A stretch of 64,000 nt of DNA from Spirochaetia bacterium (GCA_963666985.2 CAXXIA010000001.1:512001-576000), one strand, 5' to 3'; positions 1 through 64,000 are shown, counted from the stretch's first letter. A program made the numbers and translations. The notes: generated by a model from the letters alone, not told the origin.

Positions 1-60
1 GCGGGAAGGCCCGTCCCGATTCCCGAGAGACTTCAAGAGATTTATCGGGAAGAGGGCTGA
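1..60 (+). CDS. 3' end of a CDS entering the window, possibly an acyl-CoA thioesterase
   Basis: Frame 1 is open from base 1: AGRPVPIPERLQEIYREEG-stop. G-x-P-x-P-I-P is a common C-terminal motif of hotdog thioesterases. Only 19 residues are visible. Confidence 0.3.
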   Translation, partial: AGRPVPIPERLQEIYREEG

Positions 61-196
61 AGAACTCCCCTAAAAGGTGCCTTGAATCATTGTATACATC
101 TTAGAAGCCGGCGGAACGACCGGTTTTAGAACTCCATTCGTGAGTACGCGGATGATGTCCGCCGGTCTCGTCCTATCTCCATGAAGCGCATGATGT

Positions 197-267
197 ATTG
201 GACCGGAAAAAAAGAGTCCGATTGGCCCTGTGGCCGCTTATGAATTAAGCTTATCTTATGGGCCAAT
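197..267. promoter_or_regulatory. Putative MocR-family operator (two direct repeats plus one inverted repeat)
   Basis: ATTGGACC (197-204), ATTGGCCC (221-228) and inverted GGGCCAAT (260-267) lie upstream of the MocR gene. The DR-DR-IR layout is typical of GabR/PdxR sites. Confidence 0.45.
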
Positions 268-348
268 AGGAGGCCGTACCATGTGGTTAAGGCGAAAAAG
301 CGATAAGCCCAAGGATGTATTCCCATTCGTTATTGAAGAGCCCGAAGA

Positions 349-1833
349 ATGGAAGTTTTGGATGATTCTTTGGATGATGAGAATCTGATGAATGCGAACG
401 GCCTCGTGTTGGATAGAAATTCGTCTCAGCCTCTTTTTCTGCAGCTGACCGTCGCGCTTCGGAAGGCCGTTACGGGAGAATTGTATTCACCGGGTGATCG
501 TTTGCCCCCGAGTCGTCTTATGGCTTTGAACCTCGGTGTTTCGAGGAACCTTGTTACGGCGGTATACGATCAGCTGGCCGCCGAGGGCTATCTCAGCGGT
601 AAGGTCGGCCGGGGGACTTTTGTTACTCCGGAGGCCGGCCGGGTGAAACAGAGACCGGTTACCTTTGGAAAAAATCCGCGCGGGCGAAGCGGAGGTTCTC
701 CCGTCGAGTACGATTTTACTCCGGGGAGACCGGATCTTTCGGCAATCCCCATCGACCGATGGTCCGAATCTCTGAAGGATGCGGTTCGCAATGGAGCCGT
801 TTCGGAGAGAGGCTACGGACCGGCGGAGGGGAGTGATCGGCTTCGGCGGGCCATTTCGGCCCTGCTCTTTCGAGTGCGGGGACTTGAAGTCTCGGCCGAT
901 GACATTCTCATTACAGCGGGGACGGCTCAGAGTCTTTTACTCCTCGCGTTATCCGTGGAACGGGGAACCTTTTACTGTGAAAATCCGTGTATCCCTTATG
1001 CCCGGGAAGCGTTTAAAGCCGTTTCTCATCGCATCAAACACCTTGATGCGGATACAAAGGGGGCTCTGACGCCGAACCGGAACGCCGGAGGAGTCTGTTA
1101 TCTCAATCCTAGTCATCAGTTTCCGCGCGGAACCCGCATGAGTCTTGAACGACGGCTTGAATTCATTGATTGGGCGAAAGAGAGCGATTCGATGATTATC
1201 GAGGATGATTATGATTCGGAATTTCGCTATGAAGGTTTACCGATTCCTCCCATGGCGGGAATCGGCGGTTCCCGCATTGTGTATTTGGGGACTTTCAGTA
1301 AATGTCTTTTCCCGTCTCTTCGCATCGGCTACCTGGTTGCGACCGGGAAGTCGGGTGAAACGATTCGCGCGAAAAAAGATGCTTTTCTGATGCGTGTTCC
1401 CGGTGATATACAGCGTGCTTTGGCATTGTTTATGGAACGCGGCTATTTGGATGCGCATATCAAATCCATGAAGACGATTTATCGGAACCGGGCCGATAAA
1501 ATCCGTGATGAATTAAACCGTCATCTGGGAGGAGGATGGAGCGCCGACGGAACCGAAGGAGGATTTCATTGGTCGGTAACGTTCGATGAAGTTCGATTCG
1601 GCCTTGAGTTTTTCGAATCCTGTTCCCGAGCGGGTTTGGCGATAAAGGGTGAGGGACATTATCGGACCGAGGCCGATGTGAGTACCGATCGGCTTGTTCT
1701 TGGATTCGGGAATCTTCGTGATGAAAAAATAGAAGCGGGTATCGGCACTCTGTGCCGTCTTGTCGAAGATTGCCGGAAGCGGAGTTTCGGCCGAGCCCCG
1801 GTTAAGCCGGAACATGAACAGCGGAATGCTTGA
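349..1833 (+). CDS. MocR/GabR-family regulator (GntR HTH fused to a PLP aminotransferase domain)
   Basis: N-terminal GntR wHTH (RLPPSRLMALNLGVSRNLV...GRGTFV), PSHQFPRG, IIEDDYDSEFRY and the PLP-lysine motif GTFSKCLFPSLRIGY. The start may instead be at 388. Confidence 0.95.
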   Translation: MEVLDDSLDDENLMNANGLVLDRNSSQPLFLQLTVALRKAVTGELYSPGDRLPPSRLMALNLGVSRNLVTAVYDQLAAEGYLSGKVGRGTFVTPEAGRVKQRPVTFGKNPRGRSGGSPVEYDFTPGRPDLSAIPIDRWSESLKDAVRNGAVSERGYGPAEGSDRLRRAISALLFRVRGLEVSADDILITAGTAQSLLLLALSVERGTFYCENPCIPYAREAFKAVSHRIKHLDADTKGALTPNRNAGGVCYLNPSHQFPRGTRMSLERRLEFIDWAKESDSMIIEDDYDSEFRYEGLPIPPMAGIGGSRIVYLGTFSKCLFPSLRIGYLVATGKSGETIRAKKDAFLMRVPGDIQRALALFMERGYLDAHIKSMKTIYRNRADKIRDELNRHLGGGWSADGTEGGFHWSVTFDEVRFGLEFFESCSRAGLAIKGEGHYRTEADVSTDRLVLGFGNLRDEKIEAGIGTLCRLVEDCRKRSFGRAPVKPEHEQRNA

Positions 1834-1877
1834 GGGATGAGCGCGAGAAGTACGCTCTTCAAGGCCGCGCCGTTTGT

Positions 1878-2555
1878 TCAGCGGGATGATTTTGCCAGGA
1901 TTTCTTCAACGGCTTTCCTGGTGATCATTCCTCCGTGAGCCAAATGGAAGTTTTGAACGCCTGCATCCAAAAGTTTCCGAAGGCTCGCTTTAAGATCATC
2001 GACATTATTTGAGAGAAGAGACAGGGCGGGTTTCAGCGGTGGGAATTTCATGATTAAATCGCCGATGATTGCCTCTTTTTCGTCGGTAATGACCGACAGG
2101 GATCCTGAGGTGTGTCCCGGAGTGGGAAGAATCTTTGCCGCGACACCGTAGGCGGCAAGGTCCGTTTCTTCGGTTACGGTGATATCGGCTTTGATGGGAC
2201 GACGGTTCTTTTCCGTGTTTTTCGGAGCGAATCGAGTCATGACGCGCGCCGGCACCGTTCTTGGAATAATCTCTTCCCCCCAGCCTTCTTCCAGGGCCGC
2301 GGCTGCGTTCTTATGGCAGAGAACCGGAGCGCCCGTAAGTACCCGAAGGGCGGAAAGCGAACCGACGTGGTCCCAGTGCCCGTGAGTCAGAACGATGAGA
2401 GAGACTTCGGAGGGTTTAATGCCGATATCGTTCAGCGCTTTTTCCATTGTGAAGCTATTCCCTTTAGGGCCGCAATCAACGAGAATGGTGCTCCGTCCGA
2501 CAAGAGCGAAGGCCTTTGCGAAACCTCCGATGAATGTTTGAATGTTTTGAGACAT
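1878..2555 (-). CDS. MBL-fold metallo-hydrolase
   Basis: LVDCG, THGHWDH (HxHxDH), TPGHTSGS, IIGD and AHG motifs. RBS AAGGAG upstream. Confidence 0.92.
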   Translation of the reverse strand: MSQNIQTFIGGFAKAFALVGRSTILVDCGPKGNSFTMEKALNDIGIKPSEVSLIVLTHGHWDHVGSLSALRVLTGAPVLCHKNAAAALEEGWGEEIIPRTVPARVMTRFAPKNTEKNRRPIKADITVTEETDLAAYGVAAKILPTPGHTSGSLSVITDEKEAIIGDLIMKFPPLKPALSLLSNNVDDLKASLRKLLDAGVQNFHLAHGGMITRKAVEEILAKSSR

Positions 2556-2645
2556 AGTTCTCCTTCCGTAATTGATTGTATATAAAACAAGAGTTCATGC
2601 GGGAGTCTTTTTGTTAAAAAGAAAACAGAATAGCCTGTTTTCAGG

Positions 2646-4037
2646 ATGCAATTTATGAAAGAGAAGAAAACCCTTTGGAAAATAGCATTGCCTCTTTTGA
2701 TGAACATGCTGATTTCTCAAGTGCAGCTTATTATCGACCGCTCCTTTCTCGGAAAATTGGATGTTGATTACATGAGCGCTTTGGGAAATGTCACGGCGCC
2801 GTTCTGGACGACGATGTCGGTTATTTGGGCGCTCACCACAGGTGCCACGGTTTTAATGAGTCAGGCAATCGGCGCAGGACGGGAAGAAAGTGTTGAAGGT
2901 TTGGGACACTGTGTTTTGAAATTCAACAGCATTATTTCCTTTTTCGTCATGGTGATGTGGCTTTTTCTGGGGAAAAAGATTTTTCAAGCCATGGGTGTAA
3001 CCGGAGTCGTTCTTGATTATGCCGTGGCTTATCTCATGCTGATGCTGCCCATGGTGCTTCTGACCGGACCTCTTTCCGGCGGAGTCGCCATACTCCAGGC
3101 TTATGGAACGACGCATCCGGTGATGATCTCCGGAATTGTCCGCTCAGGATTGAACATTATTCTTGATTGGATTCTTATCTTCGGGCATTTGGGAATGCCG
3201 AAGATGGGAATCCAGGGAGCGGCGCTGGCAACGACCATAGCGGAAATTATCGGTACGATTGTTTTATTCGCCATGATTTTAAAGCCGGGAGTCATCCCGT
3301 TTCGAATAACGTGGAAAAAAACCCTGAAAGCACCGCTCAGTCTTTACGGAAAGGTTTCCGGAAAGGGGATGCCTTCGGCCGGAGAAGAACTTCTCTGGAA
3401 TATGGGGAATATCGGTCTTATAAGGCTGCTGAACACCATCAGCATGACGGCGGCGGGAATCTATACAATGATATTCAGTATAGAGATTCTTCCGGCTCTG
3501 CTGTTTTCGGCCATAGGTCAGGGGGTTCTCACTTTGGCCGGTCATCGTACCGGTGAGGGGGATGTGAAGGGTGCGATCCGGATCGGTCTCCGCGGACTTC
3601 GCGACAGCGTGATCATCGCCGTGGCCGTATTTCTCGTTTTTCTATTCTTTCCCCGTTTCCTTTTGGGGATTTTCACGACGGACCCAATTGTCATTGATCA
3701 ATCGGTTCCTCTTTTGCTTGTTGCGGGCGCCATGTTTTTTCCCCGATCGGCCAATATTGTGATGGGGCACGGAATCCGGGGCTACGGCGATACGAAATGG
3801 ATGATGATGACGCAAATCTTCGGTACGGTTTACATCATCAGCTGCGGAGCGTTTCTGCTTTTTGTTCTTGATTTGGGAATTATGAGTGTGTACCTGGCTT
3901 TGATTTCCGATGAAACCCTCAGGGCGATTATCAACGCTTTCCGGTTTTTTAAAGGACCCCGGATCGGTGTCGATTTTCCTCAGCCCGAACCGGAAGAGGT
4001 GCCGGTGATTCCTCCGGATCTTCCGCCGATTTTGTAG
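2646..4037 (+). CDS. MATE-family efflux transporter
   Basis: KIALPL...IDRSFLGKL, NIILDWILIFG and MGIQGAALAT motifs, with about 12 hydrophobic segments. The start may instead be at 2655. Confidence 0.93.
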   Translation: MQFMKEKKTLWKIALPLLMNMLISQVQLIIDRSFLGKLDVDYMSALGNVTAPFWTTMSVIWALTTGATVLMSQAIGAGREESVEGLGHCVLKFNSIISFFVMVMWLFLGKKIFQAMGVTGVVLDYAVAYLMLMLPMVLLTGPLSGGVAILQAYGTTHPVMISGIVRSGLNIILDWILIFGHLGMPKMGIQGAALATTIAEIIGTIVLFAMILKPGVIPFRITWKKTLKAPLSLYGKVSGKGMPSAGEELLWNMGNIGLIRLLNTISMTAAGIYTMIFSIEILPALLFSAIGQGVLTLAGHRTGEGDVKGAIRIGLRGLRDSVIIAVAVFLVFLFFPRFLLGIFTTDPIVIDQSVPLLLVAGAMFFPRSANIVMGHGIRGYGDTKWMMMTQIFGTVYIISCGAFLLFVLDLGIMSVYLALISDETLRAIINAFRFFKGPRIGVDFPQPEPEEVPVIPPDLPPIL

Positions 4038-4271
4038 AGCATATGAAGTCGGCCGAAAAGCCGGATTCGCCGCAGCCTTATAAAGAGCGGCCGCAAGCCG
4101 AGAAGAACCAAAAGAATCGATTGAGAGCAAGATCGTTCGGTTCCTCTGGGCTTCGGGCCGATAAGGCAGGCCCCGATGATCTTTTAAAATCCGGATAAGG
4201 CAATATCCGTCGAGACTTCCATCATCGTCCGCATCAGAATCCAGATGTAACTGAAGATATGGAGGAATCGG

Positions 4272-4742
4272 ATGGCTCGTGAATGGAAAAGGGAATTGGT
4301 CTCCATCGGGACGGTCGTGAAAGACGGTGAGGTTCGGAAGATCGTACTTGATAAGGGGTACGGTCCGGGTTTGAAGGAATTAAGCGGTTTCAGTCACATT
4401 TTCGTTTTATGGTGGGCCGACCGCTATGAGGAACATCGATTTAAGGTCGAGATGCTCATGGATCTGCCGTATGCTTCCGGAGTCAGCGGCGGACTTTTTG
4501 CTACCAGATCGCCGGTTCGCCCCAATCCCATCGGTGTAAACACGGCGAAAATCCGGTCGGTGGATATCGAACGGGGCGAAATCAGGGTTGATGAAATCGA
4601 TGCTTTTAACGGTACAAAGGTTTTGGATATCAAGCCATACTATGGATGCATCGATAGGGTGGAAGATTATCATCAGCCCGAATGGGTTCCGGAGGATTGG
4701 GGAGAGTGGTATGTTCCCATTCCGGAAATGACTTACGAGTAG
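4272..4742 (+). CDS. TrmO/TsaA-like SAM-binding protein (N-terminal domain only)
   Basis: GLKELSGFSHI, GLFATRSPVRPNPIG and DAFNGTKVLDIKPY motifs. RBS GGAGG. Confidence 0.9.
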   Translation: MAREWKRELVSIGTVVKDGEVRKIVLDKGYGPGLKELSGFSHIFVLWWADRYEEHRFKVEMLMDLPYASGVSGGLFATRSPVRPNPIGVNTAKIRSVDIERGEIRVDEIDAFNGTKVLDIKPYYGCIDRVEDYHQPEWVPEDWGEWYVPIPEMTYE

Positions 4743-4928
4743 GAGTCTCTCTAAAAATGCGCCTTTGGTTCGAACACAGGGTCGTAGCGGAGCGAAGAGA
4801 GGAAGACTCCCGGCAATACTCTGTTCGGCGGTGCTCGAAATGCTTATGGAACGCAGCGGCACTCCGCTTTTCGCGCTCCTGCGGTCTTGTATTCGGACCC
4901 AATTCGCTCTTTTCTTAAAAAGAGACTC
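4743..4928. mobile_element. MITE-like imperfect palindromic element, 186 bp
   Basis: Terminal inverted repeats GAGTCTCT...AGAGACTC and long imperfect arm complementarity. It is flanked by AG on both sides and sits exactly between the TrmO stop codon and the next gene's start region. Confidence 0.65.
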
Positions 4929-4943
4929 AGGTAGGCGGATTTT

Positions 4944-5483
4944 ATGGATGCGCGAATCGCGGACGGAATCGATTTTTTTCTGGTTGGATTGTCCTTTTTC
5001 GGAGATCCTTTCTCCGGAAACGCAGGGTGGACCGAAGAAAATGAGATAGGCCGGCTGTGGTCGCGCTTCATGCGCCATCGGGAAGAATGCGCGGGTGAGT
5101 TTCCGCCTGCCTCCGAAGTTCGTCCGCCGGGATATTCCGGAGAATCGGATTTTTTAATGTTCGAAGCGCATATCATGGATTCCCTAACGGAAAAAACGGG
5201 ACATTATGAAGTCTTTGCCGGATATCCGGCGGATTCCAAGAACCTTGGCGAAATGTCCCCTCTTTTATGCGCGAAGCATTTCTTTTCGTCTAAAACGGCC
5301 TGGTTTACCCTCTCCGGTAATGTCATGGCCGACGAAGATACTTATGCGGCCATGGAAGTCTGGATTGCCGGCCAAGGTTTTGTTCGGGACGGTTCTTGGA
5401 CCTGTAATGTTTATGACGGGAGATTCAAAGGGATCGAACGGCTGGACGAATCGGTCATCGATGTGTGCATCCCGGTACGCTGA
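4944..5483 (+). CDS. GyrI-like small-molecule-binding (effector) domain protein
   Basis: LVGLSFFGDPF...NEIGRLWSRF N-terminus and a C-terminal YDGRF...IDVCIPV, the pattern of GyrI/Cass2-like proteins. Confidence 0.75.
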   Translation: MDARIADGIDFFLVGLSFFGDPFSGNAGWTEENEIGRLWSRFMRHREECAGEFPPASEVRPPGYSGESDFLMFEAHIMDSLTEKTGHYEVFAGYPADSKNLGEMSPLLCAKHFFSSKTAWFTLSGNVMADEDTYAAMEVWIAGQGFVRDGSWTCNVYDGRFKGIERLDESVIDVCIPVR

Positions 5484-6265
5484 TGTCTTCCATGGATGCT
5501 GTGGAACGTGTATTCGCCGCATTGGATTCCGTGGAACACCGGCTGACAGAGCCCATTTGTGTCGGAGATATGGCCGCCGCCGCCGGCTGCTCCCTGTTCC
5601 ATTTTATCCGTCTTTTCAATGCCGTTACTTGGCATTCACCCTACGATTATGCCATGCGGCGGAAAATCGGCGCTTCGGCGGCACGGGTTCTTGGCGGCGC
5701 GGAATCCCTTCTGGAGATAGCCTTGGACCTCGGATTCGAGAGTCCCGAGGGTTTTACCCGAGCATTCTGCCGCGTTTTCGGTATCAATCCTTCCGATGCC
5801 CGAAGAGAGGGTTTTGTTGATCCGCGGAAAATTCTTCATCTTCCGGACAAATTCATGCTGGATGTTCTCTCCCGCTGCAAAATTGCGGGGAAAACCCGAT
5901 TTGAGAGCGAATTCGCTCTCAATATTCGAACCGCAGCGGCCCGAGGCCCCGCCGAAGCTCTGGAATCCGCGGCCGGCGGTTTGGGAAATGGGAATTGGAT
6001 CGGAGTTATTTACGCATCCGAAAACGACGGCGGCATACAGGTCTTTGCCGGTCCCGGCGGTCCGTTCCGACTGAACATTGAGGCCGGTTCGTGGTTCGAG
6101 ATGGTCCATCGGGGGCCGGTTTCGGATCTGAAAATGATTCCCGGCCTTACGGATTTTGTCTTTTGGACCGCTTTGGGACTTTCCGAACCTCCCGATAAAA
6201 TCATCATGCATCGTAATAATGCTTCGGAAACGCAAGTTTTCATCAGAGCCGAAGGAGGTTCATAA
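5483..6265 (+). CDS. AraC-family transcriptional regulator
   Basis: N-terminal AraC HTH (CSLFHFIRLF, LLEIALDLGFESPEGFTRAFCRVFGINPS). TGATG translational coupling with the upstream gene. Confidence 0.9.
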   Translation: MSSMDAVERVFAALDSVEHRLTEPICVGDMAAAAGCSLFHFIRLFNAVTWHSPYDYAMRRKIGASAARVLGGAESLLEIALDLGFESPEGFTRAFCRVFGINPSDARREGFVDPRKILHLPDKFMLDVLSRCKIAGKTRFESEFALNIRTAAARGPAEALESAAGGLGNGNWIGVIYASENDGGIQVFAGPGGPFRLNIEAGSWFEMVHRGPVSDLKMIPGLTDFVFWTALGLSEPPDKIIMHRNNASETQVFIRAEGGS

Positions 6266-6711
6266 TGGCCGTTATCAGAGACGCCGAAATAAGTGATATC
6301 CCCGCCATGGCGGAACTTTTGGAAGAACTCTTCATGAAAGAGGCCGATTTTGTTCCGGACGGACAAAAGCAGGAACACGGATTGGCGTTGCTGCTGGAAT
6401 CCGATGCCGTCGTCCTCTGCGCCGACTCTTGCGGCGAGCTGGTGGGCATGGCGACGATGCAGTTTTCAGTATCCACCGCCGAAGGAGCGGTCGGCGGCCG
6501 GATTGAGGACGTGGTTGTCAAAAGGAATTTTCGCGGCGAGGGGATAGGGAAGCGTTTACTGGAAGAAATGATTTCACGAGCAAAAGCTTCGGGCTGCACT
6601 CGATTGCAGCTTGCGGCCGATGAGGAAAATATCCCGGCCCATGGATTCTATCGTCATTTGGGATGGGAAAGAACGAATCTTCGGCTATGGCATTTTTTTA
6701 CCGAACGATAA
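6265..6711 (+). CDS. GNAT-family N-acetyltransferase
   Basis: IEDVVV...FRGEGIGKRLL acetyl-CoA motif and N...AHGFYRHLGW. TAATG coupling. Confidence 0.93.
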   Translation: MAVIRDAEISDIPAMAELLEELFMKEADFVPDGQKQEHGLALLLESDAVVLCADSCGELVGMATMQFSVSTAEGAVGGRIEDVVVKRNFRGEGIGKRLLEEMISRAKASGCTRLQLAADEENIPAHGFYRHLGWERTNLRLWHFFTER

Positions 6712-7543
6712 ACGTTCTGTTTTCATGGACGAAAATGGATCGATTCAGATAGAGAAACAGAGCGTACACCAGGGTTCGGCGTTCCACGTCCTTGCCCATC
6801 TGAATCAGTTCCCGAATGGACGAGCGGTCGCTGACCGGCAGAACATTCTGCGCGATGATGGGGCCCTGATCCAAATCCTCATTGGCGAAATGAGCGGTGG
6901 CGCCGATAACCTTCACGCCTTTATACCAGGCCTGATGGTAGGGCTTGGCTCCTTTGAACGCAGGCAGAAATCCGTGATGGATGTTGATAACCCGGTTTTC
7001 CCAGGCACGGGTAAACTCAGCGGAGAGAATCTGCATGTATCGGGCCATTACGACAAGATCGATTCGGTATTCGCTCAAGATCTTCTGCATTCGATCTTCG
7101 GCTTTTTCCTTCCCTTCCGAATAATCGATTTGGTAAAAAGGAATGCCGAATTGTCCTGCCACAGGCTCGTTGATAAGGTGGTTCGATATAATCACGGGGA
7201 TTTCGCAGTCCAGCTCTCCGTCCCGATACTTCAGCAGCAGTTCCCACAGGCAGTGATTTGTTTTACTGACCAGAATGGCGACACGTTCTTTTTTATTCGT
7301 GTTGTACAGGCTCCATTCCATATTGAATTTTTCAGCCGTCGGAGCAAATGCGGCTTCGAATCCCTTGCGGTCGAAAGGGGCCGGAGCGTCGAATATGCCT
7401 TTGAGCATGAAAATACCGACATCCGAAGCGGTATGCTGGGTTAAATCCACGACGTTGGCGCCGTTTTCAGCAATGACTTGAGTAACGCAGGCAATGATGC
7501 CTTTCTGATCCGGGCAGGAAATCTTTATAATAAATCGGTCCAT
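6698..7543 (-). CDS. purU: Formyltetrahydrofolate deformylase
   Basis: ACT domain (SCPDQKGII), MARYMQILS, INIHHGFLPAFKGAKPYHQA, GATAHF and LDQGPIIAQ motifs. Confidence 0.97.
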   Translation of the reverse strand: MDRFIIKISCPDQKGIIACVTQVIAENGANVVDLTQHTASDVGIFMLKGIFDAPAPFDRKGFEAAFAPTAEKFNMEWSLYNTNKKERVAILVSKTNHCLWELLLKYRDGELDCEIPVIISNHLINEPVAGQFGIPFYQIDYSEGKEKAEDRMQKILSEYRIDLVVMARYMQILSAEFTRAWENRVINIHHGFLPAFKGAKPYHQAWYKGVKVIGATAHFANEDLDQGPIIAQNVLPVSDRSSIRELIQMGKDVERRTLVYALFLYLNRSIFVHENRTFIVR

Positions 7544-7544
7544 A

Positions 7545-8225
7545 TCAAACCTCCGAATGTTTTTCCCAGTGCTTATCCTTCACTTTCGCGACAAGAAGAC
7601 GCATGTTCAATCCCATCATCATCAGCGAGAGGACAAAGCTTCCGGTTACGACCGTCCAGGGATGTCCGCCCAGTGAAATGTTTTTCCAAATCGGAATGTC
7701 CATGGTTAAGTTCACGGTCAAAGTGAGAAAAGGAACCAGGAGAATGAAGAAAATCGGCGACCATTGCGTCAGCCAAAGGCCTTTATTGCGCATGAACAGA
7801 AGGGCCAGTCCGCCTCCGATGAGAACCGAAAGAAGAATCTCAAGAGGGATGAACCAGAGGGAGACAAAGAGCATTGTGGAAACGCCGCCGCCGCCTTTAA
7901 ATCGGTACCAGATGGGAAATATATGTCCCAGGACGGCGGCGATACCCATGGAGTAAAGAACTCCGTAATCAAAGGCCTGTTGTCCGTCGAAAAGAAATCG
8001 CTGAACGAAAAGGATGGGAATGATCGCTTTGAGTCCGTCGAGAATCATCACGAAAATACCCCAGCCGCGGCCTACGGTGCGCCCCATATTGGATGCTCCG
8101 GGATTTTTATTCCCCATGGTTCGTATGTCTTTTCCCGTAACGAGTTTCGTAAAGATGATGGCGAAATTGATACCGCCGATGAGGTATGCGGCAAGAATTA
8201 CGATCAAGGCTATGAGGATGGTCAT
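7545..8225 (-). CDS. plsY: Glycerol-3-phosphate acyltransferase (acyl-phosphate dependent)
   Basis: YLIGGI, DIRTMGNKNPGASN, DGLK and GHIFPIWYRFKGGGGVS motifs; membrane protein. Confidence 0.9.
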   Translation of the reverse strand: MTILIALIVILAAYLIGGINFAIIFTKLVTGKDIRTMGNKNPGASNMGRTVGRGWGIFVMILDGLKAIIPILFVQRFLFDGQQAFDYGVLYSMGIAAVLGHIFPIWYRFKGGGGVSTMLFVSLWFIPLEILLSVLIGGGLALLFMRNKGLWLTQWSPIFFILLVPFLTLTVNLTMDIPIWKNISLGGHPWTVVTGSFVLSLMMMGLNMRLLVAKVKDKHWEKHSEV

Positions 8226-8302
8226 GTTCTCTCCTTTCCGTGTTGGGAATCCGTCATTAAGAAAGCGGCGTATTATTGTTCGCGCCGGCGGGGTTGCCCG
8301 GA

Positions 8303-9892
8303 TTATTCCAGACTGATGATTAAGGCCGCCTTCGTCTGCCCTCCGAAATGATGCACGATTTCGGCCCCGGGCATGGCTTTACTCAGAACTTGAAGCACGG
8401 CTTCGAGATTTCTCGGATCAAATCCGTCGCCATGGTAAACGGCACAGTCGCTGAACTCATCCGTTTCCAGTTTTTTCAGCGCTTCGGATACGGCGAGGGA
8501 AGGAGATAACCCTTTTCCGAGGATTTCGTCCGAATGAGTGACGAACCAGTCGTTTTCTTCCAAATCCAATTCGCCGAATCGCGTATCCATGCCGCATTTA
8601 TAGACGAACAGTCCAACGGCATCATCAATGAAATCCATCATGGATTCCACGTTTTTTACCGCGGATTCTTCTTTGCTGAATCCGTAAGATGCGGTAATTC
8701 CCTGAATAACGCTTTTTGTCGGAACGATGGAAAGCGATTTGGAGGAATCGTTTTTTGCGGCAAGAACCGACGGGATGATGTTTGAGTTGTTCGGAAGAAC
8801 GATGACATGATCTTCTTCTATGTGTTCAAGAGCTTCAAGGATTTCTTCCGGAGAGGGAAGAACGTCTCCGTAAAGAAAGCAGTCCGTTATTTCCAAATCT
8901 TCAAAGATGCGTCCGAAACCTTCTCCCGGAATAAAAGAGAGTACGGCGCATTCGCCTTCATCACCGCTGCCGGCCGAAACCAAGCGGGTTTGTTCGTCCA
9001 TGTCGTCGACTTTCGTCCGTTCGAGGTATCCTGATGTTTTCAGCCGCTCAAAGACGGCTTCCGGTTCGTTCGTATGGATGTGAACTTTCAGCAAATCCTG
9101 TTCATCCACAAGGGCGATGCTGTCGCCCATGGAACCGAGCCATTCGGAGAGATCGGCATCTTTAGGCCCTTCGCGGCGAACGATCGCTTCGGTGCAGTAG
9201 CGGTAATGCGGGCGTTCTTCGGCACTGTTGGCCGAAGGATCGGGCTGGAAACGATAGTCGGCTTCTTCTTCCTCGACGGGAAGAGATCCGGTAAGTGCGG
9301 CGATCATGCCTCGAATAATAAAGAGAAGTCCGAGCGCGCCCGAGTCGATGACTCCGGCGCGCGCCAAGATGGGCAGTTGTTCCGGCGTTTTGAAAAGGGC
9401 CGCTGTTCCCGATTCTTCGGCGATTCTCAGAGCCTCAACCACATCATCGCCCGCGTAATCGGCAAGGGTTCGGCTTATCGCGGCGAGAATGCTGATCATG
9501 GTTCCTTCGGTCGGCGAGAAAAGGGCGCCGTTGACCGTATAGCTGCCGTTGGCGATGCCGGCCGCAAGATTTCTCGGAGTAAGAAACGCATCCTTCCCAA
9601 CGGCTTCGAAGAAACCGAAAAAGAATCGAGCCAGGATAAAGCCCGAATTCCCGCGGCTGCAGCGGTTGAGTTCGGCGACGAAATCCCGGCTCATTTCCGA
9701 AAGCGTTATTCCCTCGGCTTCTGTGAGATTTTCCACGCCCGCCGCAAGGGAAGATGTCATATTCCCGCCGGTATCTCCGTCGGGAACGGGAAACACATTA
9801 AGTCGGTCGAGCAGCTTGCGGTTCAGTTCCAGGTAGTCCAATCCGCCCCGTATGGCCGAGGCGAGCTGATCCGGCGACAGTTGTTTTACCAT
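8303..9892 (-). CDS. fakA: DAK2-domain fatty-acid kinase catalytic subunit (FakA/YloV-like)
   Basis: LNVFPVPDGDTGGNM, RGNSGFIL, GVIDSGALG, YCTE, KVHIHTNEP and LPNNSNI motifs. Confidence 0.92.
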   Translation of the reverse strand: MVKQLSPDQLASAIRGGLDYLELNRKLLDRLNVFPVPDGDTGGNMTSSLAAGVENLTEAEGITLSEMSRDFVAELNRCSRGNSGFILARFFFGFFEAVGKDAFLTPRNLAAGIANGSYTVNGALFSPTEGTMISILAAISRTLADYAGDDVVEALRIAEESGTAALFKTPEQLPILARAGVIDSGALGLLFIIRGMIAALTGSLPVEEEEADYRFQPDPSANSAEERPHYRYCTEAIVRREGPKDADLSEWLGSMGDSIALVDEQDLLKVHIHTNEPEAVFERLKTSGYLERTKVDDMDEQTRLVSAGSGDEGECAVLSFIPGEGFGRIFEDLEITDCFLYGDVLPSPEEILEALEHIEEDHVIVLPNNSNIIPSVLAAKNDSSKSLSIVPTKSVIQGITASYGFSKEESAVKNVESMMDFIDDAVGLFVYKCGMDTRFGELDLEENDWFVTHSDEILGKGLSPSLAVSEALKKLETDEFSDCAVYHGDGFDPRNLEAVLQVLSKAMPGAEIVHHFGGQTKAALIISLE

Positions 9893-10755
9893 TATTCATC
9901 CATAAGCATGTAGCCGAGTCCGAGATAGTCCGGGCCCGCATGGGGCAAATTGCTGTGGCTGCATCCGTAGAGAACCACGTCGACATCGCCTTCAAGCTTT
10001 TCAATTTCGAATTTGAGTTCTTGGGCTTCTTCTTGGTGAGGACCGTGAACGCTGATCAGCGCCTTCAAAGGTGCGTTCGGCCATAATTCGCGGTCCTGTT
10101 CGATGAAATCGATGAATCTCTTAACGGCCTGAATCGGTTTTTTTACTTTCCCGGCGGATTTCAAGTTGCCCGGGGGATCGGTGGCGCTCAGAAGGGGAAT
10201 GATTTTCATGGCCGAGCCCATAACCGCCTTGGCGGTTCCGATGCGGCCGGTCCGTTTGAGGTAGAAAAGGTCATAAACAAGACCGTGATGGCGTGTGCGA
10301 AGAGGAGCGGCTTTCAGAAAGGCATCCATTTCCTCTCGGGAGGCACCTGCCTTTATCCGCAGGGCGGCTTCTTTTACGATGATGCTGTAGCCTTCCACCA
10401 GATGACGCGAGTCGTAGTATGTAATGTCCAGTTCCGGATGTTCTTGAATGACTTTTGTTACAACTTGGGCTGTCGCCGATGAGGCCGTGGCGGACATATG
10501 AAGGGTAAGGATGGGTTCGTCGGGATGACGGCGATAGATTTCCAGAAGGTCTTCTTCCCGGAGACCTGACGTGGAAACGTTTCGGTTCTTGTCTTTTAAG
10601 ATCTTTCGGATTTCTTCCTTGGCCTCATCGCTCATGCCGGAATCCACATCAATGGGTTTTCCGTCGACATACATGGGGTAATTGCAGACCTCAACTCCCC
10701 ATTCGGCGAATTCAGCGGCCGGTATTTGTGCTGCCGTATCGGCTACCAATACCAT
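9892..10755 (-). CDS. fakB: DegV-family fatty-acid-binding protein (FakB-like)
   Basis: LVADTAA, STSG, YDS, DLFYLKRTGRIG, MKIIPLL and HAGP motifs. Overlaps the DAK2 start (TAATG). Confidence 0.9.
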   Translation of the reverse strand: MVLVADTAAQIPAAEFAEWGVEVCNYPMYVDGKPIDVDSGMSDEAKEEIRKILKDKNRNVSTSGLREEDLLEIYRRHPDEPILTLHMSATASSATAQVVTKVIQEHPELDITYYDSRHLVEGYSIIVKEAALRIKAGASREEMDAFLKAAPLRTRHHGLVYDLFYLKRTGRIGTAKAVMGSAMKIIPLLSATDPPGNLKSAGKVKKPIQAVKRFIDFIEQDRELWPNAPLKALISVHGPHQEEAQELKFEIEKLEGDVDVVLYGCSHSNLPHAGPDYLGLGYMLMDE

Positions 10756-10766
10756 TGAATACCTCC

Positions 10767-12023
10767 TTATTCTTTGCGGCGTGCCGGTTTCTCCGGCATT
10801 TCAACGATTATATCTGTTCTCGCTTTGGCGATACAGGGGTGAAAATACCCCAATTCCTTATCTCTCCGTCTGACTCCCGCAGGTTCCGAAATATAGTCCA
10901 CATCTCCTTGAACAAGAAGACTCCGGCACCAGCCGCAGGTTCCCGTACGGCAGAAGGAGGGAGGATTCAGACCGGCCCGTTCCATGGCCACAAGAACCGT
11001 TTCGCCCGGATCGGCCGGAATCGTTATCTCCGAACGGCCGGGGATTCGAACGGTGAGTTTTTTCGCGGCTTCTTCCGTTCGTTTCCCCGATTGACCGTAA
11101 TCTTCCCGCCGTATGCGGCGGGGTTTGTTTTTCAGGGATGCAATTTCTTTATTCAGGTGGGTATGCATGGCCTCGGGACCGCAGATAAAAAAAGTCGCTT
11201 CTTTTTCTTCCATGGCATCGGCCAAAATGTCTGCGGTAATAAAGCCCCGGCGGCAGGATTGTTCGGCGTTCGGATTTTCGGATCGGCCGGAATCTTGCGG
11301 AGAGGGGGGAGCGTAACGGTTTTCCGAAAGAACGCAAATCCTTCCGAACCGATCGGAGTGAATTTTTTCCCATTGACGGAAATCTGCATCAAAAAGAAGT
11401 TCTTCCGAGGTTCTGGAACCCTGTATGAGAACGATGTGAACATCACTTTCCGTATCGTCCAGTAAATCGCCGATGATGGAACGAAACGGTGTCACACCGG
11501 ATCCGCCCGCAATACATATAAGAAGTGGAGAGTCCCGAAGCGGCTCGTAAGTGAAAAATCCCTGAGGCGCCGATGTTTTTACGGAAGTACCGACAGTCCA
11601 CTCCCGTCCTATGAGGCCGGCGATGAAAGGGCTTTCGTCCGTTCTTACGGTAATTCGATAAGCGTTTTCTTTTTCCGACTCGTTCGGTGTACCGCTGAGA
11701 GAGTAGGGCCGGCTTATTCCATGTCCGTCGTGTGTGTCCACTTCCACGGAAAGATACTGACCTGCCCGGAACGGCGCCGGTTCCGTGTCGTCGTGCGCCG
11801 GTTTCAGAACATAGGTTCTGGTTGAAGGACTTTCTTTTCGAATCTCCGCGATAACGAGATTTTGCGATAACGGATGGAGTGCCTGAGCCAAAGAATTGAT
11901 GCAGCATTCCGTCGGTTTGGTTTTCGGAGCACGCCGCATCCTTCGACGCCGTTCGGTTATTGGAGCGATGAATCGTAAAAGATCTCTCAGCGGACCGCGT
12001 TTAATAATGATGGAGTTGCTCAT
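10767..12023 (-). CDS. FAD/NAD(P)-binding oxidoreductase with C-terminal [2Fe-2S] ferredoxin (PaaE/Hcr/Rv3230c-like)
   Basis: FRAGQY, RPYSLS, AGGSGVTPF, ICGP and CRTGTCGWC...C motifs. Confidence 0.92.
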   Translation of the reverse strand: MSNSIIIKRGPLRDLLRFIAPITERRRRMRRAPKTKPTECCINSLAQALHPLSQNLVIAEIRKESPSTRTYVLKPAHDDTEPAPFRAGQYLSVEVDTHDGHGISRPYSLSGTPNESEKENAYRITVRTDESPFIAGLIGREWTVGTSVKTSAPQGFFTYEPLRDSPLLICIAGGSGVTPFRSIIGDLLDDTESDVHIVLIQGSRTSEELLFDADFRQWEKIHSDRFGRICVLSENRYAPPSPQDSGRSENPNAEQSCRRGFITADILADAMEEKEATFFICGPEAMHTHLNKEIASLKNKPRRIRREDYGQSGKRTEEAAKKLTVRIPGRSEITIPADPGETVLVAMERAGLNPPSFCRTGTCGWCRSLLVQGDVDYISEPAGVRRRDKELGYFHPCIAKARTDIIVEMPEKPARRKE

Positions 12024-13522
12024 CGGTTCATATCCGCCATCGTTTTTTCCGCCGCATTCCTGCCTGAGTTTAAGGCGCTTCCGTATCCGTGCGCGATGGA
12101 TGCGTTCCCGCCGCAGAAGCGGAGATTTTTATAGAAGCGTTCCCGGTTTCTTGAAAGAACACGAGGGACAATCCCGTCCCACGGCTCGGCCTCATACCCG
12201 TAAACCGTTCCGTCCCATGATCCGACATAGCGGGAAAATGTCGGAGGCGCCGCGGTTTCAATTTCTTCGATTCGCCCTCGAATTTTAACGCCGACGGCCC
12301 GTTCAAATTGATTTATCGCCAGTTCGGCGAAACGCCTTTTTTCTCTGTTGTATGTTTTTGATGTAACATCCGACCATGCTTCGGGCCGCGTTCCAAGGGT
12401 AAGAGACAGAATCGTGGTTCCCGGAGGCGAGGCCTTGGGATCGGCCGCGTTTAAACAAACCGAAGCCTGCAGAGGATTGGGATCGTGCCGGTTTAAAAAC
12501 TTCGCTTCAAGTTCCGGTGTGTTCATATGCGGCGCGATGAAATAGGAATAATCGGTCAGCCCGATTTTTTCTCTATCGGCATCCAGGCCAAGATAGACCA
12601 CGAAGAAGCTCAGTCCGTTGCGCCGTGCGTTCGCGACTTTATAGACCTTTTGCGGAGCATGTTTATTATTATTGAAGTTGGCGAAAATCCGATGAGGAAG
12701 GATGTTCGAAACAACCCGTCCGCAATGAACGGATTCGCCTCCGGCAAGAGTAACCCCCGTGATGTTCCTGCCTGATGTTTCAATGCCCGTAACTTCCGTA
12801 TTAAATCGGATTTCTCCGCCTTCGGCGCGGATGGCGGAAACAAGAGATGCCGCCATTCCATGCGATCTTGAACGGGGAATAACGGCGCCGTAATACAGAT
12901 AGGAATAGACCATGGAGGCCCATAGTGAAAAGGACACTCTGTTTGTAGGCACCCCGAGATAACACCAATACGGGTAAATCAAATCCCTGGCCTCGGGACT
13001 TAAGCCTATCTCGTCCGCGACTTCATCGGTAACGGCTCCGCCCGTACGGAGAAAATTTCCAAAATCGCCGAAAATTTTCTTTACCGACGGACGAGGATTT
13101 TTCCGGAGATATTCGAAGGCCTCAAAGGTTTCGGCGCAGACCGCCATGAAATCGCGGATTTCTTTTTCTCCGTATCCGATGTGCTCCGAAACGGCGTGCG
13201 TGAAAGCCTCAGGACCGAACGGAGCTCTGAAATCTGTTTTCTTGTCCGTCAGAAGAAGACGATAGGCTTCCGGAACCGGCAGGAATTCGAGACTTTTATC
13301 AACCTCTTTAAGAAAATCAACTATGGGGGAATTCGCCATTTCATGAAGAGATGTTTCAAATTCAAAACGGCCCCTGATAAAGGATGTCGCGAAGCCCCCC
13401 GCTAGATTATGACGTTCCAATACAAGAACTTTTATTCCGGCTTTGGCCAAATCGTAAGCGGCCGTAAGTCCGCCGAGTCCGGCGCCGATCACAATCACTT
13501 CCGGTGATACTCTGCTTTTCAT
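12020..13522 (-). CDS. CrtI/phytoene-desaturase/retinol-saturase-like FAD-dependent oxidoreductase
   Basis: IGAGLGGL...LERHNLAGG, FEFETSLHE, FVVYLGLD, APPTFSRY and NLRFCGG motifs. The ATG at 13522 follows GGAGAG (the ORF track starts it at 13537). Confidence 0.88.
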   Translation of the reverse strand: MKSRVSPEVIVIGAGLGGLTAAYDLAKAGIKVLVLERHNLAGGFATSFIRGRFEFETSLHEMANSPIVDFLKEVDKSLEFLPVPEAYRLLLTDKKTDFRAPFGPEAFTHAVSEHIGYGEKEIRDFMAVCAETFEAFEYLRKNPRPSVKKIFGDFGNFLRTGGAVTDEVADEIGLSPEARDLIYPYWCYLGVPTNRVSFSLWASMVYSYLYYGAVIPRSRSHGMAASLVSAIRAEGGEIRFNTEVTGIETSGRNITGVTLAGGESVHCGRVVSNILPHRIFANFNNNKHAPQKVYKVANARRNGLSFFVVYLGLDADREKIGLTDYSYFIAPHMNTPELEAKFLNRHDPNPLQASVCLNAADPKASPPGTTILSLTLGTRPEAWSDVTSKTYNREKRRFAELAINQFERAVGVKIRGRIEEIETAAPPTFSRYVGSWDGTVYGYEAEPWDGIVPRVLSRNRERFYKNLRFCGGNASIAHGYGSALNSGRNAAEKTMADMNR

Positions 13523-13692
13523 CAGCTCTCCGAGCATTGAAGTCCGTCTTTTATTCGGGAAACTCCCCTCAAGTGCAACCAGTATAGTCAGTTCCGCCTG
13601 ATTTGTGATACAAATTACTTAAAAATGTCCGGGAAAAAGTATTTTGTAAGTGCTAATCACGGATTACGATAGAAAAAAAACGATTAAGACGA

Positions 13693-14628
13693 TTGCGTTA
13701 TATTGATATAATCGATCCATCGCGGAGCCAACCTGTGTTTTATAGACGAAAGGATGCGAAGCTCATTAAGGGCCAGAGCATGATCAATCGTATGTTTCCT
13801 TACATGATGAGAGATAAAATCGGATCTCAAGTCTATGTCCCTCTGAAACTCAACCTTGATAATGCGGCGGAATACATCCGTGAAAAAGCCGAAAAACATG
13901 GACGGCATGATTTCAGCTATTTCGACATTCTTGTCGCGGCCGTTATGAGAGCCATTGCTGAGAAACCCGAGCTGAACCGATTTATTAAAGGACGCCGGTA
14001 TTATCAGCGGCGCAGCCTCAGCGCGACTTTTATCGTAAAGAAAAACCTCACCGAAGAAGATGAAGAGCGTCAGGCCATCATAACCTTCGATCCGGCCGAT
14101 ACTTTGGATGAATATTCGGAGAAACTTCGCGCGGCAATTGCCGCCATGCGGAGCAAACCCGAGGACGAGGGCGAGAAGATTATGAAAGTTCTTTTCGCTT
14201 TGCCGTCTAAAATAATCGACTTGTTTACTCTGTGGCTGATGAGGCTTGACGACCGCGGAATGATGCCTCGATATCTCGCCGAGTCCGACGGTATGCATAC
14301 CAGCATATACATTGCCAATCTGGGCAGTATCGGTTTTGAAGATGCGCCGTTCCATCATTTGTATGAATGGGGCACGGGCTCCGTTTTTCTTACTTTCGGC
14401 CGACTCCATCGGGAAAGGTCGTTCAGCAAAGACGGGACGGAGAAAGTACACTTGGTTATCAGAGCCGGTGTAACCATTGATGAACGAATCGGCGAGGGGC
14501 TCTATTTTTCAAAAGCCATACGGCTTTTCAAAAAATACGTTGAGAATCCCAGACTCCTTGAAGAGTGGCCCGATCTTCCGGCTCTGTGGGAGAAGATGAA
14601 AGAGCCGGGAAAAACAATTCGCATCTGA
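13693..14628 (+). CDS. Stand-alone 2-oxoacid-dehydrogenase E2-like (CAT-fold) acyltransferase domain protein
   Basis: PELNRFI, IANLGSIG...FHHLYEWG and TIDERIGEG (canonical DHR replaced by DER). No lipoyl domain. Confidence 0.8.
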   Translation: MRYIDIIDPSRSQPVFYRRKDAKLIKGQSMINRMFPYMMRDKIGSQVYVPLKLNLDNAAEYIREKAEKHGRHDFSYFDILVAAVMRAIAEKPELNRFIKGRRYYQRRSLSATFIVKKNLTEEDEERQAIITFDPADTLDEYSEKLRAAIAAMRSKPEDEGEKIMKVLFALPSKIIDLFTLWLMRLDDRGMMPRYLAESDGMHTSIYIANLGSIGFEDAPFHHLYEWGTGSVFLTFGRLHRERSFSKDGTEKVHLVIRAGVTIDERIGEGLYFSKAIRLFKKYVENPRLLEEWPDLPALWEKMKEPGKTIRI

Positions 14629-14786
14629 TACAAAGGAATGCGGGCCGCATCGGAGACTGGCGGAGTTTCGCTCACGGATTACCGGCCGAACGGACGAATC
14701 CGGAGACGGCGCGGCAGCCCCCTTTTCACAGGCTGTTGGAAAAGGATTTTACGGCCTTCTCACAGGTCCGTGCCGTAACGGTTTGC

Positions 14787-15920
14787 TTAAGCGATGGCCA
14801 GACCCGTATCGAGTTCCAAATCATCCGGGAGCCATTCGGCAACTTCGGAAAGAGGCCGCATAAAGACGGTTCCCGTCTGTTCGATATATTTGGCATCATG
14901 GATCTTAAAAATGATCCGGCTGTCCGCAAGTCCGACGATCTCAATCTTACCGATTGGATGACTCATGACGTACTTAAAACGCTTGGCCATTCCCGAAAGG
15001 TGACGTTTGGCCTCTTCGATGATTCCGATACCTTCGGCAATAGGTATTTGGAAACTCTTTTGAACCCGTTTTACAGGCCTGCATTGAAACACGTAATACG
15101 GCGCGATTCCCGCGGAGACAAGATCGTTCATCAAGTCGGCCATAACGTCCGGATCGTCGTTGATGCCTTTGAGCAGGACCGTTTGGCAGCTTACCGCCAC
15201 TCCCGCTAAGCTCAACCGGCGCACAGCTTCAATCGTTTCCGAAACAATTTCTTTGGGATGATTAATATGAGTCACAACATAAATTCGCGGCTTTGAGGGA
15301 TCGCTGTTATGGCGTGCAAAAATATCCAGGAGTTTTTTATCATCCAGTATGCGTTTGGGAAGAGATGTCGGTGTTTTCGTTCCGAATCGGATAAAGCGGA
15401 TATGCTGAATTTTTGAGATTTTCCGTAGAAAAGATTCGATGATATCCGTGGAAAGCATCAATGAATCACCGCCGGTGATAAGAATATTGTTGATCTCCCG
15501 ATGCGCGGCGATATAATCCAGCGCGTCGTCGAAATTGCACAAAACCTCGGCGTTGGTGAGTCCTACCATCCTCTTTCGGAAGCAGTATCGGCAATAAATG
15601 GCACAAATATTCGTCGATAAGAGCAGCACCGTCGGTTCATATTTATGCTGAAGTCCCTTGGCTTTTGTGTTCTCGGCCTCACCGCTGGTATCGTAATCAC
15701 CCGAAAGATCGAGTTCCTCAATGTTCGGCAAGTACATTCTTCGGATCGGATCGTTCGGGTCGTCGGAATCCATCAGATCCATGACATGCCGAGTTACACG
15801 GATCGGATGAATCTTGGCAATCTCATTCAGCTGCAGCTTTTCTTTCTCCGTGAGATTGACGTATTCGCTCATTTCCTCGACTGTTGTAACCGTGTGGCAT
15901 AGGATATTTTTCCAGGACAT
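14787..15920 (-). CDS. KamA-family radical-SAM/PLP aminomutase
   Basis: GLQHKYEP, CAIYCRYCFRKR (CxxxCxxC), LITGGDSL, QTVLLKGINDD, PYYVFQC and GKIEI motifs. Confidence 0.93.
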   Translation of the reverse strand: MSWKNILCHTVTTVEEMSEYVNLTEKEKLQLNEIAKIHPIRVTRHVMDLMDSDDPNDPIRRMYLPNIEELDLSGDYDTSGEAENTKAKGLQHKYEPTVLLLSTNICAIYCRYCFRKRMVGLTNAEVLCNFDDALDYIAAHREINNILITGGDSLMLSTDIIESFLRKISKIQHIRFIRFGTKTPTSLPKRILDDKKLLDIFARHNSDPSKPRIYVVTHINHPKEIVSETIEAVRRLSLAGVAVSCQTVLLKGINDDPDVMADLMNDLVSAGIAPYYVFQCRPVKRVQKSFQIPIAEGIGIIEEAKRHLSGMAKRFKYVMSHPIGKIEIVGLADSRIIFKIHDAKYIEQTGTVFMRPLSEVAEWLPDDLELDTGLAIA

Positions 15921-16258
15921 GAGGAACCTTCATTTCTATATAATGTAAGTACTTACCGCTTTTATGGTAAGTAAATGAGTAATCCGTAGATTCTTTTTAA
16001 AAAGTTCAATGGAAATGTAAAATGCGCATATTAACATACACTATCTTTTTCTCGGATGCAACGAAATCTTATCTTTCTTCTTTGATTAAATGAACAAAGA
16101 AATCTTCTTGGAGCGAATTTGATGATTTTTCGCGCCGCTGAAAGATGTAATCAACGAATCTTCAATACGTCCGAAAACGGCGTTTCCGGGAGTGTGTATA
16201 AATTTAGAATGGATCTCATTTTCTCCGGTATAATGAATAAAAGAAGTAAAGGACGATT

Positions 16259-16912
16259 ATGAAAACCATTCTCTGTTACGGTGATTCGAATACGTGGGGG
16301 TATAATCCCGTTTCCGGCGCCAGGCATCCGTATCACCTTCGATGGACAACGGTCCTGCAGAAGGAACTTGGAAATGATTATCTTGTTATACCTGAAGGAC
16401 TCAATGGACGCACCACGGTCTGGGACGATCCCATTGAACTCCATAAAAGCGGATCGAAATACTTGCCGCCCTGCCTGGAAAGTCATAAACCTTTGGATTT
16501 GGTGGTCATCATGCTGGGAACAAATGATTTAAAGGTGCGCTTTTCCCTGCCTGCCGCGGATATTGCCGCGGGTGCGGGCCGACTTGTCGATATCGTCAAG
16601 AAAAGTGAATGCGGTCATGACGGATCGGCCCCGCATGTCCTTCTCTTGGTTCCTCCCGAAATCCGCCGTCTCTCCGGTTTTGCCGAAATGTTCGCGGGAT
16701 CGCGCAAAAAATCCCTGGACTTTCCTTCATCGTATGCCGCCGTTGCGGCGGAAAAGGGTGTTCCGTATCTGGTTATCGGTGAAACCGTCCGATTTGGAGA
16801 TACGGACGGTATTCATTTTGAAGCCGATCAGCTTTTTGTTCTGGGGAAGCTTGTGGCGGATGAAGTTCGCCGGATTTGTGATGTCCGCTTGAACGATGAT
16901 TTTCCGGCTTGA
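16259..16912 (+). CDS. SGNH/GDSL hydrolase
   Basis: CYGDSNTWG, EGLNGRTT, MLGTND and DGIH catalytic blocks. Confidence 0.95.
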   Translation: MKTILCYGDSNTWGYNPVSGARHPYHLRWTTVLQKELGNDYLVIPEGLNGRTTVWDDPIELHKSGSKYLPPCLESHKPLDLVVIMLGTNDLKVRFSLPAADIAAGAGRLVDIVKKSECGHDGSAPHVLLLVPPEIRRLSGFAEMFAGSRKKSLDFPSSYAAVAAEKGVPYLVIGETVRFGDTDGIHFEADQLFVLGKLVADEVRRICDVRLNDDFPA

Positions 16913-17212
16913 GAACAATAATACAATTCTTATCATTCTGATCTTGCTTATTTGCCTCATTTTTTTGTACAGTTTCATTACGCGGTGACTTATTATCATG
17001 CGTCTTGCCATTGCCCCGGCGGGAATCTGAAGGCTTCCAAGTTTTTTGAGTATCCAATACGCCGGGTAATGATTCTCCCGGGCCCGATTTCCTTCAAGAA
17101 TGAATGAAGAGTCGGGCATGGGTTAAAAAAGTGAGAATCGGGAATCCGGAGGCGGCCGTTGGGGGCTGCCACCGTGAAGCCTGTTTTTTCATAACCTCCT
17201 TTTCACGCGTGG

Positions 17213-17248
17213 GCGCTCCGGATCGTTGGTCCGGAGCGCTCCTTTTTT
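17213..17248 (+). terminator. Rho-independent terminator upstream of the ara promoter
   Basis: GCGCTCCGGA-N7-TCCGGAGCGC stem followed by a T6 run. Confidence 0.7.
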
Positions 17249-17273
17249 AAAAGCACTTTTACCGAACATTCTG

Positions 17274-17321
17274 TTGACAACTGATTTGTTACTGATAATA
17301 TGAATGCGTTAACGTGCACGC
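17274..17321 (+). promoter_or_regulatory. Sigma70 promoter and LacI-type operator of the ara operon
   Basis: TTGACA (17274-17279), a GATAAT/TAATAT -10 region (17294-17301), then the CG-centred palindrome GCGTTAACGTGCACGC (17306-17321). Confidence 0.7.
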
Positions 17322-17372
17322 GGCTAAAAGCCGTTAAGGCGTCATGATCAAATCTTTCGGAGGAATCGGGGT

Positions 17373-18962
17373 ATGGATGCGGTGAAGATTATCGAAAACG
17401 GACAAGCCATCATGGGGATGGAGCTTGGTTCCACGAGAATAAAAGCCGTCTTAATCGGACCGGACAACAGTCCCTTGGCATCCGGAGGACACGGATGGGA
17501 AAATTCCCGAATTGATGAAATCTGGACCTATCCGCTGGAAGAAGTTCTCTCCGGTATCGCCGCCGCCTACGCGGATTTGAAGAATGATGTTCAAAAAAAG
17601 TATGGAATCAATCTGAGATCCTTCGCGGCCGGTGGATTCAGCGCCATGATGCACGGATATCTTCCTTTTAACGCATCGAATGAACTTATCGCTCCTTTTA
17701 GAACCTGGCGAAACAATATAACCGGACAAGCCGCGAAGGAATTGACCGATTTACTTCATTATCCGGTCCCGCAGCGATGGAGCATTGCACATCTTCATCA
17801 AGCCGTTCTCAACGGAGAAGATCATGTCGGCGAGATTGCGTATCTGACAACTCTCGCCGGTTATGTCCATTGGAAATTGACCGGGAAAAAGGCATTAGGC
17901 GCCGGAGATGCCTCCGGAATGTTCCCCATCGACAGTGATACGCTTGTTTTCGATCCGAAACGCCTTGAGAAATATGATGCCCACATCGCCGATAAAGGAT
18001 TCGGATGGAAACTCGGTGATCTTCTTCCCGAAATCGTACCCGTTGGAGAGGAAGCGGGAAGGCTGACCGAAGAAGGCGCGCGTCTTTTGGATCCTTCCGG
18101 AGATCTTGTGGCGGGAATCCCCATTTGTCCTCCCGAAGGTGATGCCGGAACGGGAATGGTGGCCACGAACAGCGTTCGTGTTCGAACCGGAAACGTTTCG
18201 GCCGGAACCTCCGTTTTTGCCATGCTCGTCATGGAAAAAGAACCCTCGAAGGTTCATGATGAAATCGATCTGGTAACCACGCCCGACGGGAAACTTGTCG
18301 GGATGGCGCATTCCAACAACTGCACTTCGGATTATGATGCCTGGATCAATCTGTTCGGTCGGGCCGCTCGGGCTATGGGGGCCGAGTTTACCACTCCCGA
18401 ACTCTATGACACACTTCTGGAACTTGCTTTGAAGGGAGATCGGGACTGCGGAGGTCTTCTGGCCTACGGGTATGTATCCGGCGAACACCTCACCGGATTC
18501 GGCGAGGGACGTCCGCTTTTCGTCCGGCATCCGGAGAGTCCGCTGACTTTGGAAAACTTCATCAGGACGCATCTTTTCACATCATTATGCGCATTACGCA
18601 CCGGACTGAACGTTCTCATGGAAGAAGAAGGCGTTAAGGTTGATGAAATCCGGGGGCACGGAGGCTTCTTTAAAACCGCCCGCGTCGGTCAACGAATTAT
18701 GGCGGCGGCAACAGGAACGCCGGTGAGCCTTTTGGAAACCGCGGGTGAAGGCGGTGCCTGGGGCATGGCGCTTCTGGCATCGTATATGCTTCGTGAGAAA
18801 CGGGAGCTGAGTCTTCCCGATTTTCTGGACGATGCGCTTTCCGGCGGGGTGGGAGAAGCCATGAAGCCCGATCCTGATGATGTCGCCGGTTTTGAGGCCT
18901 TTTTCAAGCGCTACCATAAGGGGCTGCCCATCGAATCGGCGGCCGTGGAATCGCTCAGCTAA
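17373..18962 (+). CDS. araB: L-ribulokinase (FGGY family)
   Basis: GMELGSTRIKAVL, SAMMHGY, FRTWRN, PQRWSIAHL, PEGDAGTGMVATN and GEGGAWG motifs. Lies next to araD and araA. Confidence 0.9.
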   Translation: MDAVKIIENGQAIMGMELGSTRIKAVLIGPDNSPLASGGHGWENSRIDEIWTYPLEEVLSGIAAAYADLKNDVQKKYGINLRSFAAGGFSAMMHGYLPFNASNELIAPFRTWRNNITGQAAKELTDLLHYPVPQRWSIAHLHQAVLNGEDHVGEIAYLTTLAGYVHWKLTGKKALGAGDASGMFPIDSDTLVFDPKRLEKYDAHIADKGFGWKLGDLLPEIVPVGEEAGRLTEEGARLLDPSGDLVAGIPICPPEGDAGTGMVATNSVRVRTGNVSAGTSVFAMLVMEKEPSKVHDEIDLVTTPDGKLVGMAHSNNCTSDYDAWINLFGRAARAMGAEFTTPELYDTLLELALKGDRDCGGLLAYGYVSGEHLTGFGEGRPLFVRHPESPLTLENFIRTHLFTSLCALRTGLNVLMEEEGVKVDEIRGHGGFFKTARVGQRIMAAATGTPVSLLETAGEGGAWGMALLASYMLREKRELSLPDFLDDALSGGVGEAMKPDPDDVAGFEAFFKRYHKGLPIESAAVESLS

Positions 18963-18987
18963 GCGCGGACCGGGCGGAAAGAGGCAT

Positions 18988-20241
18988 ATGGCGACCCTGA
19001 AGGACATTGCGGATCGGGCCGGTGTCTCCATAGGCACCGTGGATCGGATTATTCACGACCGGGGACGGTATTCCAAAGAAACCGCCGAGAAGGTTCGGCG
19101 GATTTTGGAAGAAACCGACTACAGGCCCAATGTCATGGCCCGGCATCTTTCCAAATCCGGTACATGCAGGCTCGCCGCTCTGATTCCCGAATCCGGCCAA
19201 GACAGCGGGTACTGGGCCGTACCTCTCAACGGCATGCGTTTGGCCGAAAAGGAACTCGAACCTTTCGGATTGAGCCTTGAAGTGATTTTTTTTGACCGGT
19301 TTCGAAAGAACGGCCTTATCGACGCGGGAGGCACTCTGATCGGCCGGAATGATATCGACGGGCTTCTGATGGCTCCCATGAGACCGGATGAGGCGGAAGA
19401 TCTGCTGGAAAGGCTTCATTCGAAAATCCCGGTTGTGTGCTTTGATACCGATCTTCCGGGAACGAAGCGTATGAGCTATATCGGCCAGGATTCCTATAAA
19501 AGCGGACATCTGGGAGCGCGGCTCACGATGATGAGCGCCCGCAGCGCCCGCAGCGAAAACGGCGCAAACAGCATTCACAGCATCCGCAGCGCCCGCAGCG
19601 AAAACGGCGCAAACAGCATCCACAGCGCCTGCAGTGCCCGCAGCGAAAACGGCACAAACAGCATCCATAGCGCGATCGGCGATCCCCGCGGGCCGAGCGG
19701 GAAACAAGAAAGAAGCGGGAAAAGCGTAAAACCTGACGAACCTACAACCGTCCCAACCCCCCCGGCGAAATATCTGGTTGTCGCACCGATGGACGACAAC
19801 GTGCATCTTGAAAAGCGGCGGCGCGGATTCATCGATGGCGTAAACAATATCGGCGGCAGCTCTGAAGTGCTGCGGATTACCGTGGAGTCGGACGGCGATA
19901 CCGCCAATTTTTACAAACTCCTGGATGAACATATTACATCGGAAACGGCCGGTATTTTCGTTGTGAACGCCTCAACACACTTTATCGCCGAGTATCTGAA
20001 TGAGCGAAATCTGTGCATCGCGCTAGTCGGTTACGACCTGGTTCCTGAAAACAAGAAATGGCTGGAGAAGGGCTTAATCGATTTTCTACTCACCCAGAGA
20101 CCGGTACAGCAGGGGTATCGGGCCGTTCGCTACCTTTTTCGGAAAATCGTGATGGGCGAGGATTGCCCGGACCATGAATACACGCCCATCGACATCGTGG
20201 CGCGTGAAAACCTGGAATACCTGGACGAGGAGAATCAATGA
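18988..20241 (+). CDS. LacI-family regulator with an internal tandem-repeat insertion
   Basis: TLKDIADRAGVSIGTVDRIIHDRG HTH and a periplasmic-binding-protein domain (YIGQDSYKSG, LVGYDL, QRPVQQGY). RBS GAGG precedes ATG 18988. Confidence 0.93.
   Translation: MATLKDIADRAGVSIGTVDRIIHDRGRYSKETAEKVRRILEETDYRPNVMARHLSKSGTCRLAALIPESGQDSGYWAVPLNGMRLAEKELEPFGLSLEVIFFDRFRKNGLIDAGGTLIGRNDIDGLLMAPMRPDEAEDLLERLHSKIPVVCFDTDLPGTKRMSYIGQDSYKSGHLGARLTMMSARSARSENGANSIHSIRSARSENGANSIHSACSARSENGTNSIHSAIGDPRGPSGKQERSGKSVKPDEPTTVPTPPAKYLVVAPMDDNVHLEKRRRGFIDGVNNIGGSSEVLRITVESDGDTANFYKLLDEHITSETAGIFVVNASTHFIAEYLNERNLCIALVGYDLVPENKKWLEKGLIDFLLTQRPVQQGYRAVRYLFRKIVMGEDCPDHEYTPIDIVARENLEYLDEENQ
19534..19668 (+). repeat. 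Three 45-bp in-frame tandem repeats built from 9-bp subunits
   Basis: AGCGCCCGC AGCGCCCGC AGCGAAAAC GGCGCAAAC AGCATTCAC occurs three times with few substitutions and encodes S-x-x-SARSENG(A/T)NSIH. Confidence 0.95.
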
Positions 20242-20948
20242 ACGATAAGTACAAAGACATCAAAGAAGAATGCTATGAGGCCAACATGGAGATTCCCCGC
20301 AGGAATCTGGCCATTTACACATTCGGCAACGTCAGTGTTCTCGACCGCTCGGCCGGCATCTTCGCCATCAAGCCAAGCGGCGTATCCTACGACGAGCTGA
20401 AGCCGACCAATATCGTTCTTTGCGACATGAACGGCAATCGCATCGAAGGAACGCTGAATCCCAGCTCCGACACCAAAACCCATGCGGTCCTCTACACCGC
20501 ATTCGACGGCATCGGCGGCGTGGTTCACACTCATTCCACCTTTGCGGTCGGCTGGGCCCAATCCCTGCAGCCCCTTGTTATCTACGGAACCACCCATGCC
20601 GATCACAGTGCCCAGGACATTCCCTGCACGCCCCCCATGTCGGATGAAATGATCAAAGGCGATTACGAAATCGAGACCGGCAACCAAATCGTTCAGCATT
20701 TTGCCCGTTTGAACCTGAATCCGAATGAAAATCAGATGGTTCTTGTGGGCAGTCACGGACCCTTTACCTGGGGCAAAACGGCGGCCAAGGCCGTTTATAA
20801 CGCCGTGGTTCTGGAGGAAATTGCCAAAATGGCCGTGATAACCCGGACGGTGAATCCCGAAGTCCCGCGCCTGAAAGAGGCGCTCCGCCGCAAGCATTAC
20901 GAGAGGAAGCATGGGCCCAATGCGTATTACGGGCAGGGAAAAGAATAA
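20238..20948 (+). CDS. araD: L-ribulose-5-phosphate 4-epimerase
   Basis: TFGNVS, IKPSGV, PSSDTKTH, VVHTHS, GTTHAD, HGPFTWG and HYERKHGPNAYYGQ motifs. Confidence 0.97.
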   Translation: MNDKYKDIKEECYEANMEIPRRNLAIYTFGNVSVLDRSAGIFAIKPSGVSYDELKPTNIVLCDMNGNRIEGTLNPSSDTKTHAVLYTAFDGIGGVVHTHSTFAVGWAQSLQPLVIYGTTHADHSAQDIPCTPPMSDEMIKGDYEIETGNQIVQHFARLNLNPNENQMVLVGSHGPFTWGKTAAKAVYNAVVLEEIAKMAVITRTVNPEVPRLKEALRRKHYERKHGPNAYYGQGKE

Positions 20949-21007
20949 GATTTTTTGGGTGATCCCCGAAGCCGCGCGGCCGATGCCGCCAAGGGAAGGA
21001 GTAAAAA

Positions 21008-22516
21008 ATGGATAAAAGCGTTTTTAATCGGTATGAAGTCTGGTTCGTCACCGGATCGCAGAATCTCTACGGCGAGGAAACCCTGAAGCAGGTTGCCGCG
21101 GACGCGAAGAAAATCGTCGAAGGCCTGAACGCCTCGGGCGCTCTCGCCGTGAAATTGGTCTGGAAAGAAACCTTGAAATCCACCGAAGAAGTCTGCAGGC
21201 TCATGCGGGATGCGAACGCCGATGATGCCTGTATCGGGCTTGTTACCTGGATGCACACCTTCAGCCCGGCCAAAATGTGGATAACCGGTTTATCCGAACT
21301 CAATAAGCCTTTCTGCCAGTTCCACACCCAATTCAACCGCGACATCCCCTGGGCCACCATCGATATGGACTTCATGAATTTGAACCAAACCGCCCACGGC
21401 GGCCGGGAGTTCGGATTCATCGGAAGCCGGCTGCGCCTGGAGAGGAAAGTCGTCGTTGGTCATTGGGAAGATCCCGAAGCGCGCCGGCGCATCGATGTCT
21501 GGATGCGGGCCGCGGCCGCTTTCGCCGACGGGAAGTCCCTGAAGCTGGCTCGCTTCGGCGACAACATGCGGGAAGTGGCCGTTACCGAAGGCGACAAAGT
21601 GGAGGCCCAGAAAGTGTTCGGGTATGCGGTCCACGGCTACGCCTTGGGGGATCTTGTCCAATACACCGACGCGGTAAACGATGCCGATATCGACGTATTG
21701 GTGGCCGAATATAAGGACCTTTACGTGTGGGGCAAGGGGCTGGATTCGGGCGTCGGACTTCAGAGAGTCCGGACCGGTGCCCGCCTGGAAATCGGTTTCC
21801 GCCGATTTTTGGAAAGCGTCGGCGCCAAAGCCTTCACAACGACTTTTGAGAATCTCTATGGGCTGGAACAGCTTCCCGGTTTAGCCTGCCAGAGGCTGAT
21901 GGCCGACGGCTACGGCTTCGGCGCCGAGGGAGACTGGAAAACATCCGCACTGCTTCGGGCCATGAAAGTGATGGCCGCGGGACTCCCCGGAGGAACATCC
22001 TTCATCGAGGATTACACCTACCATTTCGATCCGGCACGTCCCTTAGCCCTCGGTTCCCATATGCTGGAAGTCTGTCCGAGCATCGCCGAAGGACCGGTAC
22101 GGCTTGAAGCTCAGCCCTTGGGTATCGGCGGCAAGGACGATCCGGCGCGTCTGATCTTCGATTCACCGGCCGGCCCCGCTTTTAATCTGGCCGTGATGGA
22201 CATGGGCAACCGCTTCCGCTTTGTGTTGAATGAAGTGGAGGCCGTGAAGCCTCCGGCGGATCTGCCGAAACTTCCCGTGGCGCGCGTTGTTTGGGAAGCC
22301 AAACCGAGTTTGGCCGTCGCGGCGGCCGCCTGGATCTATGCCGGCGGAACGCATCATTCGGGCTATTCGCAAGCCCTGACACGCGAGCACATCGTCGATT
22401 ATGCGTCCATGGCCGGTGTTGAACTCTTAAGCATCGGAGAGAACACCACCGTCGAAGGCATCAGAAACGAGATTCGCTGGAACGAAATGTATTATTGGCT
22501 GGCCAAAGGCCTGTAG
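21008..22516 (+). CDS. araA: L-arabinose isomerase
   Basis: WFVTGSQNLYG, WMHTFSPAKMW, DMDFMNLNQTAHGGREFG, RFGDNMREVAVTEGDK, GAEGDWKT and HMLEVCP motifs. Confidence 0.98.
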   Translation: MDKSVFNRYEVWFVTGSQNLYGEETLKQVAADAKKIVEGLNASGALAVKLVWKETLKSTEEVCRLMRDANADDACIGLVTWMHTFSPAKMWITGLSELNKPFCQFHTQFNRDIPWATIDMDFMNLNQTAHGGREFGFIGSRLRLERKVVVGHWEDPEARRRIDVWMRAAAAFADGKSLKLARFGDNMREVAVTEGDKVEAQKVFGYAVHGYALGDLVQYTDAVNDADIDVLVAEYKDLYVWGKGLDSGVGLQRVRTGARLEIGFRRFLESVGAKAFTTTFENLYGLEQLPGLACQRLMADGYGFGAEGDWKTSALLRAMKVMAAGLPGGTSFIEDYTYHFDPARPLALGSHMLEVCPSIAEGPVRLEAQPLGIGGKDDPARLIFDSPAGPAFNLAVMDMGNRFRFVLNEVEAVKPPADLPKLPVARVVWEAKPSLAVAAAAWIYAGGTHHSGYSQALTREHIVDYASMAGVELLSIGENTTVEGIRNEIRWNEMYYWLAKGL

Positions 22517-23908
22517 ATGAACCTTGAACGATTACTGGAACTTGCCGTAACCACCCGACTTATCAGGAGCGGAGCGGATTTACTGCGGCGAGTTCCTGAA
22601 ATCCTTGATGAGGCTCTGGAAAGAGCCGGGAACGTCGCCGACTCTTCCGGTCTTGACGCCGCTGCGGACGGGCGAAAAGAACTCGGGCCGATACTCATCG
22701 CCGATGAGAACACATGGGAAGCCGCCGGCCGGGAAGTTGAAGCGGCCTTTAACAGCGCAGGCCGGCCCGTATCCTTTGTGAAGCTCTTTCCGGGATCGCC
22801 CCCGCTTAAGGCCGAATACAGACACGTCACGGCTCTTGTGGAGGAACTGCACAGCCGCGATGGTTTTGTTATAGCCGTGGGAAGCGGAACCGTAAACGAT
22901 TTGGTGAAACTCTCCTGCGGCGAAATGAAGCGGCCCTACGGTGTTGTGGGCACCGCGGCATCCATGGACGGATATTCCTCTCAAGGTGCGGCCGTTCTCA
23001 AGGAGGGACTGAAGCAGACCCTGAAATGCCCGGCTCCGGTGTTTATCGTTGCCGATACTCAGGTTCTTGCGGAAGCGCCGCCGGGAATGTCCGCCTCGGG
23101 CTATGCCGATTTGGCCGCGAAGATTCCGGCCGGACTGGACTGGATTCTGGCGGATCGTCTCGGCGCCGACCCGATCGATCCTGTCGCCTGGGCCATGGTA
23201 CATGAAGGTTTGGAAGATCGTTTGGCCCCGGCCGCGGGAGTCGGACGGGGAGACGGTGAGGCGTTGAATTTCTTGTTCGAGGGACTGACCGCAACCGGAT
23301 GCTCCATGCAGTACTATGGAGAATCCAGGCCCGTGGCCGGAGGTGAGCATCAGTTTTCCCATGTTCTGGAGATGGAAGGCTGGCAATATAAAGGTCGTTC
23401 TCCCTCGCACGGTTTCAAAGTGGGTGTGGGATCTTTGGCCTCGCTGAGAGTATTCCGTGAGCTTCTTGCTTTTCTCGAATCGGGTGAAAGGCTTGGACCG
23501 CAAAAAATTGAGGAACTTGTTGCCGCCTATCCTTCGCTTGAGTCCGAATTGTCCGAAGCGATGAGTCTTTTCGGAGATTCTCCTGCTTTGGAATCCGTTA
23601 AGGCGGTTCTGGCGGAAAAAAGGCCGTCTCCGGACGTGCTTCGGACGAGATTATCTGTACTTGAAAGGAATAGGGAAGGCATTATCACTGATTTAAAGGC
23701 CCGAATGCCCGATTATGAAACTTTTCGCGGGCGGCTGGCCGCGGCAGGTGCGCCTTCGTCGGCCGCCGATATCGGTTTGGACGGAGCAAAAGTGGTACGA
23801 ACCCTGAAATCCGCCCGAATGATCAGAAACCGCTACGGCGGGCTGGATTTGGCGTACGAGCTGGGTCTGTTCGATTCGATTACGGAGAAAGTCGGCCGGG
23901 AGATTTGA
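22517..23908 (+). CDS. araM: sn-glycerol-1-phosphate dehydrogenase (AraM/EgsA-like)
   Basis: AVGSGTVNDL, TAASMDGY, SRPVAGGEHQFSH and HGFKVGV motifs. Located in an ara operon, as in Bacillus subtilis. Confidence 0.85.
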   Translation: MNLERLLELAVTTRLIRSGADLLRRVPEILDEALERAGNVADSSGLDAAADGRKELGPILIADENTWEAAGREVEAAFNSAGRPVSFVKLFPGSPPLKAEYRHVTALVEELHSRDGFVIAVGSGTVNDLVKLSCGEMKRPYGVVGTAASMDGYSSQGAAVLKEGLKQTLKCPAPVFIVADTQVLAEAPPGMSASGYADLAAKIPAGLDWILADRLGADPIDPVAWAMVHEGLEDRLAPAAGVGRGDGEALNFLFEGLTATGCSMQYYGESRPVAGGEHQFSHVLEMEGWQYKGRSPSHGFKVGVGSLASLRVFRELLAFLESGERLGPQKIEELVAAYPSLESELSEAMSLFGDSPALESVKAVLAEKRPSPDVLRTRLSVLERNREGIITDLKARMPDYETFRGRLAAAGAPSSAADIGLDGAKVVRTLKSARMIRNRYGGLDLAYELGLFDSITEKVGREI

Positions 23909-24118
23909 CACATCAGGTATCAATAACTCCAATTGCTCCGATTCTTTAAGAATAAAAACTTCTGTAATAAGAAAATATTGAATTTTCTCATTCACAAAAT
24001 AATCTGTAAATATTTTGTAAAATTGGAAAATTGAGAAATTATCGCTTAGTATGGAAAGAGGGGAAAAAAATTACGGTATATAAAGACGTAGCTATATACC
24101 GCATGGAAAGGAATATCA

Positions 24119-25078
24119 GTGATTCCAAACAAAGCACATTTTATTTGGATTGGCGATTACTTTTCATGGCTCAGTTATATATCTGTATTGAGCTGTCTGC
24201 GGAACGGGGGATTCGATGAAGTTCATCTACATTTTGTCGGTCCTTCAAATAACAGCCCCTATTTAGAGTCTCTTAAGAAATTCAGAGTTTTCAAAGTCCA
24301 TTTCAGTTCTTCCATGAATATATTCCAAGAATGCGGAGAATATGCTTCGAGACTGGAAGAACTCTACCAAAAAGTGGAGAATTCCTACGTCATAAAATCC
24401 AATATTCTGAGATATGCCGTACTTTATTCCTCAGGTGGAGTCTATTTCGATTGTGATTTTCTTGTCTTAAAGCCTTTTTCGAAATTGCTTAATGAAAAAA
24501 ATGCACTATTGGGGAAAGAAAAAATATTAGCGCCTTACAAAGTAATTAAATCTAGAAATCCTATCATAAAGCTTATTCTCAAGATGAAAGTACTCATTCG
24601 GCTTTTATGTGCAAAAATCCCAAAAGGTTATATAATATATAATAAACTTAATATAAATCATGAAGCTTTTAACAATGCCTTAATTGGTTCCATTGAAAAA
24701 GGGGATTTGATCATTGAAATTATTGAATCACTTCTTAAAATTGATTGTAAAAAAATTAATAAAGCTTACTATACCGGTACATACTTACTTCAGAACGTTA
24801 TGGAATTGATGAAAGAGAATACAGATATAAGCATTTATGATTCTTCTTACTTTTTTCCAATATCGCCAATTATTTCGGAGCATTTATTTAAAAAATATCG
24901 CCAAGTCAGGCTGGAAAAGATAATAACCGATAATGCATATGCACTTCATTGGTATTCCGCGACTTTTCGGAATAATTCTGAATTCGCCTTGTCTTGTACA
25001 ATAGATTCATTATATGAAGGAAATAAAAAGACTATATTTTACGATATAATTGAAAAGTTTTCTATTAATAATGATTAA
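24119..25078 (+). CDS. GT32/DXD sugar-binding glycosyltransferase
   Basis: MIPNKAHFIWIG, SNILRYAVLYSSGGVYFDCD and YALHWY motifs. Confidence 0.88.
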   Translation: MIPNKAHFIWIGDYFSWLSYISVLSCLRNGGFDEVHLHFVGPSNNSPYLESLKKFRVFKVHFSSSMNIFQECGEYASRLEELYQKVENSYVIKSNILRYAVLYSSGGVYFDCDFLVLKPFSKLLNEKNALLGKEKILAPYKVIKSRNPIIKLILKMKVLIRLLCAKIPKGYIIYNKLNINHEAFNNALIGSIEKGDLIIEIIESLLKIDCKKINKAYYTGTYLLQNVMELMKENTDISIYDSSYFFPISPIISEHLFKKYRQVRLEKIITDNAYALHWYSATFRNNSEFALSCTIDSLYEGNKKTIFYDIIEKFSINND

Positions 25079-25093
25079 GTTTAGGAGTATATC

Positions 25094-25924
25094 TTGGTTT
25101 ATATAAGCTGCACAACAACAAGGAAACGCTTATCGCTGTTCTATTTTACCTACAAATCTTTAAAGCGTCAGAAGTATGATAAATATAAAATCGTTCTTAA
25201 TATTTCATCGGAAGGATACTTATATGATGAAGGAATCTCAAGTATACCCGATTGGTTAGAAAAAGAAGATATTATAATTAAATGGGTTCCGAATACAGGG
25301 CCTTATAGAAAACTTTTACCGTTAATAAATGATATTGATGAAATGGATATAGTAATTACTGTTGATGATGATATTTTGTATCATGAAAATTGGCTAAAAG
25401 AGTTTGTTGATGCAGGGGAAAAAAATAAAGACAAAATAATTGCCGCAAGAGGAAGGTTCGTTAGAAAAACAATCTTTGGGAATTATAAAAATTATAGACA
25501 ATGGTCTGTATGTAGAGATAAAAGCTTTGGGCTAAATATAATTGCAGTTGGATGCGGTGGAATCCTTTATAGAAAATCTTTGATTGATTTAAGCTTTATT
25601 AATGATGAAGCATTTGTAAACATCTCACCTACAAGTGACGATTTATGGTTTAAGTGCGCAGAATTATTAAAGGGAACTGAAATTTTTGTTGATCCTTTAA
25701 TTGATAACGACAATATTACTTTAGACCATAAGTATGGCTTATTTAAACAAGGTAATAGTTTGGTTAATAGAAATGAAACTGTATTTAAAATTGGTATAAA
25801 GCTTATAATTGACTATATATTTGGACACCTGGGAATAAATACTGGAAAGAATGATAAGAATTGGGATGAGATTGGAAAATATTTAAAAAGAAAATATAAC
25901 TTTAGAATTAAAGATGTAATCTGA
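25094..25924 (+). CDS. GT-A fold glycosyltransferase-like protein
   Basis: SCTTTRKR, NTGPYRKLLP, ITVDDDILY, GCGGILY and DDLWF motifs. Paralogue of 50362-51231. Confidence 0.8.
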   Translation: MVYISCTTTRKRLSLFYFTYKSLKRQKYDKYKIVLNISSEGYLYDEGISSIPDWLEKEDIIIKWVPNTGPYRKLLPLINDIDEMDIVITVDDDILYHENWLKEFVDAGEKNKDKIIAARGRFVRKTIFGNYKNYRQWSVCRDKSFGLNIIAVGCGGILYRKSLIDLSFINDEAFVNISPTSDDLWFKCAELLKGTEIFVDPLIDNDNITLDHKYGLFKQGNSLVNRNETVFKIGIKLIIDYIFGHLGINTGKNDKNWDEIGKYLKRKYNFRIKDVI

Positions 25925-25965
25925 TGGTCTTACTCTTTTAGATTGATTTTAAAGGGAGCTGTTAG

Positions 25966-26862
25966 TTGAAATATTTTTTTTCAATAATAATGCCTCTTTT
26001 TAATAAAATGGATTATTGTAAACTCTCAATCCAATCCGTTGTAAATCAAAGTTTTAAAGATTACGAGTTAATAATTGTAAATGATGGATCGACTGATAAT
26101 AGCGTTGAGATAGTAAATGAGTTTCTTGATAATCCACAAATAAAATTATTTTCTATTACGAATCATGGGGTTTCATATGCCAGAAATTATGGCGTAAAGA
26201 GAGCTAATGGATTATATGTATCATTTTTAGATGCTGACGATCTATATCATTCGGAATATCTTAAGATAATGCATGCTGCAATTAAAACTTATCCTGAAAA
26301 AAAATGGTTTGGAACAGGCTATATCAAGAGCAATAATCCATCATTAAATGATCTTAATAAAGTTTCTAATGACGAATTTAAAATTATAGATTATTATGAA
26401 GCTTCAATTAAATCCGGCAAATATAGAAGTATAATTCATATTTCTTCAACAGTAATTGAATTAAACTTATTTAAAGAAATTGGAGGTTTTACTGAAAACG
26501 CAACACATTGGGAAGATTATGATCTTTTTTTTAGATTGGCAGATAACAATAAACTTATTTTTTTTGATTCCCCGTTAACATACTATCGTATTGGCTTTTT
26601 AGATAGTTTATCACAATCGAATAATCATAGAGTTGAACCCACGAAATTATTTTCTTTAGAAAATTTTAAATCAAGAAACAGGTATAAAAGAAAGCTTTAT
26701 TCATTATTAATTAAAGACTACTTAGATATTTATTTGGACTTTGATGGGAATATAATAAAAATTGATAAGGTTAAATGTCTTAGGTATGCATTTATGACTT
26801 TCTTCATTGGGCCCAAATCTCTTCTATATATATTGAAGACGTTTAAATTGCTTTTTTTTTAA
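25966..26862 (+). CDS. GT2 glycosyltransferase
   Basis: FSIIMPLFN, VNDGSTD, NHGVSYARN, FLDADD and EDYDL motifs. Confidence 0.93.
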   Translation: MKYFFSIIMPLFNKMDYCKLSIQSVVNQSFKDYELIIVNDGSTDNSVEIVNEFLDNPQIKLFSITNHGVSYARNYGVKRANGLYVSFLDADDLYHSEYLKIMHAAIKTYPEKKWFGTGYIKSNNPSLNDLNKVSNDEFKIIDYYEASIKSGKYRSIIHISSTVIELNLFKEIGGFTENATHWEDYDLFFRLADNNKLIFFDSPLTYYRIGFLDSLSQSNNHRVEPTKLFSLENFKSRNRYKRKLYSLLIKDYLDIYLDFDGNIIKIDKVKCLRYAFMTFFIGPKSLLYILKTFKLLFF

Positions 26863-26878
26863 AGAGGATTTAAACTAA

Positions 26879-27784
26879 ATGAAATTGTCGGTTATTGTCC
26901 CGATTTATAATACTGAAAAATATCTTAAAAAATGCATTGATTCTATTTTGGCGCAATCTTTTCCAGATTTCGAATTAATTCTAATAAATGACGGATCAAC
27001 GGATAACTCCGGTACTATTTGTGACAATTATGCAAAAAGAGATTCTAGAATTATTGTTATTCAGCAGGTTAATAAAGGATTATCTTATTCTCGTAATCTT
27101 GGGAAGAAAATTGCAAAAGGTGAATATTTATCTTTTATAGATAGTGATGATTATATTCATCCGAAGATGTTTATAGATATGATTAATAACTTAAAAGATC
27201 ATAATGCTGACATATCAATCTGTAATTTTAAAGTTATTGGTGTAAAACAGCCTGTAAAAATATTTTATATAGAAACATTTGGAATAAATGCATATTCAAG
27301 TAAGGATTACCTAATTTTGTCTCAATGTAGAAATCCCGTAGTCTGGAATAAGATATATAAAAGTTCTTTATGGAAGAATGTTGATTTTCCAATTAATCAT
27401 ATTAATGAAGATGAATTTGTAACATATAAAGTATTATATTCAGCGAATAGAATTGTTGTTACCGATAATAGGTATTACTATTATCGAAAAAGAAAAAATA
27501 GTATTATGGATTCTGATTCCTATTATAAAAAACTTGATTATATTTATGCACATAAGCTGAAAATTAAATATTTTAGAATGAAAAAAGAATCAGAATTGAA
27601 AGTTTTATCAATTGTATTATGGATTTCATCGCAAAAAGAAGTTTTGTTGCGTGCAATTAAACAATTCCATTTATTTATAATAATTAAAACATTGAGTTCA
27701 TTGGTATTTCACTTTTATTGGTTTTTTCTATTTAAAATATTTCAATTGAAGAAGAATATAAGGAATAGTAAGAGGTTTATTTAA
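26879..27784 (+). CDS. GT2 glycosyltransferase (EpsJ-like)
   Basis: LSVIVPIYN, INDGSTD, FIDSDD, VWNKIYK and NEDE motifs. Confidence 0.93.
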   Translation: MKLSVIVPIYNTEKYLKKCIDSILAQSFPDFELILINDGSTDNSGTICDNYAKRDSRIIVIQQVNKGLSYSRNLGKKIAKGEYLSFIDSDDYIHPKMFIDMINNLKDHNADISICNFKVIGVKQPVKIFYIETFGINAYSSKDYLILSQCRNPVVWNKIYKSSLWKNVDFPINHINEDEFVTYKVLYSANRIVVTDNRYYYYRKRKNSIMDSDSYYKKLDYIYAHKLKIKYFRMKKESELKVLSIVLWISSQKEVLLRAIKQFHLFIIIKTLSSLVFHFYWFFLFKIFQLKKNIRNSKRFI

Positions 27785-27838
27785 AATGTATAAACGATAT
27801 ATTGGAAATAGTGGGTATTTATGCGGTCGAAGACAGGG

Positions 27839-27865
27839 CACTACGGCTTTAGCCGTGGATGAATG
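27839..27865. mobile_element. IS200/IS605-type subterminal hairpin (orphan end or REP-like element)
   Basis: The minus strand reads CATTCATCCACGGC-TAAA-GCCGTAGTG, resembling IS200/IS605 end hairpins as recalled. It is a GC-rich patch within AT-rich DNA. Confidence 0.55.
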
Positions 27866-27902
27866 AGCTCCGAGTGTTAGTTGAATAAATAGAGAAAAAG
27901 TT

Positions 27903-28751
27903 ATGATACCTAGAATTATATGGATCTATTGGGATAAAGGTGAAAAAAATGCACCTTTCATTATAAAGAAATGCATTGAATCATGGCGAAGCAACAATAA
28001 AAAATGGGATGTTCGATTAATTGATAAAGAAACAATTTCTAATTTTATAGATATTGAAGTAGCAAAAGAAAAATTTGACAGATTATCGATACAAATTCAA
28101 TCGGATGTAATAAGAATTTCCTTGCTAAAGATCTATGGTGGAGTATGGGTTGATGCAAGTGCATATTGTCCAAAATCGCTGGATAGTTGGTTATATGATA
28201 TATGCGATTCCGGTTTTTTCATGTTTTCAAATCCTGGTCCTGACAGACTAATAGCGAGTTGGTTTATCGCGGCAGAAAAAGAAAATTATATACTCATTAC
28301 ACTATATGATTATTTTATAAATATAGTTAGGAAAAATAAATTTTATTTCAAGAATAGAACTTTATCAAAGATAAAAAGAAAAGTTTATAAATTTGTAAAA
28401 AATAGGTTTAATAAGAACATTGAAGTAACGAAATATTGGCTGAATCCAATTTGTTTAAAGATATTTCGGATCTATCCATATTTTTTATTTCACTATTGTT
28501 TCAACCATTTGGTATTGCATGATAAAAGGTTTAATAAAGAATGGTCTATCATGAAAAAAGTAAGTGCCGAAAATTCACACTTTCTTCAAAAAAAAGGATT
28601 ACTTTCAATCCCAACAGATGAAATAATGTGGAAAATATATGAAAATGAAATACTTGTCCATAAATTGAATTATAGATTTGATGAATCAAATTATTCAAAT
28701 AGAACTTTACTAGGTCGTTTTCTTGAATTTAATGAAAAAGGCAATAACTAA
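27903..28751 (+). CDS. Capsular polysaccharide synthesis protein (Caps_synth/GT32-like)
   Basis: MIPRIIWIYWDKG, CIESW, SDVIRISLLKIYGGVWVDA, ASWFIAA, YFLFHY and HKL motifs. Confidence 0.9.
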   Translation: MIPRIIWIYWDKGEKNAPFIIKKCIESWRSNNKKWDVRLIDKETISNFIDIEVAKEKFDRLSIQIQSDVIRISLLKIYGGVWVDASAYCPKSLDSWLYDICDSGFFMFSNPGPDRLIASWFIAAEKENYILITLYDYFINIVRKNKFYFKNRTLSKIKRKVYKFVKNRFNKNIEVTKYWLNPICLKIFRIYPYFLFHYCFNHLVLHDKRFNKEWSIMKKVSAENSHFLQKKGLLSIPTDEIMWKIYENEILVHKLNYRFDESNYSNRTLLGRFLEFNEKGNN

Positions 28752-28885
28752 TAGAATTATATCTCTCTAAAATATGGTAAATAGTTAAAAAATTTATGGT
28801 TCTAATAATTGATGGAGCATTCATGCATTTCACCATTCGAACAGGTTATTCAAACACACAGTATTGTGTGAAATCCTAGAAATAG

Positions 28886-29665
28886 TTAGTTATTATTAAC
28901 ATTATATGCAAGTATCTTATTATAGGATGATAAATAATTAAAATACGTGATATCATGCCTATATTTCTTTCGTACTTTTTCTGCAGTTTTAATTGAATAG
29001 TATTTTAACCAATCATCATTTGCATTAGAAGAATTAAATTTCTCAAGTGGTTGAAGATTAAATCTTTCTGCTATATATGGATAAGTTTCTTCAATTTTTT
29101 CAAGCTTTAATATTTTAGAAAAATGATTGAGTCCTGCTTTTTTAAGTAAATAGTATTGAGGAATAAAATGTTTATCACATAACCGATTAGGTATTTTGCA
29201 TATGATACTTACGAAATCATCAAAAGATAAATTGCCATTGCGAAGTTTCTTGTTAAAATAGAATTTAAAGTCATTCAAATTAAGATCTTTATCATTAAAA
29301 AATTTGCTTTTATAACATGAAACTAAACGAATAAAGGGGTCTCTAACGTAAGTGAAAATGAAATAGTTATAGTTTTGATTTCTAATTTTATTTATTTTAT
29401 CAAATTGAATTTTATGAACTTCATAGAAATTGTTTACGATATTCCAATCTGGATAAATAGATTTTGCTATACTTATTTTAATCGATGTACATGCAACTTT
29501 AGAATTTACAAAATAAATTATCTTTCTATCATTAATTCGAATAAACTCTAAACGGTTAATCCAAAATAATTGAACAAGGAAATTCTTTACTATTTTATTA
29601 TAAAATCGAATTTTTTTATGTAGTTTTTTTAAAATCGGAATTTTACGAATCTTATATAATATCAT
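28886..29665 (-). CDS. Sulfotransferase, Sulfotransfer_2 (chondroitin-4-O/HNK-1 type)
   Basis: 5'-PSB motif KVACTS, 3'-PB motif VRDPFIRLVSCY, DKHFIPQ and a C-terminal Y..D...F.Y. Confidence 0.9.
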   Translation of the reverse strand: MILYKIRKIPILKKLHKKIRFYNKIVKNFLVQLFWINRLEFIRINDRKIIYFVNSKVACTSIKISIAKSIYPDWNIVNNFYEVHKIQFDKINKIRNQNYNYFIFTYVRDPFIRLVSCYKSKFFNDKDLNLNDFKFYFNKKLRNGNLSFDDFVSIICKIPNRLCDKHFIPQYYLLKKAGLNHFSKILKLEKIEETYPYIAERFNLQPLEKFNSSNANDDWLKYYSIKTAEKVRKKYRHDITYFNYLSSYNKILAYNVNNN

Positions 29666-30147
29666 AATTCTATATTATATATATTGTTTGTTCATAGATG
29701 ATTTGTCAAGTAAAAAATTGAATAATTATAGAAGAGTAATGGGCTTATTTTTTATGGTTTTTTACGCTTATGCTTTTCTTGGGTATAAATATTTTTTCTA
29801 TGAGCAATTTAACTACGGGATAATCGAATTCCCAATTTTACTTTTAACTTTTTCCAGACTTCTGAGCTGATTTCTCAATTTCGGTCATTGAAGTCTTAAT
29901 TGATTTACAGAAAGTTTTCAACAAGAAAAGGATTAAAGCTTCCAGAACCATCAACTTTTAGAAATCTTCTTGAAATAGTCGACCGATTACAGCATGAACA
30001 ACATACGATATATTATAAACTCGGATTGTCGGCAGAGCTCTTTTCTATGAGAAATATTCATTCCGAAAAATAATTCGGTTGTAAATTCACAGTAACTTTT
30101 TGACTTCTGTGTTGGACATTATCATCCTCAATTCATCAGGAAAGTAA

Positions 30148-30918
30148 TTATAAGGATTTTAAAGAATCTAAAATATCATTATACTCTTCTATATAGTAAA
30201 GTTTTAAAACATCATTCTTGTATTTTTTCATAACTTTTCTTAATGTCTCGGCAGTATAGTAATTTATCCAATTTTCATTTGAACCCGAAGGATTTAACAA
30301 TTGTAATTGCTTTAAATTATACTTTTTAGCAATTATTGGAAATGATTCTTCAATACTCTCTAGTTTAAGAATTGATGAGAAATGCCTAAGACCGGCTTTT
30401 TTAAGCAGATAGTATTGAGGAACAAAGTGTCTGTCACATAATCTGTTAGGAATATGACAAATTATATCAACAAATTCTTCAAATGAAATATTTCCATTCC
30501 GAATTTTTTTATTAAAATAGAATTTAAAATCATTAACCTTTATAGTTTTATCGACTATAAGTTTACTTTTATAGCATGATACTAAACGAGAAAAAGGATT
30601 CCTGACATAGACAAAAATATAGTTATCTAAATCATTTTTGTTAAGTTTATTGACTTTTTTTAAACTGATTCTGTGAACATCATATAGATTCTCAGCCTCC
30701 CATTCCGGATTTAACGTTTGTGCAAAACAAGTTTTTATGGAAGTACCGGCAACTTTAGATATAGAAAGATATATTAGTTTTCTGTCTGGAAGTTTATAGA
30801 ATTCCAATTTTTTTGAGATCGATAAAAGATTGAAAAAATTTATAAATCTTTTTCGAAATCGCCACATCGTTTTTAAGGAAAAGTCTATAAACTTGTATTT
30901 TCGAATACTAGTAAGCAT
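30148..30918 (-). CDS. Sulfotransferase, Sulfotransfer_2 (tandem paralogue)
   Basis: KVAGTS, VRNPFSRLVSCY and DRHFVPQ motifs. Long identical stretches with 28886-29665 (NDFKFYFNKK, IPNRLCD, PQYYLLKKAGL). Confidence 0.9.
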   Translation of the reverse strand: MLTSIRKYKFIDFSLKTMWRFRKRFINFFNLLSISKKLEFYKLPDRKLIYLSISKVAGTSIKTCFAQTLNPEWEAENLYDVHRISLKKVNKLNKNDLDNYIFVYVRNPFSRLVSCYKSKLIVDKTIKVNDFKFYFNKKIRNGNISFEEFVDIICHIPNRLCDRHFVPQYYLLKKAGLRHFSSILKLESIEESFPIIAKKYNLKQLQLLNPSGSNENWINYYTAETLRKVMKKYKNDVLKLYYIEEYNDILDSLKSL

Positions 30919-30977
30919 ATTAATAATTATTTATGAAAAATGGAAAAGATCAAGAAAACAATAATGAATGAAAAAGA

Positions 30978-31698
30978 CGGATTGAAATTCCTAACGCAAT
31001 TCAGCCAATGCCTGCTTCGGTGTTTTATACCCCAAGGTTTTTCTTAGCCTTTCATTTAAAAATCAGGCTATCCGACCCACATAATATTGGTCGATATTCC
31101 GAAAATCATCAATTTCATAAAGCATATCACAGATTAAACCATTTGTATTTTCGCATGTCGCTTTTTCCCATGGCGAATGAGGGTGACAGAAGAAAACATC
31201 GATTTTGGCTCTTTTAGCCAATTGCTTGTGCTCACTGTTTCCCTTGCCTTGATCCAAGGTCAACGTCTTTCTTAGATGAGGTTCTATCCACTTAAATCGT
31301 CTCTCAATTGTTTTTCGAACAGTGGCTGCATCGTATTTGAGAAGAAGATCCATCTGGATATATCGTGTTTGTCTTTCTACAATGATACAGATAGCCGACT
31401 TATGATCTTTCCCTATGATTAAGTCTCCCTCCCAATGACCTGGTACTTCCCGGTCTTCCACTTCCGGCGGCCTCGCGCTGTGACAACAACTTTGACACAT
31501 CGCGAGGGGGATCTATTTCTTTCCAGTCTTCGGAATTGATTTTCAATTTTGGACATTGATGCCTTCGTTGCTTTAAAGACAGGTATTCGGCAAGAAAGGG
31601 ATTACAACTTCCTAAATCATCACCTTGGAATGTCATTCTGCGGTAACTCATGGAAACTCCTTGCTCTTTTATTTTCGTGCGTTAGGAATTTCAATCCG
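30978..31698 (-). mobile_element. Internally deleted IS30-family element retaining both terminal inverted repeats
   Basis: Perfect 21-bp IRs CGGATTGAAATTCCTAACGCA...TGCGTTAGGAATTTCAATCCG. Transposase start (AAGGAG, MSYRRMT) and DDE fragments (PGHWEGDLIIG, VERQTRY, TLTLDQG, FFCHPHSPWEK..CENTNGL), broken by deletions and stops. Confidence 0.92.
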
Positions 31699-31739
31699 CT
31701 TAGTTTAATAATTTTAAGTAAAAAAGTCATTCAATTCTT

Positions 31740-32012
31740 TTTTCACATACAGACAGCGAAAGTGATCCGCCCTCTCCCATCCTGTTATGAACCGCCGGGT
31801 TGCCGGTAGAATCTTTTACCATCCCGGAGACAGCCCTTGGTGTGCCGGTTCGGCCTGACGAGACTTCCTGTTTCGACAGGCTCCCGTTATCGGGTTCTCG
31901 CCACGCTTCTCGCTTCGCTGTGGTGCATGGCTGTTTGCGTTCTTCGTCCTCGCCGCTGTACGACATAGTGGCCGCAACAGGCCTTACCTTTCCGAGTTAT
32001 TGCGCCTGAAAA
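31740..32012. other. About 270-nt GC-rich, multi-hairpin non-coding element (ssDNA-promoter-like or ncRNA)
   Basis: End pairing TTTTCA/TGAAAA and GAAAG/CTTTC. Internal stems CCGGG/CCCGG, GGTAGAA/TTTTACC, GGCCTG/CAGGCC, CGAGA/TCTCG, CCTGT-TTCG-ACAGG, CCCG-TTAT-CGGG and GCCGCT/AGTGGC. Confidence 0.5.
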
Positions 32013-32044
32013 GAAAAAGACCGGCCCACTCGGACCGGTCTTTT
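32008..32044 (-). terminator. Rho-independent terminator of tRNA-Cys (possibly bidirectional)
   Basis: The minus strand reads AAAAGACCGGTCC-GAGT-GGGCCGGTCTTTTTCTTTT. Confidence 0.85.
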
Positions 32045-32050
32045 CGTTTA

Positions 32051-32123
32051 AGGCGCCGAGCGGACTCGAACCGCTGAATCATGGATTTGCAATCCACTCC
32101 CTTAGCCTCTTGGGCACGGCGCC
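32051..32123 (-). tRNA. tRNA-Cys (GCA), CCA not encoded
   Basis: GGCGCCG acceptor stem, anticodon arm GTGGA-TTGCAAA-TCCAT, T-arm AGCGG-TTCGAGT-CCGCT, and discriminator U73 typical of tRNA-Cys. Confidence 0.97.
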
Positions 32124-32176
32124 GTGATGTAGAAATATATCCAAATCTGAGTAAAAGGTCCAGAACCTTCTATTTA

Positions 32177-32719
32177 TTAGAACAAATAATCATCAGGAAG
32201 CGGATTATAGTGCTCATCGACTTCATCTCGAATCTTGCCGAGAGGAAGACGAAAGAGGTTCATAATCTCTCCTCTGATTTCTTCATTGAAATCATCGCCA
32301 TGATAAATAACGAAGCAATCATGATCAAAAAGGTAGACAACACGGCCGCGGGGGATGCTGTCGTATTCATCCCTCATATGCGGGGGAAGTCTCTTAAGAA
32401 GACCTTTTTTCTCCATAATGAACCAAGCCGCATAATGGCCGACGGCATAATCGATACTGATTCTTGTTTGAACGGCTTTGCTGCATGGTGAAGATTCGTG
32501 GTGAAAGAGCTTGCCGTTGTACGTCCAAAAGATACCGACCATGGGTTCCGTTTCATCGGATGGAAACGGAAGTGTTCGGCTGATTTGCTGATCGGGAGAA
32601 ATCGTCTCACTCTCCGCATCCGTGCGATTATTCTTTGGAATGATCTGATTTTCGTCGGGCTGCCGCTGATAATTTCGGCTTGTTAACCGTTCGTTCAGAA
32701 TATCGTCAAATAAACTCAT
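32177..32719 (-). CDS. Conserved-looking hypothetical protein
   Basis: 180-aa ORF coupled to the upstream gene by ATGA. Motif-like segments VGIFW, GHYAAW, EYDSIPRGRVVY and DEHY follow a disordered N-terminus. Confidence 0.75.
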   Translation of the reverse strand: MSLFDDILNERLTSRNYQRQPDENQIIPKNNRTDAESETISPDQQISRTLPFPSDETEPMVGIFWTYNGKLFHHESSPCSKAVQTRISIDYAVGHYAAWFIMEKKGLLKRLPPHMRDEYDSIPRGRVVYLFDHDCFVIYHGDDFNEEIRGEIMNLFRLPLGKIRDEVDEHYNPLPDDYLF

Positions 32720-33843
32720 TGTTCTGTTGTTATATATCGCATGATGATTGAAGCGGCCTCTTCGCTTCCCATTTGGCCGGAGAAAACCAAGCGGCCGATA
32801 CGCGCATAGGCCTCATTAAAGCGAAATCGGGATAATCTCGTGGGCAAAGATGCATCTTCCGACGCATCACCGATGAGGCATTTTACGATGTCGTTTAATA
32901 AGAGCCGGGATAGTTCTTCATTTCTTACTCCTGCAGGAACAGCGGCATAGGATTGATGAGTGATATCGGCGTAACCTTCGGGTGTTTCAATACGGATAAG
33001 TTTCTCAGAATTCAAAGGTGCCGTATTGTCTGCCGCATTCGGCAAAGTCATGAAAGCGGATTGAGATTCATCCGAAACGAATGCCAAGAGGAGATTCTGT
33101 TCGGTAGGAAGCTCCGAGTAATTCAGATTCATGGCATGTTCAAACAATAACGCGAGGTGTTTTTCCGGGCGCCCATCGAAACCGCAGAGGTTTTCGTCCT
33201 CAGCCTGCAAAACGGAAAAAACCGCATCGGAATCGCGCACATCAACCGTCTGAGGGAAATAGCTGCCCTCGAGGAAAACCAGATCCGGTAAGCCCTCGGC
33301 AGGAGCATCTCCGAGTAGGTTTATCGGATTGAGATTTGAACAACCTTCAATGTCCCTCCATTGAACTTCAACCCCGCGGAGCGCAAAGGCCGATTCAAGA
33401 TCCTTATAGAAAAGAGAATCGCTGAAAGTCCGCCAGATCTCAATTTTCTTATGGGGAAGGGGAAAAGGATTGCCGTTTACGGCTATTTTGATGGGATGAA
33501 TTATAATGTCGCTGCCGATTCGTACCTCCCAAATCCCATTGTGAAGTACCAGGAATGCATCGCCCTGAAGAGTCTCGCCCGGTTTCGCCGCATAACGAAT
33601 AGAGTGTCCTGATTCGGAAATGATTTCTAAAGAATCAATTGTATTCATCCAAGGGTAAAGACATGAGAGAGGAATGGCCGGAAGTCCGTCGATTTCTTCA
33701 GACGGCCGCGCAAGAGCCCGCAAGATTGAACGCTCCAGGACGCCGTGGCATTGATTATTGAGTGTTAAATCCAATGATTGAAGCGGAATAGCGGCGGCCA
33801 GGGAAAAACAAAAAAAGGTTAGCGCATAAAAAAAACGGTGCAT
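32716..33843 (-). CDS. Secreted hypothetical protein
   Basis: MHRFFYALTFFCFSLAAAIPLQS looks like a signal peptide, which favours the ATG at 33843. No family recognised. Confidence 0.7.
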   Translation of the reverse strand: MHRFFYALTFFCFSLAAAIPLQSLDLTLNNQCHGVLERSILRALARPSEEIDGLPAIPLSCLYPWMNTIDSLEIISESGHSIRYAAKPGETLQGDAFLVLHNGIWEVRIGSDIIIHPIKIAVNGNPFPLPHKKIEIWRTFSDSLFYKDLESAFALRGVEVQWRDIEGCSNLNPINLLGDAPAEGLPDLVFLEGSYFPQTVDVRDSDAVFSVLQAEDENLCGFDGRPEKHLALLFEHAMNLNYSELPTEQNLLLAFVSDESQSAFMTLPNAADNTAPLNSEKLIRIETPEGYADITHQSYAAVPAGVRNEELSRLLLNDIVKCLIGDASEDASLPTRLSRFRFNEAYARIGRLVFSGQMGSEEAASIIMRYITTEQ

Positions 33844-33956
33844 ATTAATACTATCGACCTGTTCACTCATTCAATGCAAAAAGATTTTATACAAAATTAA
33901 AAGCTCAAAATTCTACCAGCGTATAGACTTAGGCTTCTATAAGAATACGTTTGTTC

Positions 33957-35132
33957 TCATTCGCGCCGGAGAGCCGTTCTTAAAATCTTAATCTGCCGAT
34001 TGACCGCTGTAATGAATCTCTCCAGGTCTTCTTTCATCGTTAACGCTCCGATGGAAACTCGGATCATACCCGCTGCAACATCACCGGAAACGCCCATGGC
34101 CGTCATGGATTTCGGAAGTTTCCCTTTTTTATTGCTGCTGCAGGCAGAGCCGGTGGAAATCGCAAATCCTTCTTCGGCCAAGACTCTGGCCAGAACCTCT
34201 CCGGGAATGGGCGGAACGCTTAAGGCGATAATACCCGGTGCATAGAAGTTCTTTGGGGATAACCCCCGACGCGCTTCGGGAATAACCTTGCAGCCGTCGA
34301 TTTTCATGAGTTCTTCAAGCAGCCATCCTCCGAGCTCCGATACCTTTTCATTCGGGCGGCCGTATTTCTCCAGCGCTTCGGTCATGGCCAGAGCTCCCGC
34401 GACATTTTCAGTTCCCGGACGAATACCATGTTCCTGACCGCCTCCGCGGATAAGAACCTCGAATTGCGGATTGCGGTGATAGAGAAGTCCGATTCCCCTC
34501 GGACCCCGAAATTTATGAGCACTAAAAGAGGCCGTATCCAAATCGAGGGAACTCAAATCCACCGGAATCTTGCCGATCGCCTGAACCAAATCTCCGTGGA
34601 AATGAATGGGGCGGCCGCCTTTTTCCGCTTCAAAATCACGGATGGCCGCCGCCAATTCATCAAGAGGCATAACGGCGCCTGTTTCATTATTCACGCCCAT
34701 AACGCAGACCAGTCGTGTTTCCGGATTCTTTTCAAGAAGCGATCGAAGCCGAGAAGAGGAAATGCGCCCGTCGGATTCGGGCGGTATTTCTTTCATGCTC
34801 CAGCCTTGGGCGTCCAGCATTTTCGCCGTTTCGGTTACCGACGGATGTTCCAAAGAGCTGATAAGAATCGTACCGGGTTCACGCCGGAGGAGTCTTGAAA
34901 GAAGGACGATGGCGTTTGATTCCGTTCCGCCCGATGTAAAGGTCAGAGAACCGGAAGCGCATCCCAGAACGGCGGCGCAGCGATTCCGGGCTTCTTCCAG
35001 TACGGTTTTCGCCTTTTTCCCGAGGGGGTAGGGCGACGAGGGATTCCCGGAGTATTCCACGGCGGCGTCCGCCATGAGGCGCATGATTTCCGGATCCGGC
35101 GGAGCCGTGGCCGCCCAGTCGAGGTAAGTCAT
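33957..35132 (-). CDS. Cysteine desulfurase (IscS/NifS-type)
   Basis: YLDWAAT, FTSGGTESN, VNNETG, SAHKFRGPRG, RPGTENV and ISTGSACSS motifs. Start placed at MTYLD. Confidence 0.95.
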   Translation of the reverse strand: MTYLDWAATAPPDPEIMRLMADAAVEYSGNPSSPYPLGKKAKTVLEEARNRCAAVLGCASGSLTFTSGGTESNAIVLLSRLLRREPGTILISSLEHPSVTETAKMLDAQGWSMKEIPPESDGRISSSRLRSLLEKNPETRLVCVMGVNNETGAVMPLDELAAAIRDFEAEKGGRPIHFHGDLVQAIGKIPVDLSSLDLDTASFSAHKFRGPRGIGLLYHRNPQFEVLIRGGGQEHGIRPGTENVAGALAMTEALEKYGRPNEKVSELGGWLLEELMKIDGCKVIPEARRGLSPKNFYAPGIIALSVPPIPGEVLARVLAEEGFAISTGSACSSNKKGKLPKSMTAMGVSGDVAAGMIRVSIGALTMKEDLERFITAVNRQIKILRTALRRE

Positions 35133-35136
35133 GGAT

Positions 35137-35526
35137 TTATTGTGACCTTTTTTTGCCGGTTCGGCCATCGGGTGCTTTCACGCTTCGCGTCGCGATAACA
35201 TCGGCGCCGGATTCCCGAATGTTCTCAATAAGAATCTTTCCTCTCAGAACGGGAGGAGTGGGACGAAGTCGTGAAATCTCTTCGAGAATGCCGGGAAAGA
35301 AGTCCGTGGAAACCGGCCGTGAAAGTCTGAGCGAGAGCATTTGAAAGTCTTTTCCGCTTATCGGTACGGATGTGGCGAGGTTCCTTTTGGGATGAAGAAC
35401 TTCATCCCGGCCGAAGTTCAGACCTTTGGGGCATTGGTTTCCTTCAACGGTAATATCCGTGCCTTCGGAGCGAACGATGAGATCGCATCCTTTGGGACAG
35501 AGCAGACAAGTCATTTCTTCAATCAT
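35137..35526 (-). CDS. DUF1667 CxxC metal-binding protein
   Basis: CLLCPKGC...GNQCPKG and a C-terminal DVIATR; third gene of the GlpA-like trio. Confidence 0.88.
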   Translation of the reverse strand: MIEEMTCLLCPKGCDLIVRSEGTDITVEGNQCPKGLNFGRDEVLHPKRNLATSVPISGKDFQMLSLRLSRPVSTDFFPGILEEISRLRPTPPVLRGKILIENIRESGADVIATRSVKAPDGRTGKKRSQ

Positions 35527-36772
35527 GAATCATCACCTTCAGATCTTCCTGCATGCCGCCGAGAGAGACCGATATACGGATTTCTTCGCTCGGAAGGACG
35601 TTCTTCAGCATCTGTTTCCCGTAAACGGTCCCCGTCCGGACTCCGATAATCTCCAGGTGCTGTTCACGGCCCGGCCGGGAGGCGCGAAGAGTGATTTCCT
35701 GTTCCGGAGTATCTTCGCTGATTTTTTGGGGCAGGCAGTAGCGGACACCCGGACCGGCCGAAAGGCTGTAATAAATCCGGTTTTGGAAGTCTTTTTGACT
35801 CCTGAGATATCGGGCCGCCGCTTCGCCGATTGAAAAGCCTTCTACGGACGCCATATCGGCGATGTCGTGAATGTGGAGCACATTGCCGCAGGCGAAAATT
35901 CCCGGAATCGAGGTCATTCCGGACTGATCGACCACAGCTCCGGAGGTGAGGGGATCAATCTCAATCCCGGCCTTTTTGGAGAGCTCATTTTCCGGAATCA
36001 AACCGACCGAGAGGATGAGCGTGTCGCAGCTAATCTTTTCTTCAGTTCCTGTAATGATGTTTCCGTCCGGATCGACCTTGCCGACAAGGACTCCTTCGAC
36101 TCTGTTCGTGCCGAAGATATCGACAACGGTTGAGGAGAGGTGAAGGGGGATTCCGTAATCCTTCAGACAGTGCCGAACATTTCGTTTCAATCCGTTGCAG
36201 TAGGGCATTTTTTCATAAACACCGAGAACGTTCATGCCTTCCAAAGTCAGCCTGCGGGCCATTATCAGACCGATATCGCCTGAGCCGAGAATCACCGCGT
36301 TCCTGCCGATTCGAAGGTTTCGCAGATTTACCAGATTCTGAGCGGAACCGGCCGTGAAGATGCCCGCCGGACGGGAGCCTGGGATTTCCAGCATTTCGCG
36401 TGTCCGTTCGCGGCAGCCCATCGCCAGAACAACGGCTCCGGCATCAACGATTCGGTAGCCGTTCGGCGTATTGAACGAAAGACGCCTTTCGGAAGAGAGA
36501 TCAAGAACCATGGCCGGCGATTCGATTTGAATGTCTTCATCCTGAACGTTTTGTATCATCGTTTCGGCATATTCGGGACCGGTCAGTGTTTCCTTATAAA
36601 GAAAGAGGCCGAATCCGTCGTGGATGCATTGGTTGAGAACGCCGCCCAAGACGGTATCGCGCTCCAAAAGAAGAACATCATCAATTCCGGCCCGCTTGGC
36701 GCCGAGCGCCGCCGCCATACCGGCGGGGCCTCCGCCGATAACGACGATATCATGGTATTCCGTTTTCACCAT
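35519..36772 (-). CDS. FAD/NAD(P)-dependent pyridine nucleotide-disulfide oxidoreductase
   Basis: GGGPAG, GGVLNQCIHDGFG, LTGPEYA, GCRERTR, GSGDIGLIMARR and GNVLHIHD motifs. Confidence 0.92.
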   Translation of the reverse strand: MVKTEYHDIVVIGGGPAGMAAALGAKRAGIDDVLLLERDTVLGGVLNQCIHDGFGLFLYKETLTGPEYAETMIQNVQDEDIQIESPAMVLDLSSERRLSFNTPNGYRIVDAGAVVLAMGCRERTREMLEIPGSRPAGIFTAGSAQNLVNLRNLRIGRNAVILGSGDIGLIMARRLTLEGMNVLGVYEKMPYCNGLKRNVRHCLKDYGIPLHLSSTVVDIFGTNRVEGVLVGKVDPDGNIITGTEEKISCDTLILSVGLIPENELSKKAGIEIDPLTSGAVVDQSGMTSIPGIFACGNVLHIHDIADMASVEGFSIGEAAARYLRSQKDFQNRIYYSLSAGPGVRYCLPQKISEDTPEQEITLRASRPGREQHLEIIGVRTGTVYGKQMLKNVLPSEEIRISVSLGGMQEDLKVMIHD

Positions 36773-36779
36773 CGAAACT

Positions 36780-38228
36780 TCAATCCTTTATCCGGCCGTA
36801 GAAGAGTTCCGTGCCTTCGCCGCGTTTCGTCAGCCGACCGGAATCGATATTCCGTTCTTCCAGAATTTGGACGATTCTCGGCGTGCAGAAGGCTCCCTGA
36901 CATCGGCCCATTCCGCATCGGGTCCGCCGCTTAACGGCGTCCAGAGTCGGCCTTCCCGGCAGGGAATCCAGGGCTCTTTCAACTTCCATGCGGGTAACCG
37001 ATTCGCAGCGGCAGACCATCTCGCCCCATCGGGAGTCTTCTTCAACCATCCGTTGACGTTCCTCAGGCGGCATATCGGCGAACCTTCGATGATCATTCCG
37101 AATAATTCGAAAATCCTTCTTTTTGGCCGGATTTTCCGAGCGCGAGATGATTTGCAGGACACGTTCGGCGATGGCGGGCGCGGAGGTGAGCCCGGGCGAT
37201 TCGATGCCGATCAGGTTGATGAAACGCGGAACCTCAAGAGACTCCTCGATAACGAAATCCTTGAATTTTTCCTTGCTGTTCGGATCGACCAGTTTGGGGC
37301 GTATACCGGAGTAGGCGTGAATAATCGGGATTTTTTTCAGTTCCGGCATCAGCTCGAAGGCCTCGGCTTTCAGCTGATCGGTTATTGACCGCGTTGTCGC
37401 CACATCCTCTTTGTTTCCCGTGTACTCCGCGGAAGGTCCGATAAGAATCGTGTTTTCCATTGTCGGGGTAACATGAACCCCGAGTCCCGGACCGTCTTTT
37501 GGGGGTACCGGATAAACCGGCATCTTGAGGCCCAAATCATCCGCTTTATCGGTAATAAGATATTCTCCTCGATACGGAAAAATCGTGTAATCCTCGATGC
37601 CGACCATCCGCGCGATGGAATCGGATTCCATTCCGGCCGCGTTGATAACCCAGCGGGTTTTGATTTCTTCATGGTCGGTAACCACGATAAAATCGCCGCC
37701 GTCTCTGCGGATGGAACGAATGGGTTCTTCCAGCAGAATCTCCGATCCGTTTGCCGCGGCGTTTTCGGCTAAAGCAATGGTGAAATGATAGGGTGATATG
37801 ATTCCCGTATGGGGCGACCATAAGGCCCATTGGCCTTCCGCCAAAGGCTCTAGTTCCTTGATCCGTTTTCGGTCGATGATTTCAAGATCGGGAGAACCGT
37901 TGGCATCGCCCTGTTCCTTCAAGAGTTGAAGTCTGTCTCGGCCCTCATCGTCGAAGGCCACAACGAGCTTCCCTGTTTTCTTATGCGGAACGCCGAGGGA
38001 TTCCGCAAGTCCGTAAATCGTCTTCAGTCCGGCGACATTCATTTGCGCCTTGAGCGTTCCTTTCGGAACATTAAAGCCGGCGTGAATCACGCCGCTGTTG
38101 GCTTTGGAAATCCCTTCGGCGACATCGGCGTTTTTTTCGATGAGTAAGGAGCTCAGTTCATACCGGCTTAAAGCGAACTGAAGGCAGCATCCGATAACTC
38201 CGCCGCCGATGATTGTTACATCGTTCAT
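36780..38228 (-). CDS. GlpA/LhgO-like FAD-dependent dehydrogenase with BFD-like [2Fe-2S] domain
   Basis: IGGGVIG, SKANSGVIHAG, GIESPGLTSAPAIA and CRCE...RTRCGMGRCQGAFC motifs. Confidence 0.92.
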   Translation of the reverse strand: MNDVTIIGGGVIGCCLQFALSRYELSSLLIEKNADVAEGISKANSGVIHAGFNVPKGTLKAQMNVAGLKTIYGLAESLGVPHKKTGKLVVAFDDEGRDRLQLLKEQGDANGSPDLEIIDRKRIKELEPLAEGQWALWSPHTGIISPYHFTIALAENAAANGSEILLEEPIRSIRRDGGDFIVVTDHEEIKTRWVINAAGMESDSIARMVGIEDYTIFPYRGEYLITDKADDLGLKMPVYPVPPKDGPGLGVHVTPTMENTILIGPSAEYTGNKEDVATTRSITDQLKAEAFELMPELKKIPIIHAYSGIRPKLVDPNSKEKFKDFVIEESLEVPRFINLIGIESPGLTSAPAIAERVLQIISRSENPAKKKDFRIIRNDHRRFADMPPEERQRMVEEDSRWGEMVCRCESVTRMEVERALDSLPGRPTLDAVKRRTRCGMGRCQGAFCTPRIVQILEERNIDSGRLTKRGEGTELFYGRIKD

Positions 38229-38514
38229 ACGCTAATTTCCGGAGATCGGCATGAATGTTTTTCGGATCGGTCCGATATTATACGATCGACATAGTTTGAC
38301 ATGGATTCGAGTTCGTTGCGGTTGAGTCGATTATGCATGATTAAGGGGATTATATTCTCAATGGCGTCCGGTATCCACATAGGATGATGCTTCTTTTTTA
38401 AGCCGCTTATGATTTTCGATGATCGAGGTTCCATCAATCCGGTTCCCGCTCTTTATCCCTTCATGCTATCCTTTTTTTGTTCATTCAACGCTACATTCCG
38501 GAGCCAACCCTGAG

Positions 38515-39387
38515 GTGTCGTCCAACATTGCCGCAATAATTACTCTGGCCCGGCCCAAACATTGGATTAAAAACACATTTATTTTGGTTCCGCTTTTTCT
38601 CACTTTCCGGTTTTCCGATGTGCCTTCTCTTTGCCGGGTGGCGGCGGTTTTTGCCGTCTTTTGCGCGGCTTCATCCGCCGTATATGCCGGGAACGACATT
38701 GTCGACCGTGAAAGAGATCGGCTTCACGATACGAAACGGCTTCGTCCCGTCGCTTCAGGGTTACTCAGCGTATCGGCCGCGTTGGTCTTCTTCATACTTT
38801 TAACGGCTATTTCTCTTGCGGCGGGTTTCTTTCTCTCACCATCAACAGGTTTTTATGTTCTTATTTATCTCGGACTGAATGCCTCCTACACGTTCTGGCT
38901 GAAACGGATCGCAATTGTGGATGTTTTTGTATTAGCCGCGGGATTTGTAATCCGTGTGCTTGCCGGTGCCGAAATTATTGATGTTTCGATATCTCACTGG
39001 ATGATCCTTATCACCATCTTCCTTTCTCTGTTCCTGGGATTCGGGAAGCGCTACAGTGAAATACTGAAAGAAAACGCCGAAGAGCATCGAAGAGTTCTTT
39101 CCGCGTATACCCCCGAGGTTTTGAAAATTTATGTGGTGATGTGCGGCATTCTTTCCATAGTCACGTATGCCTTTTATACCATCGACAGTCATGTGGCCAA
39201 ACGATTTTTTACCTCTCGACTTCTTTACTCCATTCCCGTGGTAGCTTTCGGATTGTTCCGATATATCCTGCTGGTTATCGGCCGGGGAGAAGGGGGAGAT
39301 GTGGCGGATCTTGTTATTAAAGATAAAGTTATCCTTGCGTCTCTTCTTATGTGGGCGGGCATCATATTATGGGCGCATCGATGGTAG
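38515..39387 (+). CDS. UbiA-family polyprenyl-phosphate 5-phosphoribosyltransferase (DPPR-synthase-like)
   Basis: LARPKHWIKN, NDIVDRERDRLHDTKRLRPVASG, LKRIAIVDV and GFGKRYSE motifs. A GTG start at 38515 is likely (ORF track: 38419). Confidence 0.88.
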   Translation: MSSNIAAIITLARPKHWIKNTFILVPLFLTFRFSDVPSLCRVAAVFAVFCAASSAVYAGNDIVDRERDRLHDTKRLRPVASGLLSVSAALVFFILLTAISLAAGFFLSPSTGFYVLIYLGLNASYTFWLKRIAIVDVFVLAAGFVIRVLAGAEIIDVSISHWMILITIFLSLFLGFGKRYSEILKENAEEHRRVLSAYTPEVLKIYVVMCGILSIVTYAFYTIDSHVAKRFFTSRLLYSIPVVAFGLFRYILLVIGRGEGGDVADLVIKDKVILASLLMWAGIILWAHRW

Positions 39388-39815
39388 AAGCCTTTGGGAG
39401 ACTTTTAGAATCCAGAAGTTCTGGTGCGATTATTGTTAAATATGTGATTTTCGCAGGTCTCTCCATCGGCGCAAACTTGTTCTCTCAATGGCTGACGGGA
39501 AAGATTTATAACGGCCGCTATGATATTTGGGCTATGTTGGTTGTCGGAACCGGCATCGGTCTTGTCGTGAAATATTTTCTGGATAAAAGATATATTTTTT
39601 TCTTTGCCGCCGAATCTCAAATCCATGATTTGAAGACCTTCATTTTTTATGTCGGAATGGGGCTTATTACAACCGCCATGTTTTGGGGTACGGAGCTTAT
39701 TTTTAATGCATTTGCAGACCGAGAGGCGGCGAAATATATCGGCGGAGGCATCGGGCTGTGCGCCGGCTACATTACAAAATATTTTCTTGATAGAAAGTGG
39801 GTATTTAAAGCATGA
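39381..39815 (+). CDS. GtrA-family lipid-linked sugar flippase
   Basis: Small 4-TM protein with the internal duplication KYFLDKRYIF / KYFLDRKWVF. Confidence 0.88.
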   Translation: MVEAFGRLLESRSSGAIIVKYVIFAGLSIGANLFSQWLTGKIYNGRYDIWAMLVVGTGIGLVVKYFLDKRYIFFFAAESQIHDLKTFIFYVGMGLITTAMFWGTELIFNAFADREAAKYIGGGIGLCAGYITKYFLDRKWVFKA

Positions 39816-40849
39816 AAGTTCTTATAACCGGCGGCGCCGGATTTCTCGGGATTAATTTGGTTCGTCATCTTCTATCGAAAGGTGCCGATGAGATCGTCAG
39901 CCTTGACTTACTGCCGTTCGACTATCCCGAACGGGATAAAATTACGGAGATAACCGGCGATATTCGTAACCGGGCGGCAGTGGAGGCGGCCGTAACGGGC
40001 GCCGATGTCGTCGTCCATGGTGCGGCGGCCTTGCCGCTTTATACCAAAGAGGAAATTCGAACAACCGATATAGACGGCACGCGGTGTGTCTTGGAAGCCG
40101 CTTTTGCGGCGGGAGTAAGCCGGTTTGTGCATATTTCTTCCACCGCCGTTTATGGTATTCCCAATCATCATCCCTTATTCGAGGATGATGAACTTGATGG
40201 TGTCGGACCATATGGTGAAGCGAAAATCGCCGCCGAGGAAATCTGCCTGGAATACCGAAAAAAGGGAATGTGTGTTCCGATTATCAGGCCGAAATCGTTT
40301 ATCGGGCCGGAGCGTCTCGGAGTTTTTGCGCTGCTCTATGACTGGGCTAAAGACGGTCGGGGATTTCCAATGATAGGCCGGGGGGATAATCAATATCAGC
40401 TTCTGGACGTGGAAGATCTCTGCGAAGCCATTTGGCTGACCATAACCTTGGAATCCGATAAGGCGAACGATACGTTTAATATCGGGGCCGAGGAATTCAC
40501 AACAATGAAGGAGGATTACCAGGCGGTACTGGATCGAGCGGGATTTGGAAAGAAAATCATCGGCTTCCCAGCCGGACCCGTTATCATTTCTCTTAGAATC
40601 CTCGAGGCTCTGAAACTTTCGCCCCTGTATAAATGGGTGTATGAAACCGCGAGCAAGGACTCGTTCGTTTCCGTGGATAAGGCTAAGGAAAAGCTGGGAT
40701 TTATGCCGAAGTTCAGCAATAAAGACGCTCTTGTTCGAAATTACGAATGGTATATCGACAATCTCGATTCGTTCGAGAACTCCAGCGGCGTAAACCACAG
40801 AGTTCCCTGGAAACAAGGGATTCTTAAAATGGCCAAAAGGTTTTTCTGA
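39812..40849 (+). CDS. NAD-dependent epimerase/dehydratase (extended SDR)
   Basis: TGGAGFLG, SSTAVYG and YGEAK (YxxxK) motifs. ATGA coupling to GtrA. Confidence 0.93.
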   Translation: MKVLITGGAGFLGINLVRHLLSKGADEIVSLDLLPFDYPERDKITEITGDIRNRAAVEAAVTGADVVVHGAAALPLYTKEEIRTTDIDGTRCVLEAAFAAGVSRFVHISSTAVYGIPNHHPLFEDDELDGVGPYGEAKIAAEEICLEYRKKGMCVPIIRPKSFIGPERLGVFALLYDWAKDGRGFPMIGRGDNQYQLLDVEDLCEAIWLTITLESDKANDTFNIGAEEFTTMKEDYQAVLDRAGFGKKIIGFPAGPVIISLRILEALKLSPLYKWVYETASKDSFVSVDKAKEKLGFMPKFSNKDALVRNYEWYIDNLDSFENSSGVNHRVPWKQGILKMAKRFF

Positions 40850-40873
40850 GCACTTTTTCAGACGAAATGCTTC

Positions 40874-40909
40874 TTGTTCCAATTCATATATAGTGATAAA
40901 CTAAATATT
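40874..40909 (+). promoter_or_regulatory. Promoter for a probably leaderless ArsR mRNA
   Basis: TTGTTC-N17-TAAACT with an extended TG motif, then 7 nt to the ATG, with no Shine-Dalgarno. Confidence 0.6.
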
Positions 40910-41191
40910 ATGATCGAAAATAACTGCTGTTCCGATGAACTTCTTGAAGGATATGCCCAGAAACTTAAGGTTTGCGGCCATCCTCTGCGTTTAAAAATAC
41001 TGTGTCTCATTGAAAAACAAGACTCCTGCGTTTCGGATCTCTGGCAGTGCCTCAGTCAGCCTCAACCGGTTATCAGCCAGCATTTGGCGGTACTTAAAGA
41101 TAAGGGTATCGTTGAATCAACGACGGAAGGGAATAGGCGGATTTATCGAATTGCCGATGAATTTGTTCGAGAAATCATCGTGAAATTCTAG
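40910..41191 (+). CDS. ArsR/SmtB-family regulator
   Basis: LKVCGHPLRLKIL, SQPVISQHLAVLKDKGIV and EGNRRIY motifs; several cysteines. Confidence 0.93.
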   Translation: MIENNCCSDELLEGYAQKLKVCGHPLRLKILCLIEKQDSCVSDLWQCLSQPQPVISQHLAVLKDKGIVESTTEGNRRIYRIADEFVREIIVKF

Positions 41192-41267
41192 ACAATATAC
41201 ATCATATTTTTAAATTCTTCGAAAAAGCCTTTCATTGATTCAACTCACTTACTGGTTCTTTTCGGCA

Positions 41268-43148
41268 TTACTTCTGAGCGATGATGTCTACACATTCTTC
41301 GATCGTTTTCTTGGCGGTATCAATGATAATTTCAGCGTTTATCGGTTCTTCATATGGAGCACTGATACCGGTAAAGTTCGGGATTTCCCCGGCCAGGGCT
41401 TTCTTGTAGAGTCCTTTCGGATCACGATTGATACATTCATCGAGACTGCATGAAACATGTACTTCTTTAAAGCCTCCATCCGGAAAGAGGTCTCGGACAA
41501 AATCCCTTAAAGCCCGTGTCGGCGAGATAAAGCAGCATAAAACGATAAATCCGGCATCGTACATCAGTCTTGCAACGTGTCCGACGCGGCGAATATTCTC
41601 TTCTCTGTCTTCTGCGGAAAATCCCAAATCACCGTTAAGCCCATGTCGTACATTGTCTCCGTCGATAACAAAAACCTGCCTTCCTTCGGCAAAAAGTCTT
41701 TGTTCAAAAGCGCGGGCAAGCGTACTTTTACCCGATCCGGAGAGGCCGGTAAACCAGTAACAGGCCGGTTCGTGTCCGTTACGGAGAATTCGTTGTTCCA
41801 ATGAAATCTTTCCCGCATGCCAAACAACGTTTGAACTGCGGGCCAAATGTTCCGCGTGATCCGGAGCCAGATCAGGAACGCCGCGAATCTCGCCGCGAAT
41901 CATTCCGGCTCCAACGGTTCTGTTGCTGGCCGGATCAATTAAAATGAAACCGCCTGTCTCGCGGTTTATCTCGTAGGGATCGAAAAAAAGCGGTTGAGAC
42001 GTTTCAACCGAAACTCTTCCGATTTCATTGAGTTCCAAATCTTCGGCTTCCCGATCTCTGTGAAGTGTGTTTACGTCGACGCGGTATATAAGTTCGCGTA
42101 CAAAAGCCTGCGCTTCGCGAGTTGTGTGTCGAATGATATAGTTTGTATCAATTCTTAGAGGACTCTTTTCGTCCATCCAGCAAAGAGAAGCATCGAAACG
42201 GGTGGATGCCGACGGCATATTCCGTGTCTTTACCAGCATTTCACCACGACTCAGATCCACCTCATCTTCCAAAGTGAGGATGATGGAATCCCCGGCCCGT
42301 GCTTCATTCATATCACCGTCGGCGTTTATTATTTTCTTGATTCTTGTTTTTATACAGGAGGGGAGAGTTATCACTTCTTCTCCCGAATTAACCGTTCCGG
42401 ACGACACTCTTCCCGCAAAGCCTCTGAAGTTTTGATGAGGCCGTACAACATACTGAATAGGAAATCGAAAATCCGTCAGGTTTTTGTCGGCCGCAATGGT
42501 AATTGTTTCCAGATAATGGAGTACGGTTGGTCCGTCATACCACTTCAATCGCTCACTATGGTCTACGATATTATCTCCAACCAGAGCACTTACGGGGATA
42601 AAAGAAATATCATGGATTTTAAGTTTTTCACTGAATGATTTATATTCGGCTACAATTGTATCAAAACGTTCTTTGGAATAATCCACCAAGTCCATTTTAT
42701 TAACCGCTACAAGCAAATGCGGAATACCTAGAAGTGATGCTAGAAATCCATGCCGCTTCGATTGAGTCAGAACTCCGTTGCGGGCATCGATTAGAATAAC
42801 CGCTAAATCGGCTGTGGATGCTCCGGTAACCATGTTTCGTGTATACTGTTCATGACCGGGCGTGTCCGCGATGATGAATTTCCTTTTCGGTGTTGCAAAG
42901 TAACGATAGGCCACATCTATTGTGATGCCTTGCTCCCGCTCCGCACGCAGGCCGTCCGTAAGGAGCGCTAAATTTACGGCTTCCTCACCGCGAAGTTTGC
43001 TGGATCGTTCCAGTGCTTCCATTTGATCCTGAAAGATTGCCTTGCTGTCATAGAGAAGACGTCCAATCAACGTGCTTTTTCCGTCATCTACACTGCCGGC
43101 CGTGGTAAAACGTAAGAGATCGCGAGTATCACTTAAGATGTCGTTCAT
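41268..43148 (-). CDS. cysNC: Bifunctional sulfate adenylyltransferase subunit 1 / APS kinase (CysNC, NodQ-like)
   Basis: [30 protein letters not shown] and [13 protein letters not shown]-terminal APS kinase [21 protein letters not shown] and RDPKGLY. Confidence 0.97.
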
Positions 43149-44053
43149 TAGAAATAACCAGCCTTTTTTCTGTCTTCCATAGCGGCTTCGGAGCGTTTGT
43201 CGTCGGCGCGTCCTCCGCGTTCGGTAGTACGAGTGGCCGCAATCTCGGCAAGAATATCGTCCAATGATGCAGCCGGTGATTCAACCGCGCCCGTGCAGGT
43301 CATATCACCAATGGTTCTGAATCTTACGGTACGTTTTTGTACTCTTTCTTGAGGAAAAAGTTCCATGAATGGAGCCCATCCGAGAATAACACCATCTCTA
43401 ACCACCACATCACGTTCATGACTGAAATAAAGTGATGGAAGCTCAATTTCGTTTGCCCGTATATAGGCCCATACATCCAGTTCTGTCCAGTTACTGATGG
43501 GAAAGACTCGGAAATGTTCTCCAGGTTTCTTTCGGCCGTTGAAAAGATGCCAGAGTTCCGGGCGCTGATTCTTCGGATCCCATTGACCGAAAGCGTCCCT
43601 GTGGGAGAAAAAACGCTCTTTTGCTCGAGCTTTTTCTTCATCCCTTCTGGCGCCGCCCATAGCCGCATCGAATTTAAATTCAGTCAGGGCGTCCAATAAA
43701 GTAACGGTCTGTAGAGCGTTTCTACTGGCACCGGGACCGCTTTCATCGACGACGCGTCCGGAATTGATGCTTTCAAGCACAGTTCTAACGATAAGAAGGG
43801 CATCAAGAGATTCTATAAACTTATTTCTGAATTCCAATGTTTCAGGGAAATTATGCCCTGTATCGATATGCATAAATGGAAAGGGTATTTTTCCCGGCGC
43901 GAATGCTCTGCGGGCTAAGAACGCCATGCAAATGGAGTCTTTTCCACCTGAAAACAGCATAACGGGTTTCTCAAATTGAGCGGCCGCTTCACGAATAACG
44001 TAGATTGCCTCGGATTCGAGCTCTTCAAGGTTGGGATTGAGTCTATTTTGCAT
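43148..44053 (-). CDS. cysD: Sulfate adenylyltransferase subunit 2
   Basis: [40 protein letters not shown] and EDRKKAGYF motifs. Confidence 0.98.
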
Positions 44054-44103
44054 AATGGAGGATTGTAATTGATTTTTTTAATAAATGAAATTGATTTACT
44101 AAA

Positions 44104-45150
44104 TCAATCACAACGAATAAGTTCTTTGCTGTTTTCCGTCAACCGATCAATTCTCGACAATACATCAGTAATCGGTTTCCCAAAAAGAGCGCATATGTTG
44201 TAAATCATTGAAATCTGATCTGGTTGAAGTTCGTTTTTCCAGCCGAAGATTCGATCGTGAAGAGAACTATTTATTCTGTTTGATCTTGTTGTTGAAGAGT
44301 TTTCAAACATATCAATGTTATGGGAATTGTTTTTGTCCGTTTCCAGATATCTTACAAGATCCTGAATAGAGGAATTCTGATTCAACATAAACTCTTCATA
44401 GTAAATAATATAAGGATTGAAATTATTAGTTTGAATTTGTAACAAAGGTACGATATTCGTGATGCACCAATAAAGGGTTATATATTCTATGGGATTATAA
44501 TTATCTTTTGATAGTAAATGAGAATAATGATGCAGATAATCTTTCATTAAATGGCTTTGTAATGTGAAAATATCTTTAAAATAATCAATTGTAAGGAAAT
44601 AGCGCATCCCTTCTCCGCGCAGAATACTTGCCACAATAGCCGCAGGATGTCGTAAAATAAAAATCGTTTTACATGCAAAATGATTCTGAATGGCACCAAT
44701 AGCAAGATTCGCCCTGACAAATTTAACAATTACAGGAGATTTAAATGAATTTTTTAATGGTTTTCTTCGATGTGTTTTATAATCTCCAATGCTGCCTTTG
44801 GTAAGCTTCTCGATGAAAATAAGAAGATTTAAATCTTTACTATTAATTGGGATATATGGATACATTTCGGTAATATAATTACCGTTTGAAGTCATAAAAT
44901 TCTTTTTTAAATGATACTTTCTTGAAGGCTTAAAGCGAAATTCAAATGGTTCGGAAACAACTTTGCCGTTTGTTAATTTTTGTATCAGCTCGAAAAAAAA
45001 AGTAGTTCCGCTTCTCCAAAAACCTGAAATTATAATTGCATCTGAAGGTTTTTTATTAAATGAAGATAGTTGGTCGATAAAAAAAATGAATATATTTATT
45101 ACTTTTTTTGCATGATTTTTAAACGCAGCATCAATTTTCTTTTTTTTCAT
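44104..45150 (-). CDS. Sulfotransferase (Sulfotransfer_1/3 type)
   Basis: 5'-PSB motif SGFWRSGTT, EPF, 3'-PB motif LRHPAAIVAS, YYEE and WKNEL. Directly upstream of cysD. Confidence 0.85.
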   Translation of the reverse strand: MKKKKIDAAFKNHAKKVINIFIFFIDQLSSFNKKPSDAIIISGFWRSGTTFFFELIQKLTNGKVVSEPFEFRFKPSRKYHLKKNFMTSNGNYITEMYPYIPINSKDLNLLIFIEKLTKGSIGDYKTHRRKPLKNSFKSPVIVKFVRANLAIGAIQNHFACKTIFILRHPAAIVASILRGEGMRYFLTIDYFKDIFTLQSHLMKDYLHHYSHLLSKDNYNPIEYITLYWCITNIVPLLQIQTNNFNPYIIYYEEFMLNQNSSIQDLVRYLETDKNNSHNIDMFENSSTTRSNRINSSLHDRIFGWKNELQPDQISMIYNICALFGKPITDVLSRIDRLTENSKELIRCD

Positions 45151-45257
45151 GTTAATTCTTTTTAATTACAACATTTTTAATGAAAAAAGCAGAATTGTCA
45201 AGAAGAGATAAATATTCAAAAATTTGGAATCTGTAATAAATAGCAATTTAAATAAAG

Positions 45258-45557
45258 GCGGATTGAAATTCCTAACGCAATTCAGCCAATGCCTGCTTCG
45301 GCGTTTTATACTCCAAAGTTTTTCTTGGCCTTTCATTTAACAATCGGGCTATTCGACCCACATAATATTGGTCGATATTCCGAAAATCATCAATTTCATA
45401 AAGCATATCACGGATCAAACCATTTGTATTTTCGCATGTTGCTTTTTCCCATGGCGAATGGGGGTGACAAAAGAAAACATCGATTTCAGCTTTTTCAGCC
45501 AACCGCTTGTGCTCACTATTTTCCTTACCTTGATCCAAGGTCAACGGCTTTCTTAGA
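45258..45557 (-). mobile_element. IS30-family right-end fragment (same element as 30978-31698)
   Basis: Same IR and near-identical 3' transposase segment (DQGKENSEH...CHPHSPWEK...LLNERPRKTLEYKTP). Confidence 0.9.
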
Positions 45558-46824
45558 TGAAGGATTATCATAAAAAGTACAGTCAAAAAATACCCGAAAA
45601 TAACAGGGTATTAAAATAAGACAGTACAGTAAAGAGTTCAAAGAACAAGCATTGAAGCTATCCGATGAAATCGGATTAAAGAAAGCATCGGAACAGTTGG
45701 GTGTAAATTATGGACTTTGTCCGGCTGGAGAAAAATCCGGAAGAGAAAAGGCGGTGAGAAGTCAATACCTGATACATCTCCTCTAACCGAGCGGGAAAAA
45801 CAATTACTGAGGGAAAATCATGAGCTAAAAGAGGCAAATGAGATTCTGAAGGATGCACTTGGTTTTTTCGCGAAGGACCGGAAAAAGTGAGTCCAAGAAC
45901 AATCTTTGCATATATCTTGAATGGTCAGGAAGGAAATCATTCGCCTGTCGTGATGATGTGCAAAGCATTGAATGTCAGCGAAATAAGTGGAAACGCATCC
46001 GAAATAAGCCTAGAGCCCGGCAACTTCTTCTGGCCAAAATCCATGAGATTTTGGATGAGCACCCGGATAACAAAAACTACGGGATCGACAGGGTTCACAT
46101 TACACTGCAGCAAAAGGGAGAGATTGTATCTCGATCCACGGTGATCAGGGCTATGCGAAAAGGGGATTTAATTCATAGGAGTTACAGGAGTCCAAACGGG
46201 CTTACAAAGGCAGATAAAAAGGCTCAGAGACCAGAAAATATACTGAAGAGGGACTTTAGCGCAACACCGCCGAATTAGAAGTCGCTGACTGATATTACCG
46301 AACACCCGTGCTCTGACGGGAAGTTGTATGTAGCACCAGTCTTGGATTGTTTTGGAGGAGAAATCGTCAGCATCGCAATGGATAACCATATGAAAAAGGA
46401 ATTGTGCCCTTCGCGTCATTGATGATGCATATAAAAGCAGAAATCCTGGGAGCGGTGTTCTCATTCATAGCGATGCCGGTAGCCGGCATATGAGTGACCG
46501 ATTTAAGAAGTTGCTTGGTAATTATCGGGCTATTCAGAGCATGAGTGATGTCGGAAATGCTACGACAATACTCGTATGGAAAGTTTCTTCGCAACATTGA
46601 AGAAAGAAAAGCTTGATAAAATGAATACAAGGAAAATGACCAGGGAATAAATAAAGACTGTAATCTTGCGCTATGTCATGATTAATTACAATCGTAAGCG
46701 CATCAGTACGGTTAACAAGGGAGGTTGGCCTCCAGTTATCTACAGGAAAAAGGTAGCCGCTCAAGAAGAGGTTGCTTAACAATATTTTAGGTACTTAGGG
46801 ACTGCACCGATGTTGACATTTTCA
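45558..46824 (+). mobile_element. Degenerate IS3-family element (orfA/orfB pseudogenes)
   Basis: TG...CA ends with imperfect IRs. orfA fragment QYSKEFKEQALKLSDEIG, GGAAAAAGTGA frameshift site, and orfB fragments NYGIDRV, ENILKRDF, TDITE...GKLY...LDCF, HSDAG and MESFFATLKKE. Many stops and frameshifts. Confidence 0.9.
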
Positions 46825-47177
46825 AGAAAATCGGGTTAAGAAACCAGCTCACTGTTAATGGATAATTAAAATAACGTGTATTACGGTTCGGTAATAATAA
46901 GATTAACGTTATTATGGGTAGAATTCTTAAGTATCTCAGAAAAGAAGACATTCGCGGCGATTTTTAAAGCCTATTCAAAGCAATTTTGAGAATTTACGGC
47001 CATCAGATAAAGGATTTTTATTGAATTTTTTGAATGCCCTCTTGTATTCGGATTGTATTGGATGCTGTACCGGGTATTCAACGGGAGAGAGTATATACTA
47101 TCATAGCATCACCCGAGGGGACGGAAATGACAGCAGGAAATAATTCATCCAAAGTTGTTTTATTTAAAGAGGAAAAT

Positions 47178-48914
47178 GTGTGTAAGAAGGTTAAAATTAG
47201 TGTTATTATTCCTTTTCTTAATAATGCTTCAACAATTAGGCGATGTATCAAAAGTGTTCAACAACAATCAATAATAGATTTGGAAATTATATGTGTTGAC
47301 AATGGCTCTACTGATGAAGGTTTACGGATTATTCAAGAAATCTCAGAAGACGATGAGAGAGTTAAGCTTTTTTTTGAAAGCGAGGCGGGGGCAGGTCCAT
47401 CTAGAAATAAGGGTCTCATTGAATCAAATGGTATTTATGTCATTTTTATCGATGCTGATGATCGTTTGGCTTCGAATGAATCACTGTCAAAACTATTGTT
47501 GGTAGCCGAGAAATCAAAATCTCCTCTGGTAAAAGGAAATTATTTAATAGTTGATAAAAAGGGTAGTAGAGAACCGAAAATTGATGGGAAGAGTTTTATT
47601 ATTAATGAAGAGAAAGCCTTGTATTGGTATGAAACTTACAAATTATCGATATTCTGGGGACTCTATACCTATTTGATTCGGCGTGATTTTCTTATTAAAA
47701 ACGGAATTGTTTCCCCATCGTTGATTCGTGCACAAGATTCAGTTTTCATAGCGAGGATGTTTCGGAAAATCGATACCCCAATTCCATGTATACCAGATAT
47801 AGTTTATTTGTATTATCAGGGATCGGGAAAATGGAATTTTGAAGACTGGGAATATGAGCGGGTTTTATCAGTGTTTCAAGCCTATAAAACGTTGTTTATC
47901 TTTTTTAGAGATGAAAATAAATATGAACAATGGATATGGTATCAAGCGACGATATTGCCTAAGATTAGAAAGTTGATAACAAATTTTGGTTTGGATAAAT
48001 ATTCTGACGATCGTTTGTATTCCTTATGCAAAGAATTATTAGGTTCATTACACAATCATGAAGAAATGTTAAGCAAGAATCCGTTTCAGAAAGGCTTGCC
48101 AAGAATGTATTCATTTCTATATAGGATATTAGTCAATTTTGAACCAGTTGAGAATCCTAAAATTACTATTGTAGTTATTGTACGTGATACCGCAAAGTAT
48201 TTGCATAAAACAGTTGAATCAATCTTGGAACAAGAATTTGTAAATTGGGAAATCTTACTGATTAACGGAAGTCTTGCCGAGTTGGCGCATGAAGTATGTA
48301 ACACACTCTCACAAAATGATAACAGAATTAATGTACTTCATGTAGGTAAAAGAAACTGGCGTATCTTAGCTGCGAAAGGAGTTGAATTGGCCGGTGGTAA
48401 TTATATTCATTTTATTAATTCAGGTGATTATCTTTTAAATACATGTATTTATTCCGATGTAATAAAAGTATATAAAAAGATTAATACCGATATTGTTGCT
48501 TTTAGGGAAAGAGTCGAAAATGATATGGATGACTCATTGAGTCTAGCGAGTGCATATGATGAAAATATCAGGAACTCTCTTTCTTATTCAAAAGGAAATG
48601 TCCTTGATGCAGCCCAATATGGTTATCTTAAATTGTTTGGGAATACCCCACCATGTCTTTGGAATAAGATTTATCGAATAGAAGTCGTAAAAAATCACTT
48701 GTCTCTGGGAAAACAATGGAAAAGATATCGAATTTCTTTCTTTAAGATCTTGCTTCGTAATCCAACGTTTTTTTGCTGTGATGGAATTTTGGACTGTCAT
48801 TCTCTGCGTAAATTGAATTATGATGAAAAGTTAGGCAATCTAATCTATAAGATAGTAATAAGAGTATTAGGAATTAAAAAGACACTTTGCGAGTTATTAA
48901 GTGATAGATTTTGA
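47178..48914 (+). CDS. Two-domain GT2 glycosyltransferase (second domain degenerate)
   Basis: Domain 1: ISVIIP, VDNGSTD, FIDADD, AQD. Domain 2: ITIVVIV, INGS, FINSGD, LWNKIY. GTG at 47178 follows AGAGGA (ORF track: 47034). Confidence 0.88.
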   Translation: MCKKVKISVIIPFLNNASTIRRCIKSVQQQSIIDLEIICVDNGSTDEGLRIIQEISEDDERVKLFFESEAGAGPSRNKGLIESNGIYVIFIDADDRLASNESLSKLLLVAEKSKSPLVKGNYLIVDKKGSREPKIDGKSFIINEEKALYWYETYKLSIFWGLYTYLIRRDFLIKNGIVSPSLIRAQDSVFIARMFRKIDTPIPCIPDIVYLYYQGSGKWNFEDWEYERVLSVFQAYKTLFIFFRDENKYEQWIWYQATILPKIRKLITNFGLDKYSDDRLYSLCKELLGSLHNHEEMLSKNPFQKGLPRMYSFLYRILVNFEPVENPKITIVVIVRDTAKYLHKTVESILEQEFVNWEILLINGSLAELAHEVCNTLSQNDNRINVLHVGKRNWRILAAKGVELAGGNYIHFINSGDYLLNTCIYSDVIKVYKKINTDIVAFRERVENDMDDSLSLASAYDENIRNSLSYSKGNVLDAAQYGYLKLFGNTPPCLWNKIYRIEVVKNHLSLGKQWKRYRISFFKILLRNPTFFCCDGILDCHSLRKLNYDEKLGNLIYKIVIRVLGIKKTLCELLSDRF

Positions 48915-49056
48915 TGTAGTGCAAAGATCTTTTTTTAATGGCTTTCAAGAGAGAATTGTTAGAATGATGATATCCTTTTGTCTTGTAATTATATTATTTC
49001 TTGTGAATTTGACGCTAGTAATGAAGTGCAAAGTTAGGTAGAAGGTGGTAAATAAG

Positions 49057-50283
49057 ATGAAAGTAGCCGTTGTAGTCGGGGATTTTCCAAAATTATCAGA
49101 AACTTTTATATTATATGAAATTATTGAATTGATAAAGATGGGAGTTGATATTCAAATATTAGCATTAAGTGAAGCAAATGAAGATATTTACCACAAAGAA
49201 GTAGATGAATTCAATTTGAGAAATAGAACAATATATTTATCCAGGAATAGAAAGGGAAAGAAAATAGCAAAATATTTTGTATTAATAATTAACTTTATTA
49301 AGTGCCTTCTTATGAATCCGCGAATGTTTTATAGAATTGTTTTATATAAAAAGCATATTTTAAGGAATATTAATTGGTTTGCAAGTTTGAATTGTAGAGA
49401 TGAAAAATATGATATAATTTATTGCCATTTTGGATATAATGCATTGAAGATTCTTCCTCTTGTTAAATTAGAAATCTTGCATGGTAATTTATTCGTGGTT
49501 TTTCATGGTGTCGATATTTCAAAACATATAAAAATCTATGGTGAGAGTTTATATAAAGAGCTATTCGGTTCAGTTTCAGGATTATTGCCTATAAGTAATT
49601 TATGGTTGAGTAGGCTAATTGAACTTGGTGCTGATATAGATAAAACAAGAGTACATAGAATGGGCATTCCTTTGGACGAAACCCAGTACAGAATCCCGAA
49701 GAAAACGGGGCAGATTAATTCCATTTCCCTATGTCGCTTGGTAGAAAAGAAGGGGATTGAGATTGCAATAAGAGCTTTGTATAGACTCAAAAATGAAATA
49801 AATTTTAAATATAGAATTATTGGCGATGGAATCCTAAAAGATCAGATCCAAAGAATGATAGATGATTTAGAACTAAATGATAGTATTTCTCTTGAAGGTT
49901 CTCTACGTCATAATGCCGTCTATGAACTTATGAACGCAAGTGATATTCTATTGGCACCTAGCCATGAAGCCCTTGATGGTGATAAAGAGGGAATCCCAGT
50001 GACAATAATGGAATCTATGGGAATAGGACTTGTTGTTGTTTCTACCACTCATAGCGGGATACCAGAATTAGTGGATGATGGGGAAACAGGTTTCCTAGCA
50101 ATTGAGAAAAATGTGCAATCTTTTGAAATGAAAATTAAAGAAGCAGTTAATTCTGATTGGGATCTAATCACAAAAAAAGCAAGACGTAAAATTGAAGAGG
50201 AGTATACTGTTAAGGGAAATGTAAATGAACTAGTCCAACTGTTCCACGAAACAAATGGAAAGAAATCGGATTTATTGCTTTAG
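49057..50283 (+). CDS. GT4 glycosyltransferase (WcaL/AmsK-like)
   Basis: FPKLSETFI, CHFG, FHGVD, HRMGI, RLVEKKG and DGDKEGIPVTIMESM motifs. Confidence 0.92.
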   Translation: MKVAVVVGDFPKLSETFILYEIIELIKMGVDIQILALSEANEDIYHKEVDEFNLRNRTIYLSRNRKGKKIAKYFVLIINFIKCLLMNPRMFYRIVLYKKHILRNINWFASLNCRDEKYDIIYCHFGYNALKILPLVKLEILHGNLFVVFHGVDISKHIKIYGESLYKELFGSVSGLLPISNLWLSRLIELGADIDKTRVHRMGIPLDETQYRIPKKTGQINSISLCRLVEKKGIEIAIRALYRLKNEINFKYRIIGDGILKDQIQRMIDDLELNDSISLEGSLRHNAVYELMNASDILLAPSHEALDGDKEGIPVTIMESMGIGLVVVSTTHSGIPELVDDGETGFLAIEKNVQSFEMKIKEAVNSDWDLITKKARRKIEEEYTVKGNVNELVQLFHETNGKKSDLLL

Positions 50284-50361
50284 TAGCCATTTCTATCTGT
50301 ATGGAAAAATATGTAATTCATTTTTCGGTGCTCATTCAATTAATCTATGAATTGAAATCAT

Positions 50362-51231
50362 TCAGGAACGATCTATAAAGGAATTGGAATTAGTGTATGG
50401 GGCTATATGTATTTCTTGATTGTACTTTTTTTTATAATAACCTATTATATTTTTCCAATATATGTCATTTCTAGTTTTAAAAAGGCCAAAATATCCCAAT
50501 GTTTTTTTTATTTTTTCAAGTATTTTTAATAGCAATTGTCTGCTTGAAGCTTTCTTTTTTACATTTATTTCATATAATTTATTGCTATCTTCAAGATAGT
50601 AATTTGATATTCCATTCTCATAATCAATATACACATTAATTTTGTTAATTAAAGAATTTATCCTAAACCACAAATCATCGGCAGTTGGTGCCAAATGGAG
50701 GAAATTTTCATCAATTAGTGACTCCTGGAAAAACTTCTTTTTGTAAAGTATACCGCCGCATCCAATTGGGAGTAATTGACTTGAAATACATGATCGATCA
50801 ATTCTATTCCAGTGCAGATAATTTTGATAAGAATTTAAAAAATTTTTCTTTATTACTCTTGCTTTCGTACAAATAATGCAATCAGGATGTTGTTCGCTTG
50901 ATTCAACCAGATTCTTTACGAAATATTGATTATATATAACATCATCATCAATTGTTATTAACATATCATTCTCTTCAAGATCGCTAATTGCAGGAATTAA
51001 TTTTCTGTACGGTCCTGTGTTTTTAACCCAATTAATCTTCAGCGACTTATCTAAGCCTTGTAACTCCTCAATTTCCTCTTCGTTTATTCCTTTATCAAGC
51101 AAATAAGGTTCATGGGAAATGTTCAGAATAATTCTATCAGGCCTATGTTTTTGGTGTAGAATAGAAAGGATTGTGTAATAGGTTATTTCAATTCTTTGTG
51201 ATATAGTTGTTAAACTTACAATGACACTCAT
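50362..51231 (-). CDS. GT-A fold glycosyltransferase-like protein (paralogue of 25094-25924)
   Basis: SLTTISQR, NTGPYRKLIP, ITIDDDVIY, GCGGILY and DDLWF motifs. Confidence 0.8.
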   Translation of the reverse strand: MSVIVSLTTISQRIEITYYTILSILHQKHRPDRIILNISHEPYLLDKGINEEEIEELQGLDKSLKINWVKNTGPYRKLIPAISDLEENDMLITIDDDVIYNQYFVKNLVESSEQHPDCIICTKARVIKKNFLNSYQNYLHWNRIDRSCISSQLLPIGCGGILYKKKFFQESLIDENFLHLAPTADDLWFRINSLINKINVYIDYENGISNYYLEDSNKLYEINVKKKASSRQLLLKILEKIKKTLGYFGLFKTRNDIYWKNIIGYYKKKYNQEIHIAPYTNSNSFIDRS

Positions 51232-51513
51232 TGTTGAATATTAAAATGAAATTGATGATATAATCAATATTTTTTACTAAAGTGACGTTTTTATAGCAAT
51301 TTTAGAATATATTCAGATGCATAAAACATCTTTGGATATGGTATTGTCCCGAATAATCCGGGATTTAATTCGGATGACTTGGGGGATGTGGAAACGACAT
51401 AAAAGGCTGGACGGCAGGCTATGGTCTTTGCATTCATTTTCACCTGGAAGCATGTACATTTTGTATGATACGGAGTCAGAAAGTATAATCACTCTAAAAG
51501 GAATGAGAACAAG

Positions 51514-52635
51514 ATGGAGAAAATAAGCAGCAAAGAACACAGAAGAATCATCTATTACCATCCGGTTCTACTGCGGGAGAATGCGACAACCGCCAGCGGT
51601 ATTCGTCCCCTTAAGATGCTAAATGCGTTCCGAAAAGCCGGATATACCGTGGATTTGGTTGTCGGCTACTCCCTCGACAGAAAGCGGGCCTTTGCAAAGA
51701 TCCGAAGAAACGTCCGACAGGGTGTTCGTTATATGTTTGTTTATGGGGAATCTTCGACGATGCCTTCGGAATTGACAGATCCTAAGCACTTGCCCCTACG
51801 GCCATTAGTGGACTATCGATTTTTAAGTTTTTGCCGGCGGCATAATATTCCCGTGGGGATTTTTTACAGAGATATCTACTGGCGTTTTAAGGAGTATAAG
51901 AGCAAAGTTTCCTGGTTTAAAAGGCATATGGCATTACTCTTTTATCGATTTGATCTTATACAATATCGATTGTTTATTAAAACCTTATTCCTGCCCTCCG
52001 TGAAAATGGCTGATTTAATACCGGGAACCCTTCGTGGCGGTTTTTGCCAGCCTCTTCCACCGGCTCATAATGAACCGGTCCTTAGGGAAAAATCCTTTTC
52101 GGAATCACTGGATTTGTTCTATGTCGGCGGAGTGGGTAATTATTATAGGCTTCATAAACTTATAGAAGTTATCAGGGAAGAGACGGAATGTAACCTCTCC
52201 ATTTGTACCCGAGAGAAGGAGTGGGCGGATGCAAAACATGAATTCGGGGATGGTACTTTACCGCCGAACATAAAAATTATCCATACATTCGGCAGTGGTT
52301 TGGAACCGTTTTTTCGTCGGAGCAGATTAGCTGTTCTGTTTATTGAGCCGGTTCCCTATTGGACTATCACCGTTCCCTATAAACTTTTCGAATATCTGGG
52401 CTGGGGACTGCCAGTAATAGGATCCAGGGGGACTTTGGCGGGGGATATTATTGAGGATTTGGACATAGGGTGGTGTATAGAGTATTCCGAAGAAGCACTT
52501 CGGAATTTAATACGGGAACTCCTGGAGCATCCGGAAAGAATTGATGCCAAACGGGCCAACATTTTGGCCATTCGCCGGAATCATACCTGGTCAGCAAGGG
52601 TGTCGGAAGTTGAGAAAGCTTTGTCAGCAAGGTGA
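51514..52635 (+). CDS. GT-B (GT4-like) glycosyltransferase
   Basis: SGIRP, FYRDIYW, YVGG, PYKLFEYLGWGLPVI and HTWSAR motifs. Upstream promoter TTGTAT-N17-TATAAT. Confidence 0.88.
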   Translation: MEKISSKEHRRIIYYHPVLLRENATTASGIRPLKMLNAFRKAGYTVDLVVGYSLDRKRAFAKIRRNVRQGVRYMFVYGESSTMPSELTDPKHLPLRPLVDYRFLSFCRRHNIPVGIFYRDIYWRFKEYKSKVSWFKRHMALLFYRFDLIQYRLFIKTLFLPSVKMADLIPGTLRGGFCQPLPPAHNEPVLREKSFSESLDLFYVGGVGNYYRLHKLIEVIREETECNLSICTREKEWADAKHEFGDGTLPPNIKIIHTFGSGLEPFFRRSRLAVLFIEPVPYWTITVPYKLFEYLGWGLPVIGSRGTLAGDIIEDLDIGWCIEYSEEALRNLIRELLEHPERIDAKRANILAIRRNHTWSARVSEVEKALSAR

Positions 52636-52641
52636 AATATT

Positions 52642-53715
52642 TTGAAGATTGCCGTTTTATCCGCCGCATCGGCTGTTCATACACTTCGCTGGGTGCATGG
52701 TCTTGCCTCGATGGGGCATCAGGTTACATTGATCAGCTGTCATAAACCTTCCGAAACTCTGAATCCCGAAATCCGTTTCGAGAAACTTCCGGTTCCCGCT
52801 CCGTGGGGGTATTATCTCAATAGTGCCTCACTCAAGAAAATCCTTGGGAATTTGGAACCGGATATTCTTAATGCCCATTATGCCTCCGGGTATGGCACGC
52901 TCGCTCGGCTATCCGGTTTTTCGCCGAAACTTCTTTCCGTATGGGGAAGCGACGTTTATGATTTTCCCCGAAAATCCCGACTTCATCGTTCTCTTATAAT
53001 AAAGAATCTTCAGGCGGCAGACGCAATAGCCTCAACAAGCCATTGTATGCTTGATGTAACGAATAATTTATACCAACACAAGCGAACATATATAACGCCT
53101 TTCGGTATTGATACGGAATCCTTTTCACCTAAGCTTCCGGCCGCAAGAGATAAAATCATTATTGGAACGGTGAAAACACTGGCGTATAAGTACGGTATCG
53201 ATACTTTGCTTGAGGCTTTTTATATTCTGTTGGAGCGTACGAAAGACAATCAATTGTATCTTGAAATTACCGGAGACGGGCCAGACCGGATGAAATTGGA
53301 ACAGCAGGCAAAGCAATTGGGGATTGCCGACCGGGTTTGTTTTTACGGCCGGGTAAACCATGCTGATGTTCCGGAGAAGCTTCGGCGATTGGATATCTAT
53401 GCAGCTCTGAGCCGTTTGGACTCAGAGAGTTTCGGGGTTGCGATTTTGGAGGCTTCCGCATGCGCTCTACCGGTGGTTGTTTCTGATGTGGACGGTTTGA
53501 AGGAAGTCGTTCGGCATATGGAAACGGGAATTATTGTTCGCAAGGAATCGGCGGAAGAGGCGGCCGGAGCGCTTGAAACACTGATTAACGACAGAGAGCT
53601 CGGAAAAAGAATGGGTTTGAGCGGACGTGACAATGTTGAAGAAAATTATGCTTGGAAATCATCTCTTGAGAAAATGATAAACGCATATGGTGAGATTTCC
53701 GGAGTAAATCGGTAA
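52642..53715 (+). CDS. GT4 glycosyltransferase
   Basis: HTLRW, HYASGYG, SVWGSDV, KYGIDTL and SESFGVAILEASACALPVV motifs. Confidence 0.93.
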   Translation: MKIAVLSAASAVHTLRWVHGLASMGHQVTLISCHKPSETLNPEIRFEKLPVPAPWGYYLNSASLKKILGNLEPDILNAHYASGYGTLARLSGFSPKLLSVWGSDVYDFPRKSRLHRSLIIKNLQAADAIASTSHCMLDVTNNLYQHKRTYITPFGIDTESFSPKLPAARDKIIIGTVKTLAYKYGIDTLLEAFYILLERTKDNQLYLEITGDGPDRMKLEQQAKQLGIADRVCFYGRVNHADVPEKLRRLDIYAALSRLDSESFGVAILEASACALPVVVSDVDGLKEVVRHMETGIIVRKESAEEAAGALETLINDRELGKRMGLSGRDNVEENYAWKSSLEKMINAYGEISGVNR

Positions 53716-54158
53716 GATTGACTGGCGGCTGCCGGGTTATGAAGTATGTTCCTTCATCGCTTATACACTCTGCGAACAACCCCAAACGCGATTTCTTTTC
53801 CAGGAAAATTAGAGACCGTGAAAAGAAAGTCTATGATTATAAAACGGTGTTTTGTGAAGTTTGCCAGAACATTGATCGATATGCAGTCCATAATATCTCC
53901 AGCTTTTTCGTGCCAACACTGCAGATTTGGGATAGAAGTATGTTTACCATACAAATTGTTTAACAGGGGTTCTTCCGCATTATGTCCATAATCACTGGAT
54001 TTATTTTTTTTGATGGTTTAACGGTATTTATTAAGAAGGGTTGCGCTGAAAAACAATCAGAGTGACGACAGGAAGGTTTTTATCTTGAGACTGTTTCTTC
54101 GTCTGTTAACTTTAGGAAAGAAGCAGAAGACCTACAAGCCCCAAGATACGTATTTGCT

Positions 54159-55019
54159 TCATTCTTTATATTTCCATAATCTCATCGGTTCGGCGAATGT
54201 TTGATCCAACTCGGGAGGGTTGAACGGATTAACTCCGTTCCCCGGATGGAAAGTCATCTCTCCGAAAAGAATACGTTCGTCCGGATTATAGAGATCGACT
54301 CTGACAAAGGGGAATCCTTTGGAGAGCGTTGAAGCAATTTTCAACATTTCTTGATACTTTTTCGGAGGTTGAATCATTGTTTCATTAACGGGAAAATGAA
54401 GAGAACCCCAGAAAAAATTCCAATCGATCGTATAAAGACTTTCGGAAACCGATTTTTTTACACGGTCAAAAATTACCCGAACAAACTTCGGCTCTCCATT
54501 ATAGCAGTAGAATCGATAATCCTTGAGGGAATCCATTTCTTCAATGTATTTTTCTGCGATAATACGGCGAGGAATAGCCTTGTACTGCCATTCTCCGCTT
54601 TTTGAGCTGAAATCCATTTCCAGCCAGGAAGCTAATGTTTTACGAACAGCGGTTATATCTAATTTAGTTTTATCAGCGCAGACGATGATTTGTCCTGAAC
54701 CATGATTGGCCTTGAGGACGAATTGATTGGGAAGAGAATCAAAGGCAACCTCATCAGCCGATTTATAGACTCCGTAGAGATCGTTAAGATATCCGTTGCC
54801 GAGCTTATGTGTTATATATTCTCTGACACGATATTTATCGGCACAAACAACCATTAAAGGATTCCTGTAATTCAGTTTGAGCCATTGAATCTGCTGATTG
54901 AACCCTTTGGGGTGCCGCCAGTTCATCCTGCGTCCGAAACGGGAACGATAGTAGAGTGCGTAGACCAATCGTTTCGGTAAAGCAGATACTGCAAATCTAA
55001 AGAAGCGCGATCTTTTCAT
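54159..55019 (-). CDS. TupA-like ATP-grasp amidoligase
   Basis: FNQQIQWLKL, ADKYRVREY, FVLKANHGSG, DYRFYCYNG, FVRVDLY and FGEMTFHPG motifs. Confidence 0.92.
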   Translation of the reverse strand: MKRSRFFRFAVSALPKRLVYALYYRSRFGRRMNWRHPKGFNQQIQWLKLNYRNPLMVVCADKYRVREYITHKLGNGYLNDLYGVYKSADEVAFDSLPNQFVLKANHGSGQIIVCADKTKLDITAVRKTLASWLEMDFSSKSGEWQYKAIPRRIIAEKYIEEMDSLKDYRFYCYNGEPKFVRVIFDRVKKSVSESLYTIDWNFFWGSLHFPVNETMIQPPKKYQEMLKIASTLSKGFPFVRVDLYNPDERILFGEMTFHPGNGVNPFNPPELDQTFAEPMRLWKYKE

Positions 55020-55230
55020 AGCTAGGATTATTGCGATAGAGCCTAGAACTGTAAAGCACCGGTAATCCTTCGAATAAAAGGTATTCAAACTGAGTATCAA
55101 AGAGAGTGTAACTATAGTGAAATAAGAAAATAGTTCCGAAGAAAATTCGAGGACGATTTACCTTCCACCTAACGAACGATAGAATCAAACTATATGTTTA
55201 CGGGAAGAAAATAGGAAGTAGGAGCTGTGC

Positions 55231-56106
55231 ATGGGTGCAAAGCGTTTTCGATGGAATCGAACCCGTCTGTTTTGGGCTATATATCGAATGACTCCAGATC
55301 CTTGGATCTACAGCATTATGTATTTCAAGCGATTTCATCGGTTTATCAACTGGAGAAATCCTCAAGGATTTAATCAAAAGATCAACTATTTGAAGCGTTA
55401 TTATCGAAATCCTCTTCAAACCGTCTGTGCCGATAAATATGGCGTGCGTGAATATGTTCGCGAGAAAATTGGGGAAGAACATTTAAACGGAATTTATGGA
55501 ATATACAACACGGCCGAAGAGATTAATTTTGATGAACTTCCAAAGGAGTTTGTCTTAAAAGCAACTCATGGGAATCGGATGAACATTATCTGCGACAATA
55601 AAGACGATCTGGATATCGCATGGGCGCGAAAAACTTTGAACGGCTGGCTGAAGCAGAATTTCTATTATCATTCCAAGGAGTGGCAATATAAGAATATTCC
55701 ACCGAGGATTCTCGCGGAGCCCTTGCTTCGCGAGATGGATTCACTGAAGGATTATAGATTCTACTGTTTTAACGGCGTCCCTCAATTTATAAGAGTAATC
55801 TATGATAGAGCAACGAAAAAGCCGAAAGAAAAACTTTATAAAAAGAATTGGGAACCAATAAAAGGATCATGGCATTTCCCTGAAAAGCAAAGTGAATTAA
55901 CAAAACCAGATAAATTGCAAGAAATGATATATATCGCTGAAGCTCTTTCCGGTGAATTCCCATTCGTTCGTGTAGATCTCTACAATCCCGGTGAGCGGAT
56001 TCTTGTAGGGGAGTTGACGTTCCATCCCGGTAATGGATTTCTCATCGGTAAACCTAATACTTTGGACGAAGAATTCGGAAAATTATTGAAGGTAAGAAAA
56101 TACTAG
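55231..56106 (+). CDS. TupA-like ATP-grasp amidoligase (divergent paralogue)
   Basis: FNQKINYLK, ADKYGVREY, FVLKATHG, DYRFYCFNG, FVRVDLY and VGELTFHPG motifs. Confidence 0.92.
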   Translation: MGAKRFRWNRTRLFWAIYRMTPDPWIYSIMYFKRFHRFINWRNPQGFNQKINYLKRYYRNPLQTVCADKYGVREYVREKIGEEHLNGIYGIYNTAEEINFDELPKEFVLKATHGNRMNIICDNKDDLDIAWARKTLNGWLKQNFYYHSKEWQYKNIPPRILAEPLLREMDSLKDYRFYCFNGVPQFIRVIYDRATKKPKEKLYKKNWEPIKGSWHFPEKQSELTKPDKLQEMIYIAEALSGEFPFVRVDLYNPGERILVGELTFHPGNGFLIGKPNTLDEEFGKLLKVRKY

Positions 56107-56197
56107 AAAATTGTAAAAATTGAATAAAGCTTCTATAAAGAGAACCTTGGAAGATATCCATCTTGTGTGATAATCGAATTTTATTCATGGTTGTATT

Positions 56198-57346
56198 ATG
56201 AAAATTGATAGGAAAAGCAAGAGTCGCATACTTATTTTCAGTGCTCAATATCAGGGCCGGTATGGAGCTACTGCAAGTATGATTAATCTTGTAAAAACTC
56301 TTTCGACTTCTCATGAATGTATTATCGTAACAACCGCTTTTGGCAATCTTACGGAAACAATAGAAAAAGAAGGCTTGAACTATAGGGTTATCCAACTTGG
56401 GAATCATGCAAACGTTCTTGGACGACAAGCGAGGAATTACAATAGTTTTAAAAAAAATCTTATGGCACTTCAACTGGTAAAATTTCAAATACATTTTATG
56501 CTTTATGCAATAAAGAATAAATTTGATTTTATATATTCGAATAACCAAGGAAGTTTCTTCAAAATATTTCCAGTAATAAAGATATTAAAAGCACAAAGTG
56601 TAACTTATATACGAAGTGTTGCAGAGAACGATTTTATAACACGTCTGTGTATAAAGCATTGTGATCAAATTATTACCATTGCAGATGGATTATTGGATAA
56701 TCTCCCGAAGATTTTTCTTGAGCCTTTTTTATCGAAGATTAAAACAATTCACACAGGATTTGATTTTAAATCATTTGAGGATGGAGAAGAAATCTCGGAA
56801 GTTAATTCCAACCTAATCCGGATTGGATATGTTGCTTCAATCTCTCAAAGGAAAGGCCTGGATTTTCTAGTTTCTCTTTTCATAGAAAGTGAAAAATTAT
56901 CCCAAAATGCTTGTTTGGTAATTTGCGGACAGCCCATTAAAGATTCCGAAGAATATTTCAAAAAATGCTGTAATAGACTAGATTCAGCAGGTGTTACCTA
57001 TATATATCTTGGTTACCGTAAAGATATTCATAATGTTTATAAATCTCTTGATTTAATGGCTTTACCATCATTAGCGGAAGGATTGCCGCGAGCTGTTATA
57101 GAAGCAATGGCGCATGGTATTCCTGTTCTGGCAAACAATGTGGGAGGGGTAAAGCAAATAATTAAAAATGAAGAAAATGGTTTTATTTTGGAACCGGGCG
57201 ATTCATCCTCTTGGACGAAAGCTGTTAACTTAATGATTTCAGATAGCAAAAAGCGATTGGAAATGGGGAAAAAGGCCAAGGAATTTGTTACTGAGAATTT
57301 CTCAAAGGAAAAATTTGAAATAGAGCTGAGAAAAGTATTTGGTTGA
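56198..57346 (+). CDS. GT4 glycosyltransferase
   Basis: RKGLD, LGYRKDI, LPSLAEGLPRAVIEAMAHGIPV and ENGF motifs. Confidence 0.92.
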   Translation: MKIDRKSKSRILIFSAQYQGRYGATASMINLVKTLSTSHECIIVTTAFGNLTETIEKEGLNYRVIQLGNHANVLGRQARNYNSFKKNLMALQLVKFQIHFMLYAIKNKFDFIYSNNQGSFFKIFPVIKILKAQSVTYIRSVAENDFITRLCIKHCDQIITIADGLLDNLPKIFLEPFLSKIKTIHTGFDFKSFEDGEEISEVNSNLIRIGYVASISQRKGLDFLVSLFIESEKLSQNACLVICGQPIKDSEEYFKKCCNRLDSAGVTYIYLGYRKDIHNVYKSLDLMALPSLAEGLPRAVIEAMAHGIPVLANNVGGVKQIIKNEENGFILEPGDSSSWTKAVNLMISDSKKRLEMGKKAKEFVTENFSKEKFEIELRKVFG

Positions 57347-57373
57347 TAAAACGGCTTATAAATTACTTAAGCG

Positions 57374-58366
57374 TTATTTTAATGGAATTTCAAACTGAGA
57401 CGACGGCAACTGTATTTTTCTTATCAGTCCCAGCATTCGCAGGATACGGATATCCTTTTCATTGATATAGTGTGTTTTCTTATATGCTTCTTTGAATTCT
57501 TCTTCAGATGCTTCTCTTTCCATCAATTCCATAATGTATTTTGTGATTTTTTGCAGATTTTTTTTAGCACCGGGTCTATCTCCATTAGCAATTTTGAATT
57601 TATAACGATCAAACCAGAGCTGAAAACCGCAGCTATCGAAATGAAGAAGAAAAATACGTCGACTTCTAAACTCTATTAAATGTTTTTTTCGAACAGCGGG
57701 AGTGTGAATCCGCATATTGATTATATCCAAGTCCGTTCTAACAAAACATTTTGATTTGTAATGAGCGCGAAAGTACCTGTCGTTAAGAGTGAAGGGCGAT
57801 TTGACTCCTAGGAGAACGGCTAAACGGAGAAGAATTGAATTCACCGGATAGCGTAGACCTGATTTATGAAATGCGGCGGGAGATTTATAGAATCGAATTT
57901 CATGAAAGAAATTTTCGTATTCGAGTTCTTCCGGAACAGCTTCCAGTATCGTCATTCTCAGGATTTCTACCGGTGAACGACGAAGCATTAACTTAATATC
58001 TCTTGTACCGGGATAGATTAATTCGTCGACATCAACATGGGCAATCCAAGAAATATCCATTTCTCTGGCCCAGTTAAGGGCATTGGTCGCATTCAGACCC
58101 TGTCTGTAGATAACATATTGATAATCAAATTGCTCAAAGTAACCGTTAATATATTTTCGAAAATATTCAGGTGTACACCGTGTCGCCGTGACTTTTGAAT
58201 TTTTTTCGACGATTTCAACCGCAGGGTCTTCCGGATCATCAAAAAAAAGGAATATATGATTCGCTCCAAGATTGAGATAATAATTCACGAAGGCTACAGT
58301 TTGTTTGACTGTGCATTTAAGAGTTGTCGCTATCGCCCAAGTAAGATTTCTTCTTGATGATTTCAT
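57374..58366 (-). CDS. GT2-like glycosyltransferase (Glyco_tranf_2_4/GT92-like)
   Basis: YYLNLGANHIFLFFDDPEDP, RQGLNA, WIAHVDVDEL, KCFVR and LLHFDSC motifs. Confidence 0.82.
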   Translation of the reverse strand: MKSSRRNLTWAIATTLKCTVKQTVAFVNYYLNLGANHIFLFFDDPEDPAVEIVEKNSKVTATRCTPEYFRKYINGYFEQFDYQYVIYRQGLNATNALNWAREMDISWIAHVDVDELIYPGTRDIKLMLRRSPVEILRMTILEAVPEELEYENFFHEIRFYKSPAAFHKSGLRYPVNSILLRLAVLLGVKSPFTLNDRYFRAHYKSKCFVRTDLDIINMRIHTPAVRKKHLIEFRSRRIFLLHFDSCGFQLWFDRYKFKIANGDRPGAKKNLQKITKYIMELMEREASEEEFKEAYKKTHYINEKDIRILRMLGLIRKIQLPSSQFEIPLK

Positions 58367-60171
58367 GGAAACATACTGAACGAGAGTGTAACGATTTGAT
58401 TTAAAGTGGTTTCATAATTCGCATCTTCATAGATTTTGAAACCCGAATCCGGATAATAAGTGTAATACGACCAAACCAAGTCGAAATCGAGTCCCAGAGA
58501 AAAGGGGATTTTCCCGAAATTACCATACCAAAGCGCGCCGACTCCCCATATATGCTGCCATTCGTAAGCGCCGTCCTTGAGGAAATCTTTTTTATAGAGA
58601 GGATCTTCACTCCAACTGGAATAGGCTCCATTATATTCATAATAGTCGATGTAGTCGTAGTAGCTGCTGCCGTCCACTTCATAAGGTCCCGTCGTGGCAC
58701 CGTGACGAACCATGCGGTATGTGAAGGTCGTTGTCAGTTTGTTTACCGGCATCGTGCTGATTTCAAGGCGGAGTTCGTCCGAGTTGGGCGGCTGGTAGAA
58801 ACCCAGAGGTTCGCCGTTGTTCAGATAATAGACTTCCATGGTGTAATCGTCGCTGTATGTCGGGGTGTTCACCGGGGGATGGGTGTAGCAGTATGGTTCG
58901 ATTTTCGTATACTGCAGCATGATTTCCCCGCGGCTGAAAATGGGTACGGGAATGCTTGTTCCGACTTGGTAGGCATACATATTTCTATCGAGCTTAAAAA
59001 AACCGTCGGAAAGCAGATCCATCTCGTCGATGTAAAGACTTGCCCAGGCTTGCCCATACCCCGGGGCCAGAAAGGCTACGGAACCTCCGAGCATCATATT
59101 GTCGAAATCACCCACCACTTCCTGTCCGAAGAACTTGGACTGGAACGGGTAAATGTAATCGAGTTCGTAGCGTTTCGGCCAGACAACGGCGTCGAAGATA
59201 CTCACATAGAAGCGTTCGTTCGGCATAATTTCCAGCTGTATGATGGAATAAGCGTTCTGTTCGACCTCGGCCGCATCTTTCGCACGGCTGTAGACCGGTG
59301 TATCATCGCCGGCACTTCCTCCGCTTCCCGGAAGAGGGTAGCGGCCGTCTTCGTTCCAGATGCCGATACCGTAATCCAGAGAGCCGGTTAAGGCGGAGAA
59401 GCCGAACCACTGCCAGGGATGGAAGGTTAATTCAAAGGCGGAAAAGGGGCGGGCCGTGCCTGAAAAATAAAGATTCCCCGAACCGAAACTTCCCCAATCG
59501 TGCCGAATCCTTCCAAATCTGGCCCAGAACCTGTCGTCCCAAGCCGAAAGGGCCATTTCGCTTTGAATCTCCAGCCCTCCGGATGCTTCGGAAGGGAATC
59601 CGTATAATTCATACCCGATTAAGTTATATGGAGCTCCGTCCCAGCATTTGGTATACGTATAAGGTTCAAAACTGTCGAATCCGTTCACCAGCGAAACAAT
59701 ACCGGCGCTGACCTGTACCTCGTAAGAGATGGGACCGGGGACATCTCCCATCAGGTAGAGTTTGAAGAATGTCAAATCACTGAAGGAAATATCGTCTGAA
59801 ATTCCAATGCCCGTTTGATTCTCCCAGCCGACTCCTATTTTCGCAGGAAAAATGTCGCTCGGCACATCGACGGCTCCTTCTTCAAGCAAACTTTTATCAA
59901 CCGATTTGTCGAGCCTGTCCATCAGAAAGGTCAGATATTCTCTGTCGGTAACGCTTATGGGTACGTTCCGATCCTGAATCGAATGAAGAATGGAGAGAAC
60001 CTTGCTTCTGGGCCATGGTCGAACCATCACGTCTCTTCGAATAACGCCTTTAAGAATCATGTCGTCGATAAAGTCATAAACCGGATCATCGACGGGTACG
60101 GATGTATAAGTTTGGGCCCAGGAGGCCGCCGCGATGAAAAGGACCACAAGAACAAATACGATTTTTTTCAT
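58363..60171 (-). CDS. Wzi-like outer-membrane beta-barrel protein
   Basis: Signal peptide, SVPVDDPVYDFI...RPW N-terminus, GRIRHDWG...NLYFSGTARPF, DNMMLG, aromatic alternating strands and a C-terminal beta-signal-like VTLSFSMFP. Confidence 0.65.
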   Translation of the reverse strand: MKKIVFVLVVLFIAAASWAQTYTSVPVDDPVYDFIDDMILKGVIRRDVMVRPWPRSKVLSILHSIQDRNVPISVTDREYLTFLMDRLDKSVDKSLLEEGAVDVPSDIFPAKIGVGWENQTGIGISDDISFSDLTFFKLYLMGDVPGPISYEVQVSAGIVSLVNGFDSFEPYTYTKCWDGAPYNLIGYELYGFPSEASGGLEIQSEMALSAWDDRFWARFGRIRHDWGSFGSGNLYFSGTARPFSAFELTFHPWQWFGFSALTGSLDYGIGIWNEDGRYPLPGSGGSAGDDTPVYSRAKDAAEVEQNAYSIIQLEIMPNERFYVSIFDAVVWPKRYELDYIYPFQSKFFGQEVVGDFDNMMLGGSVAFLAPGYGQAWASLYIDEMDLLSDGFFKLDRNMYAYQVGTSIPVPIFSRGEIMLQYTKIEPYCYTHPPVNTPTYSDDYTMEVYYLNNGEPLGFYQPPNSDELRLEISTMPVNKLTTTFTYRMVRHGATTGPYEVDGSSYYDYIDYYEYNGAYSSWSEDPLYKKDFLKDGAYEWQHIWGVGALWYGNFGKIPFSLGLDFDLVWSYYTYYPDSGFKIYEDANYETTLNQIVTLSFSMFP

Positions 60172-60175
60172 AAAT

Positions 60176-60934
60176 TCACTCCACTCCGAAAACTCTATTC
60201 GCGAACCAGGCTTCCAGAGCGCTGATACGGTTGTTGAACGATCCGGCGATGCCGCGCTGAGACCAGCCTATGGGCGGGAATTCTTTTAAGGCCACGGCAC
60301 AGTACATCAGGGCATCGGCTTCACGGGGAATAACGGCCATTTGCAGAAGAACTCCGCCGGCATCCGCGGTTTTTTTTGTATAGGCTTTCAGCTCCGTCAG
60401 GTTTACTGTGGTCATAAGGATGGCATCTTCGCTTTTTTCGACGCCGACCATATACCAATTGGCACCGAAAGACGTGTCCTTCTGGTATTGAACAAAATTC
60501 GCGATGGTGCCCATGGCGGGAGGCGGAAGCGGAGGTAGGGCTTCTTTGCTTCCGAGAGCTTCCACCCGGCAGCTTTTTTTAATATAAGGATACATTTTCC
60601 CCCGACCGCCCGACCAATATTCAATTCCATCGAGACTCTCAATATCGAGGAGAATCTCGGCTATGGAATCAAGTGTTTCATATTCGGCCGGCAATACAGG
60701 AAGCGTGAACAAGAATTCCACCAGGAACATCGTTTCGTGTGATTCGATGTTCCGTCGGATTTTATCGGAAAAAGAAAATTCCGGCAGCAGAGTGATATCG
60801 CCTTCGCTGTAATCCCGTACCTTTTCGGTAAAATGAGATCCTTCTTTCCGTTCTTTGCCTTCGTCTTCGGCGAAGAGAAATATGGGGAAGAGGAAGGTTA
60901 TGGCAACTGTAATAATGAGGAATTTCTTATTCAC
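60176..60934 (-). CDS. Secreted hypothetical protein (DUF6675-like, spirochaete-associated)
   Basis: GTG after GGAGG gives a signal peptide (MNKKFLIITVAITFLFPIFLFA). LDGIEYWS, QKDTSFG and SFNNRISAL..WF motifs. The family assignment is from recall. Confidence 0.65.
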   Translation of the reverse strand: MNKKFLIITVAITFLFPIFLFAEDEGKERKEGSHFTEKVRDYSEGDITLLPEFSFSDKIRRNIESHETMFLVEFLFTLPVLPAEYETLDSIAEILLDIESLDGIEYWSGGRGKMYPYIKKSCRVEALGSKEALPPLPPPAMGTIANFVQYQKDTSFGANWYMVGVEKSEDAILMTTVNLTELKAYTKKTADAGGVLLQMAVIPREADALMYCAVALKEFPPIGWSQRGIAGSFNNRISALEAWFANRVFGVE

Positions 60935-61901
60935 GGTTTTTTCCTCCATCCGCGAATTCATACTCCAGGACTTTCTCAATGGAGTCTTGGATCTCGAACG
61001 GCGGACAAAAACCCGTTCCCAGGGCTTTTTGGGCTGAAAAGCTTGATTCGCTCAAGAATTTCTTTACCCGGATTCGGCTGATGGGGAATTTCTTCCCGGT
61101 TATTTTTGCCAGGAAATCGAAGCAGGCGCCGCCGAATAAACCGAGAAACGTCGGTAGGCGCAAACCTGTTCCCGAACCTTTTCCCAGTTTGGAGCGAACC
61201 GCGCCGACCAGTTGTTTCATATCGGGAATCGGTGTGTCGACATAATTCCAGGTTCCGTTGATTTCGGGAGAGGTGATGATGTGCACAAGGAAAGATGCGA
61301 CATTTCCCACATACGCCATGGCTTTGTGGTTTCGGCCCGATCCTACGAAAAGAAAGGTTCCCGCGGCGATTTGCCTAAAAAGATTATAAACATTGCCTCT
61401 ATTCCCTTCACCGAAAACAACGGTGGGGCGAACAACGGCAAGTTTCCTTTTCCCGTCTTCGGCCGCCCAGGCGGCATACACTTCTTCCGCAAGAAGTTTT
61501 GTTCGGCCGTAATCATTGAAAGGCTTACAGCACGCCGTTTCGTCCGTATAAGGTGCGGCAAATCCGTAAACAGCGACGGAACTGGTGAATATGATACGCT
61601 TAATCCCCAAGTTTGAGACGGCGGTGCAGACATTTTTAGCGCCGGTAACGTTGACATCGTGATAGAGCGATTTCGGCGTAACGTCGTCACGGTGTTCCGC
61701 CGCCAAATTAACAACGACATCGGCTCCCCGGAGGCTCTCTTCCAACTCCTCGGCGTTCCTAACGTCCGCGACAAGAGTTTTTTGGGGGTATTCCGTGCCG
61801 ATTTTTTTGTCGATTATGATGAAATCGACGGATTGTTTTTCCAGGATACTCGCGAGACGCGTGCCGATGAATCCGGAACCGCCGATAATGGCAACCTTCA
61901 T
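60927..61901 (-). CDS. gnu: Gnu-like GlcNAc-PP-undecaprenol 4-epimerase (extended SDR)
   Basis: GGSGFIGTRL, LAAEHRDDVTPKSLYHDVNV, FTSSVAVYG, PFNDYGRTK, RPTVVFGEGNRGNVYNL, MAYVGN, RVKKF and LEYEF all match E. coli Gnu (Z3206) signature segments as recalled. Confidence 0.8.
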   Translation of the reverse strand: MKVAIIGGSGFIGTRLASILEKQSVDFIIIDKKIGTEYPQKTLVADVRNAEELEESLRGADVVVNLAAEHRDDVTPKSLYHDVNVTGAKNVCTAVSNLGIKRIIFTSSVAVYGFAAPYTDETACCKPFNDYGRTKLLAEEVYAAWAAEDGKRKLAVVRPTVVFGEGNRGNVYNLFRQIAAGTFLFVGSGRNHKAMAYVGNVASFLVHIITSPEINGTWNYVDTPIPDMKQLVGAVRSKLGKGSGTGLRLPTFLGLFGGACFDFLAKITGKKFPISRIRVKKFLSESSFSAQKALGTGFCPPFEIQDSIEKVLEYEFADGGKNRE

Positions 61902-61910
61902 GAATCCAGT

Positions 61911-62669
61911 TTACCGCCTTCCAAAGAGTTTAATCGCAATGTTCCATAGAACATAATATCCGGATTGTATCCGACCGAATCCGAGAACATCTCTGTACAG
62001 TAACCAATTATGGCGAACCAATTCAAGTTTGTTACCGGAAAGACCGGTACTGCGGACGCGGTAACGCGTTAATGCCTCGGGAATCCCTCTTCCTTCAACT
62101 CCGTCCGATAAAAGATTCAGCCAGAGAGCGTAATCCTGTCTTTTTCGAATGGAGGGAAAATATCTCTTACCGTAAAAATGCGTATCGTACATGGCTGTTG
62201 AACAGCCTACGTAATTCGTCAGCAGCTGGCGTGAGTAGGTAAGACGGTGCCTGCATTTGACGGTTCTGCCGAGATCGGAACCGTCTTCGGCGATTTTTCG
62301 ATAATCGGTGAACGTGAACGGTGTGTTTGTTTCGGTCATAAAGGCCGTCTGCCGGGCCAATTTTTCGGGTTCCCAAGCGTCGTCCGAGTCGAGAAAAGCG
62401 ATGAACTTTCCCCGAGAGGCTTTTATTCCTTCGTTTCTCGACATACCGGCACCCGAATTAATAGGAAGAGATATAAACTTGATGCGAGGTTCTCCCCGTG
62501 CCATACGGCGGATCATATCCGGCCCTTCGTCGGTTGAATCATCATCGACAATGATATATTCCCAGTCGACAAAGGATTGGGAGAGAACCGAGCGGATAGT
62601 TTCTTCTATATAAGGAGCGGCATTGTAAAGCGGCGTTACGATACTGACCAGGGGGGATTCAGTCGGCAT
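61911..62669 (-). CDS. GT2 glycosyltransferase (TuaG-like)
   Basis: LVSIVTPLYN, VDDDSTD, FLDSDDAW.PEKL, RKRQDYALW and LSGNK motifs. Confidence 0.92.
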   Translation of the reverse strand: MPTESPLVSIVTPLYNAAPYIEETIRSVLSQSFVDWEYIIVDDDSTDEGPDMIRRMARGEPRIKFISLPINSGAGMSRNEGIKASRGKFIAFLDSDDAWEPEKLARQTAFMTETNTPFTFTDYRKIAEDGSDLGRTVKCRHRLTYSRQLLTNYVGCSTAMYDTHFYGKRYFPSIRKRQDYALWLNLLSDGVEGRGIPEALTRYRVRSTGLSGNKLELVRHNWLLYRDVLGFGRIQSGYYVLWNIAIKLFGRR

Positions 62670-63630
62670 GATAATCCTTAAACCAATCGATGAATTCCCT
62701 GATGCCGTCTTCAAGATTCGTCGAGGGCGTATATCCGTAATCGTTTTTAAGCGAAGACACGTCGGCCCAGGTTCTCAGAACGTCACCCTGCTGCATGGGA
62801 AGCATAACTTTTCGGGCGGTTTTTCCCATGTATTGTTCAATAGTGTCGATAAAATCCATAAGTCGAATCGGTTTCCCTCGCCCAATGTTGTATACGGCGG
62901 ATCTGGGACGACTCTCGTCAAGAGGGCCTTTTTTTATAATGGCGGCGATACCCGCGGTTATATCGGACACATGAGTAAAATCCCGCTCCATATTTCCGTG
63001 ATTATAGACCTTGATGGGGTGTTCTTCACGGATGGCTTTTGCAAAGGAGTAATAGGCCATATCGGGACGGCCCCAGCTGCCGTAGACGGTAAAAAATCTT
63101 AAACCCGTGAAGTTCAGGCCGTAGAGTCCGGAGTAAACATCCGCCATCATTTCATTGGTTGCTTTCGTAACGGCGTAAAGGCTTTCGAACGATCTGAAAT
63201 TTTGTGATTCCCGAAACGGCACATCCGAGTTGTTTCCGTAAACGCTGGATGAAGAGGCGTAGACGCAATGCCGGATGTTCCGGATACGGACCGCTTCAAT
63301 AATATTCGTGAAACCGACGATATTGCTCTCGACGTACTGACGGGGATTCTCAATGCTGTATCGAACGCCGGCCTGAGCCGCCAAATGGACAACGGTATCC
63401 ACCGGATTCTCGAAAAGAGAGTCGACTCCGTTACGATCTGTGATATCCACAGAGCGGACGGAAATACCGAATTCCTCTTTCAGAAGACGCGCCCGTTCCC
63501 TTTTAAGTTGAGGAGAGTAGTAGTCGTTGAAGTTGTCTACGGCAAGGATTTTCAGATCGGAATCGGATTTCATGAGGGTTCTAATAAGGTGAAAGCCGAT
63601 GAAACCCGCCGCGCCTGTCACCAGAATCAT
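62659..63630 (-). CDS. UDP-glucuronate 4-epimerase
   Basis: TGAAGFIG, HLAAQAGVRYS, YASSSSVYG, YAVTK, LRFFTVYGSWGRPDMA and MQQGDV motifs. Confidence 0.92.
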   Translation of the reverse strand: MILVTGAAGFIGFHLIRTLMKSDSDLKILAVDNFNDYYSPQLKRERARLLKEEFGISVRSVDITDRNGVDSLFENPVDTVVHLAAQAGVRYSIENPRQYVESNIVGFTNIIEAVRIRNIRHCVYASSSSVYGNNSDVPFRESQNFRSFESLYAVTKATNEMMADVYSGLYGLNFTGLRFFTVYGSWGRPDMAYYSFAKAIREEHPIKVYNHGNMERDFTHVSDITAGIAAIIKKGPLDESRPRSAVYNIGRGKPIRLMDFIDTIEQYMGKTARKVMLPMQQGDVLRTWADVSSLKNDYGYTPSTNLEDGIREFIDWFKDYHAD

Positions 63631-64000
63631 GATGTTTCTCTCTTGAGCGCAATGAGTAAAGGATCGTCGACAAGATCCTTCCGTTTTTTTTGAGCAGTCT
63701 CTCTATATGAAAGTGATTTCCAATTTGTGGTAATACCGAGGAAGTGGAGGAAATAAGCGGATTCAACGGACAACGAAGGCTCTTTTCGATCGTTTGTCAG
63801 TATTCGAAGAAGCATGCTGATGAATCTGACTCGGAACGCTTTTGCATTCCTTTTTGTATTGATGTTTCGATTCCGCAGTTTCCTGAGAAAAATTATAAAA
63901 TAAGCCCAGGGGCGAAAATGTTGGGTTTGTACGTAGTGTGGCAGAAGGCCGGTCGCGGCGGATGCTTTGAAAATGTATTTGCGGGCGTAATAGCGGGGCT
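63627..64000 (-). CDS. 3' part of a CDS running off the window end
   Basis: The frame is open from 63998 to the stop at 63627 (PRYYARKYIFKASAATGLLPHY...LKRETS), and the stop overlaps the epimerase ATG (ATGA). Product unknown. Confidence 0.6.
   Translation of the reverse strand, partial: PRYYARKYIFKASAATGLLPHYVQTQHFRPWAYFIIFLRKLRNRNINTKRNAKAFRVRFISMLLRILTNDRKEPSLSVESAYFLHFLGITTNWKSLSYRETAQKKRKDLVDDPLLIALKRETS

Follow-up and report, generated by a model that had tools for sequence, protein, structure and literature searches.

A conserved spirochaete operon links a CrtI-fold flavoprotein and its FNR-[2Fe-2S] partner to fatty-acid kinase genes and a PlsY-like protein with replaced G3P-pocket residues

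In one spirochaete clade a dedicated pair of redox proteins, a CrtI-fold flavoprotein and an FNR-[2Fe-2S] protein, heads the genes degV-fakA-plsY, and the linkage of these five genes is beyond chance. The PlsY-like product, termed PlsY* here, is by alignment devoid of the G3P clamp throughout the clade, with its acyl-phosphate site apparently intact. We tentatively propose an accessory five-gene route in which a scavenged fatty acid would be hydrogenated, phosphorylated and transferred to a non-G3P acceptor, a reading to which we give a little less than an even chance. The window analysed was a stretch of 64,000 nucleotides from a Spirochaetia bacterium, in which a sequence-only reading had described six co-oriented ORFs. 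Positions and spacings were as first described, all on the minus strand, and the family assignments were upheld by Pfam and NCBIfam models:

13581..13609, minus strand: possible sigma-70 promoter, weak, upstream of the operon (9/12 consensus match)
12020..13522, minus strand: CrtI/CrtD-fold (COG1233-type) FAD flavoprotein, 500 aa (Pfam PF01593)
10767..12023, minus strand: FNR-type FAD/NAD(P)H domain with C-terminal plant-type [2Fe-2S] domain (PF00970, PF00175, PF00111)
9892..10755, minus strand: DegV/FakB fatty-acid-binding protein (TIGR00762 above cut-off)
8303..9892, minus strand: three-domain FakA-type fatty-acid kinase with DAK2, M and C domains (PF02734, PF21645, PF13684)
7545..8225, minus strand: PlsY-fold acyltransferase with kept acyl-phosphate site and replaced G3P clamp, PlsY* (5XJ5 model match; TIGR00023 98 vs cut-off 137 bits)
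6698..7543, minus strand: PurU formyltetrahydrofolate deformylase (TIGR00655 above cut-off)

Counted from the flavoprotein gene, genes 1 and 2 overlap by 4 nt (ATGA) and genes 3 and 4 by 1 nt (TAATG); gaps of 11, 77 and 1 nt separate genes 2 and 3, 4 and 5, and 5 and 6. The flavoprotein start at 13522 is closely preceded by GGAGAG and gives the length of the nearest homologue, 500 aa; an alternative in-frame ATG at 13537 would give 505 aa. The sigma-70 scan was at chance level, with 7 sites of 9/12 grade versus 7.8 expected from shuffles. A recent horizontal island was dismissed because the GC content of the operon genes (0.49-0.53) matches that of the genome (0.51); a plasmid search gave no match.

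Lack of the linkage in every other genome had been set beforehand as refuting the lipid-editing interpretation. The neighbourhood check found genes 1-5 collinear, as far as the contigs reach, in 21 other spirochaete-type locus records, 12 of which carry all five. The DegV-linked flavoproteins form a single clade in a quick tree (SH-aLRT 99). The conserved unit consists of these five genes and excludes purU, which had been counted as an operon member: among 10 other loci with sufficient flank a single one has it after plsY, and there a 607-nt gap lies between them. This ruled it out as a member of the pathway. Given the 1-nt gap, purU is probably cotranscribed with plsY in the window, where it is the sole purU match of the genome. 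A divergent 2-oxoacid-dehydrogenase-E2-like gene (13693-14628) was also rejected as a member because it adjoins none of the fetched flavoprotein loci.

The pairing of the two redox proteins extends beyond spirochaetes, to other bacteria and to Asgard archaea. Among 158 flavoprotein loci the FNR gene lies next to the flavoprotein gene in 134 and is fused to it in 4 (138/158); in the remaining 20 the contig ends within 600 nt of the flavoprotein gene. Thus the FNR was retained in 138 of 138 evaluable loci. It was found in 50 of 51 further loci, and at L253 the two are fused in reverse order. The four Cys of the FNR-[2Fe-2S] protein are invariant in 43 rows, and a family-specific N-terminal extension is predicted to dock on the flavoprotein. 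A model of the complex scored 0.88 (best control 0.00). Of the pairs used for calibration, 116 of 157 solved ones and 2 of 215 mismatched ones attained the mark; at least 88% of contacts agreed between runs and partner pLDDT was at least 83. Such a pass was expected because natural fusions exist. The model predicts that the proteins bind through FNR residues 5-50 and 355-393, with the [2Fe-2S] domain facing the flavin-side loop. Fusions in both orders and the complex model thus bear out the earlier claim of a functional pair. FNR-[2Fe-2S] proteins normally pass NAD(P)H electrons to a partner. In the analogy to Rv3230c which had been drawn, the partner is an O2-dependent desaturase; a PF00487 desaturase was not found in the window genome.

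As catalytic subunit of the pair we propose the flavoprotein. Its predicted model matched 4REP with Z 33.2 (rmsd 3.3, 457 aligned; next row Z 27.3), and Foldseek returned a TM of 0.78; identity in structural alignments to CrtI/CrtD-type folds is 15-20%. NCBIfam scores were 103 bits for TIGR02734 (crtI_fam, cut-off 238) and 102 bits for TIGR02730 (carot_isom, cut-off 587), and CrtD models gave at most 90 against cut-offs of at least 500. The flavoprotein is thus modelled with a CrtI-type fold but falls under every curated carotenoid-enzyme cut-off. These scores disfavour a carotenoid role, as, less clearly, do the genomes: phytoene/squalene synthase PF00494 was not found in the window genome, which is 93% complete, in agreement with the earlier remark that no crtB lies nearby, and phytoene synthase is present in one of five other operon-bearing genomes. 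His60 is invariant (52/52 rows) and lies beside the flavin-binding loop. The operon has a single flavoprotein gene; tandem copies occur in some other lineages. One Atlas cluster was automatically named RetSat (score 0.99), which we take as a lead only.

As far as alignment tells, FakB and FakA keep their functional residues, and the identities assigned to them earlier held. DegV T62, S92, R171 and H272, invariant in 14 of 14 rows, correspond to T61/S93/R170/H264 of FakB2, the carboxylate-binding residues (PMC10848957). The protein belongs to a separate operon-associated clade. In FakA the motifs PVPDGDTG, RGNSG, xCTE and HIH are retained in 15 of 15 rows; the DAK2 ATP-binding motifs, the zinc Cys/His-x-His and a DegV-like C domain were all found, and PDB 7w7h was matched with E 1e-59. 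His226 of S. suis, the fourth zinc ligand, has no aligned counterpart in the window protein, and the NCBIfam scores were 374 vs 396 bits for the YloV model and 230 vs 975 bits for the FakA equivalog. A DAK2-DegV fusion is encoded elsewhere in the genome; we regard the operon Fak set as an accessory second set.

The predicted model of PlsY* superimposes on 5XJ5 with Z 22.6 (rmsd 2.3, 191 aligned). The acyl-phosphate site, made up of His92, Thr41, Asn37 and a glycine loop, is kept, with His92 in 76 of 76 homologues and Asn37 in 73. In the G3P pocket Lys104 is replaced by Gly in 73/76 and Ser35 by Asn in 69/76, and the His177 column is Asn in all 74 complete rows. A single Asn is present in motif 3, where no His aligns; whether this Asn stands for His177 or for Asn180 varies with the register. 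Arg45, kept in 74/76, is the only residue clearly retained among Ser35, Arg45, Lys104, Asn180 and His177; the Thr41 position holds Ser in 54 and Ala in 20 of the 76. Outside the operon 23 of 24 PlsY rows keep the Lys/Arg and 19 of 24 the motif-3 His, versus 0/14 and 0/13 in operon rows. In Aquifex PlsY the specificity constant falls 63-fold with K104A, 429-fold with H177N and 409-fold with N180A (PMC5700162). Two features argue against an acceptor switch: the kept Arg45, and a clade-specific His188 (73/76 homologues) that might rebuild the G3P site. A canonical plsY is encoded elsewhere in the window genome. PlsX was found neither there nor in five related genomes, and therefore Fak may supply acyl-phosphate.

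How might these proteins act together? The two-protein flavoenzyme, fed by NAD(P)H, would likely hydrogenate a conjugated or allylic C=C of a scavenged fatty acid, the presumed substrate, without O2. Electrons would run from NAD(P)H via FAD and [2Fe-2S] to the flavin of the CrtI-fold subunit and on to the C=C. We favour the reductive direction because FNR-[2Fe-2S] feeds NAD(P)H electrons and because desaturation of an unactivated chain against NAD+ is uphill. The dedicated FakB/FakA pair would then likely phosphorylate the edited acid, and PlsY* would likely move the acyl group to an unphosphorylated acceptor, conceivably an alcohol such as monoacylglycerol, a glycolipid hydroxyl or a long-chain alcohol. 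Alternatively, acyl-phosphate could enter phospholipid via the housekeeping PlsY. An isolated, unactivated double bond is hard to reduce anoxically (PMC11061730). Against hydrogenation stand the patchy lipid context outside spirochaetes and characterised relatives of similar architecture or with flavin-linked His (CtmAB, delta24-SD), which oxidise their substrates. From the earlier lipid-editing interpretation the linkage, the redox pair, the Fak motifs and the lack of a crtB match stood; purU did not, and phospholipid entry via the operon's own PlsY is doubtful. A bolder version, to which we give a low probability, makes the pair an anaerobic fatty-acid biohydrogenase that is widespread and so far undescribed; in spirochaetes a dedicated kinase would send its product on to PlsY*, which would acylate a non-G3P acceptor or work in reverse to form acyl-phosphate from an ester.

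The genomic neighbours bear on the nature of the substrate. DegV adjoins the flavoprotein gene in 8 of 52 sequence clusters, which form one clade, and a different lipid or acyl-CoA gene does so in another 8. Of about 18 neighbour families screened, 1 cluster has just an old-yellow-enzyme gene, 7 have just GntR and 28 have none. Lipid genes adjoin 15 of 100 sides of flavoprotein loci versus 4 of 66 control points at a distance of 5 kb. Because about half of the 15 sides belong to one spirochaete clade, there is no clear enrichment outside spirochaetes. The redox pair might act on a substrate that is no fatty acid: phytol or another isoprenoid or terpenoid alcohol, a piece of an ether lipid, or some small polar compound. 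It would then be only loosely tied to Fak or pass its product on after further steps. The 28 clusters are in line with this, as are a copy of the pair closing a myo-inositol operon (L217), another in a glycerol kinase context (L214), a stand-alone GntR-oxidoreductase-FNR cassette in 8 of 301 lactobacilli genomes, and the characterised CrtI-fold relatives found, which all act on isoprenoids or steroids. We consider it unlikely in view of the fixed order with degV-fakA-plsY in the 21 records, translational coupling in the window, and independent links to plsY (at locus L232 a canonical plsY overlaps the FNR gene) and to beta-oxidation clusters. In Syntrophaceae, and at loci elsewhere, acyl-CoA ligase, dehydrogenase or hydratase genes adjoin the pair. 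Considered because of L214 and L217, a role as G3P/DHAP dehydrogenase or acyl-DHAP reductase was folded into the non-fatty-acid alternative; the changes in PlsY* also take away phosphate-binding residues.

In a distinctly unlikely alternative the flavoprotein works like CRTISO, isomerising double bonds in geometry (cis-trans) or position, and FNR-[2Fe-2S] only keeps its flavin reduced. CRTISO requires FAD in the reduced state, with which CrtI too can isomerise anaerobically (PMC3382138). The score of the carotenoid isomerase model is close to that of crtI_fam, and homologues are often labelled 'prolycopene isomerase' in source records. Retention of the reductase in every evaluable locus, with fusions in both orders, suggests a stoichiometric electron demand, which speaks against an isomerase.

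Oxidation by the pair appears more improbable still. It would then be an O2-free desaturase or allylic hydroxylase, with the reductase removing electrons or activating the flavin. By architecture, the closest characterised system is the limonene dehydrogenase CtmAB/CtmE/CtmF of Castellaniella defragrans, in which CtmAB (COG1233) depends on CtmE, a ferredoxin, and is encoded in a cluster with CtmF, a reductase (PMC4109377). CtmAB, delta24-SD (PMC11061730) and the window pair have in common an O2-independent COG1233-type flavoprotein with a His in the flavin-side loop, and in the CtmAB cluster, as in the window, a [2Fe-2S]/NADH-reductase chain is encoded alongside. There is a partial resemblance between the invariant F-x-x-S-L-H60 and the covalent-flavin motif of CtmAB and delta24-SD: the family's E-F-E-(P/T)-S-L-H-E matches G-F-L/R-X-N/S-T/L-H-A at 4 of 7 specified positions in one register. 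That no O2-dependent desaturase was found in the window genome also fits. However, aligned to CrtI the family His is two positions off the CtmAB His, and named carriers include fermenters and syntrophs. NAD+ is a poor acceptor for alkyl desaturation. CtmAB is a two-flavoprotein heterodimer with separate ferredoxin and reductase, and it oxidises terpenes in a denitrifier; in the window a single flavoprotein is paired with a single FNR-[2Fe-2S] polypeptide, and their genes are linked to those of Fak and PlsY.

Least probable is entry of the edited chain into phospholipid via the operon PlsY as a normal G3P acyltransferase, as first read: the fold, the kept Arg45, Asn37 and His92, some activity left in Aquifex H177A and K104A and the possible Fak-derived acyl-phosphate would allow it, but several G3P-pocket residues (roles in PMC5700162) are replaced together clade-wide, the operon rows lack both Lys/Arg and His, and the same genome has a canonical plsY.

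The proposed hydrogenating route differs from other known systems as well. CrtI/CrtD (4DGK, 4REP) and CRTISO share the fold and the dinucleotide-binding motif with the window flavoprotein and, like RetSat, carry out C=C chemistry on hydrophobic substrates; they are set apart by the low identity, the sub-cut-off scores and the lack of a crtB match. We know of no dedicated FNR-[2Fe-2S] partner for any of these enzymes. Staphylococcal and streptococcal FakA/FakB and PlsY (PMC10848957, PMC5700162) have the same three-domain FakA, FakB Thr/Ser/Arg/His and PlsY acyl-phosphate site; unlike them the window set is accessory, lies beside a redox pair, has a DegV of a separate clade and a PlsY that lacks the G3P clamp. 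The anammox CrtI-like proteins kuste3336 and kuste3607 are encoded in lipid gene clusters, have no phytoene activity and are proposed acyl-chain editors of still unproven function; unlike the window operon, their clusters are FASII/radical-SAM ladderane clusters (PMC4790861). In the literature searched, with most subscription papers outside its scope, we found no description of the operon or the redox pair and no paper on PlsY paralogues with a replaced acceptor site.

According to a 2026 review, the enzymes of specific biohydrogenation reactions are still poorly resolved (PMC13464031). If the bolder version above is correct, the pair is a candidate for the poorly resolved reductions in the fat metabolism of gut, rumen and digester, and either mode of PlsY* action, acylating a non-G3P acceptor or working in reverse, would amount to a new lipid pathway. 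Replacement of the acceptor site in a PlsY would also broaden known acyl-phosphate donor chemistry. The spirochaete operon provides a direct substrate clue absent from stand-alone copies, a dedicated fatty-acid-binding protein.

Of the protein clusters scored, more than 2,500 belong to the flavoprotein family. Acutalibacteraceae have many matches; a link to cholesterol-to-coprostanol conversion, prompted by them, was dropped as passages in PMC13079761 gave no support. YhhN at locus L170 is a further lipid context of the pair. Among culturable bacteria with named homologues are lactobacilli, Natronincola and Oceanispirochaeta.

Within the window, the operon and the members discussed here individually lie as follows:
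6698-13522, minus strand: run of six genes, encoding a CrtI-fold FAD oxidoreductase, an FNR-[2Fe-2S] protein, DegV (FakB), DAK2 (FakA), a PlsY-family protein and PurU
12020-13522, minus strand: the oxidoreductase (flavoprotein)
10767-12023, minus strand: the FNR-[2Fe-2S] protein, with the flavoprotein the redox pair
7545-8225, minus strand: the PlsY-family protein, designated PlsY*

Re-examination of the sequence bore out the six open reading frames and their junctions. By Pfam and NCBIfam the products are an amine-oxidase-family flavoprotein, FNR plus Fer2, DegV, a three-domain DAK2, a PlsY-family protein and PurU, and the named close homologues came from Spirochaetaceae. The operon is real and conserved. 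The order oxidoreductase-FNR-degV-dak2-plsY was kept in 21 other locus records as far as the contigs reach, some of these being nearly identical to one another or parts of a single genome; it was complete in 12, and conservation extended to about 40-50% identity. The sequence-only reading had counted purU as a sixth member. That part did not stand: of the 10 loci whose flank extends 1 kb or more, a single one had purU after plsY, there across a gap of 607 nt, and purU is thus a local addition. In a quick tree the DegV-linked flavoproteins formed one clade, hence the operon has one origin. Operon-type DegV was rare (3/401 genomes sampled across the phylum, the window genome included), and no redox pair was found within the 18 kb fetched for the other two copies. 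Such a DegV gene stood alone in two related spirochaete genomes (L203:8932-9792, L204:8779-9693). At L038:8190-9110 short flavoprotein and DAK2 gene fragments lie side by side, probably what is left of an operon since deleted; a PlsY*-type gene stands as an orphan on a different contig of that genome (L291:8274-9026). In two loci (L126, L288) no more than a few kb separate the operon from the housekeeping DAK2-DegV and plsY genes.

The redox pair reaches far beyond this operon. Genomes and metagenomes were scanned with an alignment of 41 flavoproteins, and 158 loci (79 from each) were taken as the best-scoring of at least about 600 confirmed stretches per scan. Among these best-scoring loci the FNR gene adjoined the flavoprotein gene in 134 (132 by script, L057 and L142 added on inspection) and was fused to it in four; in the remaining 20 the contig ended within 600 nt. 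FNR was present in 50 of 51 further loci, the lone exception being the most divergent; in L253 the two are fused in opposite order. Clustering at 65% identity reduced 200 of these loci to 52 clusters, which means that they cannot be counted as independent. Among the hosts are spirochaetes, Syntrophaceae, Clostridia, lactobacilli and Asgard archaea. The family is patchy, occurring in 8/301 Lactobacillaceae, 18/399 Clostridia and 43/301 genomes from the phylum of the Syntrophaceae; more distant sister clades are part of this last count. Two FNR-[2Fe-2S] subunits (L229:5485-7245, L230:8121-10058) are extended at the C-terminus by a hydrophobic stretch of about 190 residues, in which Pfam had no match; this stretch suggests a membrane anchor. 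In Asgard loci (L059, L066-L069, L176 and related) the genes of a glycyl-radical enzyme (about 990 residues) and its activase often stand in divergent orientation to the pair, an arrangement that may be lineage synteny.

The flavoprotein model (pLDDT 87) matched the carotenoid desaturase 4REP best; against the Crt families the protein fell below curated cut-offs. For the flavoprotein-FNR complex the model gave a score of 0.88, and the highest of three controls gave 0.00; this mark was reached by 116/157 solved pairs and 2/215 mismatched pairs. Contacts agreed between runs to at least 88%, and the pLDDT of the partners was no lower than 83. The predicted interface would join the conserved N-terminal extension and [2Fe-2S] domain of FNR to flavoprotein residues 47-54 and 221-225. 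Given the natural fusions, such a result is expected.

The operon's DegV and DAK2 passed the FakB and FakA motif tests. The carboxylate-site Thr, Ser, Arg and His of DegV (identified as such in PMC10848957) were kept in 14/14 rows and the nucleotide and zinc motifs of DAK2 in 15/15; judged by these residues, the Fak proteins look functional. The operon's PlsY failed the corresponding test of its glycerol-3-phosphate (G3P) pocket. This pocket consists of Ser35, Arg45, Lys104, Asn180, Ser142 and His177 (Aquifex numbering) and is called highly invariable in PMC5700162. Lys104 was replaced by Gly in all 14 operon rows and the motif-3 His was absent from all 13 complete ones; in 24 other PlsY rows, 23 had Lys or Arg at 104 and 19 had the His. 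Among 76 database homologues, 73 had Gly at 104 and 69 Asn at 35, and none had an aligned motif-3 His, the register of that motif being uncertain. His92, Asn37 and Arg45 were retained, and a new His188 appeared in 73/76. The PlsY* model still has the PlsY fold, and eight of 10 genomes with a PlsY*-type gene had a second PlsY match. By these residues PlsY* seems not to be a G3P acyltransferase, and the proposed entry into phospholipid through it is doubtful. With several G3P residues replaced and acyl-phosphate-site residues and fold kept, PlsY* is inferred to use acyl-phosphate and to serve another acceptor.

On the preferred reading the pair would hydrogenate a C=C bond of a scavenged fatty acid, FakB and FakA would phosphorylate the acid, and PlsY* would transfer the acyl group to an acceptor other than G3P. 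The system would resemble a COG1233 flavoenzyme that has an electron chain of its own and is coupled to a Fak salvage route; no description of pair or operon was found in the literature searched. Taken as a whole this reading is tentative, its chance being somewhat below even. As to direction, a subunit that feeds NAD(P)H electrons to [2Fe-2S] speaks for reduction in anaerobes. CRTISO demonstrates that isomerisation by a reduced flavin is possible as well (PMC3382138). The related architectures CtmAB/CtmEF and delta24-SD oxidise, using a His-linked flavin (PMC4109377, PMC11061730); His60 of the window flavoprotein is invariant in the family and may be equivalent to that His.

Part of the genomic context speaks for a fatty acid or lipid as substrate of the pair. 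The pair holds a fixed place in the Fak operon; Syntrophaceae-type loci surround it with beta-oxidation clusters (acyl-CoA ligases, hydratases, dehydrogenases) that also hold a thioesterase-like and an old-yellow-enzyme gene; in a clostridial genome canonical plsY overlaps the FNR gene, and YhhN and a lipid kinase lie near the pair elsewhere. However, where beta-oxidation genes are the neighbours, the organism has many of them in any case, 28 of the 52 clusters had no screened neighbour family, and adjacent lipid genes occurred on 15/100 sides versus 4/66 control points, with a single clade supplying roughly half of the 15. In the clostridial L217:2169-10314 the pair closes a myo-inositol catabolic operon, 3 nt after a dehydrogenase (iol names from reading of sequences and Pfam).

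In the window's own genome (G000, 93% complete) no crtB and no O2-dependent desaturase family was found. It encodes a fused DAK2-DegV protein, with another plsY close by, and has nine PlsC-type matches. PlsX had no match in six genomes (G000, G011, G013, G018, G1451, G1452; G000 93% complete), in G000 despite FASII-type genes and a canonical PlsY, leaving the acyl-ACP to acyl-phosphate step without one. Nearby in the window lie:
13693-14628, plus strand: gene for a stand-alone 2-oxoacid-dehydrogenase acyltransferase-like domain, in divergent orientation to the operon
14787-15920, minus strand: radical SAM protein of the KamA family that scores under every aminomutase cut-off, with a second paralogue just outside the window
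18877-20241, plus strand: LacI-type regulator in an arabinose-like cluster (names read from translations)

The first type of gene was not linked to the redox pair in the other loci fetched; it has a paralogue in G000 that overlaps the gene of a probable acyl-CoA ligase (L040:8564-11187). In the same locus (L040:6255-7037) a 187-nt unit stands in four tandem copies, visible as near-identical short open reading frames. The LacI-type regulator contains an insertion made up of three copies of a peptide repeat (about 15 residues).
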